Source: Hadesarchaea archaeon
GTDB taxonomy: Archaea; Hadarchaeota; Hadarchaeia; Hadarchaeales; Hadarchaeaceae
Length of the DNA stretch: 64,000 nucleotides
Direction: 5' to 3'
Assembly: GCA_029259175.1 (NCBI GenBank)
Contig: JAPDJH010000004.1
Location: 64,001-128,000, forward strand
Shown here piece by piece: positions 1 through 64,000 of this stretch (the first letter of the stretch is position 1; each line of letters starts with the position of its first letter). The notes under the pieces are model-generated. The model was not told the origin of the DNA and did no database searches. It was given only the letters and a program-made list of their open reading frames with translations. A program made the translations under genes and the position numbers.

Positions 1-83
1 TCGAATACGTCGTATCTGCATGCATCAAGAATTATCAGGTTATCCCAATTAAACCGCATTATATGGGAGACTTGAGCCTCCAT
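1..83 (-). CDS. 5' part of an alkaline-phosphatase/sulfatase-like protein (runs off the window), paralog of 4678..5634
   Basis: Manual translation MEAQVSHIMRFNWDNLIILDACRYDVF shares the WDxLIILDACRYD motif with the 4678 ORF; GGAGG Shine-Dalgarno upstream. Confidence 0.75.
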   Translation of the reverse strand, partial: MEAQVSHIMRFNWDNLIILDACRYDVF

Positions 84-152
84 AGTGTTTATCCCTCCTA
101 ACATCGTGCTCTAAAGTCTTATAATGATCTGATGTTTATGTGTTTTGAAATC

Positions 153-1211
153 ATGAAAGCTCTTGTCCTTAGTGGCGGAAAAGGAACTCGCTTGCGTCCC
201 CTCACTTTCACTACAGCAAAGCAACTAATTCCCATAGCTAACAAACCCATTTTGGGTTATGTTCTTGACAGAATCTCAGAAGCCGGAATCAAAGAAGTTG
301 GTGTCGTAATTGCTCCCGAGACCGGCGCAGATGTCAAACGATACGTGGGCGACGGCTCAGATTGGGGATTGAGAGTTTCTTATATAGTCCAAGAACCACT
401 GGGGCTCGCACATGCGGTGAAAGTATCGCGCGGGTTTTTGGGGAATGATGACTTTTTAATGCATCTGGGAGACAACCTTTTAAAGAAAAATCTGGGAGAG
501 CTAATTGACAAATTCGAATCTGAGAAGCCTGATGCCTTAATCCTGCTAAAGGAGGTCGAGGATCCAACAAAATTCGGAGTGGTGGTTCTGGACAACAAAG
601 GAAATGTTGTGAAACTCGTGGAAAAACCCAAACAGCCACCGAGTAAGCTAGGATTGGTGGGAGTTTATCTTTTCTCGAACAAAATCCATTCTGCGATAGA
701 TGAAATCAAACCGTCGTGGCGAGGAGAGCTGGAGATTACTGACGCCATCCAGAAACTCGTTGACAAAGGATGCTTCGTGAAAGCCGAGATACTAGATTCT
801 TGGTGGCTAGATACCGGAAAAAAAGATGATGTCCTCGCTGCCAATGCTCTTGTTTTGGACGAATACATTCAGCGAGACGTTAAGGGAGAAGCCATTGGTA
901 GCACGATTGAAGGCAGAGTTAGTGTTGGTTCGGGGACTAAAATCATCGGAAGCGTTGTCAGAGGCCCCTGTGTAATCGGAAAAAAATGCATAATTGAGAA
1001 TTCATTCATCGGACCATATACGAGCGTTGGGGACGAATGCTTAATCAAGAACAGCTCCATCAACTATTCCATCATAATGGAGAGAACAATTATTGAAGGT
1101 GTTGAAACATTGGAGGAATGTTTGATAGGGCGAAATTGCAGAATCCGAAGCGAAGACCGTTCAAAAACGTTTAAGTTGTGTGTTGGGGATTATAGTGAGG
1201 TGAAAATTTGA
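153..1211 (+). CDS. rmlA: glucose-1-phosphate thymidylyltransferase (long form)
   Basis: KALVLSGGKGTRLRPLT, KQLIPIANKP, EKP, WLDTG motifs and C-terminal hexapeptide repeats. Confidence 0.92.
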   Translation: MKALVLSGGKGTRLRPLTFTTAKQLIPIANKPILGYVLDRISEAGIKEVGVVIAPETGADVKRYVGDGSDWGLRVSYIVQEPLGLAHAVKVSRGFLGNDDFLMHLGDNLLKKNLGELIDKFESEKPDALILLKEVEDPTKFGVVVLDNKGNVVKLVEKPKQPPSKLGLVGVYLFSNKIHSAIDEIKPSWRGELEITDAIQKLVDKGCFVKAEILDSWWLDTGKKDDVLAANALVLDEYIQRDVKGEAIGSTIEGRVSVGSGTKIIGSVVRGPCVIGKKCIIENSFIGPYTSVGDECLIKNSSINYSIIMERTIIEGVETLEECLIGRNCRIRSEDRSKTFKLCVGDYSEVKI

Positions 1212-1738
1212 GCGATCTCGGTCTCAAAGGAGTGCGAGTCATCGATTTAAAGCGGATTCCAGACGAACGCGGATTTTTCTGCGAAGCCCTTCGAAAGGAC
1301 TGGCAGAAGTTTTTAGAAAACGAATGGATTGAGCAGGCCAACATAAGCTATAGTTATCCCAACGTGGTGCGGGCATGGCACAGGCACCACCGCGGACAAG
1401 TTGACTATTTCTTAGTATTACAAGGAGCCATGAAAATATGTGCCTACGATGACGAAGAAGGATCGGAAACCAAGAACCATCTAGTAGAAATCTTCTGCAC
1501 AGAACATAGACCACAACTTGTAAGGATTCCAGGCCACTACTGGCACGGTACTAAAACCGTGGGAAATAGACCATCTCTCACAGTATATTTCGTGACAAAA
1601 TTATACGATTACAAAAACCCAGACGAAGAACGGAGGCCTTGGAACGATCCAAGCGTGGTTCCAATTTGTATAAATGGAAAAAAAGACGATCCACGCGTAG
1701 GAAAGCCATGGGATTGGTTTTATCCCGTGCATAAATGA
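1208..1738 (+). CDS. rmlC: dTDP-4-dehydrorhamnose 3,5-epimerase
   Basis: DERGFF, RAWHxH, cupin IPGHYWHG; overlaps rmlA stop. Confidence 0.88.
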   Translation: MSDLGLKGVRVIDLKRIPDERGFFCEALRKDWQKFLENEWIEQANISYSYPNVVRAWHRHHRGQVDYFLVLQGAMKICAYDDEEGSETKNHLVEIFCTEHRPQLVRIPGHYWHGTKTVGNRPSLTVYFVTKLYDYKNPDEERRPWNDPSVVPICINGKKDDPRVGKPWDWFYPVHK

Positions 1739-2655
1739 CCATGCCGACAGTTCTCCTTACCGGCGTCAGCAGTTTGCCTGGCTACCAAACCGCCATTCAC
1801 TTGCTTCGCCTAGGTTATCAGGTCGTTGGAATTTACTTTAAAAACAAAATAAGGCTTGACCACCAAAATTTTAAACTAAAAAAGGCAGACATCACAAACC
1901 CCGGACTAATCACCAAGCTCGTAAAGAAAATCCAACCTGAAGTTATTGTCCACATGGCCGCACTGGGGAATGTAGATCTTTGCGAGACCGAGAAAAAGCT
2001 AGCATGGCGTACCAACACCTTGGCGTCTGCTCACTTAGCACGTCTGGCTTCAAGATACTCGCCTCAGTTTCTCTATCTCTCGACTGATTTCGTTTTTCCG
2101 GGCAAGGACGGAAATTATAGGGAGCTAGATCCACCAAATCCAATTAATTATTATGGACTCAGCAAACTTGGGGGGGAAATCGCTACTTTGAGTTCGAACA
2201 CCACTTGGGCAGTCGTCAGGGCAAGCTCGATATATGGTTTTGGGCCAGGTAGGAAAAATTTTGCGAAATTTTTGGTAGAGCGGCTTTCTCAGGGGCTGAA
2301 AGTCGGAGCACTCGTGGATCAGTACACTACACCCACTCAAGCTTCTCTGCTGGCAAAAGCGGTGTGTGAAATCATAGAAAGAAAACTCTGCGGGTTCTTC
2401 CACGTTGTAGGGGAGCGAATGAGCAGATATGAATTTGCCATAAAAGTGGCGAGCACGTTGGGTTTCGATAGATCACTTATCCAAAAAGCATATGTTAAAG
2501 ACATGAAATGGGTTGCAAAAAGACCGATCGATTCTAGTCTGAACTGTGAAAGAACTAGAAAGCTCCTCAAAACGAAGTTCTATTCGAGCTCCATCGCTTT
2601 TAGGGTTCTCAAGGAAGAGTACCAAGCAGTTATTAAGACCCCAAAAGCAAACTAA
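1735..2655 (+). CDS. rmlD: dTDP-4-dehydrorhamnose reductase
   Basis: STDFVF, PINYYGLSK, DQYTTPT, RP motif. Confidence 0.88.
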   Translation: MTMPTVLLTGVSSLPGYQTAIHLLRLGYQVVGIYFKNKIRLDHQNFKLKKADITNPGLITKLVKKIQPEVIVHMAALGNVDLCETEKKLAWRTNTLASAHLARLASRYSPQFLYLSTDFVFPGKDGNYRELDPPNPINYYGLSKLGGEIATLSSNTTWAVVRASSIYGFGPGRKNFAKFLVERLSQGLKVGALVDQYTTPTQASLLAKAVCEIIERKLCGFFHVVGERMSRYEFAIKVASTLGFDRSLIQKAYVKDMKWVAKRPIDSSLNCERTRKLLKTKFYSSSIAFRVLKEEYQAVIKTPKAN

Positions 2656-2659
2656 TGTG

Positions 2660-3643
2660 ATGAACATTCTTGTCACAGGTGGTGCAGGTTACATAGGGTC
2701 TGTCTTAGTGCGGGATCTCGTGAAAGAAGGTTACAACGTAAAATGCTTAGACCGATTCTTTTTTGGAAAATCTTCGTTATCGGAGCTAACAGATCAAATC
2801 GAAATAATTGAGGGCGACACCAGAAACTTTGACCCGAAAATTCTGAGAAATACAGATGTTGTCATCGATCTAGCCGCCATAGCTCAGCCCGATCCAGCGG
2901 GACTGGTAGATCCCCTAAAATTTTACGATATAAACTACTTGGGCCCTGTGAGAGTGGCCACTCTTAGCAAAAAGGCGGGGGTGCAACGATACATTTTCCC
3001 TTCCACATGCAGCACTTATGGGTGTCAAAACATCGTGCTCGACGAAAATTCCCCTTTAAAACCTTTGGAAATATACGCTGAAACCAAAAGCATGGCTGAA
3101 AAAGCCGTTTTGAGTCTCTCAGACGATAAATTTTGTGTAACCAGCCTCCGATTAGGAACCGTTTACGGAGTTTCACCGAAGATGAGATTCGATCTCGTGC
3201 TGAATGGAATGACTTTATCTCTTTTCAAAACGGGAGTGATAAAAGTCATGCGAGATGGTAATCAAGTGAGACCGATTGTACACGTAAGAGATGTGGCTAG
3301 AGCCATTCTCACGGTAATCGAAGCCGACATGGACAAGATACGAGGAGAAGTTTTCAATGTAGGATCCAATGATCAAAATTTCAAAGTGTTGGAACTAGCA
3401 AAGCTCATAGGTGATTCTATCGGGATAGATTATAAGATCGAATGGTATGGAGACCCGGATACCAGATCCTACCGAGTTAGCTTTGACAAAATATACAACG
3501 TTTTAGGATTTAGGGCAAAATTTTCTGCACAAGAAGGTGCAAAAGAGGTTTACGAGGCACTACAAGAGGGCAAAATAGAAGATTCAGAAAAGACTCGAGT
3601 CATCAGGTGGTATAAACATCTTCAAGACCAGGGCATCCTCTGA
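2660..3643 (+). CDS. NAD-dependent epimerase/dehydratase (extended SDR)
   Basis: TGGAGYIG, YAETK, RFDLVLN; ATG at 2660 just after rmlD stop. Confidence 0.85.
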   Translation: MNILVTGGAGYIGSVLVRDLVKEGYNVKCLDRFFFGKSSLSELTDQIEIIEGDTRNFDPKILRNTDVVIDLAAIAQPDPAGLVDPLKFYDINYLGPVRVATLSKKAGVQRYIFPSTCSTYGCQNIVLDENSPLKPLEIYAETKSMAEKAVLSLSDDKFCVTSLRLGTVYGVSPKMRFDLVLNGMTLSLFKTGVIKVMRDGNQVRPIVHVRDVARAILTVIEADMDKIRGEVFNVGSNDQNFKVLELAKLIGDSIGIDYKIEWYGDPDTRSYRVSFDKIYNVLGFRAKFSAQEGAKEVYEALQEGKIEDSEKTRVIRWYKHLQDQGIL

Positions 3644-3659
3644 CTCTTCATGTGGTAGA

Positions 3660-4673
3660 ATGAAAACTCGCTGGCCTAATGTTGCAATAATAATCCTCAA
3701 CTGGGAGGGAGCTCAAGACACCATTGAATGTTTGGAGTCTGTTTTTCAGATCACTTATCCTAACTACGGGGTAATAGTTGTGGATAATGGTTCACGAGAT
3801 GATTCTATAGAGCAGATCAAAAGATATGCAGCAGGAGAGATCATCCCTCGGTCGAAATTTGTAAAACCTGTTTCCACGTTCAAACCCGTAAAAGTAATCG
3901 AACTTGAGGAGGATAAAGCGTTAAGAGAGGGAATAAAAGTGAAAGCCCCGCTGTCTAACAGAAAGATGATTCTCATTAAAAACAGGGATAATTACGGTTT
4001 TCCTAAAGGAAACAATATAGGAATAAAATTTGCCCTGCGCTGTATGAAGCCAAAATACCTCCTTCTTCTAAATAATGATACTGTGGTGGCCAAAGACTTT
4101 CTTGAGGAAATGGTAAAGGTGGGAGAAAAATACGGCCGAATAGGCATTCTCGGTCCAACACTTTATCATTATGCCTCTCCAAGCGAGATCTGGGCCCCAC
4201 CCATATTTGCCGGGAAAACTCCACCCAAAAAGCCGTTGAAAGTGCCATATACACAACTTTGGGGCACCGCTTTGCTTATAAAATCAGTAGTTTTTCAAAA
4301 AGTCGGCTTATTGGATGAAAGTTACTTCCTTTACGGAGAGGAAAGTGACTTCTGCCTGCGAACATCGAAGTTTTTTGACCTTTACTATTGCCCGTCCTCT
4401 AGGGTGTGGCACAAAACTACTACCCCAGCAGATTGGGGTTCTCATCGATATTATTACGAGTGTAGGAACCTATTTTACTTAGAAAAGAAATATTTCGGGG
4501 TTTTGCGAGCATTTAGATTCTTGGGCTCCTATTTGCTAACTGAAGTTCTGCCCTATCTAAAATACTTCAAATTTCAGCACGTGCGGATGTTGATCAGAGG
4601 AATTATCGATGGGATCGAAGGAAAAAGAGGGAAAATTGAGAAACCAGAAAAGCCCCACAAAACGCTAAGGTGA
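3660..4673 (+). CDS. glycosyltransferase family 2 (rhamnosyltransferase-like)
   Basis: IIILNW, VVDNGS, LLLNND, YFLYGEESDFC. Confidence 0.88.
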   Translation: MKTRWPNVAIIILNWEGAQDTIECLESVFQITYPNYGVIVVDNGSRDDSIEQIKRYAAGEIIPRSKFVKPVSTFKPVKVIELEEDKALREGIKVKAPLSNRKMILIKNRDNYGFPKGNNIGIKFALRCMKPKYLLLLNNDTVVAKDFLEEMVKVGEKYGRIGILGPTLYHYASPSEIWAPPIFAGKTPPKKPLKVPYTQLWGTALLIKSVVFQKVGLLDESYFLYGEESDFCLRTSKFFDLYYCPSSRVWHKTTTPADWGSHRYYYECRNLFYLEKKYFGVLRAFRFLGSYLLTEVLPYLKYFKFQHVRMLIRGIIDGIEGKRGKIEKPEKPHKTLR

Positions 4674-4677
4674 TAAT

Positions 4678-5634
4678 GTGATCGAAAGTCAGAAAAAACT
4701 TATCGATAAGTTAGACTGGGACCATCTCATTATCTTAGACGCTTGCAGATATGATATATTCTCCGAAATATATTGCGAGTATCTGAGTGGGCAGCTAAAA
4801 AAGGTAAAATCTGCTGGCTCGTGTACTCTCGAATGGCTCAAAAAAACATGGGGGGGCCGAAATTACAAGAATGTTGTATATATCTCAGCCAATCCTTACT
4901 GTAACTCCTCCGAAGTAAAGATATTTGGATTTCGAGCAAAGGACCACTTTCATAAAATAATTGATGTTTGGGACTTTGGGTGGGACACCGAAGTAAATAC
5001 TGTGCGGCCGGAGACCGTACTTAGAGAAACAAAGCGCGCCCTAGAGCAGTACCCTTCCAAGAAATTCGTGATTCATTATGCGCAGCCCCATCCTCCTTTT
5101 CTGAAGGGGTACGAACTCCAAGGAATCGGCATACTAGCAAATACCTTAATTAAAAAACTCAATCTCCTTCACTCCGGAGGCGCGGCTCAGGTGGGACTAC
5201 ACCAAACAAACATACGAGATGTTATTGGAGGGAAACTAATTAGAACTCTTGGATATGGTGTCACTGCTAAAATCAAGAATCTGTTAGGATTGCCCGCTGG
5301 GGCGGTCTGGGACGTGTGGTTCAGGTTTGGGCCCGATAAAGTGAAAGAATTCTACGAGGACAACTTGAGGAGAGCTCTTAAATGCGTTAAGAAATCTCTG
5401 AACTTTCTTGATGGAAAAATAATAATAACTTCTGATCACGGAGAAATCTTTCCGATAGAAATTGAAAAGTTGGATTCGCGAGTGAAAAAAGGATTTTTGC
5501 GAGCGAAATTAAGGCCGTATAAAACGATCGGCGAATTTTATACACCAGATGGGAAAAAGATGGTGTTCGGGCATCCAGCTAATGTACGAATCCCGGTTTT
5601 GAGAGAAGTACCATGGTTTCAAATGAAAGCGTAA
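4678..5634 (+). CDS. alkaline-phosphatase/sulfatase-superfamily protein
   Basis: IILDACRYD, HYAQPHPPF, ITSDHGE, GH metal-ligand motifs. Confidence 0.75.
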   Translation: MIESQKKLIDKLDWDHLIILDACRYDIFSEIYCEYLSGQLKKVKSAGSCTLEWLKKTWGGRNYKNVVYISANPYCNSSEVKIFGFRAKDHFHKIIDVWDFGWDTEVNTVRPETVLRETKRALEQYPSKKFVIHYAQPHPPFLKGYELQGIGILANTLIKKLNLLHSGGAAQVGLHQTNIRDVIGGKLIRTLGYGVTAKIKNLLGLPAGAVWDVWFRFGPDKVKEFYEDNLRRALKCVKKSLNFLDGKIIITSDHGEIFPIEIEKLDSRVKKGFLRAKLRPYKTIGEFYTPDGKKMVFGHPANVRIPVLREVPWFQMKA

Positions 5635-5708
5635 TAAAAGTTGTAAACATCTTTATAGAGATTTTCCCGGAACTCCTTATAACTGATAGAAAGATATGAA
5701 AAATATGT

Positions 5709-7628
5709 ATGGGTGACAACAAAATTGTCGTTGTTCTCGAACACGAGAATCAGATCCGAGACTTCATCACAAAAAGAAAAACCAAGGGTAGAAAAATATT
5801 CTTGGCGGTCACACCCTTTGCCATGTATGAACTGGAAAAACTTGGGCGTAAACACAAAACACCAGAAGAATATTATGGCATCTCAGAATTGTACCGTCTA
5901 GGGATGAAGAATTATCGCAAAGTCGAAAGCATCTGTAAGATTATAGATAAGGAGATTCATGATGCGTGTCCGGTGCTGGCTCAACTCCACATCAACCCTG
6001 CTTGGTTTTCGTTCGCTGAGCTCAAGATAATATATGACACAGTGGCGATGCGGCTATTCACATTGTTCAAAATTGACCGTGCCGAGAATCCTGATTGCTT
6101 CATAGCATATGACACGAAGCGTTATCCGTTTGGTACCTCACAGTTGGCCCCAGGTTTGCGTTTTGATGGTCGAGAGTCCGTTTGGACACGTCTGCTTTCG
6201 CTTTCCGGGTGGAACTTTTACGTGAAAATACTTCCTCACCTCGAGTGGCCTGCTGGATCTTTTTTACCTAGAAAGGAATCTCTAAGCGTCCGCACCATTC
6301 TTGAAGATATGATGGTAAAAGCGACATTGCCATTCCCTCGCTTATATGATGTAGTCACTGCGGTGCACGAATATGGATGGCACGGTCTTCTTAGAGGTCT
6401 AAAAGACTTGATTCAGGAAAAAGAGAGAGTGTTATTGTTCGGCTCTAGCTGGGATTGGGACAGATGTAGAGAAGAGTTTGAAAAGATAGGGATTAGCCCA
6501 AACTTTTACAGATTGCGGTCTGACCTACAATACTATCTTAACAAACCGAGGGATTCAGGCACGGACAAGGCTCTGCGTTCGACTTGGGAGAAAATAAAGC
6601 AGATGCCTAAATTCCGCCGTTTGTTTATTTTTAAGGGTTTAGACTTCTTTCCGGTTCTTGAAGATAGATTCCAATTTCTAATTGAAAAGTTGCCATATGC
6701 CTGTCTAAACGCTTACAGAAGAACCGAAGAAATATTGAAGCGCAAAAAAGTAAGGGCATTATTGGTTAACACTTTATCCTCATGTACATACCGCTCTGCG
6801 GCCCAAGCGGCCAGAAACAATGATGTGCCAGTCATAGATTGGCAACATGGGGCTTTTGGTTTTTCACCGCATCCGATAATTCACTATACAGATATTGCCG
6901 CATCAGATATTTTCATCACATATGGTGAAGGAGTGGCCAAGCAATTTAGTTCCGTTGCTAAACGATTCAATACAAAAATCGTGCCACTAGGTTCTGCATA
7001 CCTGGCAGAAATAAGGCAACAAGCGATAACGAAAAGCAAAAAATCGCGGTTTGAAAAGGTTGCTTTATATGCCACGACCGCTTATTTTGGCCACACCTTT
7101 TACGTCTCTACCTTTCCACCCTTTGTTGACACCGCATTTTGGAATGTGCAAAAAACCATACTTGCAACGCTGGCTAAAAGTAAAGGGTGGAAAATAATAG
7201 TGAAGCTTCATCCTAGCTATCTTGTGAGACAGTCGCCATTACCACAATACGCGCAAGATAACAATTTTACAAACTGCGTTTTTTTTGGAAGAGAACGGCG
7301 TTTTACCGATTTGATGTTCATCGCAGACGTGATTATCATGGATATTCCACAGACCCCCTTACTCGAAGCATTGACTACCGACGTGCCTGTGTTCGTATAT
7401 ACGGGCTCTCTACATCTCGACAGCTTTGCTGAAAGATTACTTCGTCAAAGAGCATATTGTTATCGAAATCTTAATGCAATGATAAGAGATTTGAGCAAAT
7501 ATCTGGCGGGAGAAAAGTTAAAGAAAAAGGCATCCGTACACAATACACAATTTCTGAAAGCCTATGGTATTGGGCCCTCCTGGAAAAAAATAAAAAAGCT
7601 AGCTGCAGAGATAGTGAAAGCTTCCTAA
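5709..7628 (+). CDS. large hypothetical protein with GT-B-like C-terminus, possible nonulosonate transferase
   Basis: 639-aa ORF with DWQHG and KLHP motifs, EALxxxVPV; glycan-locus context. Confidence 0.5.
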   Translation: MGDNKIVVVLEHENQIRDFITKRKTKGRKIFLAVTPFAMYELEKLGRKHKTPEEYYGISELYRLGMKNYRKVESICKIIDKEIHDACPVLAQLHINPAWFSFAELKIIYDTVAMRLFTLFKIDRAENPDCFIAYDTKRYPFGTSQLAPGLRFDGRESVWTRLLSLSGWNFYVKILPHLEWPAGSFLPRKESLSVRTILEDMMVKATLPFPRLYDVVTAVHEYGWHGLLRGLKDLIQEKERVLLFGSSWDWDRCREEFEKIGISPNFYRLRSDLQYYLNKPRDSGTDKALRSTWEKIKQMPKFRRLFIFKGLDFFPVLEDRFQFLIEKLPYACLNAYRRTEEILKRKKVRALLVNTLSSCTYRSAAQAARNNDVPVIDWQHGAFGFSPHPIIHYTDIAASDIFITYGEGVAKQFSSVAKRFNTKIVPLGSAYLAEIRQQAITKSKKSRFEKVALYATTAYFGHTFYVSTFPPFVDTAFWNVQKTILATLAKSKGWKIIVKLHPSYLVRQSPLPQYAQDNNFTNCVFFGRERRFTDLMFIADVIIMDIPQTPLLEALTTDVPVFVYTGSLHLDSFAERLLRQRAYCYRNLNAMIRDLSKYLAGEKLKKKASVHNTQFLKAYGIGPSWKKIKKLAAEIVKAS

Positions 7629-9715
7629 TCTAACATTCTCTTAAAGATCTCCATTTTTACACGTTTGATCTTGGCTTTTTCGTTTGGTCCTATCTTCTCG
7701 AGCAAGCGTCCAGTACCGTCCGCTATTCCTATGACTCTAGTAGGATTAGAGATTGAATCCACAACGACGTCACCTTTTTCACCTACAAGTCCTCCAGCTA
7801 CGACAGGCACACCAGCAATCTTTTTGTATCCGGCGTTTTTCTCTACTACTTCATCGGTTTCCAATACGTTTACTACTTCGCCTGAAAGACCAGCACGCAT
7901 ATCAACTCTATAGATGTTTATATGTTTCCTATGTGCGGCCCTCACGGCATCGGGTGTTATGGATCCTACTGCTGCATCCAAAATTAATGTATTGGGTCTC
8001 AAATTGCGAACTATTTTCTCATTTATTATGGGTTTTCGTAACGCAAAACTGATAAGTATGTCAATTTTGTTACAAATTCGTGGTAAATCAGTAGCAAAAT
8101 TTATAATCCGGGATCCCTCTTTTTTAAGTAAATTTAAGGCTTCAACTCCTCTTTGGAGCTTTTCTTTATCTGGATCCCATAAAATTATTTCACCGCCGCG
8201 CTCAGCCAAATTTAGCGTTAGTTTGAAGCTTAACGAGTTACATCCGCATATTAAGATTTTTTTGCCGTTTATTTCTGTGAGTCGAGACAAAAGAGTTGCA
8301 ACAGCGTTGACCCAAGCATCGGTCTCTTTATATAAAAGTATTTTACTTTTCGTAATCTCTTTTTTCAGGGTTTCATATAATCTAGGCGCTCTGACAATGC
8401 TTTCGGCATCCAATAGAATAAAGTCAACAAATCCATCGGCTGTTCTTGCGACTTCTATGGCCTGTTTTTCAGTGAGAAGCTCGGCGTTTCCAATGATATT
8501 TGTTGCACTTTCACGAACAACCGGAAAAACAGGCGATTTTCTAGGTTTCAATGTAAGAGAAATCGTTAAAACACTCTCCTTATGCTTTTTCTTTGAAAGA
8601 GATTGCAACTCAGAGGCGATCCTTTTAGCTGCAGCCCGAATAGTTGGGATGGAAAAATCTCCCACTTTGAAATATGTTTTTAAATCTTTTTCAGAAAGTT
8701 TTAATGTTCTTAGTTTTTGTTTTTCTTTTTTTAACTCTCTGGCGGCGGACATCGCCAATTCTTCAGACACGTGGACAACATCTTTTTCTGAGACTTTGAT
8801 GATGAGTTCTCTTGGATCTATGCCATACTTTTTTGCTGCTTTATAGACATTTTTCAAAAATTTTGAGTGGAAGAAAGCATACCCAGCGGTGATATCGATA
8901 GGACTCACTCCTTTCTCTCTAAGAAGAGGTCTAATTAACTTTTCGCTTAAATCCATTATTTTATGAATATCAATTCCAAGATCATAACCCATCTTTTTGA
9001 GAATCGTTAATAAAATTTCAGTACAAGCATTGCCACCGCTTCTTCCAATCCCCTGCATAGAACAATCCAGAATAGTTGCACCCACTTCTAAAGCTGCCAA
9101 ACAATTTGCGTGAACTAATGAGAGATTATTATGACCATGAAAGCCTATTCGAACATTGGTAGCTTCTCGGACAGCGTTCACGTATGTTTTCACATCAGAC
9201 GGAAGCATGCCTCCAGCTGAGTCCACGATAGTGACCACATCTGCGCCCCAAGTCTCAGCCATTTTCGCACATTCGGCTAATTTCTTAGGTTTCAGTGCAT
9301 AAGATTTCATTAAGTTTGAAAACACATACATGTCCAATCTTTTAGCATATTTGATGTAAGGTTCAGCACGATGAATTTCTGGAGCGTTCGTACCGATTCT
9401 AACAAAATCCATTCCATAGTCGGAAGCCAATTTTAAATCTCGTTTGCGCCCTATGCCCGGAATAAAGAACATGCCGAATTTGGCTTTTTTGAGAACACTG
9501 GATGCCGCTTCTAAATATTCCTCATCGGTTGCGGCGGCTTTTCCTTCTCCAGCATTAGAAGCGTTTAACCCTAGACCGTGTCCAATTTCAATAAGTCGGA
9601 TGCCTGCTTTTTCCAATCCTGCCACAATAACAGCTGTATCCTCCGCCGTGAACTGAAAATCTATAACATAACTACCGTCTCGCAAAGTACACTCTAGTAA
9701 GTCTAACCTTTTCAT
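7625..9715 (-). CDS. 4-hydroxy-2-oxovalerate aldolase-like (DRE-TIM/HMGL-like) enzyme with ~350-aa C-terminal extension containing a Rossmann-like fold
   Basis: TLRDGSY, EIGHGLGL, HGHNN, GNACTE; C-terminal KKILICGCNSL; ATG at 9715 overlaps upstream stop (ATGA). Confidence 0.8.
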   Translation of the reverse strand: MKRLDLLECTLRDGSYVIDFQFTAEDTAVIVAGLEKAGIRLIEIGHGLGLNASNAGEGKAAATDEEYLEAASSVLKKAKFGMFFIPGIGRKRDLKLASDYGMDFVRIGTNAPEIHRAEPYIKYAKRLDMYVFSNLMKSYALKPKKLAECAKMAETWGADVVTIVDSAGGMLPSDVKTYVNAVREATNVRIGFHGHNNLSLVHANCLAALEVGATILDCSMQGIGRSGGNACTEILLTILKKMGYDLGIDIHKIMDLSEKLIRPLLREKGVSPIDITAGYAFFHSKFLKNVYKAAKKYGIDPRELIIKVSEKDVVHVSEELAMSAARELKKEKQKLRTLKLSEKDLKTYFKVGDFSIPTIRAAAKRIASELQSLSKKKHKESVLTISLTLKPRKSPVFPVVRESATNIIGNAELLTEKQAIEVARTADGFVDFILLDAESIVRAPRLYETLKKEITKSKILLYKETDAWVNAVATLLSRLTEINGKKILICGCNSLSFKLTLNLAERGGEIILWDPDKEKLQRGVEALNLLKKEGSRIINFATDLPRICNKIDILISFALRKPIINEKIVRNLRPNTLILDAAVGSITPDAVRAAHRKHINIYRVDMRAGLSGEVVNVLETDEVVEKNAGYKKIAGVPVVAGGLVGEKGDVVVDSISNPTRVIGIADGTGRLLEKIGPNEKAKIKRVKMEIFKRMLD

Positions 9716-10818
9716 TCCATTTCCTCCAAGACGTTTAATAGCACGTTGGCACTTCGGATTATGTATTCCTTTGGAAGCGAAGGATCCACCCAAAGATTAA
9801 TTACATGTTTCCCAAAATATTTTGCTCTAACGAATAATTGAGGATCCTGCTTCCTTCCTGAAAAATACCAACGATGCACAGGAGGATACCAATTGCTTAT
9901 ATGTATGCCTTTCTTCCTAACGCGTTCTGTAACCATGTCCTGATTATTTGTCTTCAAAAGAAAGGTGTATCTCCAAGGAGTCCAATGCCAATGTTTGTAT
10001 TTCGGATGGATTATATGTTTGTGTTTCAAAAGTCTACAATAAGTTTGTGCATATTCTCTTCTTTTCTTAATATAAAATTCCAGCTTCGGGATCTCACGAG
10101 CAATAGCTTTAAGATAAACCCGAGTTACCCTGAAAATGTACATTTTTTTGAAAATTTGGGGCAACGGTAAGAAAAGTCTGTCTAATTCTTCGTTTTCTTT
10201 AGTAAGAGGATACAAGGAGTAATATAATTTTCGGTAGAGTGTTTCTAAAGATTTAAAATTAGTTGGCCGAACTGGAAGTTTTCTAATTTCCTTTTTTATG
10301 TGGTGAGCTAGTGTATTCTCATCTGTAAGCAGAGCGCCGCCGCCGCCACAATCTAGTATTTTCGTGTGGCCAAAACTAAAGATAGAAACTTGACCGAAAG
10401 ATCCAACTTTTTGACCTTTATACTCGCTTCCCATAGCTTGTGCAGCATCTTCTATCACAAACAGATCATTGTTTGATGCTATTTTGAGAAAACGCTCTAT
10501 CTTGGCAGGATATCCGTATAGATGAGGGACAATCATTCCCGCAACATCATCTTCTAACCTGAGTATTTTTTCTACCGATCGGAAACTCATATTGAAGTCG
10601 TTTAAATCTATATCGCAAAAAATAGGTTTATACCCACCATAAAGCACAGAGTTTGGAACACTAGGGCTAATAATAGTTGGAATTATTACTTTTTTGCCCG
10701 AATAACCGTTTTTTGACAATGCTTTTAGAGCAACGTAAATCGCAGCAGTTCCTCGACCAGTCATGAAGCAGAAACGTCTATGAGTATAAGCTTTTAACCA
10801 TTCTTCAACATTTTTCAT
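9712..10818 (-). CDS. DegT/DnrJ/EryC1/StrS-family PLP-dependent protein
   Basis: IEDAAQAMG, FSFGHTKI, GGGG. Confidence 0.82.
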   Translation of the reverse strand: MKNVEEWLKAYTHRRFCFMTGRGTAAIYVALKALSKNGYSGKKVIIPTIISPSVPNSVLYGGYKPIFCDIDLNDFNMSFRSVEKILRLEDDVAGMIVPHLYGYPAKIERFLKIASNNDLFVIEDAAQAMGSEYKGQKVGSFGQVSIFSFGHTKILDCGGGGALLTDENTLAHHIKKEIRKLPVRPTNFKSLETLYRKLYYSLYPLTKENEELDRLFLPLPQIFKKMYIFRVTRVYLKAIAREIPKLEFYIKKRREYAQTYCRLLKHKHIIHPKYKHWHWTPWRYTFLLKTNNQDMVTERVRKKGIHISNWYPPVHRWYFSGRKQDPQLFVRAKYFGKHVINLWVDPSLPKEYIIRSANVLLNVLEEME

Positions 10819-11789
10819 TTAATGTCCCTCAAGATACACTTCTTAACATCTTTTAGCCTAATAAACTTACTTTTTTTTCCGACATTTTTACATTCAGATA
10901 TTATAAAACGCAAATTTTTTTCGACTTCTTTTTCATCAAAGGAAATTAATGGATGCCAAGTTTTCCCCATTTCTGGCAAAACTTCAAATGGATGAACTAC
11001 GGTAACCAACACATCATATTTACGTATATGTTCCCGAAGACCCGTGGCAAGCACATGATTGTAATAGCTCAAATTTACGTATCTCCAACGAGGTTTAGAA
11101 TCGTAACTTACTCGTGTCCTTACTGTGGTCATGGGTACTTCTAATATACCAATACTCCTCTTCTCATCAAAGATTCGGTAATTTGTTGGAGCAGGATAGT
11201 AAGGGGTTTGAGGAGTCCCTCTCCAATCAATCATTTTGAGTTTATCTCTTCTAAATCTATGAGGAATTGCCGTCGAATCTATTTTAAGCCCAAGTTCCGC
11301 TAAACACTTCATAACTTCATTTGACATGAACGCCTCACCAATGCGCGAACTTTGCGGTATAAATCCCAAGTCGATCATCCGGTGGAAGGATTCTCTCAGT
11401 TGTCTGGTGAGATATTCTGGTCTAGTCTCCAGTGTCCAGTATTTCCCAACTCGACGGTATAAATGTGGATGAAAAGCTATCTCGTGGCCTTTTAGACTTA
11501 GTTTTTTCCACAAGTTTTTATAAGAAATCAGAATATGACCAGCGTCCCCATACAATTTTTCTAGCTGAAAGTCTACTCGGATAAACCATGTTATTTTGGG
11601 ATTTCGTCCAGAGCTATCAGCAACTTTTTCAAATATCTTCAATAGCTTTGGAATTCCTTTTCTAAGACCAAGCCAACCATCTATATCACGAACTTCGGGC
11701 GTTTTCTTATTTTGATAGTAATATACATCATTTTCGACATCAACAGAGATGATTATGTGTAAAGTTCGAGATTTTTCCCGCTTTGTCAT
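10815..11789 (-). CDS. polysaccharide deacetylase-like protein
   Basis: SVDVE, HEIAFHPH, DST, VHPFE. Confidence 0.7.
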   Translation of the reverse strand: MTKREKSRTLHIIISVDVENDVYYYQNKKTPEVRDIDGWLGLRKGIPKLLKIFEKVADSSGRNPKITWFIRVDFQLEKLYGDAGHILISYKNLWKKLSLKGHEIAFHPHLYRRVGKYWTLETRPEYLTRQLRESFHRMIDLGFIPQSSRIGEAFMSNEVMKCLAELGLKIDSTAIPHRFRRDKLKMIDWRGTPQTPYYPAPTNYRIFDEKRSIGILEVPMTTVRTRVSYDSKPRWRYVNLSYYNHVLATGLREHIRKYDVLVTVVHPFEVLPEMGKTWHPLISFDEKEVEKNLRFIISECKNVGKKSKFIRLKDVKKCILRDIK

Positions 11790-11794
11790 CCGCT

Positions 11795-12988
11795 CTAATT
11801 TTGGGTTATAAATTTTATTTTTTTCTCAGCCATTTTTGCTATTTTCAATGCATGTTCTCGATTATTTCCAAGGGAGATAATATGTCCAATTCGGTCATCG
11901 CCACACCTCAGTGGTCTTATAATATCTCCTGGTTTTACGTAAATATCAATTTCATAAATCCCACTTATTTTTTTCGCAGAAGCTACACCCACTACTTTTC
12001 TCAATCTCCCGGGTGTATTTTTGAAAAACAACAAAACAGAACCTTTTTTCTTCGTTTTTTTAAGATTGGGTTTTTCCCCAACTGCCAAATTTATAGTAGC
12101 TTCCAAAACATCCACTCCTGTAATATTCGGGATAATATCAGTGAAAACTTTGAAGCCAGCACCTCTAGCACCCAACTCGATTAACATAGGGCCTTTTTCC
12201 GTCATCATCATTTCTATATGTGCTGGACTGTTATCAATGCCAACAGCTTTCGTCGCTTTTTTTGCTACTGTTTCTATTTTTCTTATCCATCTCTCGCTAT
12301 TTTCAAATTTTGATGGAAAACACACCAATGTGTCGACTAGATAAGGCGGCGGTGTTTTTTCCTTATCAGATGTGACTAAAATAATTTTTTTTCGTTTATA
12401 CACAAATTCTTCCACACTAATGGGGCACCCTTCCATAAACTTTTCAACCAGTATTTTTCCACAGCGCGAGTGTTTTTTTGCCCATTTGAACGCAAATTCT
12501 AGTTGTTTCCAATTTTCCACTTTGCTAACCCCTCTCGCTCCAGCATTATCGACTGGTTTCACAACCACCGGGAACCCGAAGTCCCGAATCGTTCTTTTAG
12601 CTTCTTTTAAACTAAACACTGGATGAAAAGCTGGAGAAGGCACGTTAGCTTTTTTGAAACACTTTCGCTGAAGTTCTTTATTGTTTGAGATTTTTGCTAC
12701 CTGTTTCTTTATTCCTACCAGCCCCAATTCTTCTGCAATAGTAGCTACCGTAGGAAGTGCTATCTCGGACGCTATTGTGGTTACCCCATCGATCTTGTAT
12801 TTTTTTGCTATTTTTAAGCAACCTTTTATGTTCTTGATGTCCATACATATGGGCACATCGGCTATTCGAAGGCCGGGTGCATGTGGATTTTTATCTATTG
12901 CTACAATTTTTAGGCCCATTTCTTTTGCTTTCAAAATGCCTGGCAGTTGAAATCGGCCAGCGCCGACAAACATTATCGTTTTGATCAC
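11795..12988 (-). CDS. ATP-grasp domain protein (putative amide ligase)
   Basis: PVVVKPVDNAGARGV, LVEKFMEG, HIE...IELGAR, C-terminal L-amino-acid-ligase-like domain. Confidence 0.85.
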   Translation of the reverse strand: MIKTIMFVGAGRFQLPGILKAKEMGLKIVAIDKNPHAPGLRIADVPICMDIKNIKGCLKIAKKYKIDGVTTIASEIALPTVATIAEELGLVGIKKQVAKISNNKELQRKCFKKANVPSPAFHPVFSLKEAKRTIRDFGFPVVVKPVDNAGARGVSKVENWKQLEFAFKWAKKHSRCGKILVEKFMEGCPISVEEFVYKRKKIILVTSDKEKTPPPYLVDTLVCFPSKFENSERWIRKIETVAKKATKAVGIDNSPAHIEMMMTEKGPMLIELGARGAGFKVFTDIIPNITGVDVLEATINLAVGEKPNLKKTKKKGSVLLFFKNTPGRLRKVVGVASAKKISGIYEIDIYVKPGDIIRPLRCGDDRIGHIISLGNNREHALKIAKMAEKKIKFITQN

Positions 12989-12997
12989 TTTCCTCCC

Positions 12998-13759
12998 TTA
13001 ACGCGTAAGTTTATCACTAAGTAAAGATTTTATATATCCCTCATTCCGGACTATTTGTTTATTTATTTCCAATAAACGAGGATTTTTTTCCAAGAAATTG
13101 AGAATATCATCTAAGTAGAAAATTCCTCCTTCTTTGTATAAACTACGGAACACTTCCGAAACCACGTAAAAATCTCTTTCATCATCTACACATAATCTGA
13201 TATGAGAAAGATCTCTATCGTTCTCTACCGTATATATCCGAAATTTATCAGGGTTTTTCCAAATGTAGGGAGTAACATGTTCCCTTTCTGACGCCCACTT
13301 TGCTTCTCGCCAAGCTTTTTCCAAAGCATTAAACGAAAAGACCTCGGTCTCGACAATTCCATCAGGAAATGTAGGGCCGCTTCTCACATAATCAAATTTG
13401 TCACGATTTTTTAGATAATGTTCAATTATTTTATCCACAAGTTTCGGATCTATTAATGGACAATCGGCAGTTAATCTCACTATTGGATCCACACCAAATT
13501 TTTTTGCAGCTTGATAATATCGATCCAAAACATCTTCTTCGCTTCCTCGAAAGCTATCTAATCCATTAGCTGTTGCAAACTCAACTATAACATCGTCCTC
13601 CTTTTTTTGAGTAGTTGCGATTATTATTTTTTTTATAAACTTGGACCATTTGAGACGATAAATCATATGCCACAACATTGGTTTTCCTAGAATGTTTTTC
13701 ATCACTTTGCCAGGAAGGCGTGTTGACCCCATTCTCGCTTGGATGATTGCGGCCAGCAT
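12998..13759 (-). CDS. spsF: SpsF-like cytidylyltransferase (CMP-nonulosonate synthetase)
   Basis: IIQARMGSTRLPGKV, RGSEEDVLDRY, RLTADCP, REHVT. Confidence 0.88.
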   Translation of the reverse strand: MLAAIIQARMGSTRLPGKVMKNILGKPMLWHMIYRLKWSKFIKKIIIATTQKKEDDVIVEFATANGLDSFRGSEEDVLDRYYQAAKKFGVDPIVRLTADCPLIDPKLVDKIIEHYLKNRDKFDYVRSGPTFPDGIVETEVFSFNALEKAWREAKWASEREHVTPYIWKNPDKFRIYTVENDRDLSHIRLCVDDERDFYVVSEVFRSLYKEGGIFYLDDILNFLEKNPRLLEINKQIVRNEGYIKSLLSDKLTR

Positions 13760-13762
13760 AAG

Positions 13763-14770
13763 CTAACCCTCCTCCAAATGTTTCACAATTATCTGCTTGA
13801 TTCTCTTTTTGCCAGCGCCATCAATTAATTTTTTCTGTTTCATGCTCATGCTCCGTCTTTTTCCCCGGTCCGATATTACCTCATGCAAAATTTTTAACTT
13901 CCTCTGTAGGGGTAGCACATTTTCCAGCATCACCGCGGCCCCCCGTTCTTCGAATATTTTTCCAAATCTTTTTTCGCGGAAGTTCTGAGGCATGATGATG
14001 GCTGGAGTCCCCAACGCGCAAAACTCTAGTAGTGTGGTCCCCGCACCGCAAAATCCACAGTCTGCTGCAAAAATCAGTCCTCCCAAGTTCTGAACGTGTG
14101 AGTACAAGTTTATGTTTTTGTGCTGATGTTCCAATTCTTTTGTTTTTTTACCAAAAGCTGGCCCAACAACAACATCTATTTCTATATCCTCATTTTTTCC
14201 AAGTTTTGCGAGGAGATCCAAGGCTTCTTTTGTGTGAAAACATGGATCAGCTGAACCGAAAGCTATCAGTATTCTCTCTACTTTTTGCTTAATGGGCTTA
14301 TTTTTTTTAGCGTATTCGATAAACTCATCTCGGATTATGGCGTATTCTAATCCTTCATAATAATTTTTTACCACTTGTTGTGGATTAACAACTTTCAAAT
14401 TTTGGTTAAAAAGATTTATTATCACGTCTAATTGGTGAGAATATCTGAAATAATCTAAACCCACAATCAGGATCTTTCCGACAGCTCTTTTTATCACCCT
14501 CGGATTAAAATCGGGCTTCGGCTGATCTATTACAAGTGCTTTTACCGCATTCTTTTTGATAGCCTCTAATAGACTCTGCTCGATTTTGCCCCGGATTATT
14601 ATGGGAGTACGACCTGCCTTTTCAATCATTTTAACCACCATCGGATGGTCATTGCAACAAAAGCAAACGTTAAAATCTTCAAACTCTCGGGCCAGCTCCA
14701 AAGAGCGAATCACGTGTCCCAATCCTCGTTTTTCATCTCCCGCAACTTTAAACAGGATGCTTGACATCAT
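13763..14770 (-). CDS. pseG: PseG/SpsG-like UDP-sugar hydrolase
   Basis: GLGHVIRS, FGSADP, AGTTLLE. Confidence 0.78.
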   Translation of the reverse strand: MMSSILFKVAGDEKRGLGHVIRSLELAREFEDFNVCFCCNDHPMVVKMIEKAGRTPIIIRGKIEQSLLEAIKKNAVKALVIDQPKPDFNPRVIKRAVGKILIVGLDYFRYSHQLDVIINLFNQNLKVVNPQQVVKNYYEGLEYAIIRDEFIEYAKKNKPIKQKVERILIAFGSADPCFHTKEALDLLAKLGKNEDIEIDVVVGPAFGKKTKELEHQHKNINLYSHVQNLGGLIFAADCGFCGAGTTLLEFCALGTPAIIMPQNFREKRFGKIFEERGAAVMLENVLPLQRKLKILHEVISDRGKRRSMSMKQKKLIDGAGKKRIKQIIVKHLEEG

Positions 14771-14772
14771 TC

Positions 14773-15777
14773 TCAGCTACGCACCTTTACAAATCTGCCC
14801 AATTTGGCCGATTTCTTAGCCGCAACAACCAACTCTAGGATTTTTTTGCCCTCATGCCCGTCGATTAGGGGTTTTTGTCTTCTACGTATACACTCTATGA
14901 AGTGTCGGAGTTCAGCTAGATACATGTCATTTATTTTGAAGTTGTACTTTGTAATTTTCCAGGGGCCTCCTCGGGAGATGCCCACTAAATTCTTTGAAAA
15001 TTCCCAAAGCAAGTTCCCTTTTTCCCCTGTGGCTTCGATTCTGTTTGTATACACCCTACTCAAGTAATTCAGCTCAATCGTTACCACAGTCCCGCCTCTC
15101 AGCATGAAAATAAAAGTGGCGAGATCTTCTGTGTCTATATCTAAATCGCTGATTTTTACATAATGGCAAGCAACTTTTTCCGCCTCCCCAAATATCCATC
15201 GCATCATATCGAGTGAATGAGTCCCATCGAGCAGGACCCCTCCTCCTAAAGCTCTCCTAGCGCTATACTCTTTGCGGTAGTCTGATCTCGGATGCCAATA
15301 CGGAAGGTAGTATCCCCCCACTATTCGGGCAGAGTAAACCTTACCGATAGCTCCTCTCGTTACTAGTTGCCTTAGCTTAATTATCCCCGGATTAAATCTA
15401 TAACACATGCCAACCATTAGAATTAACTTTTTCTTCTCGACAAGACGCAATAGTGAATCGACGCCTTTTAAATCGGCGGCCAAAGGCTTTTCTACGAAAA
15501 TATCGACGCCTGTCTTTGCTAGTTGTTTGGACATTGATAAATGAAGACTCGTGGGAGTACATACAAATGCTGCTTGCAGAGATGGGTTGTTTGAAATCGC
15601 CTTTTCAAAATCCGTGTACAACTCTCGAATCCCAAATCTTCTAGAAATCTGTTGTAGCCGGTTTTTGTCTTTATCACATGCAACTATATCTCTCATCCCT
15701 AATGCAAACAGGTTTGATATGTGCCGGCTCCCAATCGATCCACAACCAATAACTAAAAATTTCAAAGTCTCCCTCAC
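14773..15777 (-). CDS. Gfo/Idh/MocA oxidoreductase
   Basis: GCGSIG, EKP, GGGVLLDGTH. Confidence 0.88.
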   Translation of the reverse strand: MRETLKFLVIGCGSIGSRHISNLFALGMRDIVACDKDKNRLQQISRRFGIRELYTDFEKAISNNPSLQAAFVCTPTSLHLSMSKQLAKTGVDIFVEKPLAADLKGVDSLLRLVEKKKLILMVGMCYRFNPGIIKLRQLVTRGAIGKVYSARIVGGYYLPYWHPRSDYRKEYSARRALGGGVLLDGTHSLDMMRWIFGEAEKVACHYVKISDLDIDTEDLATFIFMLRGGTVVTIELNYLSRVYTNRIEATGEKGNLLWEFSKNLVGISRGGPWKITKYNFKINDMYLAELRHFIECIRRRQKPLIDGHEGKKILELVVAAKKSAKLGRFVKVRS

Positions 15778-17096
15778 GCGGTGAGTCTTTTAAAACCTTC
15801 TAAAGCTACCGGTCCCTTCAACATGGAGTAAACTTCTTTTTTCTTCATCCCAGCTATTTTTTTAAATACCATTTCAACACTCTTGAAATATTTATTCAAA
15901 TGCGATTTGCGATGGCTATAGGAAACGTAAACCGTTTTGGTCGCTAAAAAACCTTTTTCCAGCATTTCTTGAGTGAAGAAGGTGTAAAGAGCCTGATTTA
16001 GCTCTCCGTAATTGAACTTGAAAGTAGGAACCGAGGGGAGTCCCACTACCTCCAACTCTAATCCACAACTCTCAGCAAGTTCCACCCAACCTCTCTTTAT
16101 TTCCTTGCCCACCTTACAGATATGTCGTGGTACTTGACATTCACTCATCTTGGTAATGGTTGCGATAGCGGCTGCAGGACCCACACGTTCTGTCCAATAC
16201 GTGCTGCTTATGAAACTGTCTTGAGCCACGTCCATAATTTCTCTCTTTCCTATCACTGCAGCCATTGGAAAACCGTTGCTCATCGCTTTGCCAAAAACGG
16301 CAAGATCAGGATACACCCTATAGTACATATGAATGCCGCCCACATTGACGCGCCAACCTGAAGAGACCTCGTCAAAAATGAGAACAGCTCCGATACGATC
16401 AGCTATTTTTCTGACCTTTTGCAAGAATTTGTTCTTAGGCTCTCGTTCTCTTCTGGGCTCCATTACAATAGTTCCGATATCGTTATTATCCACAATTTTT
16501 TCAAGTTCTTCAATTTTGTTGTAACGAAATGGTATCGCGGTTCCTTTCAAAGCCCGCGGAACTCCAAGAGGCTTGAGGCCGGGAAGCAAATGTCCATCTA
16601 AGGCTTTCTCGTCGGCCAAGTTTGCGGCCAGATACCAATCAGACCAACCGTGGTAGCCGCAAAATGCTACTTTATCTTTCCCCGTGCTTGCCCTAGCAAT
16701 CCTCACTGCCACTGCCATGGCTTCACCGCCAGTCCTCGCATATCTCACCATGTCTGCCCAAGGATGAAGTTTTAACAAAAGTTCTGCTAGCTCGACCTCT
16801 TCAGGTGAATTTAGAGTGCACATAGAACCTCCATCTATCACATCCTTGACAGCCCTGTTAACATCGGGATCAGCGTAGCCGAGAATGCATGAACCGACAC
16901 CCATGTAAGACATATCCAAATATTGCTTTCCTTCTAGCGTCCATACCCTAACACCTTTCGCCTTCTTGAAGTATGCTGGCCACAATTTTGGCAAAAAATG
17001 TTCAGAACGTTTTGAGAGCATCTGGGTTCCCCCGGGGATTATCTTTTTTGCTTTTTCCCAAAGTTTTGCCCCAACATTTTTGGATTCGCTCGCCAT
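15774..17096 (-). CDS. class III aminotransferase (glutamate-1-semialdehyde aminomutase-like, glycan-locus type)
   Basis: RTGGEA, GYHGW, FDEV, FGKAMSNG. Confidence 0.85.
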   Translation of the reverse strand: MASESKNVGAKLWEKAKKIIPGGTQMLSKRSEHFLPKLWPAYFKKAKGVRVWTLEGKQYLDMSYMGVGSCILGYADPDVNRAVKDVIDGGSMCTLNSPEEVELAELLLKLHPWADMVRYARTGGEAMAVAVRIARASTGKDKVAFCGYHGWSDWYLAANLADEKALDGHLLPGLKPLGVPRALKGTAIPFRYNKIEELEKIVDNNDIGTIVMEPRREREPKNKFLQKVRKIADRIGAVLIFDEVSSGWRVNVGGIHMYYRVYPDLAVFGKAMSNGFPMAAVIGKREIMDVAQDSFISSTYWTERVGPAAAIATITKMSECQVPRHICKVGKEIKRGWVELAESCGLELEVVGLPSVPTFKFNYGELNQALYTFFTQEMLEKGFLATKTVYVSYSHRKSHLNKYFKSVEMVFKKIAGMKKKEVYSMLKGPVALEGFKRLTA

Positions 17097-17100
17097 CTGC

Positions 17101-18150
17101 TCACCCTATTTTATCCCACGTTATCGGCTCATATCTTTTGATATTTTTCTTCGCTCTTTTTCCAATTACTTTGTGTAAATACTTCGGCTCCAGCCCAAGT
17201 GCAGGTCTTAAAATTGTTAGCATTTCCTTTTTCAAAACGGTTCCGGCCGGAATATCCGTTGCCGCGAATATACTTCTTCTCCCAAGAAATCTTCCTTCTT
17301 TTTCGCCTTCAAGAACTTCTTTAATACCTCGACCACGCATCTTCTCTACTTCACGAATGCTATTTACCATTTTCATAAGCTCTCGAGGTTCCAAAGCAAA
17401 AAAATGATCTGGCCCCCTCAGCTTACGACTAATCGTGAAATGTTTTTCTATCATTACTGCACCCAACGCTACTGCAGCAATTGAGGCTTCTATCCCCAGA
17501 GTATGATCTGAAAACCCTACCGGCAACCGAAATTTCTTCTCAAGTGTTTTCATTACTAAAAGGTTGACATTCTCAGGAGGGGTTGGATACATAGACACAC
17601 AGTGCAATAAGATTACATCTTTATTCCCCGTCTTTTTTATTGTATTCACCGCCTCTCGGACTTCTTGTAGGGTTGATACGCCGGTGGAAACTATCATAGG
17701 TTTTCCCTTGCGAGCCATGTATCTAATCAGCGGAAGATTTGTCAAATCTCCCGAAGCCACTTTAAAGGCCGGAACTCCAATCTCGTCTAAAAGATCTACC
17801 GCCTCTTCATCGAAAGGGGATGACAGAAAAATTAGTCCGCGCTTCTCTGCATATTCTGCGAGTATCCGGTGCCATCGGCGAGGAAGTTCCACGCGCTTAA
17901 AACTCTCATACATGGCGGCGCATCTGGCAGGTGTTTCTTCATCTCCGGTTCCCGGAACTAACCTTGCTACCAACTTGTCAGCGCTAAAAGTTTGAAACTT
18001 TATGGCATCGGCACCCGCTTTTGCTGCAATATCTATTAGGCGCTTGGCCTGCTCCAATTTTCGATCATGATTGGAACCTGCCTCAGCGATTATAAAAACG
18101 GGTTCACCATTGCCCACGAACCTCTCGCCTATTTTTATTTTTTTAGTCAT
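17101..18150 (-). CDS. pseI: nonulosonic (pseudaminic/N-acetylneuraminic) acid synthase, NeuB/PseI family
   Basis: IIAEAGSNH, KFQT, GFSDHT, IEKHFT, C-terminal SAF domain. Confidence 0.92.
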   Translation of the reverse strand: MTKKIKIGERFVGNGEPVFIIAEAGSNHDRKLEQAKRLIDIAAKAGADAIKFQTFSADKLVARLVPGTGDEETPARCAAMYESFKRVELPRRWHRILAEYAEKRGLIFLSSPFDEEAVDLLDEIGVPAFKVASGDLTNLPLIRYMARKGKPMIVSTGVSTLQEVREAVNTIKKTGNKDVILLHCVSMYPTPPENVNLLVMKTLEKKFRLPVGFSDHTLGIEASIAAVALGAVMIEKHFTISRKLRGPDHFFALEPRELMKMVNSIREVEKMRGRGIKEVLEGEKEGRFLGRRSIFAATDIPAGTVLKKEMLTILRPALGLEPKYLHKVIGKRAKKNIKRYEPITWDKIG

Positions 18151-19291
18151 GAAGTTCACCTATTGTCTCTTTAACTATATCTACTACTCTATTCACATCT
18201 CTCTTTGTCATTCGCGGGAACAAGGGAAGAGTAAGCACCCTTTTAGCGATGTCCTTGGTAACCGGAAGATCTCCTGATTTGAAGCCACGTTTCTTGTAAA
18301 ACGTGAATGTGTATACTGGAGGATAATGAACGGTTGCTCCTATTCCTTTAGACCTTAATGTAGAAACAAACCCGTTTCGATCAATCATAGGATCTAATAA
18401 CACTGTATAGAGGTGCCAGGCGTGTTTAACATTCGGTTTTTCAACAGGCAGGGTAAGCATCGGTGTTCCTTGAAGTTTTTTTGTATAGGTCTCCGCCAAT
18501 TCCCTTCTTTTTCTCAAGAATTTGTCCAGCTTTCGTAGCTGGGAAACTCCCAACGCTGCTTGAAAATCGGTCATCCGATAATTCCTACCCAAAAGCCGCA
18601 CATCATAAGACCAAGAATGACGGCTATCGAATCTTTCCAAGGCACTTCGATCTATCCCGTGATTCCTTAGAATCCTCATCCTATCAGCCAATCTCTTATC
18701 ATTAGTCACACACATACCCCCCTCGCCCGTTGTTACGTGCTTCACTGGGTGAAAACTGAATATTGTTATATCCGCGAAGCTTCCTACTTTTTTTCCTCTA
18801 TACTCGGCTCCGAGTGCATGGGCGGCATCTTCAATTAAGTACAAGTCATGTTCTTCTGCTATCTCTTTTATCTCTGCGATATCGCACGGATGGCCGGCGA
18901 AATCTACGTAAAGTATCGCTCTTGTTTTGGCAGTTATTTTTTTTCTTATGTCGTCTGGATCGATATTATAAGTATCCTTCTGGATATCAGCAAATACTGG
19001 CTTCAAATTGTTGAAAAGAATGGCGTTAACTGTTGCCACGAAAGTGAAAGGTGTGGTTATCACCTCAGCTTTTTTTAGTCCAAGGGACGCAATGGCAATG
19101 TCGAGTGCACTTGTCCCGGAATTTACTGCGATCCCGTATTTACAATTTACATATTTACACACTGCTTCTTCAAACTCTTCTACCTTACGGCCCATCACTA
19201 TCCAATCACTTTTCAGGACACTCACTACTTGGTCAATGTCCTCCCTATCGATCCAATGTAGCCCGTAGGGGAGAAAATAACGTGGTGCCAT
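18143..19291 (-). CDS. pseC: PseC-like UDP-4-amino-4,6-dideoxy-sugar transaminase
   Basis: LPYG, EDAAHALG, FSFHPVKHVTTGEGG, NYRMTDFQAALG. Confidence 0.88.
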   Translation of the reverse strand: MAPRYFLPYGLHWIDREDIDQVVSVLKSDWIVMGRKVEEFEEAVCKYVNCKYGIAVNSGTSALDIAIASLGLKKAEVITTPFTFVATVNAILFNNLKPVFADIQKDTYNIDPDDIRKKITAKTRAILYVDFAGHPCDIAEIKEIAEEHDLYLIEDAAHALGAEYRGKKVGSFADITIFSFHPVKHVTTGEGGMCVTNDKRLADRMRILRNHGIDRSALERFDSRHSWSYDVRLLGRNYRMTDFQAALGVSQLRKLDKFLRKRRELAETYTKKLQGTPMLTLPVEKPNVKHAWHLYTVLLDPMIDRNGFVSTLRSKGIGATVHYPPVYTFTFYKKRGFKSGDLPVTKDIAKRVLTLPLFPRMTKRDVNRVVDIVKETIGELHD

Positions 19292-19297
19292 ACGTAT

Positions 19298-20407
19298 TCA
19301 CCTGATTATTCGCTTAGCAAATTCATTCACGCGGCTCTTCATAATTCTGAGGAAGTATTCTCGGTTCCAGAACTTTTCTCCCCGGAACATCGGATAGACC
19401 TTTCCTCCAAACCCTGATTTGAAAAAAGTAATGTTTTTCTCTTTCTCAGAAGGCATATCATATAGCAGATCACCAAACTGCTGAAGTCCTACTTCGAAAA
19501 ATTCGCAACCCTTTCTTTTTAACCACATCATCGTCTCCCACAAAAGCAAAGAAGAGATTGGAACATCTGCATGTTCAGGATCATTTGCGCTTGAACCATA
19601 ATAGCACGCGTTCTTATAATAAAACATATACCCAAACCCAACATACTCGTCTTTTCGTCTTGCAGCGGATAGAAAACCGTGACCCTGTTTTATCCATTCG
19701 TACCACATCTCGAAGGTTACCAAGGGCCGAGTAATTCTTCCTGCAGCTTTGTGGTGCAACTTCCTATATTTTTCATAAATTTCTTTTGTTATCTTGTCCT
19801 TGTCAAAAACCTCAAAGGTGAGTTCGCGCTTAGCTTTTTTTACATTCCACCTATTGCCTTTTCGCATATCATTCCAAAGGTTATTTTTCCTCAAATCGAT
19901 TATGCGCGTGTTCAAAGAACAATCGTTAAATCCGTATTTCATTAATATATTAAAAGTAGGAAATTCTCCACGAAGCGATATAGGTATGAGAGGTGTTAAG
20001 TAGACAAGCGAGTATGCCACGTCTTCTTCTCTTGCTATTTCATCAAATATGGCGAAAATATAGCCGAGAATTTTTTCCCTTTCCTTTTCCGAAATGTTGC
20101 TTTTTAGTGCAGGAAAAAGAATTGGCCCCTCCGCCATTCTAAATACCTTATATGTTTTATTTTCTATCTCGTGATTCTCGACAAATAGTGGAACTACTGC
20201 TATTATCTCTCGGTTGCGCTTAAGAAAGAAACTCTGTGACTCTGTTTTCAAATGCGGCTTATAATGAACGCAGTATTCTATCCAATTAGAGGTATGCCAA
20301 AACCATGCATAATCACTTTGGAAACAGAATTCATCCCATTCTGGACGATTGGCCTTTTTCAAGTACTCAATATCCATGGGTTTCACCCGGTTATAGATTT
20401 CATCCAT
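19298..20407 (-). CDS. FemAB-like GNAT acyl/aminoacyltransferase
   Basis: DLR...MRKGNRWNVKKA, LLWE, FFKSGFGG. Confidence 0.72.
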   Translation of the reverse strand: MDEIYNRVKPMDIEYLKKANRPEWDEFCFQSDYAWFWHTSNWIEYCVHYKPHLKTESQSFFLKRNREIIAVVPLFVENHEIENKTYKVFRMAEGPILFPALKSNISEKEREKILGYIFAIFDEIAREEDVAYSLVYLTPLIPISLRGEFPTFNILMKYGFNDCSLNTRIIDLRKNNLWNDMRKGNRWNVKKAKRELTFEVFDKDKITKEIYEKYRKLHHKAAGRITRPLVTFEMWYEWIKQGHGFLSAARRKDEYVGFGYMFYYKNACYYGSSANDPEHADVPISSLLLWETMMWLKRKGCEFFEVGLQQFGDLLYDMPSEKEKNITFFKSGFGGKVYPMFRGEKFWNREYFLRIMKSRVNEFAKRIIR

Positions 20408-21315
20408 TCAGTTGTTTTTTTTATTCCTTGGTTCAAATCTGTCTTGGGTCTCCAACCCAACAACTTCTTAGCTTTAGAATAATCACATACCAATTTTCTT
20501 ATTTCTGCTTGTGGATGCGGATGACGCACATGCCGAATCCTCTTCTTATCCCTACATATGAGAAATGCCAACCGATTGATAGAAATGTCCTGCCCTGTTC
20601 CAGCGTTGATCACCTCCCCCACCGCTTTTTTGTTAGACATAGCTCTGAACAAAAAGTCGGCACAGTCTTCCACATAAAGCAAATCTCTCGTTTGCTTCCC
20701 GTCGCCAAAAACCGTGATAGGTTTCCCCTCCAGTTTCTCCCGTATAAATATACTTACAACGCCTCCTTCCGCATCACTTCTTTGATACGGTCCATAGGTG
20801 TTGAATGGTCTCGTAACTACCACCGGCAACCCATACGTTCTGAAATAGGAAAGAACCAGCTCTTCTCCGGCGAGCTTCGAGCTAGCATAGGGGGACTTCG
20901 GTTTTAACGGATGGGTTTCGCTTATTGCTGCTTTTTTGGCACTATCATAAACCATGCACGTGCTAACAAAAACTAATTTGGTGTCGTGTCTTCTGCACAT
21001 CTCTAACAGATTGTACGTCCCTACAATGTTAATCTGAAATGTCTCTCTAGGATTGTCAATCGACTTTTGAACATTTATTTGGGCTGCGAGATGAATACAC
21101 ACTTTTATGCCTTTGAAAATCCTTGCGAGTTTTTTTGAATTCAAAATATCCGCTTTAACAAACGAGAACTTCTTGTTGTCAGAAAATTCCAAAATATTTT
21201 TTGGACTTCCGCTGCTTAAGTTATCGTATGCTATTACTTCATGCCCTCGAGATAGAAGTTCCTTTACCACCCATCTTCCGATAAATCCAGCACCGCCAGT
21301 AACCAAAATTTTCAA
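20383..21315 (-). CDS. extended SDR epimerase/dehydratase (resembles Bacillus Pal)
   Basis: TGGAGFIGRWVV, HLAAQINVQ, STCMVY, YASSK, HPQAEI. Confidence 0.85.
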   Translation of the reverse strand: MKILVTGGAGFIGRWVVKELLSRGHEVIAYDNLSSGSPKNILEFSDNKKFSFVKADILNSKKLARIFKGIKVCIHLAAQINVQKSIDNPRETFQINIVGTYNLLEMCRRHDTKLVFVSTCMVYDSAKKAAISETHPLKPKSPYASSKLAGEELVLSYFRTYGLPVVVTRPFNTYGPYQRSDAEGGVVSIFIREKLEGKPITVFGDGKQTRDLLYVEDCADFLFRAMSNKKAVGEVINAGTGQDISINRLAFLICRDKKRIRHVRHPHPQAEIRKLVCDYSKAKKLLGWRPKTDLNQGIKKTTEWMKSITG

Positions 21316-22352
21316 AGCAGCCCCTCCGGCAGGGCACTATCCAAAAGTTTTTTGATTTCTTCTTTTTTCAGAGGAGCTTCATCACAGGAACGATATGATT
21401 TGGGCTTGGCTTTTTTTGCGCCCGGATAAATAAACTTTATATTTTTGGAAACAAGTTCACGCATTTCTGGCAAAATTATAAACATCTCCTTGGTTTCCAA
21501 TGCTCGACGCGCTTCATCTTCAGTCATTAGTTCTTCATACAGTTTCTCTCCAGCTTTTCTACCAATTATTTTGATCTTATTCACCCGGTGCCCAAATTTG
21601 GTAGCGTATTTTCGACTCATTACTTCGGCTAAGTCAAGAATACGAATAGCTGGCATCTTGAAAACGAAAATTTCTCCGCCCCGAGCCATTTCAGTTGCCT
21701 TGATAAGCAGTCGGACCGCCTCTCTACTGGACATCACGAATCGCGTCATATTAGGATCGGTAATTGTCAACGGCTTTCCCTGCTCCAGCTGTTTGAGGAA
21801 AGTATTTGTAACAGATCCGCTGGACCAGAGCACATTTCCAAATCTAACACTCGAAAAAACCGATTTCCTCGGTCCTTTATAATAGTTGGCAGCAATGATC
21901 AGCCGCTCGCAAAGAAGTTTGGTCGCCCCCATCACGTTTACAGGGTTCACAGCTTTATCGCTGCTCGTGAATATTACTTTCTCAACCTCGGCTTGGATAG
22001 CTACATCTATCACATTCTCCGTGCCTATAACGTTCGTTTTTACAGCCTCAAATGGATTGTACTCACAACTCTCGACGTGTTTCAAGGCCGCCGCATGAAA
22101 GATGATGTCTATGCCGTCGACAGCGTAGCGCAATCTATCTTTGTCTTTTATATCACCCAGTAAAAATCGAACATTCTCCTCTCCATCCAACTGTTGGCGA
22201 AGGACAAATAGCCGTGTTTCATCAGAGTCAAAGATACGTACGACTTTTGGCCCTAATTTTAATAGTTCCTTGACTAGTACGGATCCTATTGATCCAGCGC
22301 CTCCTGTGACCAAGACTCTTTTCCCCTCTAGAAACTTGGATCTTTCTTTCAT
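21312..22352 (-). CDS. UDP-GlcNAc 4,6-dehydratase family (PseB/Pen/CapD-like)
   Basis: TGGAGSIG, AALKHV, SSDKAV, MGATK, RFGNV, GEKLYEEL. Confidence 0.88.
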   Translation of the reverse strand: MKERSKFLEGKRVLVTGGAGSIGSVLVKELLKLGPKVVRIFDSDETRLFVLRQQLDGEENVRFLLGDIKDKDRLRYAVDGIDIIFHAAALKHVESCEYNPFEAVKTNVIGTENVIDVAIQAEVEKVIFTSSDKAVNPVNVMGATKLLCERLIIAANYYKGPRKSVFSSVRFGNVLWSSGSVTNTFLKQLEQGKPLTITDPNMTRFVMSSREAVRLLIKATEMARGGEIFVFKMPAIRILDLAEVMSRKYATKFGHRVNKIKIIGRKAGEKLYEELMTEDEARRALETKEMFIILPEMRELVSKNIKFIYPGAKKAKPKSYRSCDEAPLKKEEIKKLLDSALPEGLL

Positions 22353-22532
22353 TTCTAGGACCTCACTTCTATTTTTTTCCCCTCATATAAATTCGTTAGA
22401 CGCTGTTTTCTGGAAAGTGCTCTTACTATATTTCAGACTGCCTTCGCTAAATGAAAACTCCTCATCGTTTAGTATGGATGTGAGAGTAACTCGGATCCTC
22501 TGTTCTCGAACTACATAACACGCCAACATTGT

Positions 22533-23522
22533 CTAATAAAACCATTTGAAAACAAACCTTGTCAACGGCACGAGAAAATGTTTTGGGACTATTTTAAGCC
22601 ATCGGGGCGGTTTTGAGAGTTTTTGAACCGTATTAGAACAAGTATAGACAGGTTTCGCAGTTCCTCCCCAAGCAGCTTTGAACCAGTAATGCGAAGTCTC
22701 AGGAACTGAAGTGCCGAAATCCACGATATCGACATCTGCATCACACGCTCTTTTTATAATTTCCGAGTACAGCGCATTGTTCGGCGCCAAGTGCAGATAT
22801 TCTTTCTGAGAAGCATTGCTCCATATGTGAACTCTCTTGTTGAAAGAAAACGTCAACAATCCGGCAATCAGTTCCCCGTTGTATCGAGCGGCGAACATTT
22901 GAAATTTTTCACCTAAAAGGTCCGCAATATTGGTGAAAAAACTCAAATGATGTGGTAGCGCCGATAATCTACGCATGGTCTCTATGTAGATCTTGTAATA
23001 TTCCTTGAGAAAACTTCTCGACGTTTCTCTTTCTATAACCACGCCTGATTTTGTCGCCTTGCGGACGGAATTTCTTACTTTTTTTGAGAAATTCTCCATC
23101 CATATCGAATCAAACGAACGTCTGGTGTCCAACCAAAACGTGTCGACAAAGTGATATGCGTGTAGCTTCGGTAACTTGTCCAAAGAATAAATCACAACGT
23201 TCAATCCTTGCTCAGCACAATACTTCAAAACAAACTCCATTAATTGCATGCACGCTTTTTCTTCTCCCAAGGGACCAGCATAATCCGTGAACGGAATCGA
23301 GACAAGTCTTCGGCGGAAAGGATTTTTTGTAATGATCGCTGGCATCGCTGCTTTCATCTCTCCGCTTTCCCGAACACAGAAATAGAGCGGCTTATATCCA
23401 TACGTTTTGTGAAGTATTTCCGGCCACTCATATAACTGAAAAATCGAACCACCGTTTAATTCTACAAATCGGTTCCATTCGTCTTTGTTAGCAAAAGTTT
23501 CAAAAATTATTTCGCTAGTCAT
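22533..23522 (-). CDS. FemAB-like GNAT acyl/aminoacyltransferase
   Basis: SIPFTDYAGP, KKVRNSVRKA, APNNALY, DFGTS, WFKAAWG. Confidence 0.78.
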   Translation of the reverse strand: MTSEIIFETFANKDEWNRFVELNGGSIFQLYEWPEILHKTYGYKPLYFCVRESGEMKAAMPAIITKNPFRRRLVSIPFTDYAGPLGEEKACMQLMEFVLKYCAEQGLNVVIYSLDKLPKLHAYHFVDTFWLDTRRSFDSIWMENFSKKVRNSVRKATKSGVVIERETSRSFLKEYYKIYIETMRRLSALPHHLSFFTNIADLLGEKFQMFAARYNGELIAGLLTFSFNKRVHIWSNASQKEYLHLAPNNALYSEIIKRACDADVDIVDFGTSVPETSHYWFKAAWGGTAKPVYTCSNTVQKLSKPPRWLKIVPKHFLVPLTRFVFKWFY

Positions 23523-24690
23523 CGCCTAAACCCCGCTCTAATGCATCTTCGAGACAAGATACGATGTAATCTATATCTCGTCTCGAAAAGAAGTGATGAA
23601 ACGGTAAATTAAGTATGGATCTTGACAGCTTGATTGCACTAGGATATTGATCTTGCCGAAGGCGATATTTTCCTACCAATTCTTTTGAAATCACTGGTAT
23701 GTTATGCCATATCTTATCACACAGCACTCCGTTCATCTCCATTATTTCGAACACATAATCTCTAATTTCTGGGTTTGAAAGTCTAACAGAAAAATTCATC
23801 CAAGATGGTTGACCCACCATTGACTGGGGGAAAACTTTTCCAATTTTACCCGCTTTCTTCCGGTAGTATGGAGCAAGCTTAGCTTTCTTTTTCACCATCT
23901 CTGGAATTCTATCCAAGTAGTAGTTAAATATCGCCAAAACGAAAGCATTGCTTCTTTTTATGGGAACCAATCGTTCTTCCAATTTTGCCTTCGAACTCTT
24001 TGACAATTTTATTAACTTTCCTACCGCTTTTCCCACTACACGCGGAGCAATCCCAAGGGAAAGCGATAGCATACCTATTTCAAACATCCCGATTTCTTCT
24101 CTTTTCCCTCGAAACTCTCTGAAGAACTCTTTATTGTTTATAACCAAAAATGCACCCCCCATGTTAGGAATTGTTTTATACATACTAAACAATGCAAAAT
24201 CACCAAAATTTCCCACCATTTGTCCCCGATATCTTGCACCCAGCGCATGGGCACAATCTTCGATTAACAGGAAACCATATTCTTCTTTCAAGTCGAGAAT
24301 TGGTTTGAGATCGCAAGGAGCGCCATACGTGTGGATAATTAAAACAGCTGCTGTTTTTCTACTTACCTTTTCTTGAATCTCGTTCAGATCAACATTGAAT
24401 GTCTTTAAATCCGCATCTAAAAAAATTGGCCGAATCTTCTCTTTCAAAATCAATTGAGTGAAAAAAGGACAAGAGTATGCTGGGAGAAGGACTTCTTTAC
24501 CTTGGAGACCCATCACCCGAAAGGCGTATTGAAGGGCAGATCTTCCCATGTTGAAATCCAGCACAAGCGAATCGGGAAAGAGCGACCTCATTTTGCTCTT
24601 GAAGTATGCTTCTTGATCAACTTCAGAGAAAAACCGGCATATGTCCTGAAACTCCTTCATGGACATCCGGGGATGGATCGTGTATTTCAT
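23515..24690 (-). CDS. DegT/DnrJ-family PLP-dependent protein
   Basis: GRSAL, IEDCAHALG, FSMYKT, LNLP. Confidence 0.8.
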   Translation of the reverse strand: MKYTIHPRMSMKEFQDICRFFSEVDQEAYFKSKMRSLFPDSLVLDFNMGRSALQYAFRVMGLQGKEVLLPAYSCPFFTQLILKEKIRPIFLDADLKTFNVDLNEIQEKVSRKTAAVLIIHTYGAPCDLKPILDLKEEYGFLLIEDCAHALGARYRGQMVGNFGDFALFSMYKTIPNMGGAFLVINNKEFFREFRGKREEIGMFEIGMLSLSLGIAPRVVGKAVGKLIKLSKSSKAKLEERLVPIKRSNAFVLAIFNYYLDRIPEMVKKKAKLAPYYRKKAGKIGKVFPQSMVGQPSWMNFSVRLSNPEIRDYVFEIMEMNGVLCDKIWHNIPVISKELVGKYRLRQDQYPSAIKLSRSILNLPFHHFFSRRDIDYIVSCLEDALERGLGDD

Positions 24691-25628
24691 GAAATCAGCT
24701 TCCTTAGTTTTTGCATAGTCACAAATTTGATCTTATACTTTTCCTTCAAATTTAGAATAAATCGTGACAGTAACTGGGCGTTGTTTTTTGCAGCATATGC
24801 TAGAGGTTTGCTTGGAAGCGGGATTCCAGCAAACTCCCATTCGTGAGTCAGCATAACTAGATGGGGTTTCACGCCACGAGAAATTTGATAGTTGACTATG
24901 AAATTCACGAATTCTATGCTCCACCCGACACCACGCTGGACTAATAATTTGGTGTTTAGGAAATCGAAGTGGAGATGAGGGAGTGGGAGAAAAGCAATTC
25001 TTGGTCTCGGGTTAGCTGACACCGGAATTTCTACTAACGAATCGTTTCCGACAAAAGAGGGACACGGTGGAACCCCATAGTAGGCTGGGGCAGAAGAATC
25101 TACTTTGAAACCAAACTCGTCGAGCAATGCGAGCGTTTCTAGATTGGCTACCAGATATGGCGCTCTAAAGGATCTTGCCCTAACCCCCAACTTTTTCTTG
25201 ATTATGCGAATAGATCTTTGAAGCAGTTCTTCCTTCCGTTCTGGGCTCAAAACATGAACATCGGGCAGCCACCATTGTGGGTCGCCCCAGCACTCATGTG
25301 CATAGCCGTGCAAACCGATTTCGTGATGTCTCTTAATTTTACAAAAACACTCGGGGAATTGCTCACATAACTTGGATAGAATGAAAAACGTAGCAGGGGC
25401 CCGTATAGTATTTAACATTTTCAGCAAGTTTGAAAGTCCTTTGTGTAGTGATTGAAAATCGGTTGAACGGTTCAACCCAAAATCAGATTCGACGTCCACG
25501 GTGAACGAAAAGAGTAGTTCCTCATTTGGTTCATCTGGAGAAATCTGGGTGCTGGGGACTGGCTTCATTTTGAATAACCACAAGAGATTCCTCCGATCTT
25601 TCATCAAATCGAGTATAATTCTCAACAT
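24687..25628 (-). CDS. polysaccharide deacetylase
   Basis: TVDVE, ATFF, HEIGLHGYAH, SFRAP, THEWE. Confidence 0.82.
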   Translation of the reverse strand: MLRIILDLMKDRRNLLWLFKMKPVPSTQISPDEPNEELLFSFTVDVESDFGLNRSTDFQSLHKGLSNLLKMLNTIRAPATFFILSKLCEQFPECFCKIKRHHEIGLHGYAHECWGDPQWWLPDVHVLSPERKEELLQRSIRIIKKKLGVRARSFRAPYLVANLETLALLDEFGFKVDSSAPAYYGVPPCPSFVGNDSLVEIPVSANPRPRIAFLPLPHLHFDFLNTKLLVQRGVGWSIEFVNFIVNYQISRGVKPHLVMLTHEWEFAGIPLPSKPLAYAAKNNAQLLSRFILNLKEKYKIKFVTMQKLRKLIS

Positions 25629-25640
25629 GAGGTCTCCTTC

Positions 25641-26822
25641 TCATTTTTGCGATTCTATAACCTTTTTATATAATTGGAGTGTTTTTTCAGCTACCACATC
25701 CCAATCAAATTTTTCTACAAATTTTCTACCCCATTTTCCCATTCTCTCTCTTTTTTGTCTGTCCTGCAAAAGTTGAATTATTTTTTCCGCTATAAAATCT
25801 GGTCTCCCCGGATTTACAAGATATCCGTTTTTTCCATCCTTGATCAAGTTCAGGACTCCCGACCCCTTCACTCTAATTCCGATAACTGGAAGATATGCAG
25901 CCATGGCTTCTTTTAGAACTATGCCTTCGCCCTCAAAAGTGCTTGGAAGCACAAAAACCTCCGACTCTTTATAATGCTTTACTACTCCCTCATAAGTTGG
26001 TGTAAGCCCCCCAAATACTACTTTACCGTTCAGTCCCAAGTCTCTGACAAGAGCTTCAAGCTTGGGTCTTTCCGGTCCGTCTCCAATTATTTTCAGCCGG
26101 GCATCCGGAAACCTCTCCAGAACTTCTTTGAACGCCATTATCAACCAATCAACATGTTTATAGTTCACTAAACGCCCCACATACAAAATCTGGCGCCGGC
26201 ATTTTTTTACACGAACAGAATCGAATAACTTTAAATCAACACCATTAGGGATAACTGTTATATTTTTCTCACGCACACCTAGTCGAATTAATTTTTCTTT
26301 GCACTGTTGTGAAACAGCTATGATCTCTCCATTAAAAATCCGCACTGAGAGAAGGTTTACCAAGTATCCAACACCGCCCCACAGTAGCGAATGCTGTGAT
26401 TCCACCATTCCTTTGAAAGAAAAAACATCGTGGAAAGTTCGAATTATCGAAACTTTCCTCCCCAATTTTCCGATCTTGCCTGCAAATACTGGAAAATAAG
26501 CATTGCAATGAACTATATCTACCCCAAACTTGCGGATGTAAAAACCTGTTTTTAAAATATAAGACAACACGGGGGCAATGGTTTTTTGAGCTTCACCACC
26601 CCGTTGTGGATCTCTTGTCAAACCAACCCTGTAAACATGAACTCCATCCTGATACTCATAAAAAGGCTGTTCTGGAAATCGGCACGTCAAAACATATACT
26701 TGGTGACCCCGTTTGGCCACCCGCCTAGATATTTCATAAAACTGCTTTTCGCCGCCGCCCCATACTCCCAACCCACGCTTTGGATCAGGATAAATTTCCG
26801 TCACATAGAGAATTCTCATCAT
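25641..26822 (-). CDS. glycosyltransferase family 4
   Basis: GGGE, IPNGVD, YVGRL, EGEGIVLKEAMA. Confidence 0.9.
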   Translation of the reverse strand: MMRILYVTEIYPDPKRGLGVWGGGEKQFYEISRRVAKRGHQVYVLTCRFPEQPFYEYQDGVHVYRVGLTRDPQRGGEAQKTIAPVLSYILKTGFYIRKFGVDIVHCNAYFPVFAGKIGKLGRKVSIIRTFHDVFSFKGMVESQHSLLWGGVGYLVNLLSVRIFNGEIIAVSQQCKEKLIRLGVREKNITVIPNGVDLKLFDSVRVKKCRRQILYVGRLVNYKHVDWLIMAFKEVLERFPDARLKIIGDGPERPKLEALVRDLGLNGKVVFGGLTPTYEGVVKHYKESEVFVLPSTFEGEGIVLKEAMAAYLPVIGIRVKGSGVLNLIKDGKNGYLVNPGRPDFIAEKIIQLLQDRQKRERMGKWGRKFVEKFDWDVVAEKTLQLYKKVIESQK

Positions 26823-26851
26823 TTGGAGGTTTCTCTTTTTATGTAAAATAA

Positions 26852-27523
26852 TTATTGTTTAGCCAATATGCCGCTCACACGCAATTTTATCAGTTTGAAG
26901 AAGATGTTTATTCCACTGGCAATAGTGGTGCCTCTAGCTTTGGAATAAGGAGTAAAAAAACAACGAACAGGGACTCCAACCACTTTCATGTTTTTTAGTT
27001 TTGCTTGAATCAGAATTTCGGATGATACCTCGTATCGAGAGCTTCTAATTTTTATATTTTGAAGGGCTTTTTTGCTGAAAACCCTCAATCCAGACTGCGA
27101 ATCCATCAGATATCCTCCCAGCATTCTAGTTATGAAATTCAAGAGAAAATTTCCGACCCGCTTATGAAAAGGAGGATTGACAAACACACGTTGACCGATA
27201 ACCAAATCAGCGTTTTTCAAATTTTTAACAAGCTGACGCACGGCTTTTGGATCGTGCTGACCATCCGCATCAAAAGTCACGACACAGTCCGCTCCTAACT
27301 CGCGTGCTTTTGAAAGACCCGTCCGTAACGCGGCACCCAATCCCATGTTGCGCGGGTGTCTGACCACAATTGCGCCCATGCGTTTAGCAATCGATCCAGT
27401 ACGGTCTTTAGAGCCGTCGTCAACAACGATGATATTGTGCCAGCCCTCGGCCTTCAGCTCTTTTAACACCTTGCCTATCATTCGCTCCTCGTTGTATGCC
27501 GGAATGACGATCCAAACTTTCAC
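26852..27523 (-). CDS. glycosyltransferase family 2 (dolichol-phosphate mannosyltransferase-like)
   Basis: IPAYNEE, VVDDGS, DADGQH, DSQSG. Confidence 0.9.
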   Translation of the reverse strand: MKVWIVIPAYNEERMIGKVLKELKAEGWHNIIVVDDGSKDRTGSIAKRMGAIVVRHPRNMGLGAALRTGLSKARELGADCVVTFDADGQHDPKAVRQLVKNLKNADLVIGQRVFVNPPFHKRVGNFLLNFITRMLGGYLMDSQSGLRVFSKKALQNIKIRSSRYEVSSEILIQAKLKNMKVVGVPVRCFFTPYSKARGTTIASGINIFFKLIKLRVSGILAKQ

Positions 27524-28443
27524 GTGAGAGCCCCCAGCAGTTTTTTGACTCCTTCTTCGACCTTTACTTTTGGTTTAAAGTTCAGGACAGATCGGGCCTT
27601 TTGAATGTCAGCACAACTATACAGGATATCTCCCGGACGCGGTGGAAGGTAAACCGGTGCTAGATTTTTCCCGGCTACTTTAAGGAATATCTCACATAGC
27701 TTGTTGATTGAGGTCTGAATCCCCGTGCCAACGTTTATTATCTCTCCAGCTGGGCCCCGATCCACAGCCAACAGGGTTGCGTCGACTACATCATCTACAA
27801 AAATAAAGTCTCTCGTTTGCTTTCCATCTCCGTAAATGACCGGTGGCTCTCCCCGCAGTATTTTTTCACGGAATTTTATCATGACACCCGCATATTCTCC
27901 TGGAGGCTGTCGAGGGCCGTAAACGTTGAAGTAACGGAGAATAACAACGGGACAACCTTGCGTCTTCCATGACTGGACACATTTCATTTCAGCCTTCAAT
28001 TTAGACTCAGCGTACGGTGTAAGCGGATTGGGGGGAGCATCCTCCGGAGTAGGAATGGTCTCGGCATTCCCATAAACCGCACAGGAGGAAGCAAACACCA
28101 CCCGATCCACTTCTTGCTTGACAGCTTCCTCGATCAAATTCGAAGTCCCTTCCACATTTACATCGTAAGTGATCTCCGGATGTTCCACCGAAAACGGAAC
28201 ACTAACGATGGCCGCCTCGTGTATTGCTGCATCTACGTCTACAAGAGCTTCACGGATGTCCTCGGGTCTCCTCACGTCGCCTTTTATTAGCTCGAACCTT
28301 GGATTTCCCTCGTGTTGTTTCAAATTTTCCATTCGACCTGAACTGAAATTGTCGAGCACTACCACCTCATCACCGCGGCTCAGAAGCGCATCCACCAGAT
28401 GAGAGCCTATGAAACCGGCGCCGCCAGTCACCAATACGCGCAT
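27520..28443 (-). CDS. UDP-glucose 4-epimerase-like SDR
   Basis: MRVLVTGGAGFIGSH, YAESK, RYFNVYGP; real start at 28443, upstream extension is the shadow of the YjbQ gene. Confidence 0.88.
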   Translation of the reverse strand: MRVLVTGGAGFIGSHLVDALLSRGDEVVVLDNFSSGRMENLKQHEGNPRFELIKGDVRRPEDIREALVDVDAAIHEAAIVSVPFSVEHPEITYDVNVEGTSNLIEEAVKQEVDRVVFASSCAVYGNAETIPTPEDAPPNPLTPYAESKLKAEMKCVQSWKTQGCPVVILRYFNVYGPRQPPGEYAGVMIKFREKILRGEPPVIYGDGKQTRDFIFVDDVVDATLLAVDRGPAGEIINVGTGIQTSINKLCEIFLKVAGKNLAPVYLPPRPGDILYSCADIQKARSVLNFKPKVKVEEGVKKLLGALT

Positions 28444-28504
28444 GGACTCAACACCCTCTACGTTTAGGGTTATAAAAATCCCCGAACATATTGTTTTTGA
28501 TTCT

Positions 28505-28915
28505 ATGCGCACGTGGTACCGCGAGCTGACTTTCTCCACCAAGCAACGCCAAGAGATAGTGGATGTCACTTCGCTGGTGCTCAAGGCGGTGCGAGATTCG
28601 AAGATAAAAAATGGCATTCTGGTCGTGCAGCTGCCACACGCCACAGCTTCCCTTGTGCTAAACGAGAACGAGAGCGGTTTGAAGCAAGACCTGCTGGAAA
28701 AGCTGGATGACCTGATTCCGGTGCGAGGCGGATACCAGCACGACCGGATAGACGACAATGCCCATTCCCACCTAAAGGCGGCGCTCATCGGTTCTAGCCG
28801 GGTTCTCCCGGTGGTCGACGGTGAGGTGATCCGCGGCACGTGGCAGAACTTTTTGGTCATCGAGCAGGACGGTCCACGAACTCGGAGACTTGCCATCTTC
28901 ATCATGGGTGAGTGA
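28505..28915 (+). CDS. yjbQ: YjbQ / secondary thiamine-phosphate synthase family protein
   Basis: PHATASLVLNE, YQHD, NAHSHLK, GTWQ, DGPR. Confidence 0.9.
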   Translation: MRTWYRELTFSTKQRQEIVDVTSLVLKAVRDSKIKNGILVVQLPHATASLVLNENESGLKQDLLEKLDDLIPVRGGYQHDRIDDNAHSHLKAALIGSSRVLPVVDGEVIRGTWQNFLVIEQDGPRTRRLAIFIMGE

Positions 28916-29467
28916 ATGGGTGCTCTCTACTTGGACATCGAAACCACTTCGCGGAAAGCCGACGAGGGATTCATCATAACCATCGGCGTGCTTCGCGATC
29001 AGGAGCCGGAGCTCGTGTTTGCCGGAACTCCCGAAGAAGAAAAGCAAGCGCTGCTGTGGCTCAAAGAGCGCCTCCAAGGTTGCAATCTCATCGTCACGTG
29101 GTACGGCTCGGGCTTCGACATTCCGTTCATCTTGACACGGGCACTACACCACGAAATCGAGCTACGGGAGCTACTAGAAATCCCTATGCTGGATCTGTGT
29201 GAGTGGAGCAAGGCAAACCTGTTGCTTTCGAGCAACTCGCTCCAATCGGTCGCTCGCTTTTTGGGCGTGTGGGAGGCCGGAAACTTCGCCGGTCCCGATG
29301 TGGGCACGCTTTACAAGCTCTACGTGCACGGAAACCCCGAGGGCAGAACGCTCATCATGCAGCACTGCCGTGAAGACCTCATTCTGCTCAAGCGAGTTCA
29401 TGAAAAGCTCAAACCTGTGGTGGAGCACTCCGGGGGATTTGCACGGAATCACTCATCCAAAGAATAA
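28916..29467 (+). CDS. YprB-like ribonuclease H-like (RNase_H_2) exonuclease
   Basis: YLDIETT, VTWYGSGFDIPF, HCREDL. Confidence 0.82.
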   Translation: MGALYLDIETTSRKADEGFIITIGVLRDQEPELVFAGTPEEEKQALLWLKERLQGCNLIVTWYGSGFDIPFILTRALHHEIELRELLEIPMLDLCEWSKANLLLSSNSLQSVARFLGVWEAGNFAGPDVGTLYKLYVHGNPEGRTLIMQHCREDLILLKRVHEKLKPVVEHSGGFARNHSSKE

Positions 29468-30003
29468 ATCAGTGCAAGCTGTGCAGGCTTCACCGCGGGC
29501 GAACCCATGCGGTTCCGGGAGAGGGCTCTCTGAACGCCAGCGTGCTCTTCGTTGGTGAGGCGCCGGGTTTTAACGAGGACAAACAGGGGCGGCCGTTCGT
29601 GGGCGCGGCCGGAAAGTTTCTGAACGAACTCTTAGAAATTGCCGGGCTGAAGCGCGAGCAGGTGTACATCACCAACGTGGTTAAGTGTCGGCCACCAGGC
29701 AACCGCGACCCCATGGACGACGAGATCGAGATCTGCACGACCAACTATTTGCAACACCAGTTCAGAATGATCAAGCCTCGCCTCACTGTGGCGCTGGGAA
29801 GGATTTCTGGCCGTGTCTTGCTTGGACGTCCTGTTCTGATGGCCCGAGACCACGGGGAAGTTTACCCGTGCACATATGCCGGTGTGAACCACCGCCTGTT
29901 TCTTACCTACCATCCGGCCGCCGGACTCTACGGAGCGGAAACCAAGCGAAAGCTGATCAGAGATTTCCAGAAACTCAGGGCCCTCGTCAAGGACCTCGCG
30001 TGA
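29437..30003 (+). CDS. udg: family 4 uracil-DNA glycosylase (start uncertain)
   Basis: CKLC...VPGEG...FVGEAPG, RPFVG, NVVKCRPPGNR, YHPAA; conserved N-terminus lies upstream of the first canonical start (29542). Confidence 0.88.
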   Translation: MCTESLIQRINQCKLCRLHRGRTHAVPGEGSLNASVLFVGEAPGFNEDKQGRPFVGAAGKFLNELLEIAGLKREQVYITNVVKCRPPGNRDPMDDEIEICTTNYLQHQFRMIKPRLTVALGRISGRVLLGRPVLMARDHGEVYPCTYAGVNHRLFLTYHPAAGLYGAETKRKLIRDFQKLRALVKDLA

Positions 30004-30652
30004 TTTTACGCAAGTCGAGGACTTCAATCCCATGAAGTCTCGCAAAATCCGCTGGCAAGTCCCACACCTGCCTCGCCCGTTCGATGACTATCCGATCACT
30101 TGAGGCCACCACGTCCTGACCCCTCAGATGCGAGTCCGCGCGCTTGACTGCACGGGCTTCTCCCGACAAGCCTTCTTCGGCAAGCATCTTTCGAACAGTG
30201 GCGGCGAGCTCTCCGCTTTTGCTCACCTGGCGGTCGAAAAATACAGCTACCCGTCTCGGTTCGGCACGCTTCAGCATTTGCACAAGGTGCCGAAGCAAGG
30301 GCAGTTTCTCCGCCGAAAACCTGAACTTGCCGAAAACCCCTCGCAGATCCCGGAGCACCCCATCGTCGCATCGAATCACCAAATGGTCTTCTATTAGACT
30401 TTCGAGTGTTATGAGGACATTGTATCCGTCTACCCCCAAGGTCTTGCCTCTGATTTCTCTCCATCTCACAAGCTTGGCGCGGTGGGCTTTGCTCTCGCTC
30501 CGCGAAAACACACACCTCGTGAGCAAGTAGCGCTCGGTCTGGGACAGCCGAAAGTGGTTGGCCACAAAACTCACGGCTGAACTCCTCGGATACCCTCGAT
30601 CCAACAAATAGCGAAGATCACGAATGGCTTGTTGGAGTTTATTCTCTCGCAT
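29987..30652 (-). CDS. DUF434 domain protein (PIN-like)
   Basis: DLRYLLDRGY, VDGYNVLIT, DDGVLRDL, SKSGELA, SSDR. Confidence 0.85.
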   Translation of the reverse strand: MRENKLQQAIRDLRYLLDRGYPRSSAVSFVANHFRLSQTERYLLTRCVFSRSESKAHRAKLVRWREIRGKTLGVDGYNVLITLESLIEDHLVIRCDDGVLRDLRGVFGKFRFSAEKLPLLRHLVQMLKRAEPRRVAVFFDRQVSKSGELAATVRKMLAEEGLSGEARAVKRADSHLRGQDVVASSDRIVIERARQVWDLPADFARLHGIEVLDLRKITRGP

Positions 30653-30657
30653 CGGAT

Positions 30658-33537
30658 CTACTCCAAGTAAAGGGACGGCTTCATGGGCAAGCTCAGGCGG
30701 CCTCTGTTTTTCGGATCGTAGCGTTCTTGGTCTTCGGCCCGGAAAACCCGAAACTCAAGGCCCGTTCGAGCGCTCACATATCTTTCCAGCTCAGTGAGAA
30801 CCGCGTGCTCGTCCAGCTTTTGCTGTTTGAGGATTTCCAGTGCGCTCGGAGAGGAGCGCCGCAGCAACTCCAATATTCGCTGCAGGATTCGAGCCAAATC
30901 GCCTTTCTGACACGGAGGGCTCACCTTGGCCTCGATTTCTTTCAGCAGCTCTCCAAAGTCAATCCGTCCCGACTTGAAGTGAGATATGGCGATCTGATAT
31001 GCCCGCCATTTCCACTCCTCAGCGACGTATGCGATGGCCCGGCTCGGCTTGGTCTTGAGGACTTTCTTTATGTCCAGAATGTCGCTGACAACCGATTCGG
31101 CGTAATCCCAGGCGAGTTCGACCATCGGATCCCGGAGGGCGGCATCGGCTTCCGGCCATTTCGCAGTCGAGATGAAGTCCTTTCTTCCGAACTCGCTCCA
31201 CAACTCTTCGCACGTGTGCGGGATGAAGGGACTGAGCATTCTCAACCACGTGTCTAAAACCTTCTTGAGCACGTCGCCGCTGGGATTTTGCCCCACACAG
31301 GACAGATAGCTGCGCACGTCTTGCATCATCATGAAAAAGGCGTGCTGAATCGCTTTCCGTGTCTCAAAGTTTTCCAGTGCCTGCGTGACTTCTTCCACAT
31401 GGCGCTGAGTTCTGCTCAGCAGCCACCGCTCGGGGAGCCCGAGAGAGCGCCCCGTTTTGTTCACCTTTATGAGGTCTGTGGCTAGCTGGTAGAACCGCTC
31501 CAGATTGCGCTGCATGGCCTCGACCTCCCGGGTCTTCCAGTCCATGTCCTGCCAGGGCTCAGAGACGGAGAGCAGGTACATCCGGACGGTGTCCGCACCG
31601 TATCGCCTGACGGCCTCGTTTATGGCTATGATGTTGCCCTTGGACGAGGACATCTTTTGACCCTCGAGGATGGCCATCCCGAAGCTCACTATTCCGCGGG
31701 GGCACCGGTCGGGAAAGAGCTGGGCGTGGTGGAAGATGTGGAAGGTGAGGTGGTTGGGAATCAGCTCGTTGGCCGACATCCGATAGTCGAGGGGGTACCA
31801 ATACTCAAATTCCGCACGCATTTTTCGGAGCAGGTCAGCGGAAATACCAGTCCGTCGGGCTAGATTTTCTGGATCGCCCCTGCTGTGAAATACAAAGTCG
31901 AAGACTTCGTCCGAGAGCTGCTCTGGATCCACCTGCTTGAGCAGGTGTGCCACGGTGTAGTAGGCCATGTAAATGGTGGAGTCGCTGAGAGACTCTATTA
32001 TCCAGCCCTCCGCCCAAGGAGCGGGGGTTCCCATCCCTATCTGGCGAGTGCAAGGCCACTCGCGGAGCCACTCGATGGTGTGTTCGAACTGGGCGCGAGT
32101 TTCGGGTGGGACCAAGTGCATGCGGGCAAGGCATTCGCGGGCCTTGCGCTTCCAGTCCGGGTCGGCATAGTTCAGGAACCACTGGTCTTCAACCACCTTG
32201 ACGACGACTTGAGAGTTGCAGCGGCACACGACTGGCTTGGCCGAGAACTCGTACATAATTGCGGCCTCGCGGTTGGCCAGCATGTCGTTTCTCACGGCCT
32301 GCTTGGCCTCCGAAACTGGCATCCCACCATACTTAGGAACCCAGTCCCGCATGCGTCCTTTAGCGAACTCGTTACGGTAGACTTCCGCTGTGGCTTCCTC
32401 CAGCTTTGGGTCTCGCTGATCAGTAATGCCCATACGATTTACCACGTCTATCGCCGGGTGTTCTCCATAACCGGGTGTCTCGATGAGGGAAATCGGCTCT
32501 AGCTGCTCAACCAGCGCAGGATCGATGCCAAATGCTTTCAGGCGCTCCGGGTCGCGCTGAATCTCAACCAAGGCAATGTGATCGTAGGGGGCGTGAGAAG
32601 GGACAGAGCCCACCACTCCAGTGGCGTTGTCGGGATCAACAAACGAAGCTGGCAAAATCGGGACACGCTTGTGGGTGAGAGGGACTTCAACCTCCTGAGA
32701 GAAATCTATATTGAACGGCTCCACTTTCCCCACTTCATAGCCCTGAAGCTTGAGCTTCTCGACCGCCTGCTCGCTGACCACCCACTGCTCACCGTTGACC
32801 TCCGCAACCACATAGTTGGCCTCGGGATTCAACCAGAGATTGGTCACTCCAAAAACGGTTTCTGGCCGCAGAGTGGCGGCAGGCAGCACCAAATCGCCAA
32901 GGCGATACTTCAACAACGTGAACTCCAAGATCTCGACGCCTTCTCCCTCAAGCAAATCGTGGTCGGTCACAGGGTTGCCGCACCGTGGGCACCACTTGAC
33001 CGGATGGCGCCCCTTCACTATCAAACCGGCATCCCAGAGCTTGTGATACTGCCAAGTGATGAAGCGCTGGTAGTGGGGATCCACGGTGGTGAATTCGCGG
33101 CGCCAGTCGATAGAGTACCCGAGCCACTCCATTCCCTTGCGATAGCTGAGATCGCTTTCTTTTGCGAAATAGGTGGCGAAGCGGTGCGGGTTCTCGAACT
33201 CTTTCAAACGCTCCGGAGGAACACCGTAGCGTTCGGTTAGGACTTTAACGAACTGAGGGTCGCGGCGTTCGACACGTTTGGCCGCACCGACGATCGGAGT
33301 GCCAGTGAAGTGGTAGGCCATGGGGAAGAGGACGTTGAAGCCGCGCATGCGCTTGTAGCGGGCAATAACGTCTGGGACGGTGTAGGTGCGGCCGTGGCCG
33401 ATGTGCATAGGGCCGCTGACGTAGGGGTATGCGACCGTGAGGTAGAACTTTGGACGGTCATCTGGGTTCGCCTCGAACAACTTGGCCTCGCGCCATTTCT
33501 GTTGCCAGCGCGCATCCAGCTCCTGCCAGTTCACCAT
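30658..33537 (-). CDS. leuS: leucine--tRNA ligase (archaeal type)
   Basis: AYPYVSGPMHIGH, TLRPET, SLSDSTIY, KMSSSKGN. Confidence 0.95.
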   Translation of the reverse strand: MVNWQELDARWQQKWREAKLFEANPDDRPKFYLTVAYPYVSGPMHIGHGRTYTVPDVIARYKRMRGFNVLFPMAYHFTGTPIVGAAKRVERRDPQFVKVLTERYGVPPERLKEFENPHRFATYFAKESDLSYRKGMEWLGYSIDWRREFTTVDPHYQRFITWQYHKLWDAGLIVKGRHPVKWCPRCGNPVTDHDLLEGEGVEILEFTLLKYRLGDLVLPAATLRPETVFGVTNLWLNPEANYVVAEVNGEQWVVSEQAVEKLKLQGYEVGKVEPFNIDFSQEVEVPLTHKRVPILPASFVDPDNATGVVGSVPSHAPYDHIALVEIQRDPERLKAFGIDPALVEQLEPISLIETPGYGEHPAIDVVNRMGITDQRDPKLEEATAEVYRNEFAKGRMRDWVPKYGGMPVSEAKQAVRNDMLANREAAIMYEFSAKPVVCRCNSQVVVKVVEDQWFLNYADPDWKRKARECLARMHLVPPETRAQFEHTIEWLREWPCTRQIGMGTPAPWAEGWIIESLSDSTIYMAYYTVAHLLKQVDPEQLSDEVFDFVFHSRGDPENLARRTGISADLLRKMRAEFEYWYPLDYRMSANELIPNHLTFHIFHHAQLFPDRCPRGIVSFGMAILEGQKMSSSKGNIIAINEAVRRYGADTVRMYLLSVSEPWQDMDWKTREVEAMQRNLERFYQLATDLIKVNKTGRSLGLPERWLLSRTQRHVEEVTQALENFETRKAIQHAFFMMMQDVRSYLSCVGQNPSGDVLKKVLDTWLRMLSPFIPHTCEELWSEFGRKDFISTAKWPEADAALRDPMVELAWDYAESVVSDILDIKKVLKTKPSRAIAYVAEEWKWRAYQIAISHFKSGRIDFGELLKEIEAKVSPPCQKGDLARILQRILELLRRSSPSALEILKQQKLDEHAVLTELERYVSARTGLEFRVFRAEDQERYDPKNRGRLSLPMKPSLYLE

Positions 33538-33628
33538 ACAACCACTGCCTACATTTCATCGAGGAAATAAAAAATAAAACTGAGGCTCGGGTAGTTGTTA
33601 TAAATATAACAAATGTGGTGTTTTGAAT

Positions 33629-34081
33629 TCACCCATTTTCCAAGTAAGCAAAGAGAGCCACTATTCCCAGAACCGCTAACGCCCAGTTCACAAACCGATC
33701 TGACGACCTGAAGAGACCCAGACCCACGCGTCTGTTGGATAGCGGCCAAAAAGGTCTGAACTTCGCAAAAGTGGCCATATCCCCCACCAAGTGCAACACA
33801 ACACCGAGAAACGCTCCGATAAACCCGGACCAAAAACCAAATCCCAGCCAGAGAAAAACTCCACCACTAAGCACGGCCATAACGACTGCGCCGAAAATCG
33901 AATGAGTCAGCGGCCCGCGGTGCTCCACGAATCCACCTGTTCGGATATCTAGGTCGGGGAACACCGAAAATACAACTGTGAGGGCGATTATGGGGAGACC
34001 GAGGGCTGGCGGATATCGAAAAAACATCATGCTGGCCGACATCACTGCCAGAGAGAAACCGGCATGACCTTCGGGCCGCAT
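33629..34081 (-). CDS. YdjM-like membrane metal-dependent hydrolase
   Basis: H, PDLD, HRGPLTHS, HLVGD motifs with TM helices. Confidence 0.85.
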   Translation of the reverse strand: MRPEGHAGFSLAVMSASMMFFRYPPALGLPIIALTVVFSVFPDLDIRTGGFVEHRGPLTHSIFGAVVMAVLSGGVFLWLGFGFWSGFIGAFLGVVLHLVGDMATFAKFRPFWPLSNRRVGLGLFRSSDRFVNWALAVLGIVALFAYLENG

Positions 34082-34087
34082 GGAGGC

Positions 34088-36808
34088 TCAGCTGGAGAGG
34101 ATCTCTATTGCTCGCTCCAAAGCTCTCGGAAGCGACTCCGGTTTGGTCCCTCCTCCTTGCCCGAGATGAGGTTTCCCGCCGCCACCTCCCCCTATCTCGC
34201 GCGAGATCTCTGCAGCGATCTGACCGCAATTCACCCCCGATTTCACGGCCTCCGGGCCAGCCATCACCACCACGCGGGGTCTATCGCGTCTGGAACCGAG
34301 CACCACTACCAGCGCTGGATTCTCTCTGGTGAGCACCTCGGCGGCCTTCACGAGCTCCTCGGCGCTCGCATCGACTTCCTCACAGATCACCCGACGCCCG
34401 CCCACTTCTCTGACTTTTTCCTTCAAGCTCTTGGACAACAAGTCGGCAACCTGCTCCTTCAGCCTCTCCGCCTCTTTGCTCGCCGCTTTCCAATCCTGGA
34501 AGAGGCGCTCGACCGAAGAGGCCAGCTTCTCCGGTGGAACACGAAGAATCGTTGTGGCTCGCTGCACCTGCTCCTCCAGAGCGCGGAGATAGCTCAGGGC
34601 GGCATCTCCAACAGCAAACTCGATGCGCTCGATTCCGTCCTGGATTCGCTCCGTTCGCAGGATCTTGAAGAAACCCACCTCTCCTGTCCGCGTGCAGTGA
34701 GTCCCCGCACAGGCTTGCACGTCCCAGTCCTCGATTTCTACCACTCGAAGACGCTTTCCCGGAATAACTCCTCCCTGATAGAGCACAAAACCGAACTTGC
34801 GCTCCGCGGCGACCCTGTCCATCCACGCAGTGCGAACCGGTCTGTTCTCCCGAATTACTTGATTGCAGAGGCGCTCGATTTCTTGTAGCTGCTCGGGCGT
34901 AATCCGCTTGAAATGCGAGACATCCAATCTGCTGCGGTCCTCTCCTTTCTGCGCCCCTTGTTGCCACACGTGATCGCCCAAAACACGCCGCAACGCGCCA
35001 AGCAGGATGTGAGTTCCCGTGTGGTGAGCCATGAGAGCCTGTCTGCGCTTCCAGTCGATCCGGCCACGCACCATCTGCCCGCGTTTGAACGGATTGTTCT
35101 CCAGCCTGTGCAACACCACATCACCGACCTTCACGACTTCGGTGACCCTCGCCTTCCCCGCTTTGCCCTCTATCTCTCCCAAGTCCGACGGCTGACCGCC
35201 TCCCTCTGGGTAAAATGCTGTGCGATCAAGCACCACATAATCATCAATCACGCCCACGACCTTTGCTGAGAACTCCTGCGTATATGGAGCAGCGTAGTAC
35301 AAGAGCTTGGTCGGCGTCAGTCCTTTCAACCGCTCTTCAGATACGGGGGAGACTTGGGCCACCACGTGACGCGGCCTGCTGTGAAGCTTCGCGACCTTGA
35401 TGTAGAAGTCTTCCGGAATCCTCACCTCAACTCCAAGACCTCCAGCCACTTCTCTCACCAGCTCGGGAGGAAGACCGTGAGTGTCGTAAAGCATCAAGAT
35501 TTCCGATTCCGAAAAGCCCTGACCTCTAGATCTCAGCTCTTCCGCCATTCGCTCGACCAGCGCCCGCCCGCGCTTGAGGGTGTCCCGGTACTTCCGCTCC
35601 TCGTGCGCACAGACCTCAAGGATATAATCCCGTTTTTCTCTCATTTCCGGGAACTGCGGCGCCGAGAAATCCAGCATCTTGGCCATGAGCTCCGGCAACC
35701 TGACCTCCATTCGGATTTCGTCCATGAGCCTAAGAGTTCTCCTCAGCACCAGGCGCGCGAGGTATCCCTCCCGGACGTTGCTGGGCGTTATCCCATCTGC
35801 AAACATGAATGCCAAGCAACGCAGGTGATCGGCGATCGCGTAGACCCCTTCGATCGGTGAAAGCATACGGTCAAGCTCTTCTACTGAAACCCCCGTTCGC
35901 TCGGAGAGTTTAGAGCGCAGAATGTGGAGGTCGCGGCCGCTCTCGATATCGAGCACCCCAGCGAGCTTCGAGTTCTCCTGCAGGATTTCTGGCGGTGGAA
36001 GCTGGACACCGGCCATGCCTCGCAACTCGTCGATGAGCCGGCCGAAGATGGCCTCATAGCTCGTGGGGGTCCCCTGGGTAAGCCACACAAAGCGCTCCAA
36101 ACCATAGCCGGTGTCAACGATTTCAAGAGGGATGGGCCGGTAGTTGCCACTCTCCCCCGCGTAGTGCATGAAGACAAGCGTTGCGACCTCTAGGCCACGC
36201 ACGTTGACTTCAAAATCCTCTCCAGCGTTTCCACCGCCCTCCCACATCCCCTCAATGTAGGTGATTTCCTCTGGCCTTATCCGCAGGGTTCGGGTAAGAA
36301 ATTCATGACAGTACTGGACGGTCTCGTGATTCCAGTAAATCCGCCTGGTGCGCGTGTTGAAGGCGTGGTGTCCGCCCATGAAGAACAGGGTGAAGTGACG
36401 TCCAGAGCGCCCCACATTGTCGATGTCTTTGAGCCTGATGCTCGGCTGGCTTACGACAAGGGGATTCGCAGGCGGAGGCACTTGACCGCTCGTGACCCAC
36501 GGCTGAAAGTTTGCAATCGATGCGATGGTGAGAAAGATATCATCGCGCCAGCGGGCCACGACCGGGTAACGCGGGATCACCTCGTGCCCCCGACGCTTGA
36601 AGAAACGAAGAAACGCTCGCTCGAACTCCTGCAAGGTATAGGGCTTGCGGGTCGGAGGATTTCCAATAAACGAATATTCCACACACGGCGTGTCACCGCA
36701 GAGTTCACGTTCGGGATCAAGCGTCCAGAAAAATCTCCCGCAACTCTTACACTTCCGCTGCGTGAAGCCCTCTTCCTTGAACAGCTTGACGTGATAAATT
36801 TCGCTCAT
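34088..36808 (-). CDS. alaS: alanine--tRNA ligase
   Basis: RWRDDIFLTIASI, DTGYGLER, HTGTH, CAGTH, GGGGGGK. Confidence 0.96.
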   Translation of the reverse strand: MSEIYHVKLFKEEGFTQRKCKSCGRFFWTLDPERELCGDTPCVEYSFIGNPPTRKPYTLQEFERAFLRFFKRRGHEVIPRYPVVARWRDDIFLTIASIANFQPWVTSGQVPPPANPLVVSQPSIRLKDIDNVGRSGRHFTLFFMGGHHAFNTRTRRIYWNHETVQYCHEFLTRTLRIRPEEITYIEGMWEGGGNAGEDFEVNVRGLEVATLVFMHYAGESGNYRPIPLEIVDTGYGLERFVWLTQGTPTSYEAIFGRLIDELRGMAGVQLPPPEILQENSKLAGVLDIESGRDLHILRSKLSERTGVSVEELDRMLSPIEGVYAIADHLRCLAFMFADGITPSNVREGYLARLVLRRTLRLMDEIRMEVRLPELMAKMLDFSAPQFPEMREKRDYILEVCAHEERKYRDTLKRGRALVERMAEELRSRGQGFSESEILMLYDTHGLPPELVREVAGGLGVEVRIPEDFYIKVAKLHSRPRHVVAQVSPVSEERLKGLTPTKLLYYAAPYTQEFSAKVVGVIDDYVVLDRTAFYPEGGGQPSDLGEIEGKAGKARVTEVVKVGDVVLHRLENNPFKRGQMVRGRIDWKRRQALMAHHTGTHILLGALRRVLGDHVWQQGAQKGEDRSRLDVSHFKRITPEQLQEIERLCNQVIRENRPVRTAWMDRVAAERKFGFVLYQGGVIPGKRLRVVEIEDWDVQACAGTHCTRTGEVGFFKILRTERIQDGIERIEFAVGDAALSYLRALEEQVQRATTILRVPPEKLASSVERLFQDWKAASKEAERLKEQVADLLSKSLKEKVREVGGRRVICEEVDASAEELVKAAEVLTRENPALVVVLGSRRDRPRVVVMAGPEAVKSGVNCGQIAAEISREIGGGGGGKPHLGQGGGTKPESLPRALERAIEILSS

Positions 36809-36847
36809 CCACACCAATACGGGAATCAACGGTTAAAAACCGCGATG

Positions 36848-37210
36848 CTACTTGGCAAGAATCTCCTCGATTTTTTTGATCAGCGCCTCGGGGTCGAACG
36901 GCTTCACGATGTAGTCTGAAGCTCCTAGTTCTTTCACACCTTTTTTCAGAGTATCCGGGATGTCGAGCGCCGTTAGGAGCGCCACCTTTTGGCCGGGATT
37001 GGTTTTTCTGATTTCCTTGTAAACCTCCCAGCCGTCCATTTCCGGCATCATGATGTCGAGCAGAACCAGATCCGGTTTCTCTTGAGAGTAGCTGTCAAGA
37101 AACTCCTTCGGATTGGTGTATCCGACAAACTCGTGCCCGGCGCGCGTGATTATTTTTTGCAAAAGTTTCACAATATCTGGCTCATCGTCAACCGCCACAA
37201 TTTTCTTCAT
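36848..37210 (-). CDS. single-domain response regulator receiver
   Basis: VDDE, LLDIMMPEMDG, LTA, KPF. Confidence 0.9.
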   Translation of the reverse strand: MKKIVAVDDEPDIVKLLQKIITRAGHEFVGYTNPKEFLDSYSQEKPDLVLLDIMMPEMDGWEVYKEIRKTNPGQKVALLTALDIPDTLKKGVKELGASDYIVKPFDPEALIKKIEEILAK

Positions 37211-37278
37211 TGGCTTTGCACCAACCATTTCTGCAGGAATGTCGTTATAAACATTTCATTACCCATAAAAGATGCTGT

Positions 37279-37440
37279 TCAAATAACCACCTCCAGCCAC
37301 TTCTTTAACCCACCATCGCCCCCGGATGGAGGCCCCTTCAGTGTTTGATACCACCTGCAGCGGTTGTAGAAGAAGACGAAGGCCCAGCTGTTCTGTGGTG
37401 AACGGCACACTTCCGGGATTGCTCCGCTGGTGTGAGGAGC
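37279..37440 (-). pseudogene. possible DDE transposase C-terminal remnant
   Basis: AFVFFYNRCRWYQTLKGPP resembles the YNxxRxHxxL...P motif of DDE transposases; no catalytic core seen. Confidence 0.3.
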
Positions 37441-37548
37441 ACAACACGCCGGCTTTGTTGTATGGAACAACCGTTGCGGCATGTTCGAAAATCCCGAATT
37501 TGCCTTATTTTTGCCCGTACGCCCGTCGCAGTCCTTAAGCAAGGGGGT

Positions 37549-37866
37549 TCAGCCGAAAAGCGCGCCAAGTCCTGAGAGTGCCTCTTCTTCCTTTTTCTCC
37601 TCTTCTTTCTTCTCCTCTTTCTTCTCAGCTGGTTTTTCCTCGGCTTTCTCTGCGGGCGCCGCAGGAGCCGCCGCTGGCGCTGCAACGGGTACTGCCGCGC
37701 TCTTGATCGCCTCGTCGATGTTGACCCCTTCGAGCGCAGCTACCAATGCCTTGACTCTGGCCTCGTCCACTTCCACACCGGCCGCTTTCAGGATATTGGT
37801 TATCCCCTGCTCGTCCACCGGCTTGCCCGCCGCGTGCAGCACGAGCGCCGCATGGATATATTCCAT
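37549..37866 (-). CDS. rpl12: 50S ribosomal protein P1/L12
   Basis: [11 protein letters not shown], Ala/Glu-rich linker, GLGALFG. Confidence 0.96.
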
Positions 37867-37880
37867 TCCACTCACCTCCA

Positions 37881-38909
37881 TCACCCGAACAACGCACCCA
37901 ACCCTGATAGCTCTTCTCCCTTTTCTTCCTTTTCCTCCTCTTTAGGCTTTTCCTCCGGGGGTTTTTCTTCTTTTTGTTCTGCTGGCGGAGGAGCCGGAGC
38001 CTCTTGCACCACCAGCCCCCTGAGCTCTTCATCCAAACAGGCCTCGTTTTGCTTTCCGGCAAAGCCCGCTAAGGCGAGCATCTCGTACCTGGCAAGAGAC
38101 AGCAAATCGGTAATCACATCCCGGGCTGGGAATCGGGCGTTCAAGGCCAGATTGCGTGCGTTCATGGCAGCTTCGGCAATGAACAGCGGAACCGTCTGAC
38201 TGGTCGGATACCCGACATTGAACGCCAGATTGAACGCCCACGAAGCCGCTTGCTGCACCTCACCGGTGGTCTTTTGCTCATCGATCTCCAGCAAATCGCT
38301 TGAGAATATCAGACCATCTTGATATGCAGCCCTCAATTTGAGCCCGAGCTCTACCGGCATTATGTTGAATTTGGCCAAAATGTCAGCAATTTGCGGAGTT
38401 ATCACATCGCCGGCTTTCACGAGTGGACAGTCCTCGAGAATCACCACCTTTCCGGCTTGAATGCGTGCTTTTATCCCAACGCGCTGGAGTTCTCCAACCA
38501 CCGGGCCCGGGGGGAGATCTGTTTCTCCTGCCGGGATCACAATATCCTGGGCGGCTCTAGATCCCGGCTTCGCTGGCGCTTTGGTTTTGTTCTCCCGGAG
38601 GAACTTGCTCAGCTTGAACGCGTCCATGTCGGTGAGAATCACCGCCGTGGGTCCCTCTATCATATCTGCCAGCTTGGCCAGATCTGGACGGCTCTGAGCG
38701 ACCTTTGCGATCGCCAGTCTCAGGAGAGTGTTTTTCACCACCCGTATGGTCGCGCGTTCTCGCAGTTTTTCCCGGATTTCTTGGAATTGTTTTGCCGGCA
38801 GCTCCGTGATATCAGCTATTCCTATGACAGAGGTCTCTTGGAGTTGCTTGGCAAACTCTTCAACGAATCCCTTCTTCCATTCCGCCACGTGAGCCGTTTT
38901 TGCGACCAT
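37881..38909 (-). CDS. rplP0: 50S ribosomal protein L10/P0
   Basis: HVAEWKK, KNTL, TDLPPGP, GLGALFG. Confidence 0.95.
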
Positions 38910-38912
38910 CTA

Positions 38913-39572
38913 TTATCCCTCCACCATTCCTATCTTGACGGGTTTTCCCATTGTGGTTTTAACGTAGACGGTCTTGATCCGCCCACCCAAATCGGAAAGT
39001 TTGCGATCGACCTCCTCCAGCACAGCTAAGGCGTTTTCCGCCAGCTGTCCTTCATCCATTTTTTCACTCCCGATTTTGGTGTTGAGACACAGCTGTCCCT
39101 TGTTCATGAGGCGAACCGTTCTCCTTAGCCGCTCTATTATGGGTATGGGATTGGCTGTGGCCGGGATGGGTCGAGGCATTTTACCTCGTGGTCCCAGCAC
39201 AGGACCGAAAACCTTGCCGATCAGCACCATCAGATCTGCCTGAGCCAAACACATGTCGAACTGCTCAGCTATTTTTTTGATTTCCTTTCGCTGGCCTTGC
39301 AACCGTTGGATCTCCCCTTTTCCCATAACCCGATCGGCTCCTCCTTCTCGAGCGAGTCTCGCCAGTTCTCCGTCGGCAAACACGAACACACGATTTGGTT
39401 TTCCGAGTCCGTGAGGCAGCACCACATCCAGCGTTATGCGGCTTTCCGGTTTCTTGGGATCGAGACCCTCAAGGGCAATCAGTAACTCCATCGACTGCTC
39501 GAAATTCCTCGGTTTGGACTGTTCTTTCGCCTGCCTGATAGCTTGCACCAACGCCTCCTTGCTCACGGTCAT
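38913..39572 (-). CDS. rpl1: 50S ribosomal protein L1
   Basis: [22 protein letters not shown]. Confidence 0.95.
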
Positions 39573-40045
39573 TCTTTCAACACCTCGTCGTGTTTTCCAG
39601 CGTCTACTTCCTGCTGGATTTCGCGCGGATCTCTTCCCTCCACTGTCACGCCCATGCTGACGCAGGTGCCTAGAACCTCTTTCACCGCAGCTTTCAGTGT
39701 TTTGGCCAAGCTGCCGGACCGCTTGACTTTGGCAATCTGGACGACCTGCTGCAGAGAGAGATTTCCGACCACTTCGCTGCCAGCCGTCTTGGCCCCCTTT
39801 TCAACGCCGAGTTCCTTCTTTATCAGGGCAGAGACAGGAGGTGAACCCACCTTGACATCAAAACTTTTGGTCTTTGGGTCAACGATCACGGTCACTGGGA
39901 CAGTCATCCCGGCAAACTCCTTGGTTCGCTCGTTTATTTTTGCTACCACTTGCCCCACGTTTATGCCGAAAGGACCGAGCGCTGGACCTAGAGGCGGCCC
40001 AGCGGATGCCTTCCCTCCTTCGACCAGCAATTTGATTTCTGGCAC
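39569..40045 (-). CDS. rpl11: 50S ribosomal protein L11
   Basis: [23 protein letters not shown]. Confidence 0.96.
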
Positions 40046-40096
40046 AGCCCATCACCCGGCTTTCTCTCAAAAGTAGCAGACGAGGTTATAAATAGA

Positions 40097-40606
40097 CTAC
40101 GAGGGGGAGCCCTCCATTTCTTCCTTGCGCTGGATGATTTTCACGGCGTCACCGCGCACGGTAACAGGGATGGGCACGGTCGCCTCAATCAGTTCGACCG
40201 TTATCTCCTCCTTGCTCTCATCGATTCGAATTATCTTTGCACGCTCCCCTTTGAACGGACCAGAGGAGATCTCCACCAAATCTCCTACGTTCATCCGGAT
40301 CACGCTTGGCCGCGGCGTCAGGAACTGCTCGAGCTGCTCCATGGGCACTTCTCCGCTCACCACCCCTTTTGCGTGCTTCACCCCGGCGCGCAGTCTTTCC
40401 ACGAAGTGGCGGCCACCAAAAACTTCGACGAACACATAACCCCGTATATCCGGTGGAGCAAGAATGCTGAGCAGATCCTTCATTCCGTAATTTTTTGCTC
40501 TTCCGTCCAGCATATCCGCCGCAGTTTTTTCCTGACCCACCGTTGTTCTCAGCGCAAAGAGCTGTGGCTTGCGCTCTGTTTGACCTTCGGTTTTCTCCTC
40601 AGCCAC
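40097..40606 (-). CDS. spt5: transcription elongation factor Spt5 (NusG)
   Basis: TTVGQE, GYVFVE, KOW GDLVEISSGPFKG. Confidence 0.95.
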   Translation of the reverse strand: MAEEKTEGQTERKPQLFALRTTVGQEKTAADMLDGRAKNYGMKDLLSILAPPDIRGYVFVEVFGGRHFVERLRAGVKHAKGVVSGEVPMEQLEQFLTPRPSVIRMNVGDLVEISSGPFKGERAKIIRIDESKEEITVELIEATVPIPVTVRGDAVKIIQRKEEMEGSPS

Positions 40607-40773
40607 TATACTCCACCCCCTACCATAGAAGCTATTAGCATTATTATGTAGCCCAAGATTCCAATCAAGATAATCCCCAGCCCGGTTATCTTGGCCACCT
40701 GGAGATACTCGTCTCGGTCTGGTTTCCTAGCTACCTGAAACATTCGTTTGCAGTTCTGGATGAACTCCCCCAT
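40606..40773 (-). CDS. secE: protein translocase SecE/Sec61-gamma (55 aa, below ORF-track cutoff)
   Basis: Manual translation MGEFIQNCKRMFQVARKPDRDEYLQVAKITGLGIILIGILGYIMLIASMVGGGV; conserved ftsZ-secE-spt5 synteny. Confidence 0.93.
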   Translation of the reverse strand: MGEFIQNCKRMFQVARKPDRDEYLQVAKITGLGIILIGILGYIIMLIASMVGGGV

Positions 40774-41901
40774 CTACACCGGCTCCAAACCGAGCTCTGT
40801 TAGTTCTACTCGCTTCGGAGGCCTGCCGGCGGGACCCATCACGTAGGGAGAGTGAACCCCCGAGAGAACGACGAGCACACGAATCGCGTTCCGCATCTCT
40901 TCAGAAAGCTGGGCACCCCAAATCAAGTGCGCCTCGGGGTCAAGGACTTCCGAAACTTTGGCCACCACCCGCTCGGCTTCGGTGACGGTGAGATCCGGAC
41001 TCCCTATGACGTTCACCAGCGCGCCTTTGGCATCAGTGACGTCCACGTCTAAGAGCGGGCTATTGAGCGCTTCGGCGGCCGCTTCTTCCGCACGATTGGC
41101 GGAGTCGGACTCTCCTATACCGAGTGCAGCGATCCCGCTATCTTGCAACACAGTCCGGATATCGGCGAAGTCCAGATTCACGAGGCCAGGCTTGGTTATC
41201 AGCTCTGTGATCCCTTTGATGGCATCAGTGAGCACCTTATCCGCCACCTCAAAGGCGGCCCCCAGCGGGAGGTTGGGCGCGAGCTGGAGCAACTTGTCGT
41301 TGGGGATCACTATGACGCTGTCGGCGACGTCCTTAAGCTTGTTGAGTCCCTTCATGGCATTGTTTATCCTCCTGCTGCCCTCCACGGTGAACGGCAGGGT
41401 CACGACACCGACCGTTAGAGCCTTGAGCTTGCGCGCGACCTCCGCGACTATGGGCGATGCACCGGTTCCCGTCCCTCCTCCCAGTCCGCACGTGACAAAG
41501 ACCATGTCGGCCCCGTAGAGGTGCTCCTTGATAACGGACTCGTCCTCCCGGGCGGCCGCCTCGCCCTTCTCCGGATCGTTTCCCGCCCCCAGTCCCCCGG
41601 TGACTTCCTGGCCTATCAGTATCTTGCGGTCAGCGGCAGCATAGAGCAGGTCTTGGGCGTCGGTGTTGAGGGCAATGGTTTCAGCCCCCTCGATCCCCAC
41701 TCTCATCATCCGGGAGATGGTGTTGCAGCCGGCACCTCCACAACCGACCACAATTATTCTGGCCTTGGCTTTCCGGAGAATTTCTTCGAGCTCCTCCTGA
41801 GTCACCCCCTTCGGCGCAGCGGGAGCTCTTGCCTTCGGAGCTGGTGCTATGCCCGGCTTGAACGTGAAACCAGTCTTTGGACTGAAGCCACCCTCGGGCA
41901 C
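40774..41901 (-). CDS. ftsZ: cell division protein FtsZ
   Basis: [26 protein letters not shown]. Confidence 0.96.
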
Positions 41902-41905
41902 CTGC

Positions 41906-42712
41906 TCACCTGCGTTCAGAGTTATCCCGCGTTTGATTTAAGTCTTTCTTGAGGAGGGTTCCGGCCTTTACGACGGGAATTCCGAGCCGCTCTCCCACCC
42001 GGTTGCAAATCTCGCGTTGCTCCGCCGATGCTCCCTTCCAGTCCACCACGATATACTGCACACCGCCCGCGGTCCGCTCGATGGCCAGCTGCAACAACTC
42101 GTCCGAGAGAGATGCGTACTTTGGTATGATGTGTCCAATACCGATGTCTGTCTCCAGCGATACGCGGGTAAAGAGGGGCGCGTAGTGTATGCCGCCCACA
42201 CCAACGGCCCTCGAACAGCGCTCGGGAGAGAGCGCTGCCAGAGCCGCTCGCGCAGCTGCTTCCCCAGCTCTCTCGTCCTTCCACTCTGCTGGCGTGCTTC
42301 CGACCTCGATGAAAGTTACGGGAAGGGAAAAATCGGCTGGGCCGTGGTGCGTGGCCTCAAGCGAAACTTGGTATCCGAGCCGCAGATCGTCATTTGCTCG
42401 CTGAAGTTCTAACAAAGCGGCTCTTATGGTCTGAGGAGAAGCGATGGCTATCCGGCGCTGGTCCAAGAGTCCGGGAACATGGGTTGTCAGCGATGGACGC
42501 CCCGATTCGCTGGCGTGGCGTGAGAGCACGACTATTTCGCTCGCATCGATGGGTGGTGAAGCTAATTCGGTGCTCTCGGTTTCGATCAACAGCAGTATTG
42601 CGCCCGGTCTCTCATAGCCGCGCATGGTCTTTTTAAACCCACCAAGTTCGATCAGTTTTTGCGCGATGTTTGCTGCAGCCGGGTCTGATTTGGAAGCGAT
42701 GATTAGCTTCAT
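41906..42712 (-). CDS. dtdA: D-aminoacyl-tRNA deacylase (archaeal DTD2)
   Basis: SRH, TTH, EATHHGP, FIEVGS, GGIHY, GHIIPKY; adjacent to ftsZ. Confidence 0.92.
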
Positions 42713-42797
42713 CCGCTAGACACTGGACGTTAAACAGTTAAATGTGTGCGTCATGGAGAGAAAGTACTAATAATATTCGAGCACACCAAGTTTTTGG

Positions 42798-43349
42798 ATG
42801 AACGTCCCGGCACTTCTTAGTCCAGAGCGTGAGTTCTATCTCATCAAAGAGAAGTTTTGGGACTGGGGCAGCGGGGACATCTACGATGAACGGGGAAACA
42901 CTATTGGACGAATGAAGCGCAAGGTGTTGTCCCTGCGCTCTCTAATAACTGTGATGGACCTAAACGGCGAACCCATTTTCACTATTAATCAAAAATTGGC
43001 GTCTTTGCGATCGTGTTTCGACATAAAAGACAAAGATGGGAGGTTGATCGGGAGGACTAAGAAGAAAATCCTCTCCTTGTTCAGGCCAAAGCTGTGGCTG
43101 GAGGACCAATTTGGTAACCAGATATTGGAGGCCCAAGGGTCGTTTGCTGGCTGGGATTTTGTAATTAGAGATAAAACGGGTAAAACGCTAGCCGAGGTCC
43201 GAAAGCTGGACAGGTGGCGCGATGTGTGGCTTGGCGGAGTTTTTGATTTTAGCGACACATATGCGGTCAAAGTTCTTGAGAAGAACTGCGATCGGCGGCT
43301 GGTGCTTGGATTCGTGCTTGCCATAGACAACAGCGTGCACGATAGATAG
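42798..43349 (+). CDS. LURP-one/Tubby-C-like (scramblase-like) protein
   Basis: Repeated beta-hairpin units (IxDxxG), DTY and C-terminal helix LAID. Confidence 0.8.
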   Translation: MNVPALLSPEREFYLIKEKFWDWGSGDIYDERGNTIGRMKRKVLSLRSLITVMDLNGEPIFTINQKLASLRSCFDIKDKDGRLIGRTKKKILSLFRPKLWLEDQFGNQILEAQGSFAGWDFVIRDKTGKTLAEVRKLDRWRDVWLGGVFDFSDTYAVKVLEKNCDRRLVLGFVLAIDNSVHDR

Positions 43350-43361
43350 TTCGCTGACAAA

Positions 43362-43386
43362 AAACAAATGAGCCTAGTGGGATTCG
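43362..43386 (-). repeat. degenerate direct repeat of the tRNA-Val 3' end (att-like site)
   Basis: aaacaaatgagcctagtgggattcg vs aaacaaatgggcccggtgggattcg at 44721-44745, 22/25 identical. Confidence 0.75.
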
Positions 43387-43428
43387 GTCGTTAGAAGGGT
43401 TGAGTGAGTAAAAATGAGCATTTTGGGG

Positions 43429-43734
43429 CTATCTGCGGCCCTTCTCCCGCCTGCTCTTGGAGGACAGCTCACGGAGGATCCGCTCGCCCTTCTCGGTCAA
43501 CATGTACTTGGAGGTCTGCTTACTCCTCCGCTCGAGGAGCCTGTCCACTAACCCCGCGGAGTAGAGGACGCCGACGTGGTAGGCGAGCAGCCCCCGCTCA
43601 ATCCCCAGCTTCCTGGCAAGGTCGTTGAAGTAGACGCCCTGCTCTCTCGCTATCTCGACGAACGCCCGCAGCCTGTGGGGGTTGTCCAGCGCCCGGTAGG
43701 CCATCAGCTTCTCGCGTACCTTCCGCAGATCCAT
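43429..43734 (-). CDS. ArsR-like winged helix-turn-helix protein
   Basis: ALDNPHRL, LAYHVGVL..AGLV, YMLTEKG; GGTGAGG SD. Confidence 0.82.
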   Translation of the reverse strand: MDLRKVREKLMAYRALDNPHRLRAFVEIAREQGVYFNDLARKLGIERGLLAYHVGVLYSAGLVDRLLERRSKQTSKYMLTEKGERILRELSSKSRREKGRR

Positions 43735-43835
43735 CCTCACCGCCGTTTGAATGTTGTTTTTCAAATATATAAATCTTTATCTGGTAAACTTTTCTTTATC
43801 TAAAGCCTTCCACTGCTTATACCGTCGCGCCAGTT

Positions 43836-44315
43836 TCAAACGACCTCCTCGACGGGAAGGAACCCGCGCTCGCCGAACCTCCCGTACGGGTACACGTGAC
43901 CGTGCACCGCGAGATGGATGAGGTAAACGTCGGTCAAGTAGCTGCGGGAGCGCCCGTGCAACGGGTGGTGCCGGTGGTGGACGAGGACCCTCAGCTTCGG
44001 GGCGATCCCCTCGTCCATGTGGAACTGCCCAAACTCCGTCGCGGAGCCCCACGACTCTACGTTGACGAACACTAGCTCCACGTCCCCGCGCCGTAGCATG
44101 CTCCGCTCGGCGAGGTCGGGTGCGATGTGGGGAGGGAAGTCGTCCTCGGGCACGAGGGCGATAATGCCCTCCCTCCTGAGTCTGCGCTTTATCCTGCGCC
44201 TCAGCTCGAGCCCGCGCCTGCCCGCCCCGAGAAGGACGACGATCAGGGAGGTCTCGTGGTACCTGCGCCTGAATTCCTCCTCGAGTTCGACGATCATCCT
44301 CCTGCTTATCGACAT
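43836..44315 (-). CDS. hypothetical protein, nucleoside 2-deoxyribosyltransferase-like fold (retron-effector-like)
   Basis: VVLLG...PED...E...VFVNVESWGSATEFGQF resembles the ESxGSxxELG motif. Confidence 0.55.
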   Translation of the reverse strand: MSISRRMIVELEEEFRRRYHETSLIVVLLGAGRRGLELRRRIKRRLRREGIIALVPEDDFPPHIAPDLAERSMLRRGDVELVFVNVESWGSATEFGQFHMDEGIAPKLRVLVHHRHHPLHGRSRSYLTDVYLIHLAVHGHVYPYGRFGERGFLPVEEVV

Positions 44316-44469
44316 TCGAAAGAACACCGTGGCGACTACAATTAAATTTTCCGTTAATTACGATCAGCACCTCCTTGGATTTCTCACGGGATCCACAAAC
44401 TCGTAAAACGAATCGCCGACCTCATACATATCATTTCCACGCCACAAAAGTCACAACCAGCAGTCTTCA

Positions 44470-44720
44470 GTTTTCGGCGAATGTTGGATTCGTAAGCCGC
44501 GCCGCGGAAATAGATCGAGGTGATGTCGTAAAAGACTGAGGAGCCTAAGCGCTTCAGCTCCAGTATAGGCCGAACTCGAGCCTGTAGGTCTCGTCTTCCG
44601 TGAGGCCGAGCGACTCGTAGAGCCTCCGATGCCGAGAGTCCACCGAAGCACGCACCCAATCCAAAGCGGTGGAAGTTCTTGACCATCTGGCTCAGGCTCG
44701 AGAACCTCAGCAAGCTGGCG
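44470..44720 (-). pseudogene. degenerate IS1634-like transposase fragment
   Basis: VFYDITSIYFRG matches the YDxTSxYFEG first-Asp motif; no intact ORF or termini. Confidence 0.45.
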
Positions 44721-44727
44721 AAACAAA

Positions 44728-44800
44728 TGGGCCCGGTGGGATTCGAACCCACGCTCTCCACCTCGTAAGGGTGGCGTCATAACCGCTAGACCACGGGCCC
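44728..44800 (-). tRNA. tRNA-Val(TAC), CCA not encoded
   Basis: GGGCCCG/CGGGCCC acceptor, CCACC-CTTACGA-GGTGG anticodon arm, GGTTCGAATCC. Confidence 0.96.
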
Positions 44801-44843
44801 GCTCCTCTTTAGCTCTCGTGTCAAAAAATCCTTTCTCATATTC

Positions 44844-45998
44844 TTAACCCACGACCATGATGATTTCCAGAACAACGATGGCCAGTATCAGCGCCAGCAT
44901 AGCGGTCTCCAAAAAATTGGAGCGCTGGACGTCTATCCGCGTCATCACCATGGTGTAGAGCTGCTGTAAGCGCTCTAATTTTTCGTTTACCAGCGCAAGC
45001 CAGTCCGAAATGCGCATCCGCTCGCTCGTGAGCCGGTAAAGCTTTCCCAAGTACCATTCGCCCGTAAGCTTTCCGATATTGCGAGCGTCTTCGATGAGAT
45101 CCATTACATCTATGCGGAACTCCGTCAGATCACCGAGTACGCGGGAGAGTTCGCGGTACTGGCGTCGTGTTAGCCACCACCGTAGCCCCGGGCCTTTGAG
45201 CACTTGGCGAAGGGTTGTGTACGCCCTCGAGATCTGCTGGTCGAGCAGGCGATCGTAGGTTTTGAGCTCAAGGAGCTGCACGAGGGCGAACTCGATTATG
45301 CGAACCAAGTCGTCCATATACTCAACAGCGCCGCTGATGAGAGCGGCATACCAGTCGACGATAACGATGTCCTCGGTGGAATAGCTAAGATAGAGCTTGA
45401 GAGCGTCCTCGATCTCTCGGACGTTCAAGACGCGCCACTCGAGTTCGCCACGGAGCACGCCCGTAGTCTGTTTTGCATAGTTCGTCCGGAAGTCCTCTGC
45501 GCTCAAGCGTGGTTCTGAATCGGTGATGAGAACCAAGCTGTAGATCTGTGGCTGTTCGAACGATGGATAAGGAAACAGGATGGCAGACGAGATGGTTTCG
45601 CGCAGTTTTCGGAAGTAGTCGAGCGGGATATCATCAAACACAATTTCGCCGCTCTCCACGCGAACGGTGTTTTCGTTCAAACGCACGAGCTTGATGAGAT
45701 CATCGAAAGTAATTTTTTGAAAATCGATGGAAATATACACTCCTATCACGCCGATGGGAAAAATGCGCCCCTCGATTGTCGCTTGGTGTCCATCGATCCG
45801 CATCGCTCCCAGCTGAACCTCGAGTGGATTCATCCCGTATTCCTCATATTTGGGCGCGAGAACGCGGTCTCCCTTTTGTCGAGGACGCTCTATGAGAGTG
45901 AGCTGGGATTTCGGAACACGATCAAGGTCGATATCCCCGCCCACATCGTAGAGATACTGGAAGATGACACGTCCGGTAAGCAAAGGCTCGTCCGGCAT
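44844..45998 (-). CDS. conserved hypothetical protein (RMND1/DUF155-like) with C-terminal TM helix
   Basis: YDVG, DIVIVDW, QLLELKTYD, GEWYLGKLY, LExxxxxLI C-terminus. Confidence 0.6.
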   Translation of the reverse strand: MPDEPLLTGRVIFQYLYDVGGDIDLDRVPKSQLTLIERPRQKGDRVLAPKYEEYGMNPLEVQLGAMRIDGHQATIEGRIFPIGVIGVYISIDFQKITFDDLIKLVRLNENTVRVESGEIVFDDIPLDYFRKLRETISSAILFPYPSFEQPQIYSLVLITDSEPRLSAEDFRTNYAKQTTGVLRGELEWRVLNVREIEDALKLYLSYSTEDIVIVDWYAALISGAVEYMDDLVRIIEFALVQLLELKTYDRLLDQQISRAYTTLRQVLKGPGLRWWLTRRQYRELSRVLGDLTEFRIDVMDLIEDARNIGKLTGEWYLGKLYRLTSERMRISDWLALVNEKLERLQQLYTMVMTRIDVQRSNFLETAMLALILAIVVLEIIMVVG

Positions 45999-46073
45999 AG
46001 GGCTCCAAATTACTCTATGTCTGATCAGTTTAACCTTTGCAAGAGGGGCTGAAAAAAGCCGCTTTTCCCATAT

Positions 46074-46625
46074 TCAGAACAGGACGATCGTTTGGGCCAG
46101 CAAGAAGGACAGAACCCCCAAGATATCAGCGATGGACGTTAGCAGTGGGCCCACGATGTTATCCGGATCGAGACCCCGCATGTATGAGAAGATGGCGATA
46201 AAAGTGGAGCTGAGGATCACCAGTGGTGTCAGGATGAGTCCAGTCAAGAAGAAAGTCGCGGCGAATGCCACCGGGTTGGCTAGGCCGCGCGCCCAAGCCC
46301 ATCCCCCGATCACCACCGAGATGACGAAGAAGGACGTGATTCCCGACTTTACAGAGTCGAGCATTCTCTCGCCGAGCGCGTGCTGTTTTTTGAGAGCGGG
46401 CTTCACTATTCCGAGGTGAAGGGCGGAGCCAAGTCTTGCACCCAGAATGCTCCCCACATTGCCCGCCATGCCGTTTATCGGAGGAATGAGCGCGAGAACA
46501 GCCGGGAGCATCACCATGCGCTCTAGATTCATCTGTAAAAACATGCCAGCGAAAATGGATAGGACGGCGCTGAGCAGGAGAGCGAGGGTGTTCTCCTTCA
46601 CGATTTTGCTAACGGACCCTACCAT
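46074..46625 (-). CDS. MgtE-type magnesium transporter membrane subunit
   Basis: GNVGSILGARL, LDPDN, TSIAD. Confidence 0.88.
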   Translation of the reverse strand: MVGSVSKIVKENTLALLLSAVLSIFAGMFLQMNLERMVMLPAVLALIPPINGMAGNVGSILGARLGSALHLGIVKPALKKQHALGERMLDSVKSGITSFFVISVVIGGWAWARGLANPVAFAATFFLTGLILTPLVILSSTFIAIFSYMRGLDPDNIVGPLLTSIADILGVLSFLLAQTIVLF

Positions 46626-47182
46626 CCCAACCACCCCACAAGCACAACCGCCAAGAAGATACACAGAATTGCAACGATGTCTCCCAGCGTTGTCATGAGC
46701 GGTGCTGTGACATTATCTGGATCCCACCGTCTGCGGTAGGCGACTATGGCGATGATCACCGTGATGGGAATCAAGATCAAGCCGGAGAGAATCCCAGCAA
46801 ACAGGGCGATGAAAACGAAAATGTAGGGAGGCCCCACCGCTTGATTGGCGAGAACACCGATCGTGAAAGAAAGAATTCCAACGGCGAAGGACGCCAGCAC
46901 GCTCACGATGATGGCTGATAGCACGTTGATTTTTAGTTCGTGGGTGATCGCGAGACGGGGCTTGATAGTCCCGAGATGTAGAGCCGTCCCTAGCCTCGAA
47001 CCCAGCGCGCATCCGATGTTGCCACGCATGTCGATGAGCGGGGGCACCAGAATGATGAGCCCAGGGAGGGCCTCCAGGCTATGCCTCATGTGTTCCAGCA
47101 CAGACCCTGCAGTGAGGTCTAGCAGAGCGCACGCAGAAAGAATGACGACTTGCTGGAAGAAGATCGATCTCTGGCCGCTCAT
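46619..47182 (-). CDS. MgtE-type magnesium transporter membrane subunit
   Basis: GNIGCALGSRL, WDPDN, TTLGD. Confidence 0.88.
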   Translation of the reverse strand: MSGQRSIFFQQVVILSACALLDLTAGSVLEHMRHSLEALPGLIILVPPLIDMRGNIGCALGSRLGTALHLGTIKPRLAITHELKINVLSAIIVSVLASFAVGILSFTIGVLANQAVGPPYIFVFIALFAGILSGLILIPITVIIAIVAYRRRWDPDNVTAPLMTTLGDIVAILCIFLAVVLVGWLGW

Positions 47183-47231
47183 CCTACAATTTTCTTCTGT
47201 GAACCATATATAGAGAAGCGGATTTCCCGGG

Positions 47232-47335
47232 TGGCGCCGGGGGCGGGATTTGAACCCGCGAGGCGCAACGCGCCACAGGGTTTTCGCGGCACTGCCTTAG
47301 CAACCCTGCGCCCTACCTGGCTAGGCTACCCCGGC
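47232..47335 (-). tRNA. tRNA-Ser(GCT) with 16-nt canonical 37/38 intron (47282-47297), CCA encoded
   Basis: GCCGGGG acceptor, long variable arm, CAGGG-TT-GCT-A|intron|A-CCCTG with BHB motif. Confidence 0.95.
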
Positions 47336-47392
47336 CCCGTTAGAACTACGGCTCGCTCGCTTTTTACCTTAACCCGGCCCCGCGCTCGTTCA

Positions 47393-47566
47393 CTAAATTT
47401 CTCCTCTCCTGAACTTTTCCACAAGCCGCTTTTTCTCTGGCGAGAGCGCCTTCCATAAGAAACGGTTGATCTCCTCCAGCCACTCCAATTTCTGTTTGGC
47501 CGAGAGCCTCGCATATTTTTTCAAAACCTCGGTGCCGGGATAGTGCTCAAACCCCTTTCTGCGCAC
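47393..47566 (-). CDS. 57-aa partner protein of the nucleotidyltransferase
   Basis: Manual translation MRRKGFEHYPGTEVLKKYARLSAKQKLEWLEEINRFLWKALSPEKKRLVEKFRRGEI; GTG start 2 nt after upstream stop. Confidence 0.7.
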   Translation of the reverse strand: MRRKGFEHYPGTEVLKKYARLSAKQKLEWLEEINRFLWKALSPEKKRLVEKFRRGEI

Positions 47567-47568
47567 GT

Positions 47569-48060
47569 CTAGCCCCCCCTCAGCTTGATCAGTTTTTGCA
47601 GGGCTTTGACATCGGCTAGATCCTGCAACCGCTTGGAACGCCGCTTCAGTGTTATCAGGTGGTCAAGGGAAATAAGAGGAATTCTCAGATCTCCTGCTTT
47701 TACGAGTTTCTTCTCTCGAAGCACCCGTGTCATATCTAAAGAGTGTTCTAGAATCACATCCACCTCCTCATAGGGCACCTTGGGGTTTCGGAAAGTGATG
47801 GCCCTCATGTGCTTCTCTTTCTTCCACCGTTGCAAATTTTCGAGTGTTAGACTCTCCCATCCGACCGGAATCCGCGGCAAATATCCTACTTTTCTCATTA
47901 CATTCACTAGCTTGCGCACGTTAGAGGGGCTCATTTCGATCAGGAGATCTAGGTCGGCGGTTGCCCGGGGGACTCCATGCAAGTTGACAGCTATTCCTCC
48001 GGCAACAACGTAGCGAACTCCCGCTCGGTTCAGCTCTTTTAGGATTTTTTCGTAGAACAC
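47569..48060 (-). CDS. DUF6036-like nucleotidyltransferase
   Basis: YVVAGGIAVNLHGVPRATADLDL, K..S.RLQDLAD; GTG start with GGTGA SD. Confidence 0.8.
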   Translation of the reverse strand: MFYEKILKELNRAGVRYVVAGGIAVNLHGVPRATADLDLLIEMSPSNVRKLVNVMRKVGYLPRIPVGWESLTLENLQRWKKEKHMRAITFRNPKVPYEEVDVILEHSLDMTRVLREKKLVKAGDLRIPLISLDHLITLKRRSKRLQDLADVKALQKLIKLRGG

Positions 48061-48096
48061 CGTTTCACCGACGGTATGGGCAGGTATAACTTTTTT

Positions 48097-48420
48097 GAGT
48101 GGCGGTGGGCGTGCCCAGGGTGGACGCCTTCCCCGCACGCCGTTTGCTGGTTCCGGACTCAATCCCGTTGACTGCCAGCACCGGACGTCCTGGCTACCCT
48201 TGCTCCCTTCCGGGCCTGGGGGATTCACCAGGTAAAGGCGGTTAGCCCACGACCCTCCGGCCGGGGCCCCGCCACCGCCGGCCCAGCAGGACGAGACCTC
48301 ATCGGCGGAGACCAGCGCGTGCGTGCGGTTCCAGCGCCGCCCCCGAGCTCTCGGCCCGGCATAAGGCGGATTTCCGGTTAACAGGGGACCGCCAGCCCCC
48401 CGCCTAGCCCACCGCCACTC
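48097..48420 (-). ncRNA. ffs: archaeal signal recognition particle (7S) RNA
   Basis: 5' GGTGGGCTAGGC...CCCCTGTTAACCGGAAA Alu domain, helix 6 GGAG loop, helix 8 CAGGCCCGGAAGGGAGCA, 14-bp terminal helix. Confidence 0.95.
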
Positions 48421-48669
48421 TAACTTTGGTCGAGATTCCTAAAACCATAGCGGTCGAATCGTGCGGCGCCGCTGTGTGGGCTCCGCGACCCAAATGAGGT
48501 TCTCGGGGTCTGCCTTCACCAATTGGATCAACAGGGTGAAACAAAAACATAAAGAACGCAATATTTTAGCGAAACGGAGACCCAGTCGATTCTTTTGTGT
48601 ATCGACAAACATTTCATTTATGCGCCCAGTACGATTCAACTTTGTTTTACTCTGGCATACTTTTTTATA

Positions 48670-48689
48670 CAAGTAAAACCAAGTAAAAC
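48670..48689. promoter_or_regulatory. tandem CAAGTAAAAC repeat, putative antitoxin operator
   Basis: Perfect 10-bp direct repeat just upstream of the abrB-like SD, plus inverted half-site GTTTTAC at 48644. Confidence 0.45.
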
Positions 48690-48701
48690 TATAGGAGGCC
48701 C

Positions 48702-48926
48702 ATGAAACGATTTGAGGTAAAAGTTAGCTCCAAGGGACAGTTGGTAATTCCCAAGGAGCTCAGAAAAAAGTATAAGATCAAACCAACATCCACGGTGGTG
48801 CTTCAAGAAGAAGAGGGCGGAATCAAAATCCTCGCCCCCGTGAACCTCGCAGACGTGTGTGGCAGCCTGCAAATCGACCGCAAGTGGGCAAAAAAGGCAA
48901 TAGAGAGGGATAGATCTGAATGGTGA
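48702..48926 (+). CDS. AbrB/MazE-family antitoxin
   Basis: VKVSSKGQLVIPKELRKK. Confidence 0.9.
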   Translation: MKRFEVKVSSKGQLVIPKELRKKYKIKPTSTVVLQEEEGGIKILAPVNLADVCGSLQIDRKWAKKAIERDRSEW

Positions 48927-49327
48927 AGATTTTACTTGACACAATGGCACTGATCGACATCTTGACAGACAGGCGCTTCAAGCGGCTGGCATCCTTCATA
49001 GACCAGGAGAAAATCCAAGCGGTGATTTCGACGATAAGCCTGACCGAGATTTTCAAAGTTGTAGGATCGAAAGACGAAATAAAAGCGAAAACACTGATCG
49101 ACTGGATTGTCGCCTCGAGGCTGGAGAAGAGAAGTGTCGACGTTTCGGTAGCGAAAAAGGCAGGAGAGCTCAAACTGCACTATAATTTGCCAACTGCCGA
49201 TGCCCTCATCGCCGCAACCGGAATTGTGAGTGGAGCTACTCACGTTGTGACGGAGGACGTTCATTTTCAAAGCGTGAAGTCCCTCATCAAACCCATTGGA
49301 TTGAAACAAGCGGAGCGAATGGTTTAA
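48920..49327 (+). CDS. vapC: PIN-domain (VapC) toxin
   Basis: LLDT, STISLTE, ADALIAAT, VTEDVHF. Confidence 0.9.
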   Translation: MVKILLDTMALIDILTDRRFKRLASFIDQEKIQAVISTISLTEIFKVVGSKDEIKAKTLIDWIVASRLEKRSVDVSVAKKAGELKLHYNLPTADALIAATGIVSGATHVVTEDVHFQSVKSLIKPIGLKQAERMV

Positions 49328-49447
49328 GGAGAACTCCTCGAGGTTTGCGATATTGAACTTGCATCGAGAAATCAAATCATGAAGAGATGCCGGGCTGACT
49401 ACCTCATTTTCCGCACCCCTTTGATGTTCACGATCACGGTGGGTTGT

Positions 49448-50386
49448 TTAGGAACCAGCTCCTATGTCCAGTTCCCCTAGCAGTTCACAGGCTTTGCACA
49501 GATCGGAGGACGTCGGCTCTCCGCATACCCTGCAGGTCTTGGGTCTAAACTCGGGAACCGCGGAAACCAGAAACGGCCTCATCCGATCAAACATCCGTAA
49601 AATCATAAACTTAGAATTCGGGTGATTCTCTTCTAGCCAGTTGATAAAATCACGTATCTCGAGATGAATGCCACCACGGTAGGGACATTCGCTCCAATCT
49701 GCCTCTATTCCTTTCAACAAAGCATAGAGGGCGATCTCTTTCTCGGGGATTTCGCGCATGGGTTTAATCCTCGGGACAAATCCTTCACGCGGTTGATAGA
49801 CGGGACCAAGTCGGTAGAGCCGAGCCAAGTCGCTCCGCACGTAGTTGAGCATGATCGCTTGCACCTCATCGTCCAGATTGTGTGCCGTCGCGAGCTTTGA
49901 TGCGCCGGACTCGCGCGCCGCACGATTCAAGAGTGATCTCCTAAGAACCCCGCAGTACGTGCACGCTCCCAAACCGCTTCCCTTTTCTTTAGCACGGGCG
50001 AGTATCTCATCGAGTGTGGCACCGAAACTCTCTTTGAAACTAACAATTCGATGTTCTATCCCCAGCGCTTCAGCATTTTTTCTAGCAACCGGAATGCCTC
50101 TATTCCGATATCCTGCTATCCCCTCATCCACTGTTATGGCCACCAGCTCACACCGTTTGCTCCTGCAGTACTCGGCGAGCAAGTGCATACACACCACCGA
50201 GTCCTTTCCACCTGAAACCGCAACGGCAACGCGCTCCCCCGGTTTGATCATGTTGTGTTTCCGGATCGCGCGATAGAATCTCCGCTCAACACTTCGGGCC
50301 AAGCAACGATCACAGAGAAAGTCACCCGTATACCGCCGGTGATAAACGGCCCGCCTCCCGCACGCCGTGCACCGCATGTCAGCCAC
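49448..50386 (-). CDS. ttuA: TtuA/Ncs6-family tRNA 2-thiolation protein
   Basis: CxxC zinc fingers, SGGKDS, CTYCGVLRR, AHNLDD. Confidence 0.92.
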   Translation of the reverse strand: MADMRCTACGRRAVYHRRYTGDFLCDRCLARSVERRFYRAIRKHNMIKPGERVAVAVSGGKDSVVCMHLLAEYCRSKRCELVAITVDEGIAGYRNRGIPVARKNAEALGIEHRIVSFKESFGATLDEILARAKEKGSGLGACTYCGVLRRSLLNRAARESGASKLATAHNLDDEVQAIMLNYVRSDLARLYRLGPVYQPREGFVPRIKPMREIPEKEIALYALLKGIEADWSECPYRGGIHLEIRDFINWLEENHPNSKFMILRMFDRMRPFLVSAVPEFRPKTCRVCGEPTSSDLCKACELLGELDIGAGS

Positions 50387-50579
50387 CCGTAACCACGGGC
50401 AGGATGGTTATCTGAGCCCCCTCTCTCAATGGCTCCTCTTCGGGGACTACACGCCCGTCCATGAAAACCACAACGGTTTCACGGGAGATCTTCAACTCTT
50501 TGAGCAGGTCCCACACCGTCGCTCCAGAATCCATCTCTACCTCCCGCTGCTCTCCGCGTCCCTTGATTTCCACCCGCAT
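50379..50579 (-). CDS. ThiS/MoaD ubiquitin-like sulfur carrier (TtuB/SAMP-like)
   Basis: ~66 aa ending PVVTGG, directly upstream of ttuA. Confidence 0.9.
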   Translation of the reverse strand: MRVEIKGRGEQREVEMDSGATVWDLLKELKISRETVVVFMDGRVVPEEEPLREGAQITILPVVTGG

Positions 50580-50581
50580 CC

Positions 50582-51829
50582 TCATCTTACCATCCTCACA
50601 ACTCCCGGAACTATGTTCAGGATAAGCAGAATGAGCACCAGATATGAAGTCCACTTGACCACGCGCGATGCCCGGGCGCGTCCGACCCGGCGTTCGAGGG
50701 CCGCTTCCAACATATACCCTCCGTCCAGGGGCTTCGCGGGCAGGAGATTGAAGAGCCCCACCCCTAGATTCAGCGTGTAAAGCCACTGCAGCAGTCCAAT
50801 CCCCCACCACGGGATCAGCGAGTTGTACAGCACTGGAGTGAAGAAACCGCCTGTGAGCACCACGCTCAAAGCCATGTACAGCATGACCAGCGGATTCAGG
50901 AAGTAAGTCCTAGACCGGGCCGAAGCCGGGTAGATGCCGAACACTCCGTGGTTGTCGTCCGGAGCTTTCGCCAACGTTACCACGAATTCGCCTTCATCGG
51001 TGATTAGCTCAGCGTTTTCCCCTGCTACCGTGTTCTCCATTACCGCACGGTACTCCTCCAGCGAGTCCACCGGCACACCATTGACGGCTAGTATTCTGGC
51101 TCCGAGCAGATTTTCCGCGTAGTTCTCCAACGGGTAGTTCTCGGCCACTCCATACACGTACACCCCCGGCTTGGGCACGATAAAAACCAGCAAGAGAGCG
51201 AAAAAGACGAGGGAGATGAGCACGTTGCTCACAGGACCGGCAGCGAACATTCTAATGCGCTTGAGGGGTGTTGTTCGAGCAAGCTCTTTTTCATCGGGCT
51301 CCACAAATCCCCCCGGAATGAACAGGAAGAGGAGAAGCCCCACCGACTTGGTTTTCAAACCCTGAGCGTGCAACAGAAAGCCGTGGCAGAACTCGTGGAC
51401 TATCAACACGATTCCTATTACGACCAGCCACACTGGCAGGCTCAGTCCGGGCAGAATCCCCGGCAAAACGAATTTGACCCCTGGCAGAGCGATAGAGGGC
51501 CTCGTGTAAACGATTAGCGCATTCAAAGCGATGTTGAAAGTCACGAACACCATTAGAGCAAAACCCACAACAGCTGCGAACGTGCCGAACCGAATGAAAC
51601 CTCGCTTGAAGCGGGCGGCCGCGTTGTCTATGAAACCCAGACCCTTGCTGGTGCGCCACATAAGAACCGCTGGGTGAAGCGAGAACCCGCGTCTCTTGAG
51701 ATCGAAGAATCTCCACATCGCCAGCACGAGCGCCCAGATAACACCCACTATGAGCAAGAAGAGGATAAAATCATTCAGGCTTGCACGAGGTGCCCAAGCA
51801 GCCCCCGCTACGAGGAGGAGCCCATTCAT
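50582..51829 (-). CDS. site-2 protease (M50) with PDZ-like domain
   Basis: HEFCH, AGPVSN, NLLPAKPLDGG. Confidence 0.92.
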   Translation of the reverse strand: MNGLLLVAGAAWAPRASLNDFILFLLIVGVIWALVLAMWRFFDLKRRGFSLHPAVLMWRTSKGLGFIDNAAARFKRGFIRFGTFAAVVGFALMVFVTFNIALNALIVYTRPSIALPGVKFVLPGILPGLSLPVWLVVIGIVLIVHEFCHGFLLHAQGLKTKSVGLLLFLFIPGGFVEPDEKELARTTPLKRIRMFAAGPVSNVLISLVFFALLLVFIVPKPGVYVYGVAENYPLENYAENLLGARILAVNGVPVDSLEEYRAVMENTVAGENAELITDEGEFVVTLAKAPDDNHGVFGIYPASARSRTYFLNPLVMLYMALSVVLTGGFFTPVLYNSLIPWWGIGLLQWLYTLNLGVGLFNLLPAKPLDGGYMLEAALERRVGRARASRVVKWTSYLVLILLILNIVPGVVRMVR

Positions 51830-51908
51830 GCGTGCACGAGTTTACTCGGGTCTCGTCGTTTAAGTGCTTTTAAGGGCCGGTGCGGAGAGGTGAAAGGTGG
51901 TGAGCAGA

Positions 51909-52451
51909 ATGGTGAAGATACCTCTCGCCAATGCATACAAGTTCCTCGCTCCGAGACCCATCGTGCTGATAACCACCGTGGACAAGCAGGGACGCATAAA
52001 CGCGGCTCCCATGTCGTGGGTCACTCCCGTTGAATCGGAGCCGCCCATCATCGCGTTTTCGACCAGCTATGACTCGGACACTTATCACAACATCATGGAG
52101 ACGAGGGAATTCGTGATCAACCTTGTCCCAGCGGAGATCCGGAAGCAGATGTGGATCTGCGGTAAGAGCTTTCCGCGCGGAGTCAACGAGCTAGAGCGTG
52201 CCGGTCTCGGCTGGGAGCCCTCGGAGCAAGTAAAACCGCCACGTGTACGCGAATGCCCGGTGAACTTTGAGTGCAAGTTCGAGTGGATGTATGAGGGGCC
52301 GGAGTACGTGGTGATCGCCGGACGGGTGCTGGTCACCCACGCCAGAAAGGACGCGGTAAAGCAGGGATTGCTAAACGTGGAGGCGGTCAAGCCTCTGCTC
52401 CATCTCTCGGGGCGCAACTTCGTGATTGGAGATCACCGAGCGGGTCTGTAG
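51909..52451 (+). CDS. flavin reductase family protein
   Basis: PRPIVLITT, NAAPMSW, DTYHNI, EFVIN, VKPPRV. Confidence 0.88.
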   Translation: MVKIPLANAYKFLAPRPIVLITTVDKQGRINAAPMSWVTPVESEPPIIAFSTSYDSDTYHNIMETREFVINLVPAEIRKQMWICGKSFPRGVNELERAGLGWEPSEQVKPPRVRECPVNFECKFEWMYEGPEYVVIAGRVLVTHARKDAVKQGLLNVEAVKPLLHLSGRNFVIGDHRAGL

Positions 52452-53150
52452 ATGGTGACGCCTGCCAGAGTGGGTGACGAACGAGAAATCGTGTATGACG
52501 AAGAACGCTGGAGTCTGTTTCGTGCGCTCCGAGATAGGGCACGTCAGATTATGGAGGTACTGCGCGAGTTTGATCCGGTCGTCCATGGAAGCGTCGCGCG
52601 GGGCGATGTGGACAAAGACAGCGACATCGACGTTTTCATACCTCGAGTCGTGCCCTCCTACAGGATCGAACTGACTCTGCAGCGTGAGTTCGGAATCCAG
52701 CGTCGAGAACTAGTGATGGCCACTCCTTGGCAGCTTCCCAAAGCACACGTCTATTTGGATGAAAAGTGTTCCGTCACCTTTCCAATGGTGAAGCCCCGGC
52801 AAACCGAGCTCGAGTTTTATTATTTCGGTGGAGCGGCAGATCTGTCAGCTGTTGCGGAGGGAAAGCGAGTGCCCGGGGTCGACAAGAGGCTGATGCTCAT
52901 CCTTCCAACACCAGAAGGGCATGTGGAGCGTTCGATAATCGGGCAGGAGTCCGAAGTGGCGAAGATATTGGGGATTAGCATCGAAATCGTACGAGAGCGA
53001 ATTCAAGTCCTCAGCCGAAGAGCGGAGATCGGCCACACCGGTTTGTTCATTCAGCGGGAGCTCGGGACAACCGAGAGTTTTGAAGAAGTGTTCAAGTCGG
53101 AAATCTTAGAGAATCCAGCCGCTAGGCTTCGGCTAAAAGCTGGCGAATAA
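52452..53150 (+). CDS. archaeal nucleotidyltransferase-domain protein (COG2413-like)
   Basis: HGSVARGDV..DSDID, EFYYFGG, RVPGVDKRL. Confidence 0.85.
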   Translation: MVTPARVGDEREIVYDEERWSLFRALRDRARQIMEVLREFDPVVHGSVARGDVDKDSDIDVFIPRVVPSYRIELTLQREFGIQRRELVMATPWQLPKAHVYLDEKCSVTFPMVKPRQTELEFYYFGGAADLSAVAEGKRVPGVDKRLMLILPTPEGHVERSIIGQESEVAKILGISIEIVRERIQVLSRRAEIGHTGLFIQRELGTTESFEEVFKSEILENPAARLRLKAGE

Positions 53151-53229
53151 CTGCTGGACACGAATTACTTTCAGTGCGGTTAGATAGGATTAACCTAGAT
53201 AACGCTGTTATAGGTATAGAGAAATCTGA

Positions 53230-53769
53230 ATGAAAAGCTCGGAAAATGAGGAAAAAAGAGCATCTGCTGTGAAAGACGCTCTGTTTTCCCACCTGGCTCG
53301 TTTGGCAAACATGCAGGACTTCATCATCTCCCAGCGCACGGAGGCCTCCCTCTTTACCATATCCGATCCACGCGTGCGCCGAGCGATGCTCGCGATTCTC
53401 GTCGACAGCCGTGAGCACTACATGGCGCTGATTCGAACAGTCCCGGGAATCGAAGAACTGCGCGACAGCAGACGCGGTGCATCCGTGCTCCGACTGCCGA
53501 TAAAAGAGGGTGAAACAGAAGAAGAAATCCTGGTCCACCAACTGAACGTGTTGAAAAGCTTGGAAATTTCGTGGGAGCTTGTCTTGAAGTTTTTGGATTT
53601 GATCGCCGAACGCGAATTCGTTGATAACGGTGTTTACATCCGAGCGGCCAAGCTCCGGCGGCTGGCCCGAACAATACTGCGAAGACATCGAGAAAACATC
53701 CGCGTGATTGAACGTGCTCTAAAGCTATACCGCGAAGGCCACATCCGTATCAGGACTTCACGAGGTTAG
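53230..53769 (+). CDS. hypothetical protein, possibly ferritin-like helical bundle
   Basis: 179-aa helical ORF, DSREH motif. Confidence 0.5.
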   Translation: MKSSENEEKRASAVKDALFSHLARLANMQDFIISQRTEASLFTISDPRVRRAMLAILVDSREHYMALIRTVPGIEELRDSRRGASVLRLPIKEGETEEEILVHQLNVLKSLEISWELVLKFLDLIAEREFVDNGVYIRAAKLRRLARTILRRHRENIRVIERALKLYREGHIRIRTSRG

Positions 53770-55346
53770 GTCTCGCACACCTCTCTGAAACGTCTGATGA
53801 CGAACTCTCTCTCAAGGGCAGACAAAAACGCTCCAGCACGTGGCCCCGATGGGCGTCCCAGGAGTGCGAGATAGATGGCTCGAAAAAGCGCGGGTGGTTC
53901 GATGTTTTGCTCCCGGGCAACATCGTAGATCAGATTGTGTATGGAGAGAGGAGAGAACTCAGCCTCGGCCAAGCGGCGGGCAAGAGAGAGAAGGCTTTCC
54001 CGCTGTTTCTGGGACAGCTCTATCCGAGGTGGTTTTTCCAGAACTTTGAAGCGCAGGTGCTCTGGAGCGTAAAGTTCGACCCAACGCTTTGCGCGCTCTA
54101 TGCGCCTGATGGCGAGTTGGATGTCTTGGTCCGAAGGCTGTTTCAGAATCCCTCGGGTCTCCAAGATTTCCAAGATGCGTTCTCTGGTGGGCGCCACCTG
54201 ACAGAGAATCGCTGCGAAGCGGAAGGAGACGCGCTGTGGCATTTGCTCGGGAACGTCATCTGTTTGCGAGAGCTCGTAGATCCGCTTCACCTGTTCTATT
54301 CTCGACTCTGGGAGAGTGGCTTTTCCGAAGTACACCTGCTCGGCGAGGTCGTATTCATCATAGAGATCCGGGAGAGCTGATGGGTCGAACTCTTTGGCTT
54401 TGAGGGGCTTGCTGCGAAAGATGAAGTAACGGAGAAGCTCGGGTTCCGCGATGTCCAGCCACTGACGCAAAGTGAACACAATCCCCTTGGACGACGAGAG
54501 CTGGACTCCACGCATGCCCACCCACTCGTAGGGGACTGGGTATGGGGGGTCGTACTCAAAAATCTGCTTGGATATGAGTTTGCCAGTGTCATAACTTCCA
54601 CCGGAAGCGGCGTGATCTTTGCCAAAGGGCTCGCACGTCACTCCTAACAGCTTCCAGCGGGCCGGCCACTCCACCCGCCACGTCAGTTTTCCTTCACCCT
54701 TGGTATAATCGGCTTCTCCCTCGTGGCCACACCCGCTCACATAGTCGGTTCCCTCGCACCGGTATCTCACTTTCGTGCCACTCCAATCGATTGCGCGAGT
54801 CGTGGATATCCTGCCGCACTGGTGACAGAGGGGGTCATAGGGAAGCCAGTCATCGGGAAGGGGTTGGTTGCGGAAGCGGTTCAGGATTTCGCGGATCTCG
54901 TCTGCCCGCTCGAGGGCCGTTCGGATGAGCTCAGACATCCGGCCGCTGCGGTACACATCGGCCGCCGAGTAAATCTCTACGTTGATCCCAAACTCTCTAA
55001 GCGATTCCACAAACGGGCGGGAAAAATAATCGACGAAGTTCCTGTACTCCGGACTGGGGGATGGGATGTTGGCGTACGGCACTCCCAAATATTGTTTGTA
55101 CCGTTCCGCTTCTTCCCCTTGGTTGAGAGGCCACGGGACACGACGCAGCGGATCGTAGTCGTCTGCGTACCAGATGGCCTTGGCTTTTGCCCCTCGCTCA
55201 ACGAGTGCCCTCCGTATAGCGTCTGCAATGAACACGTCATTTGCATGCCCGATGTGGATGTGCCCAGAGATGGAGATCCCGCTGGCCACCGTGTGCTCGT
55301 CTCCGCGTTTGAGCAGAGCTTCGGCGATGCGATCCACCCAGTGCAT
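53766..55346 (-). CDS. lysS: lysine--tRNA ligase, class I
   Basis: HWVD, SGHIHIGH, WRVEWPARW, GKDH, LSSSKG, GPR. Confidence 0.95.
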   Translation of the reverse strand: MHWVDRIAEALLKRGDEHTVASGISISGHIHIGHANDVFIADAIRRALVERGAKAKAIWYADDYDPLRRVPWPLNQGEEAERYKQYLGVPYANIPSPSPEYRNFVDYFSRPFVESLREFGINVEIYSAADVYRSGRMSELIRTALERADEIREILNRFRNQPLPDDWLPYDPLCHQCGRISTTRAIDWSGTKVRYRCEGTDYVSGCGHEGEADYTKGEGKLTWRVEWPARWKLLGVTCEPFGKDHAASGGSYDTGKLISKQIFEYDPPYPVPYEWVGMRGVQLSSSKGIVFTLRQWLDIAEPELLRYFIFRSKPLKAKEFDPSALPDLYDEYDLAEQVYFGKATLPESRIEQVKRIYELSQTDDVPEQMPQRVSFRFAAILCQVAPTRERILEILETRGILKQPSDQDIQLAIRRIERAKRWVELYAPEHLRFKVLEKPPRIELSQKQRESLLSLARRLAEAEFSPLSIHNLIYDVAREQNIEPPALFRAIYLALLGRPSGPRAGAFLSALEREFVIRRFREVCET

Positions 55347-55428
55347 CACTCAAGTCTGGTTTGGTAGGACTAAAACTTTAAGGTACTGCGATGATCGCAT
55401 CTAAAATTTTCAAGGTTCAAGTTTTAAG

Positions 55429-55446
55429 GTAATACAATAGTATTAC
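55429..55446. promoter_or_regulatory. GTAATAC-N4-GTATTAC palindrome, putative RHH antitoxin operator
   Basis: Perfect 7-bp inverted repeat between the TTTTAA box and the start codon. Confidence 0.6.
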
Positions 55447-55456
55447 TATCGGGAGC

Positions 55457-55687
55457 ATGAAAGTCATTACTGCGAAGATTCCTGAAAGACTGAGCAAGAG
55501 AATGGAAAAACTGATGAAAGAGCGTGGTTATCCTTCCCAGTCCGAACTGCTTCGAGACGCGATAAGAAGACTATTGGAGCCCGAACTTGACGAGAAAATA
55601 GTTAGAGAGATTATAATCGCGAGGGAACAAATAAAACGTGGAAAAACTGTTTCATTTGAAGAAATTGAGAAAAGTTTGGAAGAATAG
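55457..55687 (+). CDS. CopG/RHH antitoxin
   Basis: ITAKIP...YPSQSELLRDAIRRLL. Confidence 0.88.
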   Translation: MKVITAKIPERLSKRMEKLMKERGYPSQSELLRDAIRRLLEPELDEKIVREIIIAREQIKRGKTVSFEEIEKSLEE

Positions 55688-55694
55688 TAAGCAA

Positions 55695-55964
55695 ATGTAC
55701 TATATCGAATTTTCAGAGTTAGCGAAGAGAAAATTCGAAAAGCTAGGGAGGGCGATTCAGGTAAGGATTGTAAAAAAGCTTCGGCAGATACGAGCAATGG
55801 ATAATCCTTATAGATTTTTCGAGCCGTTGAAAGGGGTTTCGGCTAGAAAAGCCAGGGTAGGGAATTATCGAATCATCGCAGACATCGATGTGAAAAATAA
55901 GAAGATTTACGTTTTAACGATCGGTCATAGAAAGGAAATTTACAAGAAATTGCACAAGAAATGA
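55695..55964 (+). CDS. relE: RelE/ParE-family toxin
   Basis: YxIEFS..AKR, RVGNYRII, IGHRKEIY. Confidence 0.9.
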   Translation: MYYIEFSELAKRKFEKLGRAIQVRIVKKLRQIRAMDNPYRFFEPLKGVSARKARVGNYRIIADIDVKNKKIYVLTIGHRKEIYKKLHKK

Positions 55965-56007
55965 GGTTTGAAAGCGTTTATTTAGTTCCATCCCCTCGAG
56001 GTATTGT

Positions 56008-57183
56008 ATGAGGCCAGCATCCAAAATGCAGCAGATCCCTCCGTCGAGCACTCTCCGCGTGCTCGGGCTCGCAAAGGAAATGGAGCGCAAGGGAAAACGC
56101 GTGCTCCATCTCGAAGTTGGGGAACCGGACTTTGACACCCCAGAACACATCAAGCAGGCAGCAAACGAAGCACTGCGCAAGGGGATGACCAAATACACTC
56201 CCAGTCAAGGGATGGTAGAGCTCCGAGAGGCTATCGCCGAAGATATTCGAAAGCGCGGTTTTGACGCAGATCCAGCAAACATCATAGTGACCCCTGGTGC
56301 GAAACACGCCATCTTCTGCGCTCTCGTGGCGGCGCTCGACCCGGGGGATGAAGTCATAATCCCTAGCCCGTGCTGGACCTACAAGGCCATGGTTCAGCTG
56401 GCTGGCGGCAAGCCGGTGTTCGTCGAAACGAAAGCAGAGGAGGGATTCGTCCCGGATCCGGAGCGAGTGTTGGAAGCCATCACTCCAAAAACCAGGATGC
56501 TTTTGCTCAACTATCCGAGCAATCCCACGGGAGCCGTTCTCGACCGCGCGCAGCTGAAACCGCTCGTGGATATTGCTATCGATAAGGGTTTCTGGATTCT
56601 CTCCGACGAAATCTATGATCGTCTCGTCTACGAGGGGGAACACGTGAGCCCCTTGTCCCTCGACGGAGCTGCCGAGTGCACGATTTACATCAACGGATTT
56701 TCGAAAACTTATGCAATGACGGGATGGCGACTGGGCTACGCCATGGCTCCCAAGGATCTCGTGACCGAGATGGTAAAGATACAGCAGGCATCGACCTCCT
56801 GTGTTCCAGCATTCGTGCAAATGGCCGGGATAGCTGCCTTGCGTGGTCCCCAGGACTCAGTCGAGCAAATGCGCAGCGAGTATCAAAAAAGGCGTGATCT
56901 GATCGTCAAGCACTTGGATGCCATAGAGGGCATTTCTTGTTTCAAGCCCCGAGGGGCGTTCTACGTCTTCCCGAGCATCAAGGAGCTCGGCATCCCGTCG
57001 CTGGAGTTCTGCGAGAAACTATTGAAGGAAAAGGGAGTGGCAGTAGTGCCCGGAAGCGGATTCGGTCCTTTTGGCAAAGGACACGTCCGATTCAGCTACG
57101 CGACGTCTCCCGCTGTGATAGAAGAGGCGATGGCCCTAGTCAAGGAGCTGGTGGAGGAGATTCGGGCTGGTAAGAAGCGCTGA
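56008..57183 (+). CDS. class I/II PLP aminotransferase (aspartate aminotransferase-like)
   Basis: GEPDF, NYPSNPTG, SDEIY, FSKTYAMTGWRLG. Confidence 0.92.
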   Translation: MRPASKMQQIPPSSTLRVLGLAKEMERKGKRVLHLEVGEPDFDTPEHIKQAANEALRKGMTKYTPSQGMVELREAIAEDIRKRGFDADPANIIVTPGAKHAIFCALVAALDPGDEVIIPSPCWTYKAMVQLAGGKPVFVETKAEEGFVPDPERVLEAITPKTRMLLLNYPSNPTGAVLDRAQLKPLVDIAIDKGFWILSDEIYDRLVYEGEHVSPLSLDGAAECTIYINGFSKTYAMTGWRLGYAMAPKDLVTEMVKIQQASTSCVPAFVQMAGIAALRGPQDSVEQMRSEYQKRRDLIVKHLDAIEGISCFKPRGAFYVFPSIKELGIPSLEFCEKLLKEKGVAVVPGSGFGPFGKGHVRFSYATSPAVIEEAMALVKELVEEIRAGKKR

Positions 57184-57802
57184 GAATTGTGCGAATCTCG
57201 CGGGCTTTCTTTCTGCCGATCCCTTCCACTTCCATCAATTGCTTTTCTGTTGCCATCATCACAGCTTGGACGGATCCGAAATGCCGGAGCAAGCGGTCCG
57301 CCAAAACGGCTGAGACCCCCGGCAGCCCTTCCACAATGAAGCGCTGGAGCTGTGCGACCGAAAGCGGGATGCGCTTCGGCCTAAGCGGTGGCTCACGAGG
57401 CGGTTTTTCTATCCTCTTTGCGAGAGTGGCCAGCAGATGGGCGGTATCGGTTTCATCCTCCGTGGGGATTATCGAAACACCAAAATCCACGGTGATGGCC
57501 GCCATCGCTCCCCGAATAGCGTTGGGATGCACATCGCGCATGGTATAGAGTCCTGCGCCCTCGAGAATCAGAAGCGGACGTTCAAAGTTTTCCGCCAGCA
57601 ACTTGGCTTGATTGAGCAAACGGCCGTCGATGAGAGATTGGAGGAAGTCCCACACGGTCTTTCTCTCAACGCCTATGTGTGTAGAAACTATGAAGTCCGC
57701 CACGGGAAGCTGTCGGATCTCCACTTCGACTCCCAGTTCGCGCAAGCGTTCGATAAGAAACGGGCTCTCGCGGTGATCGGCGACGATTTTCATTTTGGCC
57801 AC
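57140..57802 (-). CDS. XPF/ERCC4 nuclease (short form with HhH2)
   Basis: DHRE, ADF, VERKT..DF..S..DGRL, LPGVS, VEGIG. Confidence 0.9.
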   Translation of the reverse strand: MAKMKIVADHRESPFLIERLRELGVEVEIRQLPVADFIVSTHIGVERKTVWDFLQSLIDGRLLNQAKLLAENFERPLLILEGAGLYTMRDVHPNAIRGAMAAITVDFGVSIIPTEDETDTAHLLATLAKRIEKPPREPPLRPKRIPLSVAQLQRFIVEGLPGVSAVLADRLLRHFGSVQAVMMATEKQLMEVEGIGRKKAREIRTILSASYQPESPPPAP

Positions 57803-57869
57803 TCTCCCATCACTCCTAGAACCGCTCTTTTATATGATGCCACGACGCCTGAGAACAAAAACACCGGAT

Positions 57870-58145
57870 TTACGCCGCCAGCAAGGTATACGTCCATATC
57901 CACACAACAAGCCAGCAAACGAAGGTCGGAAAGAATCCGGTTTTGAGTATGGTGCTTCTAGAAATTTCCGATGGCTGTATTTTGAGAATCTGATAGGTCT
58001 GCTTGTAGGTGACATAGAAAAGACCCAACATCAAAAGGAAATCCAGCCAGCCGTTCGGGATGAATCCAGAGATTACTCCCGCCAGCACGCCTATCGCGGT
58101 AAAGAGAAGCACTACTCTCTGCCGTACGGTCAGCGCTTTCAGCAT
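57870..58145 (-). CDS. small 3-TM membrane protein (EMC6-like/DUF5379-like)
   Basis: Three hydrophobic segments, G..P.F..WLVVW...Y C-terminus. Confidence 0.6.
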   Translation of the reverse strand: MLKALTVRQRVVLLFTAIGVLAGVISGFIPNGWLDFLLMLGLFYVTYKQTYQILKIQPSEISRSTILKTGFFPTFVCWLVVWIWTYTLLAA

Positions 58146-58198
58146 CCTCTCTTACTCCTCCTCAGATGTTTTATACTCTTACCACGACCCATCATCGA

Positions 58199-59482
58199 AT
58201 GCGTGCGTGTCAACTCCTTCCGGGCGTGGTAGTTGCAGCGGTTGTCTCGGCGGTCGTTGTTGTGCTCGTCCCGATGCCACCAGATGTGACCACTTACTCC
58301 TTCCTCGGCAGCAACACGTTTCGCGACAATGTCTGGGCTGAGATCGTCGAAACGGCTCCCGAGGAGCTGGACAACCCACAGATCCGCAATATTGCGGACG
58401 TGATTTTGGAGTTGTTTACTGAAGCGGAGAACTTTATCGACATGGAGGTCTACACCATCTATGCGAGCGATTCCAGTCCTCTTTCCGATATTCATTCGGC
58501 ACTCTTTGATGCCGCGGGGCGGGGCGTCCACGTGCGGATTTTCATCGACAACGAAATCTTTCACGATCTCTATGAGTCAGAAAAAACTCTTTTCGACAAT
58601 TTGCTCAGCAACGAAAATATCGAACTAAAAACATCCCCTTGGCCGATGCACTCCAAAATGATCGTGGTTGACAATCAGGAAGCCTTGGTGAGCAGCGCCA
58701 ATCTTAGCTGGAGCGCCATGACATCGGATCGTGAGATTGCTGTTTATCTTCGCGGTGAAATCATCGTGCGCGCGTTGGACGCTATTTTTGAGAGCGGATG
58801 GTATGATTCTCCGTCCACTCTTTACGAAAACGGCTGGCCTCTGGAGTGGATCAAGCCCGTGGTCACTCCGGTGGGGTCACCCGAGTGGGCTCCAGAGACC
58901 TTGGATGTGATCACCGGGCTGATCGGCTCGGCCTCTTCAACCATCCATGCACCGGTCTACGCGTACTCCGGTTTTCCCCCTTCGCTTCGCAATTCTCTGA
59001 ACCAAGCGGCTGCTCATGGGGTAGAACTCAGGATGATTGTCGACCACTGGTATACCGGCCTAAACGATTTTCCCTATCTCTACGAGTTGGGATCAAAACC
59101 CTCAGTTGGAATAAAGGCGGCGACCTTGCCCTATGCCGCTTATCACACCAAATCGGTTGTGGTTGACGGCCGCCGAGGCTACGTGGGAAGCGCCAACTGG
59201 TCAAACGCTTCGATGACGTGGAGGCGAGAAATCGGCATCTGCTTCGATGACGAGAACCTAGCATCTGCGGTTGAGGAGATATTCCAAACTGATTGGAACA
59301 GCTCCTACGTAAGCTGGGTTGCCCGCCCAGAGCTCCCATCGGCTCTTCCCATCGGGATCTCCACTTTCGTAATTGTCTTCTCCATGCTGTTTTTACATCA
59401 GTGGTTGAGAGAACGAAAAAGACAAAAGCAGCGCCGGAAGTGGATCGCAGAACTGTGGGCTTCTTCTCGCTCCGAGTTGTGA
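58199..59482 (+). CDS. phospholipase D-family protein, membrane anchored
   Basis: Two HKD motifs (HSKMIVVD, HTKSVVVD) with SAN; N- and C-terminal TM segments. Confidence 0.88.
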   Translation: MRACQLLPGVVVAAVVSAVVVVLVPMPPDVTTYSFLGSNTFRDNVWAEIVETAPEELDNPQIRNIADVILELFTEAENFIDMEVYTIYASDSSPLSDIHSALFDAAGRGVHVRIFIDNEIFHDLYESEKTLFDNLLSNENIELKTSPWPMHSKMIVVDNQEALVSSANLSWSAMTSDREIAVYLRGEIIVRALDAIFESGWYDSPSTLYENGWPLEWIKPVVTPVGSPEWAPETLDVITGLIGSASSTIHAPVYAYSGFPPSLRNSLNQAAAHGVELRMIVDHWYTGLNDFPYLYELGSKPSVGIKAATLPYAAYHTKSVVVDGRRGYVGSANWSNASMTWRREIGICFDDENLASAVEEIFQTDWNSSYVSWVARPELPSALPIGISTFVIVFSMLFLHQWLRERKRQKQRRKWIAELWASSRSEL

Positions 59483-59483
59483 G

Positions 59484-59560
59484 TGGAGCCCCGGGCGGGA
59501 ATTGAACCCGCGACCTCACGCTTACCAAGCGTGCGCTCTTACCGGCTGAGCTACCGGGGC
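59484..59560 (-). tRNA. tRNA-Thr(GGT), CCA encoded
   Basis: GCCCCGG/CCGGGGC acceptor, CACGC-TTGGTAA-GCGTG anticodon arm. Confidence 0.96.
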
Positions 59561-59640
59561 CCTATTTTCTGCTAGGACGGACGGATTTGAAAACCTATCG
59601 TCCCGCTAACCTTCTAAACCTCTGAAACATAGTGTTGTTG

Positions 59641-60426
59641 ATGCGAGTAGGAGTCATCGGTGCTGGCAACATGGGGTTGGCCCTGCTCACCGGTTTCACT
59701 CGTGCCCGTTTGCAGACCCGGCATCAGTTCATGGCAAGCGATCCAGATGAAGCGAAGCTGAAGCGGTGCGCGGAACTGGGGGTGCGTGTAAGCTCGGATA
59801 ACCAAGAAGTGGCACGCTGGGCGGATGTAGTGTTTGTAGCTGTCAAGCCCCACGTAGTTGAGAGCGTGTTGCGGTCTCTTGGAGATCAGCTCAAAGGAAA
59901 GCTCGTCATATCGATCGCGGCTGGTGTTCCTCTGGCAAAGCTTGAAGCGTTGACGCCTGCGCGTGTGATACGCCTGATGCCCAATCTCTGCGCTGAGGTG
60001 GGGGAGATGGCGGGATGTTACTGTCTGGGAAACAGAGCGAGCGCTGCGGACGAGCAGATTGTAAAAGAACTGCTCGAGCCCTTGGGGTTGGTCTTGCGAG
60101 TCGAGGAGTCCCTAATGGATGCGGTCACGGCGGTGAGCGGGAGTGGTCCGGCCTTCTTTTGCCACCTGATTCAAGCAGCAAGCGAGGCGGGGACAGAACT
60201 CGGTTTGGAGCCCGACACGGCGAAACAGCTCGCGGCCCAGACAGCCAAGGGAGCGGCTTCTATGATTCTCGCTGGTCATGACCCCGGGGAACTGATAAAA
60301 CGAGTATGTACTCCTGGCGGAACTACTGCAGAGGGGATGAAGGTACTGGAAGAGCGAAAAACCGCCGAGAGCTTGAAAGAGGCCATTAGATCGGCGGCGC
60401 GGCGTGCCAAGGAGCTTTCACGCTAG
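59641..60426 (+). CDS. proC: pyrroline-5-carboxylate reductase
   Basis: GAGNMG, AVKP, SIAAG, RLMPN, SGSGPA, TPGGTT. Confidence 0.95.
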   Translation: MRVGVIGAGNMGLALLTGFTRARLQTRHQFMASDPDEAKLKRCAELGVRVSSDNQEVARWADVVFVAVKPHVVESVLRSLGDQLKGKLVISIAAGVPLAKLEALTPARVIRLMPNLCAEVGEMAGCYCLGNRASAADEQIVKELLEPLGLVLRVEESLMDAVTAVSGSGPAFFCHLIQAASEAGTELGLEPDTAKQLAAQTAKGAASMILAGHDPGELIKRVCTPGGTTAEGMKVLEERKTAESLKEAIRSAARRAKELSR

Positions 60427-60801
60427 TTCCTCGGAGACCCCCTCTACCGCCTGCTGAACCTCCGCCAGCCGCCGCTTGATAAAAGGCGGCAGATCTTTCG
60501 CTCGCTCGTAAGCTTTCCGGATTTCCTGCATGACTTGCTCGTAGACCTGTTGGGGCGGATTCTCCAGCTTGCGTCTTCGCGTTCGGCGCGTCTCGTAAAC
60601 GACTTCTTCAAACCTGATGGTCTGGATGTTCCAGAGATAATTTCCCAGCAAGACCACCGCTACAACTATCCGCTTGCTCTCCGGATCTTCCACGTGCTTT
60701 TCGGCAAGCAGTGCGGTGTGAGACACGAACCACCCCTGGCGCCCGAGCGTGCCGAGAAACTTGGGGGCGTTGACGCTTCGCCCTATAAGATCGGTTCCCA
60801 T
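60418..60801 (-). CDS. hypothetical protein
   Basis: ~127-aa ORF converging on proC, no recognised motif. Confidence 0.5.
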   Translation of the reverse strand: MGTDLIGRSVNAPKFLGTLGRQGWFVSHTALLAEKHVEDPESKRIVVAVVLLGNYLWNIQTIRFEEVVYETRRTRRRKLENPPQQVYEQVMQEIRKAYERAKDLPPFIKRRLAEVQQAVEGVSEELA

Positions 60802-61004
60802 GTAAATCCCCACAATTTATGCACGGCTAACATTTAACTCGCTCGGTTAGGGAGTATCAGGGCCAGACATAAGCGAACGCAAAAGTGAAAAACGTCCGCT
60901 CGTCTCCCGCTCCACGAGTTCCTGAAGCGCCAGCGGCTTCGTCGCGTCGCACCTCCCGGAGAAGCTATTTATCCGATCCAAGCCAGAATCATCTGGGGGT
61001 GGAG

Positions 61005-61241
61005 ATGGCAGAGATAGTTGTGCGGATCCCGGAGGAGCTGAAGCAGGAGATGGATAAAATCCCGATAGACTGGTCGAAGGTCGCGCGGAACGCCATCCGC
61101 GAAAAAGTCGTCAGGTGGGTCAAGCTGAAGAAAGCGATATCCGAAAGTAAGCTCACAGAGACCGATGCGCTGGAGTTGGGGAGGAAAGTCAACCAAGCTC
61201 TAGCCCACCGATACCGAAAGCTGTATCCAGAGTTGGAGTAA
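61005..61241 (+). CDS. CopG-like antitoxin
   Basis: IVVRIPEELKQEM...IDWSKVAR.AI; GGTGGAG SD. Confidence 0.82.
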   Translation: MAEIVVRIPEELKQEMDKIPIDWSKVARNAIREKVVRWVKLKKAISESKLTETDALELGRKVNQALAHRYRKLYPELE

Positions 61242-61244
61242 GGA

Positions 61245-61658
61245 ATGGGAATGTTACTTGTCGTTGATGCAAACATCCTATTTTCGGCGTTGATTTCGCA
61301 CGGAGAGACATTCGACTTGCTGTGTTCTGAAGAGCTCCAGCTCGCCGCTCCGGAGTTTCTGCTGGTGGAGCTGAGCGAGCACAAAGCTGAGATTCTGCAG
61401 AAGTCGTCGCTTCCCGGAACTGTATTTGAGGAGTTTCTGGAGCTGCTCAGGGAGCGGATAGAAATAGTCCCCCATGACGACTTTGGAAATTTCATGTCGG
61501 AGGCAGCAAATTTGAGCCCAGACCCAGATGACATCCCATACATCGCCTTGGCCCTGAAGCTCCGCTGCCCCATCTGGTCACAGGACTCCCGGCTGAAGCG
61601 GCAGTCGAGGGTGCAGGTGTACACGACGCGCGAGCTGCTTGAGCTGCTGGGGTTGTAA
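61245..61658 (+). CDS. PIN-domain toxin
   Basis: VVDANILFSAL, DPDDIPYIALAL, IWSQD. Confidence 0.88.
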   Translation: MGMLLVVDANILFSALISHGETFDLLCSEELQLAAPEFLLVELSEHKAEILQKSSLPGTVFEEFLELLRERIEIVPHDDFGNFMSEAANLSPDPDDIPYIALALKLRCPIWSQDSRLKRQSRVQVYTTRELLELLGL

Positions 61659-61671
61659 CTAGCTGGTGCCC

Positions 61672-61858
61672 TCACCCCAGACCACCTCCGAGCAACGGCT
61701 TGACCATCGTTCTCAAGTGCCCGCACTCCCGGGCCTGTCCGGCCTCTGGGGCTCTCCCGCCCGAGCCAGAGCTTCGCCCGTTTGATCCGGCGCAGCATCG
61801 CGTCCGCCGGCTCCACCTGCACCCGGCGCCCGTCCAGCCGCGCTTCCGCCAGCACCAT
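61672..61858 (-). pseudogene. decayed small gene with degenerate CPxCG zinc knuckle
   Basis: Strong GGAGGTG SD and ATG at 61858; reads ...RGRTGP then, after one extra G, ECGHLRTMVKPLLGGGLG-stop. Confidence 0.35.
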
Positions 61859-62020
61859 TCCTCTACACCTCCTTTACGCTCCCACCTCCATCATGGGAAT
61901 CCTAAGCGTCACCGCTGTCTGGTTTAGGATGATGGTTCCAAGATCGAGTGAGCTGCAATGAGTTTATGTCGATAAAATTGAACAGTCATCTTAATAAACA
62001 ATCGTTCAATATAATAAACG

Positions 62021-62578
62021 ATGGTTTGGCTCGAGATGTTTAGCGAGTATGCTGGCGTGAGGCTCCTCGAGCAGTTCCTGGCCTCGCCCCGAAAGGAAAT
62101 CCACCTCCGCCAAGCGGCCAAGCTCGCAGGGGTAAGCCCGGGCTCCGCCGGGCGCTACCTGCGCGCCTTCCATGAGGCAGGATTGCTCGAGCGGAGAAGG
62201 CTCGGGAACCTCACGCTGTACCGCGGGAACCTGGAGAACCCGGCCTTCCGCCAGCTCAGGGTTGCGCGCACGGTCTTCCGGTTGCTGCGCTGCGGGCTCG
62301 TGGAGCACCTGGTTTCGGAGGTCAACCCGGTTTCCGTGGTTCTCTTCGGGAGCGCGGCGCGCGGCGATGACGACGAAACCAGCGATCTCGACCTGCTGGT
62401 CGTGTCCAAGCGGAGGCCGGGCGGAATGGAGAGGTTCGAAGAGCGCCTGGGGAGGAAGGTGAACCTCATCCACTACGACCAGAAGGGCTGGAGGCGGAAG
62501 GCGCGCGAGGACAGGCCGTTCTACGAGTCCGTGGTGCTCGAGGGTGTGGTGCTCCACGGTGAGCTACCGGTGATCTAG
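62021..62578 (+). CDS. HTH + minimal nucleotidyltransferase (MNT antitoxin)
   Basis: N-terminal wHTH, LFGSAARG....SDLDL. Confidence 0.88.
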   Translation: MVWLEMFSEYAGVRLLEQFLASPRKEIHLRQAAKLAGVSPGSAGRYLRAFHEAGLLERRRLGNLTLYRGNLENPAFRQLRVARTVFRLLRCGLVEHLVSEVNPVSVVLFGSAARGDDDETSDLDLLVVSKRRPGGMERFEERLGRKVNLIHYDQKGWRRKAREDRPFYESVVLEGVVLHGELPVI

Positions 62579-63000
62579 ATGCGCTTCGAGGAGTGTGTGA
62601 AGCAGGGGCTGCTCAGGCGCGCGAGGCCCGACCGGCGCAAGGCCGAGCGGTCGCTACAGATCGCGCGCCAGAGGCTCAGGGAAGCTGCGAGGGCGTCCAG
62701 GAGTTCTACACGGGCGCCTTGGTGCTCTCGTACTCCGCGATGTTTCACGCCGCGCGGGCGCTGCTCTTCAGGGATGGCTGGACCGAGAAAAGCCACGCGT
62801 GCGTCGTCGCGTACCTGCGCGCCCGGTACGTGAGCCGGGGCAAGCTCGAGCGGCGCTACCTCGCGATGCTGGACGCGGCCCGGCTCGAGAGGCACGAGAC
62901 GCTCTACGGGCTCGAGGTGACGGTTGCACGGGAGGATGCGGAACTGACGCTTAGGGCGGCACGCGAGTTCGTGTCAAGGGTCGCAAAATTGATTTCCTGA
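62579..63000 (+). pseudogene. HEPN-domain toxin, frameshifted near 62699
   Basis: N-terminus in frame of 62579, YSAMFHAARALL/KSH/RHETLY in frame of 62593. Confidence 0.8.
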
Positions 63001-63240
63001 TTGCTCGCATCAGAAATCATTTACTGGGGTCTCAGTCGCCACCCCATTTCATCTTTTCAATCGATGGGGCGCTTGCCCACGAAACCCCAAAAGAAGTATT
63101 TGACGCACATCTACAAAAACCACTCTGATTTACTGTCTGCCGTTTGGAAATTACATGCATAAAACGGCGATGAATTTTCTCCTGAATCCCGCAGATGAGA
63201 GAGATCGTGTGAATAACACGTGATTTTAGAGGTAAATTAG

Positions 63241-63327
63241 TGCGGGGGGAGGGATTCGAACCCTCGCAGGCCCTACGGCCACAGGATCTTAAGTCCTGCC
63301 CTTTTGGCCAGTCTCAGGCACCCCCGC
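63241..63327 (-). tRNA. tRNA-Leu(TAA), CCA not encoded
   Basis: GCGGGGG/CCCCCGC acceptor, CAGGA-CTTAAGA-TCCTG, long variable arm. Confidence 0.96.
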
Positions 63328-63412
63328 CCGTGTTTAGGTTTCCGCACGTACCATATTATTCTTTTCAATTCCCATTATAGCATGGAGCGATGAGATCTTG
63401 AAGTTCAGCGGA

Positions 63413-63547
63413 ATGAAGTGTCCGAAGTGCCAAGTTGGTGTTTTGGAGCGGTGGACTGCGGGTGACGAGGAGGACGAGGAGGCTACGTGGACGGCGTACC
63501 GGTGTACCGCTTGCGATTATGTTCTGAAAATCAAGCATGTGGATTAA
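63413..63547 (+). CDS. 44-aa zinc-ribbon microprotein
   Basis: Manual translation MKCPKCQVGVLERWTAGDEEDEEATWTAYRCTACDYVLKIKHVD, two CxxC pairs. Confidence 0.65.
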   Translation: MKCPKCQVGVLERWTAGDEEDEEATWTAYRCTACDYVLKIKHVD

Positions 63548-63606
63548 AAATTCTCATTAAATTATCAAAACTTCGCAATCTTGTAAACGCCGCGGGTTCA
63601 GAAAAG

Positions 63607-63713
63607 TGCTTCCCGGGAAGCGAGAGCGCTTCTCGCTTCCTTCCGGGCGGGATTCGAACCCGCGGCGCGAGCTCGAGAGGCTCGCATGTTTGACCGGGCT
63701 ACACCACCGGAGC
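63607..63713 (-). tRNA. tRNA-Glu(CTC) with 32-nt non-canonical intron (63610-63641) at position 70/71
   Basis: GCTCCGG 5' strand, CGAGC-CTCTCGA-GCTCG anticodon arm; removing the BHB-defined intron restores CCGGAGC-A. Confidence 0.88.
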
Positions 63714-63900
63714 ACCAGAAAGTTATGATTTTCTCTACTCAAAAAAATAGCCCCTCTGTGAAAGGATCTCGATTGGTGCGATGAGGTTAATCCAAATTTT
63801 CCACTGTCCGAGAATACTCCGTGTAATCATCGAGAAGGTCGTGGTTAGGTGTCAGACCTGCACACAGCTCCGAACGAACCAATCAAAAAACAAAATTTTA

Positions 63901-63919
63901 ATACTTGTAAAACAAGTAT
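63901..63919. promoter_or_regulatory. ATACTTGT-N3-ACAAGTAT palindrome, putative antitoxin operator
   Basis: Perfect 8-bp inverted repeat 7 nt upstream of the AbrB-like start. Confidence 0.6.
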
Positions 63920-63926
63920 GATTTGT

Positions 63927-64000
63927 ATGAAAATAAAAATCGAAGGAGTCGTGAAAGTCTCGCCTAGAGGACAGATAGTAATTCCAAAAGAAATCAGGGA
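63927..64000 (+). CDS. AbrB/MazE-family antitoxin (truncated by window end)
   Basis: Manual translation MKIKIEGVVKVSPRGQIVIPKEIR. Confidence 0.8.
   Translation, partial: MKIKIEGVVKVSPRGQIVIPKEIR

Follow-up and report, generated by a model that had tools for sequence, protein, structure and literature searches.

A trailer complementary to the T arm as a candidate cis-encoded aid to splicing of a 70/71 intron in an archaeal tRNA-Glu(CUC)

Introduction

As set out in the accessible text of a review (PMC4090602), the known BHB introns of archaeal tRNAs share splicing by proteins and a motif of two 3-nt bulges around a 4-bp helix, and part of this motif is exon sequence, so that the precursor has to leave the cloverleaf. 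The positions given in that text run through 3/4 and 20/21 to 59/60 and close with "etc."; positions 68/69 and 70/71, where the introns described below are found, are not listed in the sections consulted. Most known cases come from lineages with an (alpha-beta)2 or epsilon2 EndA, as far as the available texts describe them, whereas the genome studied here has a single short EndA. Such a gene bears on how introns at odd positions of archaeal tRNAs are recognized, and on how they persist where the host endonuclease is believed to require a well-formed motif.

In the split and permuted tRNAs of Nanoarchaeum equitans, Caldivirga, Thermofilum and Cyanidioschyzon, a disposable flank builds or presents the BHB, and pairing of the flanks holds the pieces together until ligation, according to the portions consulted of PMC4090602, PMC3978253 and PMC3218864. 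There, the leader pairs with the trailer across two transcripts or a permuted junction, whereas at the locus reported here the trailer of one transcript would pair with the mature tRNA, and the gene is contiguous with its exons in normal order. Likewise, in the processing stems of archaeal 16S and 23S rRNA, as outlined in the texts available, a long helix of flanking sequence presents the BHB to EndA; both strands of that helix are discarded, whereas here one strand stays in the product and must refold. Use of the flank is also at least implicit in tRNAscan-SE 2.0, which, in the part of its description consulted, extends candidates by 60 nt of flank for end-proximal introns.

Here we analyse a tRNA-Glu(CUC) gene with a BHB intron at position 70/71 and a trailer complementary to its own T arm. 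We propose, with moderate confidence, that this trailer, encoded in cis and discarded afterwards, acts as a stand-in strand, taking the place of the T-stem 3′ strand and favouring splicing of the 70/71 intron. The BHB intron itself is of a known kind, and flank-assisted folding by means of trailer-T-arm pairing is the part that is apparently undescribed: we found no description of such pairing in the openly accessible literature searched. Switching of a precursor between cloverleaf and splice-ready fold by its own trailer would solve the problem simply, with RNA alone. Such genes matter for annotation as well: they appear truncated to tRNA finders, and a last exon of 3 nt together with its trailer is easily missed.

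Structure of the interrupted gene

The gene lies close to the end of the window, by which we mean the whole stretch of 64,000 nucleotides that was analysed. The source genome (labelled G000) comprises 1.31 Mb on 23 contigs and is 91% complete, and the 64-kb window contains an archaeal SRP RNA as well as archaeal tRNAs. The features of the gene, all on the minus strand, are the following.

63713-63607, minus strand: tRNA-Glu(CUC) gene including the intron
63642-63713, minus strand: 5′ exon, positions 1-70 (ARAGORN; Rfam RF00005, 43.5 bits; reading of the sequence)
63656-63667, minus strand: trailer target CGCCGCGGGUUC, made up of CGCC (four variable-loop nucleotides), T stem 49-53 GCGGG, and U54 U55 C56
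63644-63647, minus strand: C65-G68, the exon side of the central helix in the BHB, in T and acceptor stem in the cloverleaf
63610-63641, minus strand: BHB intron at 70/71, AGGAAGCGAGAAGCGCUCUCGCUUCCCGGGAA, 32 nt (reading of the sequence, centroid fold)
63640-63631 with 63625-63616, minus strand: inner helix of the intron, 10 bp, with loop 63630-63626
63615-63612, minus strand: intron strand of the central helix, CGGG
63607-63609, minus strand: 3′ exon G71 C72 A73 (GCA), 3 nt; CCA not encoded
63600-63606, minus strand: spacer CUUUUCU with a T4 run, its UUC able to pair with G57 A58 A59 (RNAduplex)
63588-63599, minus strand: trailer element GAACCCGCGGCG, complement of the T-arm 5′ strand and variable loop

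Excision of the intron brings CCGGAGC opposite GCUCCGG, with A as the discriminator, and the resulting 3′ end is identical in intronless orthologues. No other tRNA of the genome has its 3′ acceptor strand interrupted, and blastn-short searches of the genome and of all loci compared returned no other copy of the intron or of the trailer.

EndA cuts after the second bulge nucleotide on each side. In the BHB of this precursor, C65-G68 pair with the intron CGGG over 4 bp, and the two bulges read G69 A70|A and A A|G71. The outer helix is reduced to 1 bp (G64-C72; 2 bp in the tRNA-Asp genes described below), and a 4x4 internal loop separates it from the trailer helix. This register, with 65-68 in the central helix and a 1-bp outer helix, had been put forward in a first-pass annotation and is also the centroid fold of 63671-63585. 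With 1 bp and a 4x4 loop beside the 3′ bulge even when the trailer is present, the motif is not a textbook hBHBh′, which strictly calls for a flanking helix of 2 bp or more on either side, and instead resembles HBh′. A perfect 14-nt palindrome, GCTTCCCGGGAAGC (window 63608-63621), covers the intron end and the 3′ splice site, and is also retained in the second lineage described below (L093 and others).

The trailer and its complementarity

The first-pass annotation had noted that 63588-63599 (CGCCGCGGGTTC on the plus strand) is a perfect 12-nt inverted repeat of 63656-63667 (GAACCCGCGGCG), and an independent repeat search returns the same pair. The element had been placed 8 nt past the discriminator, and in the minus-strand reading it does begin at the eighth nucleotide. 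An extension of the pairing by GAA/UUC past a 1-nt bulge had also been described; RNAduplex recovers it as a duplex of 16 pairs with one bulged U (-29.6 kcal/mol). All coordinates of that annotation proved correct.

A 12-nt inverted repeat is by itself unremarkable, because two separated perfect ones within 100 nt are found in the 64-kb window, which is about the level expected by chance. We nevertheless regard chance complementarity as extremely improbable. When 50 T arms from across the genome were each compared with 160 nt of downstream flank, the trailer helix scored 12.5 and the other 49 reached at most 8.0. The 3′ half of the precursor (63671-63585, 87 nt) folds at -52 kcal/mol (z = -5.4), a value reached by none of 200 shuffled sequences. 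Furthermore, the complementarity recurs in three other gene lineages, always matched to the T arm of the gene that carries it.

Contigs of three other public runs, one of them from a different study, cover 63480-63800 or 63553-63800 with 0 differences; therefore the trailer is not an assembly artefact. The contigs of those runs hold no intronless allele.

Archaeal termination is not known to require hairpins. The trailer helix ends in GCGGCG UUU, with three T; T4 and T5 runs are found 20-40 nt further downstream, and a T4 run lies inside the hairpin itself. The T run that precedes the element is T4 in G000, T5 in its close relative L092 and T5 in G016, and this T4 run, between the discriminator and the element, might stop RNA polymerase first.

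Predicted folding of the precursor

Folding the precursor with and without its trailer had been suggested as a check of the annotation, and the outcome agrees with the expectation: with the trailer, the central BHB helix forms with a probability of 0.85-0.9. In this unconstrained folding, the value falls to 0.01-0.02 for an RNA that stops at CUUUUC and to 0.3-0.7 for one that stops at the discriminator. The T stem has a probability of 0 in all models that include the trailer. Energies of explicit structures were as follows.

Precursor with trailer, 37 C: BHB conformer -55.1, cloverleaf -39.3 kcal/mol
Precursor without trailer, 37 C: BHB conformer -26.6, cloverleaf -39.3 kcal/mol
Spliced RNA with trailer, 37 C: trailer hairpin -32.8, cloverleaf -29.3 kcal/mol
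Spliced RNA with trailer, 75 C: trailer hairpin -7.2, cloverleaf -6.8

The BHB conformer is thus 16 kcal/mol lower than the cloverleaf with the trailer and 13 higher without it. These explicit-structure energies suggest that the trailer tips the precursor towards the splice-ready fold and that loss of the intron cancels most of this bias, with the reservation that nearest-neighbour energies ignore tertiary contacts, which favour the cloverleaf.

When RNAfold is made to enforce the central helix alone, folds without the trailer already lie below the cloverleaf-constrained fold, by 3 kcal/mol for tRNA-Glu and by 2.5-10 kcal/mol for tRNA-Asp. In all 14 genes modelled, the trailer gives the central-helix folds an additional advantage of 3-17 kcal/mol over the cloverleaf. 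Because BHB-compatible folds are predicted to beat the cloverleaf even without it, the trailer appears helpful in these models, and its indispensability is not implied.

Interrupted tRNA-Asp genes in related genomes

In 61 related genomes, two congeners included, the orthologues of tRNA-Glu(CUC) are intronless, encode CCA and have no anti-T trailer. The flanks of the congener loci (L008-L011) have only tRNAs in common with G000, and for this reason the insertion could not be delimited by synteny.

A similar arrangement is found in another tRNA of these relatives: tRNA-Asp(GUC) carries an intron at 68/69 and, 3 nt after CCA, the complement of the T arm of that very gene. Among 46 genomes of the family we recovered 30 tRNA-Asp loci, 15 with the 68/69 intron (from seven genera) and 15 intronless. 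The first-pass annotation had expected orthologues with the intron to keep the trailer and those without it to lack the trailer, and the tRNA-Asp genes bear this out: 15 of 15 intron-bearing genes, and 0 of 15 intronless ones, have a trailer that complements the T arm or 5′ acceptor strand of the same gene. Genera g8 and g9 each hold both states (intron and trailer, or neither), and the two are gained or lost together even between close relatives that share the downstream flank. Some intronless genes of g9 show GAACCCA and GAAAACC; these might be relic trailers, with a signal too weak to use.

No close match to a second tRNA-Asp gene was found in the intron-bearing genomes. The interrupted gene must consequently be spliced, as it is apparently the sole tRNA-Asp gene in these 15 genomes.

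The predicted duplex between T arm (44-60) and trailer separates the two groups on average: the mean energy is -19.8 (range -16.2 to -29.6) for the intron-bearing genes (n = 15, one Glu and 14 Asp) and -10.8 (range -3.9 to -16.5) for intronless Glu and Asp genes (n = 41). These counts leave out four duplicate loci, two that were cut or mis-anchored, three of other tRNA species, and L066, which has a further intron within its T arm.

When all 66 genomes of the phylum were scanned for GAACCC after a T loop, 17 matches were returned. The 14 in uninterrupted tRNAs reach 6-8 bp of pairing, and the three in interrupted tRNAs 9, 11 and 13 bp. A stricter pattern applied to 329 genomes of another phylum returned a single, weak 7-bp match at chance level.

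The trailers of tRNA-Asp are not uniform in what they pair with. In genus g11 and in G024 and G034, pairing with the 5′ acceptor strand is about equal to or better than pairing with the T arm. The g11 trailers (L043-L045, L047, L048) contain CCAGGGC, an uninterrupted copy of the 3′ strand of the acceptor; since this motif pairs perfectly with the 5′ acceptor strand, the g11 trailer may be a stand-in acceptor strand and not an anti-T element.

Further introns occur in some of these genes. The tRNA-Asp of G019 (L066 1501-1651) combines a T-arm intron (after G53) with the 68/69 intron and a trailer element, and tRNA-Asp in G065, G027, G036, G035 and G031 matches only from position 24, which suggests an extra 5′ intron.

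Covarying positions in the trailer helix

Covariation was assessed on 12 tRNA-Asp genes. A MAFFT alignment that included the long-trailer genes misaligned the trailers, and RNAduplex tables were used alongside. From the 12 3′ halves, RNAalifold predicts the helix between T arm and trailer unprompted, and the T stem is not predicted. In the proposed full structure 92.4% of cells are paired, and shifting the partners by 1-3 columns leaves no more than 52% paired.

Within the Asp trailer helix, changes on both sides are seen at position 47 (C-G to A-U) and at position 49 (C-G, U-A, U-G). Comparison of Glu with Asp adds position 49 (G-C versus C-G or U-A) and position 57 (G-C versus A-U). Neither the central helix of the BHB nor the outer pairs of the exon are informative in this respect, because they never vary. 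The tRNA-Asp element has a mean pairwise identity of 0.71, versus 0.52 and 0.56 for the next two windows of 12 nt.

Since the intron may be passed on together with its trailer as a single unit, the association counts given above rest on perhaps 3-4 independent origins.

A second lineage and the origin of the trailer

A metagenome scan for the exon-intron junctions of G000 returned 13 contigs; pattern scans of genome contigs gave no match to the exact junctions, and the relaxed pattern matched only bacterial coding sequences. One of the 13 (L092) is from a close relative of G000, with the same three tRNAs, T5 for T4, an 11-nt element and one change in the intron, where a G-U pair is retained. 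On the other 12, the neighbouring 2-oxoacid oxidoreductase is 83-84% identical to Candidatus Bathyarchaeia proteins.

The gene of this second, Bathyarchaeia-like lineage is a tRNA-Glu(UUC) with a related 70/71 intron, followed by GCA, CCA and UUAU GACUCGCGAUC CACCGGGG U(5-9). Its first trailer element, GACUCGCGAUC, pairs with the gene's own GAUCGCGGGUU over 11 bp, two of them G-U. The variable loop reads GAUC in the second lineage versus CGCC in G000, and the trailer GAUC versus GGCG, so that three positions are changed on both sides (12 loci). The second, CACCGGGG, is complementary to C2-G9 in the 5′ acceptor strand (duplex -18.3). At minimum energy the RNA is predicted to fold into a pseudo-cloverleaf with a normal anticodon arm, in which acceptor and T stem are built from the two trailer elements and the BHB hairpin is predicted to occupy the place of the T loop. 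Judging from the sequence, both elements probably lie inside the transcript, because the sole long T run (5-9 T) follows them.

L096, L101 and L104 represent a third version, whose 70/71 intron is again different and whose elements are AACCCGCGAUC and CACCGGA. In the L099 and L102 alleles, which have T-arm introns and an intact acceptor strand, no such element adjoins the gene. Downstream of the active tRNA-Glu copy of L102, which has no 70/71 intron, CCCTGCGATC is found at a distance of 27 nt; it is complementary over 9 bp to GATCGCGGG and may be a relic.

Several of these loci (L096 3451-5000; also L099, L101, L102 and L104) consist of a complete tRNA-Glu(UUC) with other intron sets, an ORF and then a displaced partial copy, namely the 3′ part of the tRNA from about position 47 with a 70/71 intron and trailer. 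A 241-aa LAGLIDADG_3 protein (PF14528, 51.6 bits) adjoins the displaced copy. From their sequence organization such loci look like cassettes that replace tRNA 3′ ends, and, lying next to LAGLIDADG genes, they bear on the question of how introns spread. The T arm of G000 (window 63656-63651) reads GCGGG..GAAU..CCCGC, and that of the congeners L008 and L009 reads CCGGG..AAAU..CCCGG. As the T arm of G000 equals that of the Bathyarchaeia-like lineage (L093), unlike the congeners, there is a hint that its intron-bearing 3′ end was perhaps imported.

These loci bear on whether the inverted copy of the T arm might be a by-product of a cassette, or of fold-back repair, that replaced the 3′ end of the tRNA, linked to the intron and with no role in splicing. 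A copy of local sequence would be complementary from birth, tRNA 3′ ends with different intron sets do replace each other in the second lineage and leave partial copies beside a LAGLIDADG_3 gene, the 3′ end of G000 has the suggestive T-arm match just described, and intron and trailer come and go jointly even in close relatives. However, the tRNA-Asp element has been kept across seven genera with 86% of helix cells paired and changes on both sides, and it is better conserved than the windows that follow it. The trailer of G000 also fits its own CGCC variable loop, which is common to the congeners, and not the GAUC of the possible donor, and a single fold-back copy leaves unexplained the separate element for the 5′ acceptor strand in the second lineage. 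On this evidence we consider an origin as a functionless by-product unlikely.

The first-pass annotation had itself raised the alternative that the repeat is an inverted att scar, left at the tRNA gene by integration. The 3′ ends of tRNA genes are common integration targets, and the second lineage does have displaced partial copies in direct orientation. Yet G000 has no second direct copy of the 3′ part of the tRNA, att sites are direct repeats and the repeat here is inverted, the element is conserved and covaries in relatives, and no integrase, other recombinase or homing-endonuclease gene is found nearby in G000, the neighbouring genes being the following.

62593-63000, plus strand: HEPN-domain protein, downstream of the tRNA gene
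63398-63547, plus strand: zinc-ribbon ORF of 49 aa, converging on the trailer
63849-64187 and beyond the window end, plus strand: MazE-like antitoxin and PIN-domain protein, upstream of the tRNA gene

We accordingly regard an att scar as very improbable and retain the reading of the trailer as a stand-in strand.

Splicing enzymes and a proposed pathway

The genome of G000 has one EndA gene, which encodes 178 aa and matches TIGR00324 over its full length (123 bits). For a second EndA homologue, tblastn gave no match better than E = 0.04 in this 91%-complete genome. Across the phylum, PF01974 is found in 59 of 66 genomes, exactly once in 56 and twice in three, in frames of about 125-250 aa. Since the gene is single and no gene for a second subunit accompanies it, the EndA of G000 is presumably of the homotetrameric alpha4 type with narrow specificity. 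Enzymes of the alpha4 type are reported to need well-formed BHBs, as strictly as the alpha′2 enzyme. The latter is limited to canonical BHBs, and broad specificity accompanies extra loops in (alpha-beta)2 and epsilon2 enzymes, as described in the sections consulted of PMC12397907. Genes for RtcB, RNase Z and the CCA-adding enzyme are also present in the genome.

With these enzymes, the stand-in strand that we propose would act as follows. Over 12 bp plus GAA/UUC, the trailer of the primary transcript would bind the variable loop, the T-stem 5′ strand and the start of the T loop, so that positions 61-68 are no longer engaged in T stem and acceptor stem. Of these, 65-68 could then pair with the intron CGGG into the 4-bp central helix, with both splice sites in 3-nt bulges, where the single 178-aa EndA would cut at 70/71 and before G71. 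The trailer helix would tether the 3-nt exon (GCA plus trailer) to the body of the tRNA for ligation by RtcB. With the intron gone, the cloverleaf would be close to the trailer hairpin in energy and the tRNA could refold, after which RNase Z would take off the trailer and CCA would be added. In other lineages, the trailer would replace the 3′ strand of the acceptor as well or instead. The stand-in strand would in this way make 61-72 available for the BHB. We infer the transcription of the trailer, the order of these steps and the dependence of cleavage on the trailer.

The first-pass annotation had claimed that the trailer opens the T arm and presents the BHB in one long hairpin. Folding, orthologues and covariation speak for the opening and for the presentation of the BHB; as a long hairpin, the structure lacks a helix abutting the 3′ bulge, where the 4x4 loop lies.

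Pairing between trailer and T arm could also serve another function, either blocking RNase Z, the CCA enzyme or a synthetase before splicing, or protecting or defining the 3′ end. The loss of the T stem in all models with the trailer would suit such a function, as would the near-equality in energy of trailer hairpin and cloverleaf, which is reached only after intron loss, and the CCA encoded just upstream of the element in tRNA-Asp and in the second-lineage genes. It leaves unexplained, however, why trailers are restricted to introns of the acceptor strand and absent at canonical or T-arm introns of the same lineages. We judge it quite unlikely that such a function is the explanation, although it is compatible with the stand-in role and does not exclude it.

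A wider generalization is conceivable, and we put it forward tentatively, with more doubt than belief. Introns near either end of a tRNA might use a general, as yet undescribed surrogate-strand device (trailer or leader) that restores a pseudo-cloverleaf for as long as the splice motif borrows the genuine T-stem and acceptor strands, such that narrow endonucleases suffice even for introns of the acceptor stem, and intron-plus-trailer modules might move between genes and phyla (Hadarchaeota, Bathyarchaeia-like) as substitute tRNA 3′ ends beside homing-endonuclease genes. If this were true, mobile modules of intron plus trailer would be a concrete route by which protein-spliced introns spread.

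Additional observations

The window holds a second intron-containing tRNA that is easily overlooked: tRNA-Ser(GCU) at 47235-47335 on the minus strand has a 16-nt intron and scores 50.5 bits with Rfam, and ARAGORN, which misses it by default, finds it only when introns are allowed.

What the first reader, a model, noticed from the sequence alone, without database searches (positions are those of the whole stretch)
63607..63713. tRNA-Glu(CTC) split in the acceptor stem by a 70/71 BHB intron, leaving a 3-nt last exon
Seen: the minus-strand precursor reads ...GGTTCGAATCCCG-CCCG-GA|A-GGAAGCGAGA-AGCGC-TCTCGCTTCC-CGGG-AA|G-CA. This is a 4-bp central helix (CCCG/CGGG), two 3-nt bulges and a perfect 10-bp intron hairpin. 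Established: the archaeal splicing endonuclease EndA cuts after the second base of each bulge, the same geometry as the canonical tRNA-Ser intron in this window. Applying that rule removes exactly 63641-63610 (32 nt) and yields CCGGAGC-A, a perfect 7-bp partner for GCTCCGG plus the discriminator. Unspliced, only 5 of 7 acceptor pairs form, so standard tools would probably call a defective or pseudo tRNA. Non-canonical introns are known mainly from Thermoproteales and some DPANN lineages; I do not recall a described 70/71 site. Inference: 3'-end trimming and CCA addition must follow splicing, and the intron interrupts the 3' segment that integrases use as attB, so it may protect against integration.
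Basis: partly seen in the sequence, partly recalled or inferred. Interest (0 to 1): 0.9.

Follow-up and report, generated by a model that had tools for sequence, protein, structure and literature searches.

The report
Acceptor-stem intron in a tRNA-Glu gene
The only tRNA-Glu(CUC) gene of this deep-subsurface archaeon is interrupted three bases before its end by a short intron of a known enzyme-spliced type, and the same rare arrangement turns up in many unrelated archaea, always followed by a downstream stretch that can pair with the tRNA body.

Summary
On the minus strand, 63713-63642 are tRNA-Glu(CTC) positions 1-70. A 32-nt insert follows (63641-63610), then GCA (63609-63607). Removing the insert gives the acceptor strand and discriminator that two same-genus genomes encode uninterrupted.

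The insert has a 4-bp central helix, a proper 5' bulge and a 10-bp hairpin. The 3' site is closed by only one outer pair, so the motif is relaxed (HBh'), not strict.

It is not an assembly artefact: contigs from three other runs, two studies, span it. It is not chance: 40 of 400,000 shuffles.

It is not unique. One metagenome scan found the same 70/71 architecture in 32 tRNA-Glu loci, with 7 of 8 hairpin pairs covarying. Five of 401 genomes of another phylum have it. None of 65 other Hadarchaeota genomes does.

Thirteen Hadarchaeota genomes carry an analogous 68/69 intron in tRNA-Asp.

New here: the 3' trailer is complementary to the variable loop and T-stem 5' strand (12 bp in the window). 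This complementarity accompanies both intron types.

The host has a single EndA gene. No RNA data exist, so splicing is inferred.

Verdict: a real, probably functional non-canonical intron; a new variant of a known kind.

The parts
63642..63713 (-). tRNA-Glu(CTC) exon 1, tRNA positions 1-70 (72 nt because of extra D-loop bases); anticodon CTC
   Evidence: The first 50 nt are identical to the same-genus orthologues in L002 and L003.
63644..63647 (-). Exon strand of the 4-bp central helix H (CCCG, tRNA positions 65-68)
   Evidence: Position 65 is C in all 33 loci that fit the architecture, although the search pattern left it free. The same-genus intron-less genes have G there.
63641..63643 (-). 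5' bulge (G69, A70, first intron base); inferred cut after 63642
   Evidence: for the geometry. The rule that EndA cuts after the second bulge base is established knowledge (recalled). It agrees with my parse of the canonical tRNA-Ser(GCT) intron printed.
63610..63641 (-). 32-nt intron
   Evidence: single copy in the genome; present in independent contigs.
63616..63640 (-). Intron hairpin h': 10-bp stem (63640-63631 with 63625-63616) and 5-nt loop
   Evidence: In alignment A1, 7 of 8 counted pairs show changes on both sides and 94.6% of cells are paired. The strain variant L138 keeps the stem through a G-U pair.
63612..63615 (-). Intron strand of central helix H (CGGG)
   Evidence: It is invariant in A1, but that was required by my own filter.
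63609..63611 (-). 3' splice-site bases (two intron A's and G71); inferred cut after 63610. Not closed by an adjacent helix.
   Evidence: In the 32 metagenome loci these bases read A, any base, G.
63607..63609 (-). Exon 2: G71, C72 and discriminator A73
   Evidence: GCA occupies this place in all architecture-bearing loci, partly by my filter.
63588..63599 (-). 3' trailer strand GAACCCGCGGCG, complementary to 63656-63667
   Evidence: (12-13 bp helix in the minimum-energy fold at 37, 60 and 80 C).
63656..63667 (-). Partner of the trailer: variable loop, T-stem 5' strand and first three T-loop bases (CGCCGCGGGTTC)
63600..63606 (-). U-rich spacer (CTTTTCT) between exon 2 and the trailer helix; a possible weak terminator
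   Evidence: The strain variant L138 has five T's here.
63741..63750 (-). A+T-rich box 28-37 nt upstream of position 1, a possible archaeal TATA element
   Evidence: Direct reading only; not tested.

Best explanation
This is a functional tRNA-Glu(CUC) gene of a Hadarchaeota archaeon. It carries an EndA-spliced (bulge-helix-bulge type) intron between tRNA positions 70 and 71. In the precursor, exon bases 65-68 pair with the intron's CGGG to form the 4-bp central helix. A 10-bp intron hairpin stacks on that helix. The 5' cut site sits in a normal 3-nt bulge, and the 3' cut site lies two bases after the central helix, in an open loop. This is the relaxed HBh' form. EndA removes 32 nt and RtcB joins A70 to G71. 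The complete 7-bp acceptor stem then forms, RNase Z trims after A73, and the CCA-adding enzyme finishes the 3' end. Inferred: the 3' trailer pairs with the variable loop and T-stem 5' strand. That pairing would free the 3' strands for the splicing fold, and it would keep the 3-nt last exon attached to the body until ligation. The module is specific to this species within the phylum and resembles modules in other phyla, so it was probably acquired recently. The gene structure and its conservation are shown. Cleavage, ligation and the trailer's role are inferred.
For: (1) Removing 63641-63610 gives the 3' strand and discriminator that same-genus genomes G001 and G003 encode without interruption. 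Gene order Arg(CCT), Glu(CTC), Leu(TAA) is kept in G003, so the locus is orthologous. (2) Chance is about 1 in 10,000 (40 of 400,000 shuffles). (3) Logan contigs of runs X2 (study P2), X3 and X5 (study P1) cover 63353-63950 with 0, 0 and 2 differences and no gap. (4) It is the only Glu(CTC) gene among 46 tRNA matches. (5) Of 59 metagenome loci hit by a pattern that fixed only the T-arm and the bases up to the first intron base, 33 fit the rest of the architecture and 32 of those have a hairpin. Of the 33, 28 have the matching 5' strand GCTCCGG within 200 nt. (6) On 21 distinct sequences, 91.0% of cells pair, against 83.9% in shuffles (0 of 500 shuffles reach the observed value) and at most 54.5% when the partners are slid. 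Seven of the 8 hairpin pairs change on both sides. RNAalifold predicts the same three helices without any input from me. (7) Thirteen of 30 tRNA-Asp loci from Hadarchaeota genomes have an analogous intron at 68/69, with at least three different hairpin sequences. (8) EndA, RtcB, the CCA-adding enzyme and RNase Z are all encoded. Twenty-six of the 46 tRNA genes have CCA directly after the match, so a missing CCA is ordinary here. (9) Trailer. The minimum-energy fold of the window precursor contains the 12-bp trailer helix plus H and h' at 37, 60 and 80 C. Eighteen of 22 distinct sequences have 7 or more such pairs in their fold. The longest trailer-to-target helix has median 10 in 27 module-bearing genes, against 6 in 22 intron-less Hadarchaeota tRNA-Glu genes. 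For tRNA-Asp the medians are 10 (12 intron-bearing) against 7.5 (16 intron-less). The trailers of intron-less G001 and G003 lack the complementarity.
Against: No RNA run holds this locus, so no spliced junction, intron circle or mature end has been seen. The 3' site has only one adjacent outer pair. The genome shows a single EndA gene. That EndA is collinear with the M. jannaschii alpha4 enzyme. It lacks the insertion present in the A. pernix catalytic subunit and the one in ARMAN-2 EndA. By the textbook rule such enzymes cut only strict motifs, and all five other genomes with this module have two EndA-family genes. Kaneta 2018 reports an 'L3' loop in a Hadesarchaea alpha4 EndA; I could not see an insertion relative to M. 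jannaschii. The genome is 91% complete, so a second subunit could be missing. Four T's (five in strain L138) lie between exon 2 and the trailer helix and could stop transcription before the helix. tRNA-Glu(UUC) is intact and might read GAG, so the gene is not provably essential. The sequences used for covariation are related, and I picked them with a filter that required CGGG and GCA. The Mann-Whitney p of 2.7e-6 therefore overstates the evidence.
Confidence: 0.78

Rival explanations
1. A disabled or decaying tRNA-Glu(CTC) gene. The module arrived by recombination or transfer from a lineage with a broad-specificity two-subunit EndA. The host's single-subunit EndA cannot process it well, and GAG codons are read by tRNA-Glu(UUC).
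For: It has the lowest Rfam score of the 46 tRNA matches. There is a single EndA gene without the known specificity loops. All five other carriers have two EndA-family genes. The intron is absent from the 65 other Hadarchaeota genomes. The T-arm differs at 3 of 17 bases from same-genus orthologues, while the first 50 nt are identical. That pattern fits a replaced 3' segment.
Against: Every structural element is intact. The strain variant L138 changes one hairpin base to a pair-preserving G-U. Contigs from three further runs keep the insert unchanged. No other Glu(CTC) gene exists. Thirteen Hadarchaeota genomes conserve a comparably relaxed 68/69 intron in tRNA-Asp with covariation, so enzymes of this phylum evidently handle such sites. 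Kaneta 2018 links Hadesarchaea alpha4 EndA with heavy tRNA gene disruption.
Confidence: 0.15
2. A chance hairpin or a terminator-like structure that happens to be followed by GCA after a 3'-truncated tRNA.
For: A G+C-rich hairpin followed by T's resembles a terminator. The fold of the gene without its trailer is only modestly better than shuffles (z = -1.9).
Against: Only 40 of 400,000 shuffles give any compatible arrangement. The same arrangement with different hairpins occurs in 32 other loci and in six genes of five reference genomes.
Confidence: 0.02
3. An assembly or binning artefact that inserted a palindrome.
For: Palindromic inserts can arise in short-read assemblies. The source is a metagenome-assembled genome in 23 contigs.
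Against: Independent Logan contigs from runs X2, X3 and X5, of two studies, span the insert without gaps. A JGI metagenome contig (L138) carries a one-base variant of it, with neighbouring proteins 79-98% identical to this genome.
Confidence: 0.01

Closest known systems
Non-canonical BHB (EndA-spliced) tRNA introns of Archaea, relaxed HBh' class (Marck and Grosjean 2003, as cited in PMC4090602 and PMC6379350)
   Same: A 4-bp central helix and a 3-nt 5' bulge flanked by two helices. The cut falls after the second bulge base. Removal restores the cloverleaf. The machinery is EndA plus RtcB. Reviews list the acceptor stem among the sites where such introns occur.
   Different: The position is extreme: only three bases remain in the last exon. 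The positions listed in the review passage I saw run from 3/4 to 59/60 and do not include 70/71. The host has one EndA gene without the CSL or ARMAN-type insertions. A conserved trailer helix accompanies the intron.
tRNA-Asp(GTC) 68/69 intron of Hadarchaeota
   Same: The same phylum and the same strand of the acceptor stem. The layout is the same: first intron base A, a hairpin, a 4-nt strand pairing with exon bases just before the bulge, then two bases before the cut. The outer helix is weak (2 bp). The trailer is complementary to the T-stem 5' strand or to the leader plus acceptor 5' strand.
   Different: A different tRNA and position. It is conserved across 13 genomes of several genera. The Glu 70/71 intron is in one species only among the 66 Hadarchaeota genomes searched.
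Split tRNA genes of Nanoarchaeum equitans, with complementary trailer and leader (Randau 2005, as described in PMC4090602)
   Same: Sequence outside the mature tRNA base-pairs so that two pieces are held together and a relaxed BHB is presented to EndA.
   Different: Here everything lies on one transcript, and the helper strand pairs with the tRNA body (variable loop and T-stem), not with another flanking sequence. No experimental evidence exists here.
Methanopyrus kandleri pre-tRNA-Glu(UUC), with a relaxed HBh' D-loop intron and an EndA lacking specific loops (Kaneta 2018, PMC5829648)
   Same: A relaxed intron in a tRNA-Glu of an organism whose EndA lacks CSL/ASL. The window's EndA is most similar to the M. 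kandleri enzyme among solved structures (5x89, E = 6e-51).
   Different: M. kandleri has alpha and beta subunits, whereas only one gene is found here. Its intron is in the D-loop, not the acceptor stem.

Membership tests
Archaeal EndA-spliced (BHB-type) tRNA intron | 4-bp central helix between an exon strand and an intron strand | tested here: met
   63647-63644 pairs with 63615-63612. The helix appears in the minimum-energy fold at three temperatures and in the RNAalifold consensus.
Archaeal EndA-spliced (BHB-type) tRNA intron | 5' splice site in a 3-nt bulge flanked by the central helix and an intron helix | tested here: met
   The bulge is 63643-63641 and the 10-bp hairpin starts at 63640. 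RNAfold prefers a register shifted by one pair (G71 of the precursor numbering pairs instead of the first hairpin G), so two registers compete.
Archaeal EndA-spliced (BHB-type) tRNA intron | Removal of the intron restores a canonical tRNA | tested here: met
   The product's 3' strand and discriminator equal those of L002 and L003. The interrupted gene scores 43.5 bits and the uninterrupted orthologues 57.4 bits. The spliced sequence itself was not scored.
Archaeal EndA-spliced (BHB-type) tRNA intron | Structure, not sequence, conserved among homologues (covariation) | tested here: met
   Seven of 8 hairpin pairs change on both sides. Between 0 and 1 of 500 shuffles reach the observed measures.
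Archaeal EndA-spliced (BHB-type) tRNA intron | Splicing endonuclease and RtcB ligase encoded by the organism | tested here: met
   EndA lies at G000:C4:82914-83447. RtcB matches at 609 bits.
Archaeal EndA-spliced (BHB-type) tRNA intron | Spliced RNA or excised intron observed | not testable with these tools
   No RNA holder is listed for the locus.
Strict hBHBh' motif (the substrate of alpha4 and alpha'2 EndA by the classical rule) | 3' splice site in a 3-nt bulge closed by an outer helix of 2 bp or more | tested here: not met
   Only C72-G64 can pair; A73 faces C63. The nearest further helix is the trailer helix, separated by an internal loop of 7 nt and 11 nt.
Broad-specificity EndA (alpha-beta heterotetramer with CSL, or epsilon2 with ASL) | A second (structural) subunit gene, or a fused three-unit protein | tested here: not met
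   PF01974, PF02778, NF007085, NF007086 and a self-search all find only the one 178-aa gene. The genome is 91% complete.
Broad-specificity EndA (alpha-beta heterotetramer with CSL, or epsilon2 with ASL) | Specific loop insertion with a conserved lysine | tested here: not met
   The pairwise alignments show the 9-residue insertion of A. pernix 3p1z_B and the 5-residue insertion of ARMAN-2 4fz2_A to be absent. The protein is collinear with M. jannaschii 1a79. The 'L3' loop that Kaneta 2018 reports for a Hadesarchaeon could not be located.
tRNA pseudogene | A redundant intact copy elsewhere, or degraded structural elements | tested here: not met
   There is no other Glu(CTC) gene and no leftover 3' fragment. 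All stems are intact after removal of the insert.

The most novel reading that the evidence does not exclude
Introns placed within a few bases of a tRNA's 3' end form a distinct, transferable module: the intron, a last exon of 3-5 nt, and a 'decoy' trailer. The trailer pairs with the 5' strands of the T-stem and/or acceptor stem. This unmasks the splice motif and tethers the tiny last exon for ligation. The module works even with a single-subunit EndA that lacks the known specificity loops, and it has moved between archaeal phyla.
Probability: 0.35. Interest if true: 0.75.

Novelty: new variant of a known kind. Interest (0 to 1): 0.6.

Why it matters
Gene finders under-score or mis-end such genes: ARAGORN shifted the ends, and Rfam gave its lowest score in the genome. 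A decoder that is essential by annotation can therefore look defective. Biologically, an exon of three bases is an extreme test of how EndA and RtcB find and hold their substrates. The trailer complementarity offers a concrete, testable answer. It is seen with two different 3'-proximal introns and is missing from intron-less orthologues. The host's single EndA gene without known specificity loops bears on the long-standing rule that links EndA architecture to intron type. The patchy distribution gives a case for studying how tRNA introns are gained: one species of 66 in its phylum, and whole small families in another phylum.

Tried and rejected

RNA evidence: no RNA holder is listed for the locus. 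Run X9 gave no contig across the insert.

Source of the intron:
- The intron has no second copy in the genome; the other matches are at most 15 nt.
- No leftover tRNA-Glu 3' fragment that would mark an integrated element was found.
- A 23-nt match of the hairpin next to a tRNA-Ala gene in G037 (L133) has a per-genome E of 2.5e-4 over 66 genomes. I treated it as chance.
- A donor lineage could not be named. Intron identity to the window is 21-24 of 32 for several unrelated loci.

Taxonomy of the metagenome carriers:
- Two Atlas searches and one cluster look-up gave protein names only.
- Only L138 is the window's species; the others are at most 62% identical at protein level.
- G059's phylum is guessed to be Thermoproteota-like from a weak Snf7 hit, like that of the Sulfolobus control.
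- The phylum of G058 has no match (0 of 329).

EndA:
- The weak second PF01974 hit (E = 0.3) lies in ORFs that read to me like ribosomal proteins. This was not tested.
- No 'L3' insertion was seen.

RNAduplex over the whole tRNA body gave weak z-scores because of long loops. I replaced it with the target-restricted tests.

Literature:
- The search tool cannot take '70/71'.
- The searches, and the passages read, show no description of a 70/71 intron or of a trailer helix. This is no proof of absence.
- Sugahara 2008 (MBE) is not held. Supplements are closed; those of PMC8450103, PMC5829648 and the 2026 Asgard preprint may list such sites.
- GtRNAdb and tRNAscan-SE could not be consulted.

The same-genus genome G002 has only the first 25 nt of the gene, at a contig end.

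Full report
**What is there.**

Read on the minus strand, 63713-63642 is a tRNA-Glu with anticodon CTC, complete from position 1 to position 70. After A70 come 32 nt (63641-63610), then GCA (63609-63607), then CTTTTC.

ARAGORN reports a 77-nt tRNA-Glu(ctc) at 63638-63714 with displaced ends. Rfam's tRNA model matches 63639-63713 at 43.5 bits and marks the two outermost acceptor pairs as non-standard.

The window is G000:C2:64001-128000 of a 1.31-Mb, 23-contig, 53% G+C genome rated 91% complete. Record titles of the EndA relatives place it in Hadarchaeota.

Rfam finds 46 tRNA genes in the genome. This one scores lowest. It is the only Glu(CTC) gene, and one intact Glu(TTC) gene lies on contig C3.

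**Is it an intron?**

- Two same-genus genomes (G001, G003) and two genomes of another family (G046, G043) encode the gene without interruption. Their genes end with the strand that the window would have if 63641-63610 were removed.
- G001 and G003 score 57.4 bits.
- Gene order Arg(CCT), Glu(CTC), Leu(TAA) is shared with G003, so the locus is orthologous.
- The insert has the layout of an archaeal splicing motif:
  - Exon bases 63647-63644 pair with 63615-63612, giving a 4-bp central helix.
  - 63643-63641 form a 3-nt bulge.
  - 63640-63631 pair perfectly with 63625-63616.
- Cutting after the second base of the 5' bulge, and two bases after the central helix on the other strand, removes exactly the 32 nt. 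The cutting rule is recalled, established knowledge. It agrees with my parse of the canonical tRNA-Ser(GCT) intron printed.
- The 3' site is not a closed bulge. Only C72-G64 can pair next to it. This is the relaxed HBh' form.
- Shuffling the 60 nt after A70 gave a compatible arrangement 40 times in 400,000.

**Not an artefact.**

No RNA run holds the locus. Logan contigs of three DNA runs from two studies span 63353-63950 without gaps and with 0, 0 and 2 differences. No intron-less variant was seen among the contigs laid.

**Relatives.**

None of the 65 other Hadarchaeota species genomes matches the insert; their best matches are the T-arm only. The intron has no second copy in the genome.

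One scan of JGI metagenome contigs used a pattern that fixed only the T-arm, bases 65-70 and the first intron base. It returned 59 loci.
- Thirty-three fit the remaining architecture: a hairpin, CGGG, two bases, then GCA. One of these (L142) has no hairpin and was dropped, leaving 32. One more (L165) is cut off by its contig end.
- The hairpins differ, with stems of 5-11 bp, and the introns are 27-33 nt long.
- The second-to-last intron base is always A.
- Position 65, left free in the pattern, is C in all 33.
- The matching 5' strand lies within 200 nt in 28 of the 33. Many of these genes carry one to three further introns.
- Only L138 is the window's species (neighbouring proteins 79-98% identical). 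It differs in one hairpin base, which keeps the pair as G-U. The others are at most 62% identical at protein level.

On 21 distinct sequences (alignment A1):
- The structure I specified has 91.0% of cells paired, against 83.9% in shuffles and at most 54.5% with slid partners.
- Seven of 8 hairpin pairs change on both sides.
- The central helix never varies, but my filter required its intron strand.
- RNAalifold, given no structure, predicts the same three helices.

In species-representative genomes:
- The full pattern is absent from 329 genomes of the phylum of G058.
- It is present in 5 of 401 genomes of the phylum of G059. These are all three genomes of family f35 and both of family f39.
- I guess that phylum to be Thermoproteota-like from a weak Snf7 hit.

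**A second 3'-proximal intron in the phylum.**

Among 30 tRNA-Asp(GTC) loci from Hadarchaeota genomes, 13 have an intron at 68/69 with the same layout and at least three different hairpin sequences. Sixteen have none and one is unresolved. The outer helix there is 2 bp. Hadarchaeota therefore conserve relaxed introns in the 3' acceptor strand.

**The trailer.**

Seven bases after A73 the window has GAACCCGCGGCG (63599-63588). This is the exact complement of 63667-63656, which covers the variable loop, the T-stem 5' strand and three T-loop bases.

- With the trailer included, the minimum-energy fold of the precursor consists of the anticodon arm, this 12-13-bp helix, the central helix and the intron hairpin, at 37, 60 and 80 C.
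- Eighteen of 22 distinct module sequences form 7 or more such pairs in their own fold. Shuffled trailers give means of 0.5-6.0. Eight of the 22 are individually at or below 0.05.
- The trailer side varies mostly by transitions that keep G-U or U-G pairs. Where the variable loop differs between lineages, the trailer differs in step.
- The longest helix between the 15-nt target and the 33-nt trailer has median 10 in 27 module-bearing genes and 6 in 22 intron-less Hadarchaeota tRNA-Glu genes. The sequences are related, so the p-value overstates.
- For tRNA-Asp, 12 intron-bearing genes have median 10 (duplex energy -25.4 kcal/mol). The helix is aimed either at the T-stem 5' strand or at the leader plus acceptor 5' strand. 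Sixteen intron-less genes have median 7.5 (-15.1 kcal/mol), at scattered places.

I infer that the trailer occupies the strands that would otherwise compete for bases 61-70, and that it holds the 3-nt last exon to the body until ligation. The nearest known analogue is the complementary trailer and leader of split tRNA halves (passages). Against this, a run of four T's (five in L138) precedes the helix and may end some transcripts.

**Enzymes.**

- One 178-aa EndA gene is found. Searches with two Pfam models, two NCBIfam beta-subunit models and the protein itself find no second gene.
- Its best solved relatives are the M. kandleri enzyme (5x89) and M. jannaschii alpha4 EndA (1a79).
- It is collinear with M. 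jannaschii alpha4 EndA. It lacks the insertions of the A. pernix and ARMAN-2 enzymes.
- All five other genomes with the module have two EndA-family genes.
- Kaneta 2018 states that a Hadesarchaeon has an alpha4 EndA with an 'L3' loop and marked tRNA gene disruption (sections read). I could not locate such a loop here.
- RtcB, the archaeal CCA-adding enzyme and RNase Z are encoded.
- Twenty-six of the 46 tRNA genes are followed directly by CCA.

**Origin.**

The first 50 nt are identical to G001 and G003, but the 17-nt T-arm differs at three bases. These include the 49-65 pair, whose C65 completes the central helix. This fits replacement of the 3' segment together with the intron and trailer, or co-adaptation. 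No donor can be named, and no integration scar remains.

**Known or new.**

Non-canonical BHB introns are well known, and reviews list the acceptor stem as a site. tRNAscan-SE 2.0 extends candidates by 60 nt specifically to catch introns near the ends.

I found no text on 70/71 or on a trailer helix, but the search tool cannot query that term and supplements were closed. I therefore rate the feature a new variant of a known kind. The intron reading has confidence about 0.78. The trailer mechanism has about 0.35-0.5.

Noticed in passing
L097-L105, L107, L113, L125, L126 (tRNA-Asp loci of Hadarchaeota genomes G006, G008, G011-G013, G016, G020, G024, G025, G029, G031, G034, G035): There is a conserved BHB-type intron at 68/69 of tRNA-Asp(GTC), with covarying hairpins and a trailer complementary to the tRNA body. 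L125 and L126 also carry a D-arm intron.
   Followed up: partly
L110 about 2690-2790 (G017:C54) and G010:C2:176811-176851: A second, partial copy of the tRNA-Asp 3' half, starting in the anticodon loop, lies about 1.2 kb downstream of an intron-less tRNA-Asp gene. This is the pattern left by an element integrated into a tRNA gene.
   Followed up: no
L152, L173, L179, L183, L195 (metagenome contigs): The tRNA-Glu T-arm, the 70/71 intron and the trailer are present, but no matching 5' acceptor strand lies within 200 nt upstream. This could be a split tRNA gene or a very long upstream intron.
   Followed up: no
G000:C5:67872-67995, G000:C6:46907-47037 and G000:C1:32376-32505 (outside the window): The 50-58-nt anticodon-loop introns of a tRNA(CAT), tRNA-Trp and tRNA-Asn contain box C- and box D-like motifs (my reading). 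This resembles the known intron-encoded methylation guides.
   Followed up: no
L091-L096 (tRNA-Glu(CTC) of G004, G035, G032, G014, G024, G015): In other Hadarchaeota genera the same tRNA carries introns at different places: the D-loop in G004 and G035, an unusual anticodon-loop site in G032, and the canonical site in G014, G024, G015 and G022. This points to repeated gains.
   Followed up: no
L046/L063 and L051/L064: Two Hadarchaeota MAGs each hold two full-length EndA loci, 60-68% identical to the window's EndA. These may be paralogues or mixed bins.
   Followed up: no
L128 about 1480-1530 (G038:C9): An orphan T-arm-like segment lies in sequence where ARAGORN finds no tRNA. It may be a piece of a disrupted tRNA gene.
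   Followed up: no
window 47232-47335 (minus strand): tRNA-Ser(GCT) has a 16-nt canonical intron. ARAGORN finds it only with its intron option: it is absent and present.
   Followed up: partly
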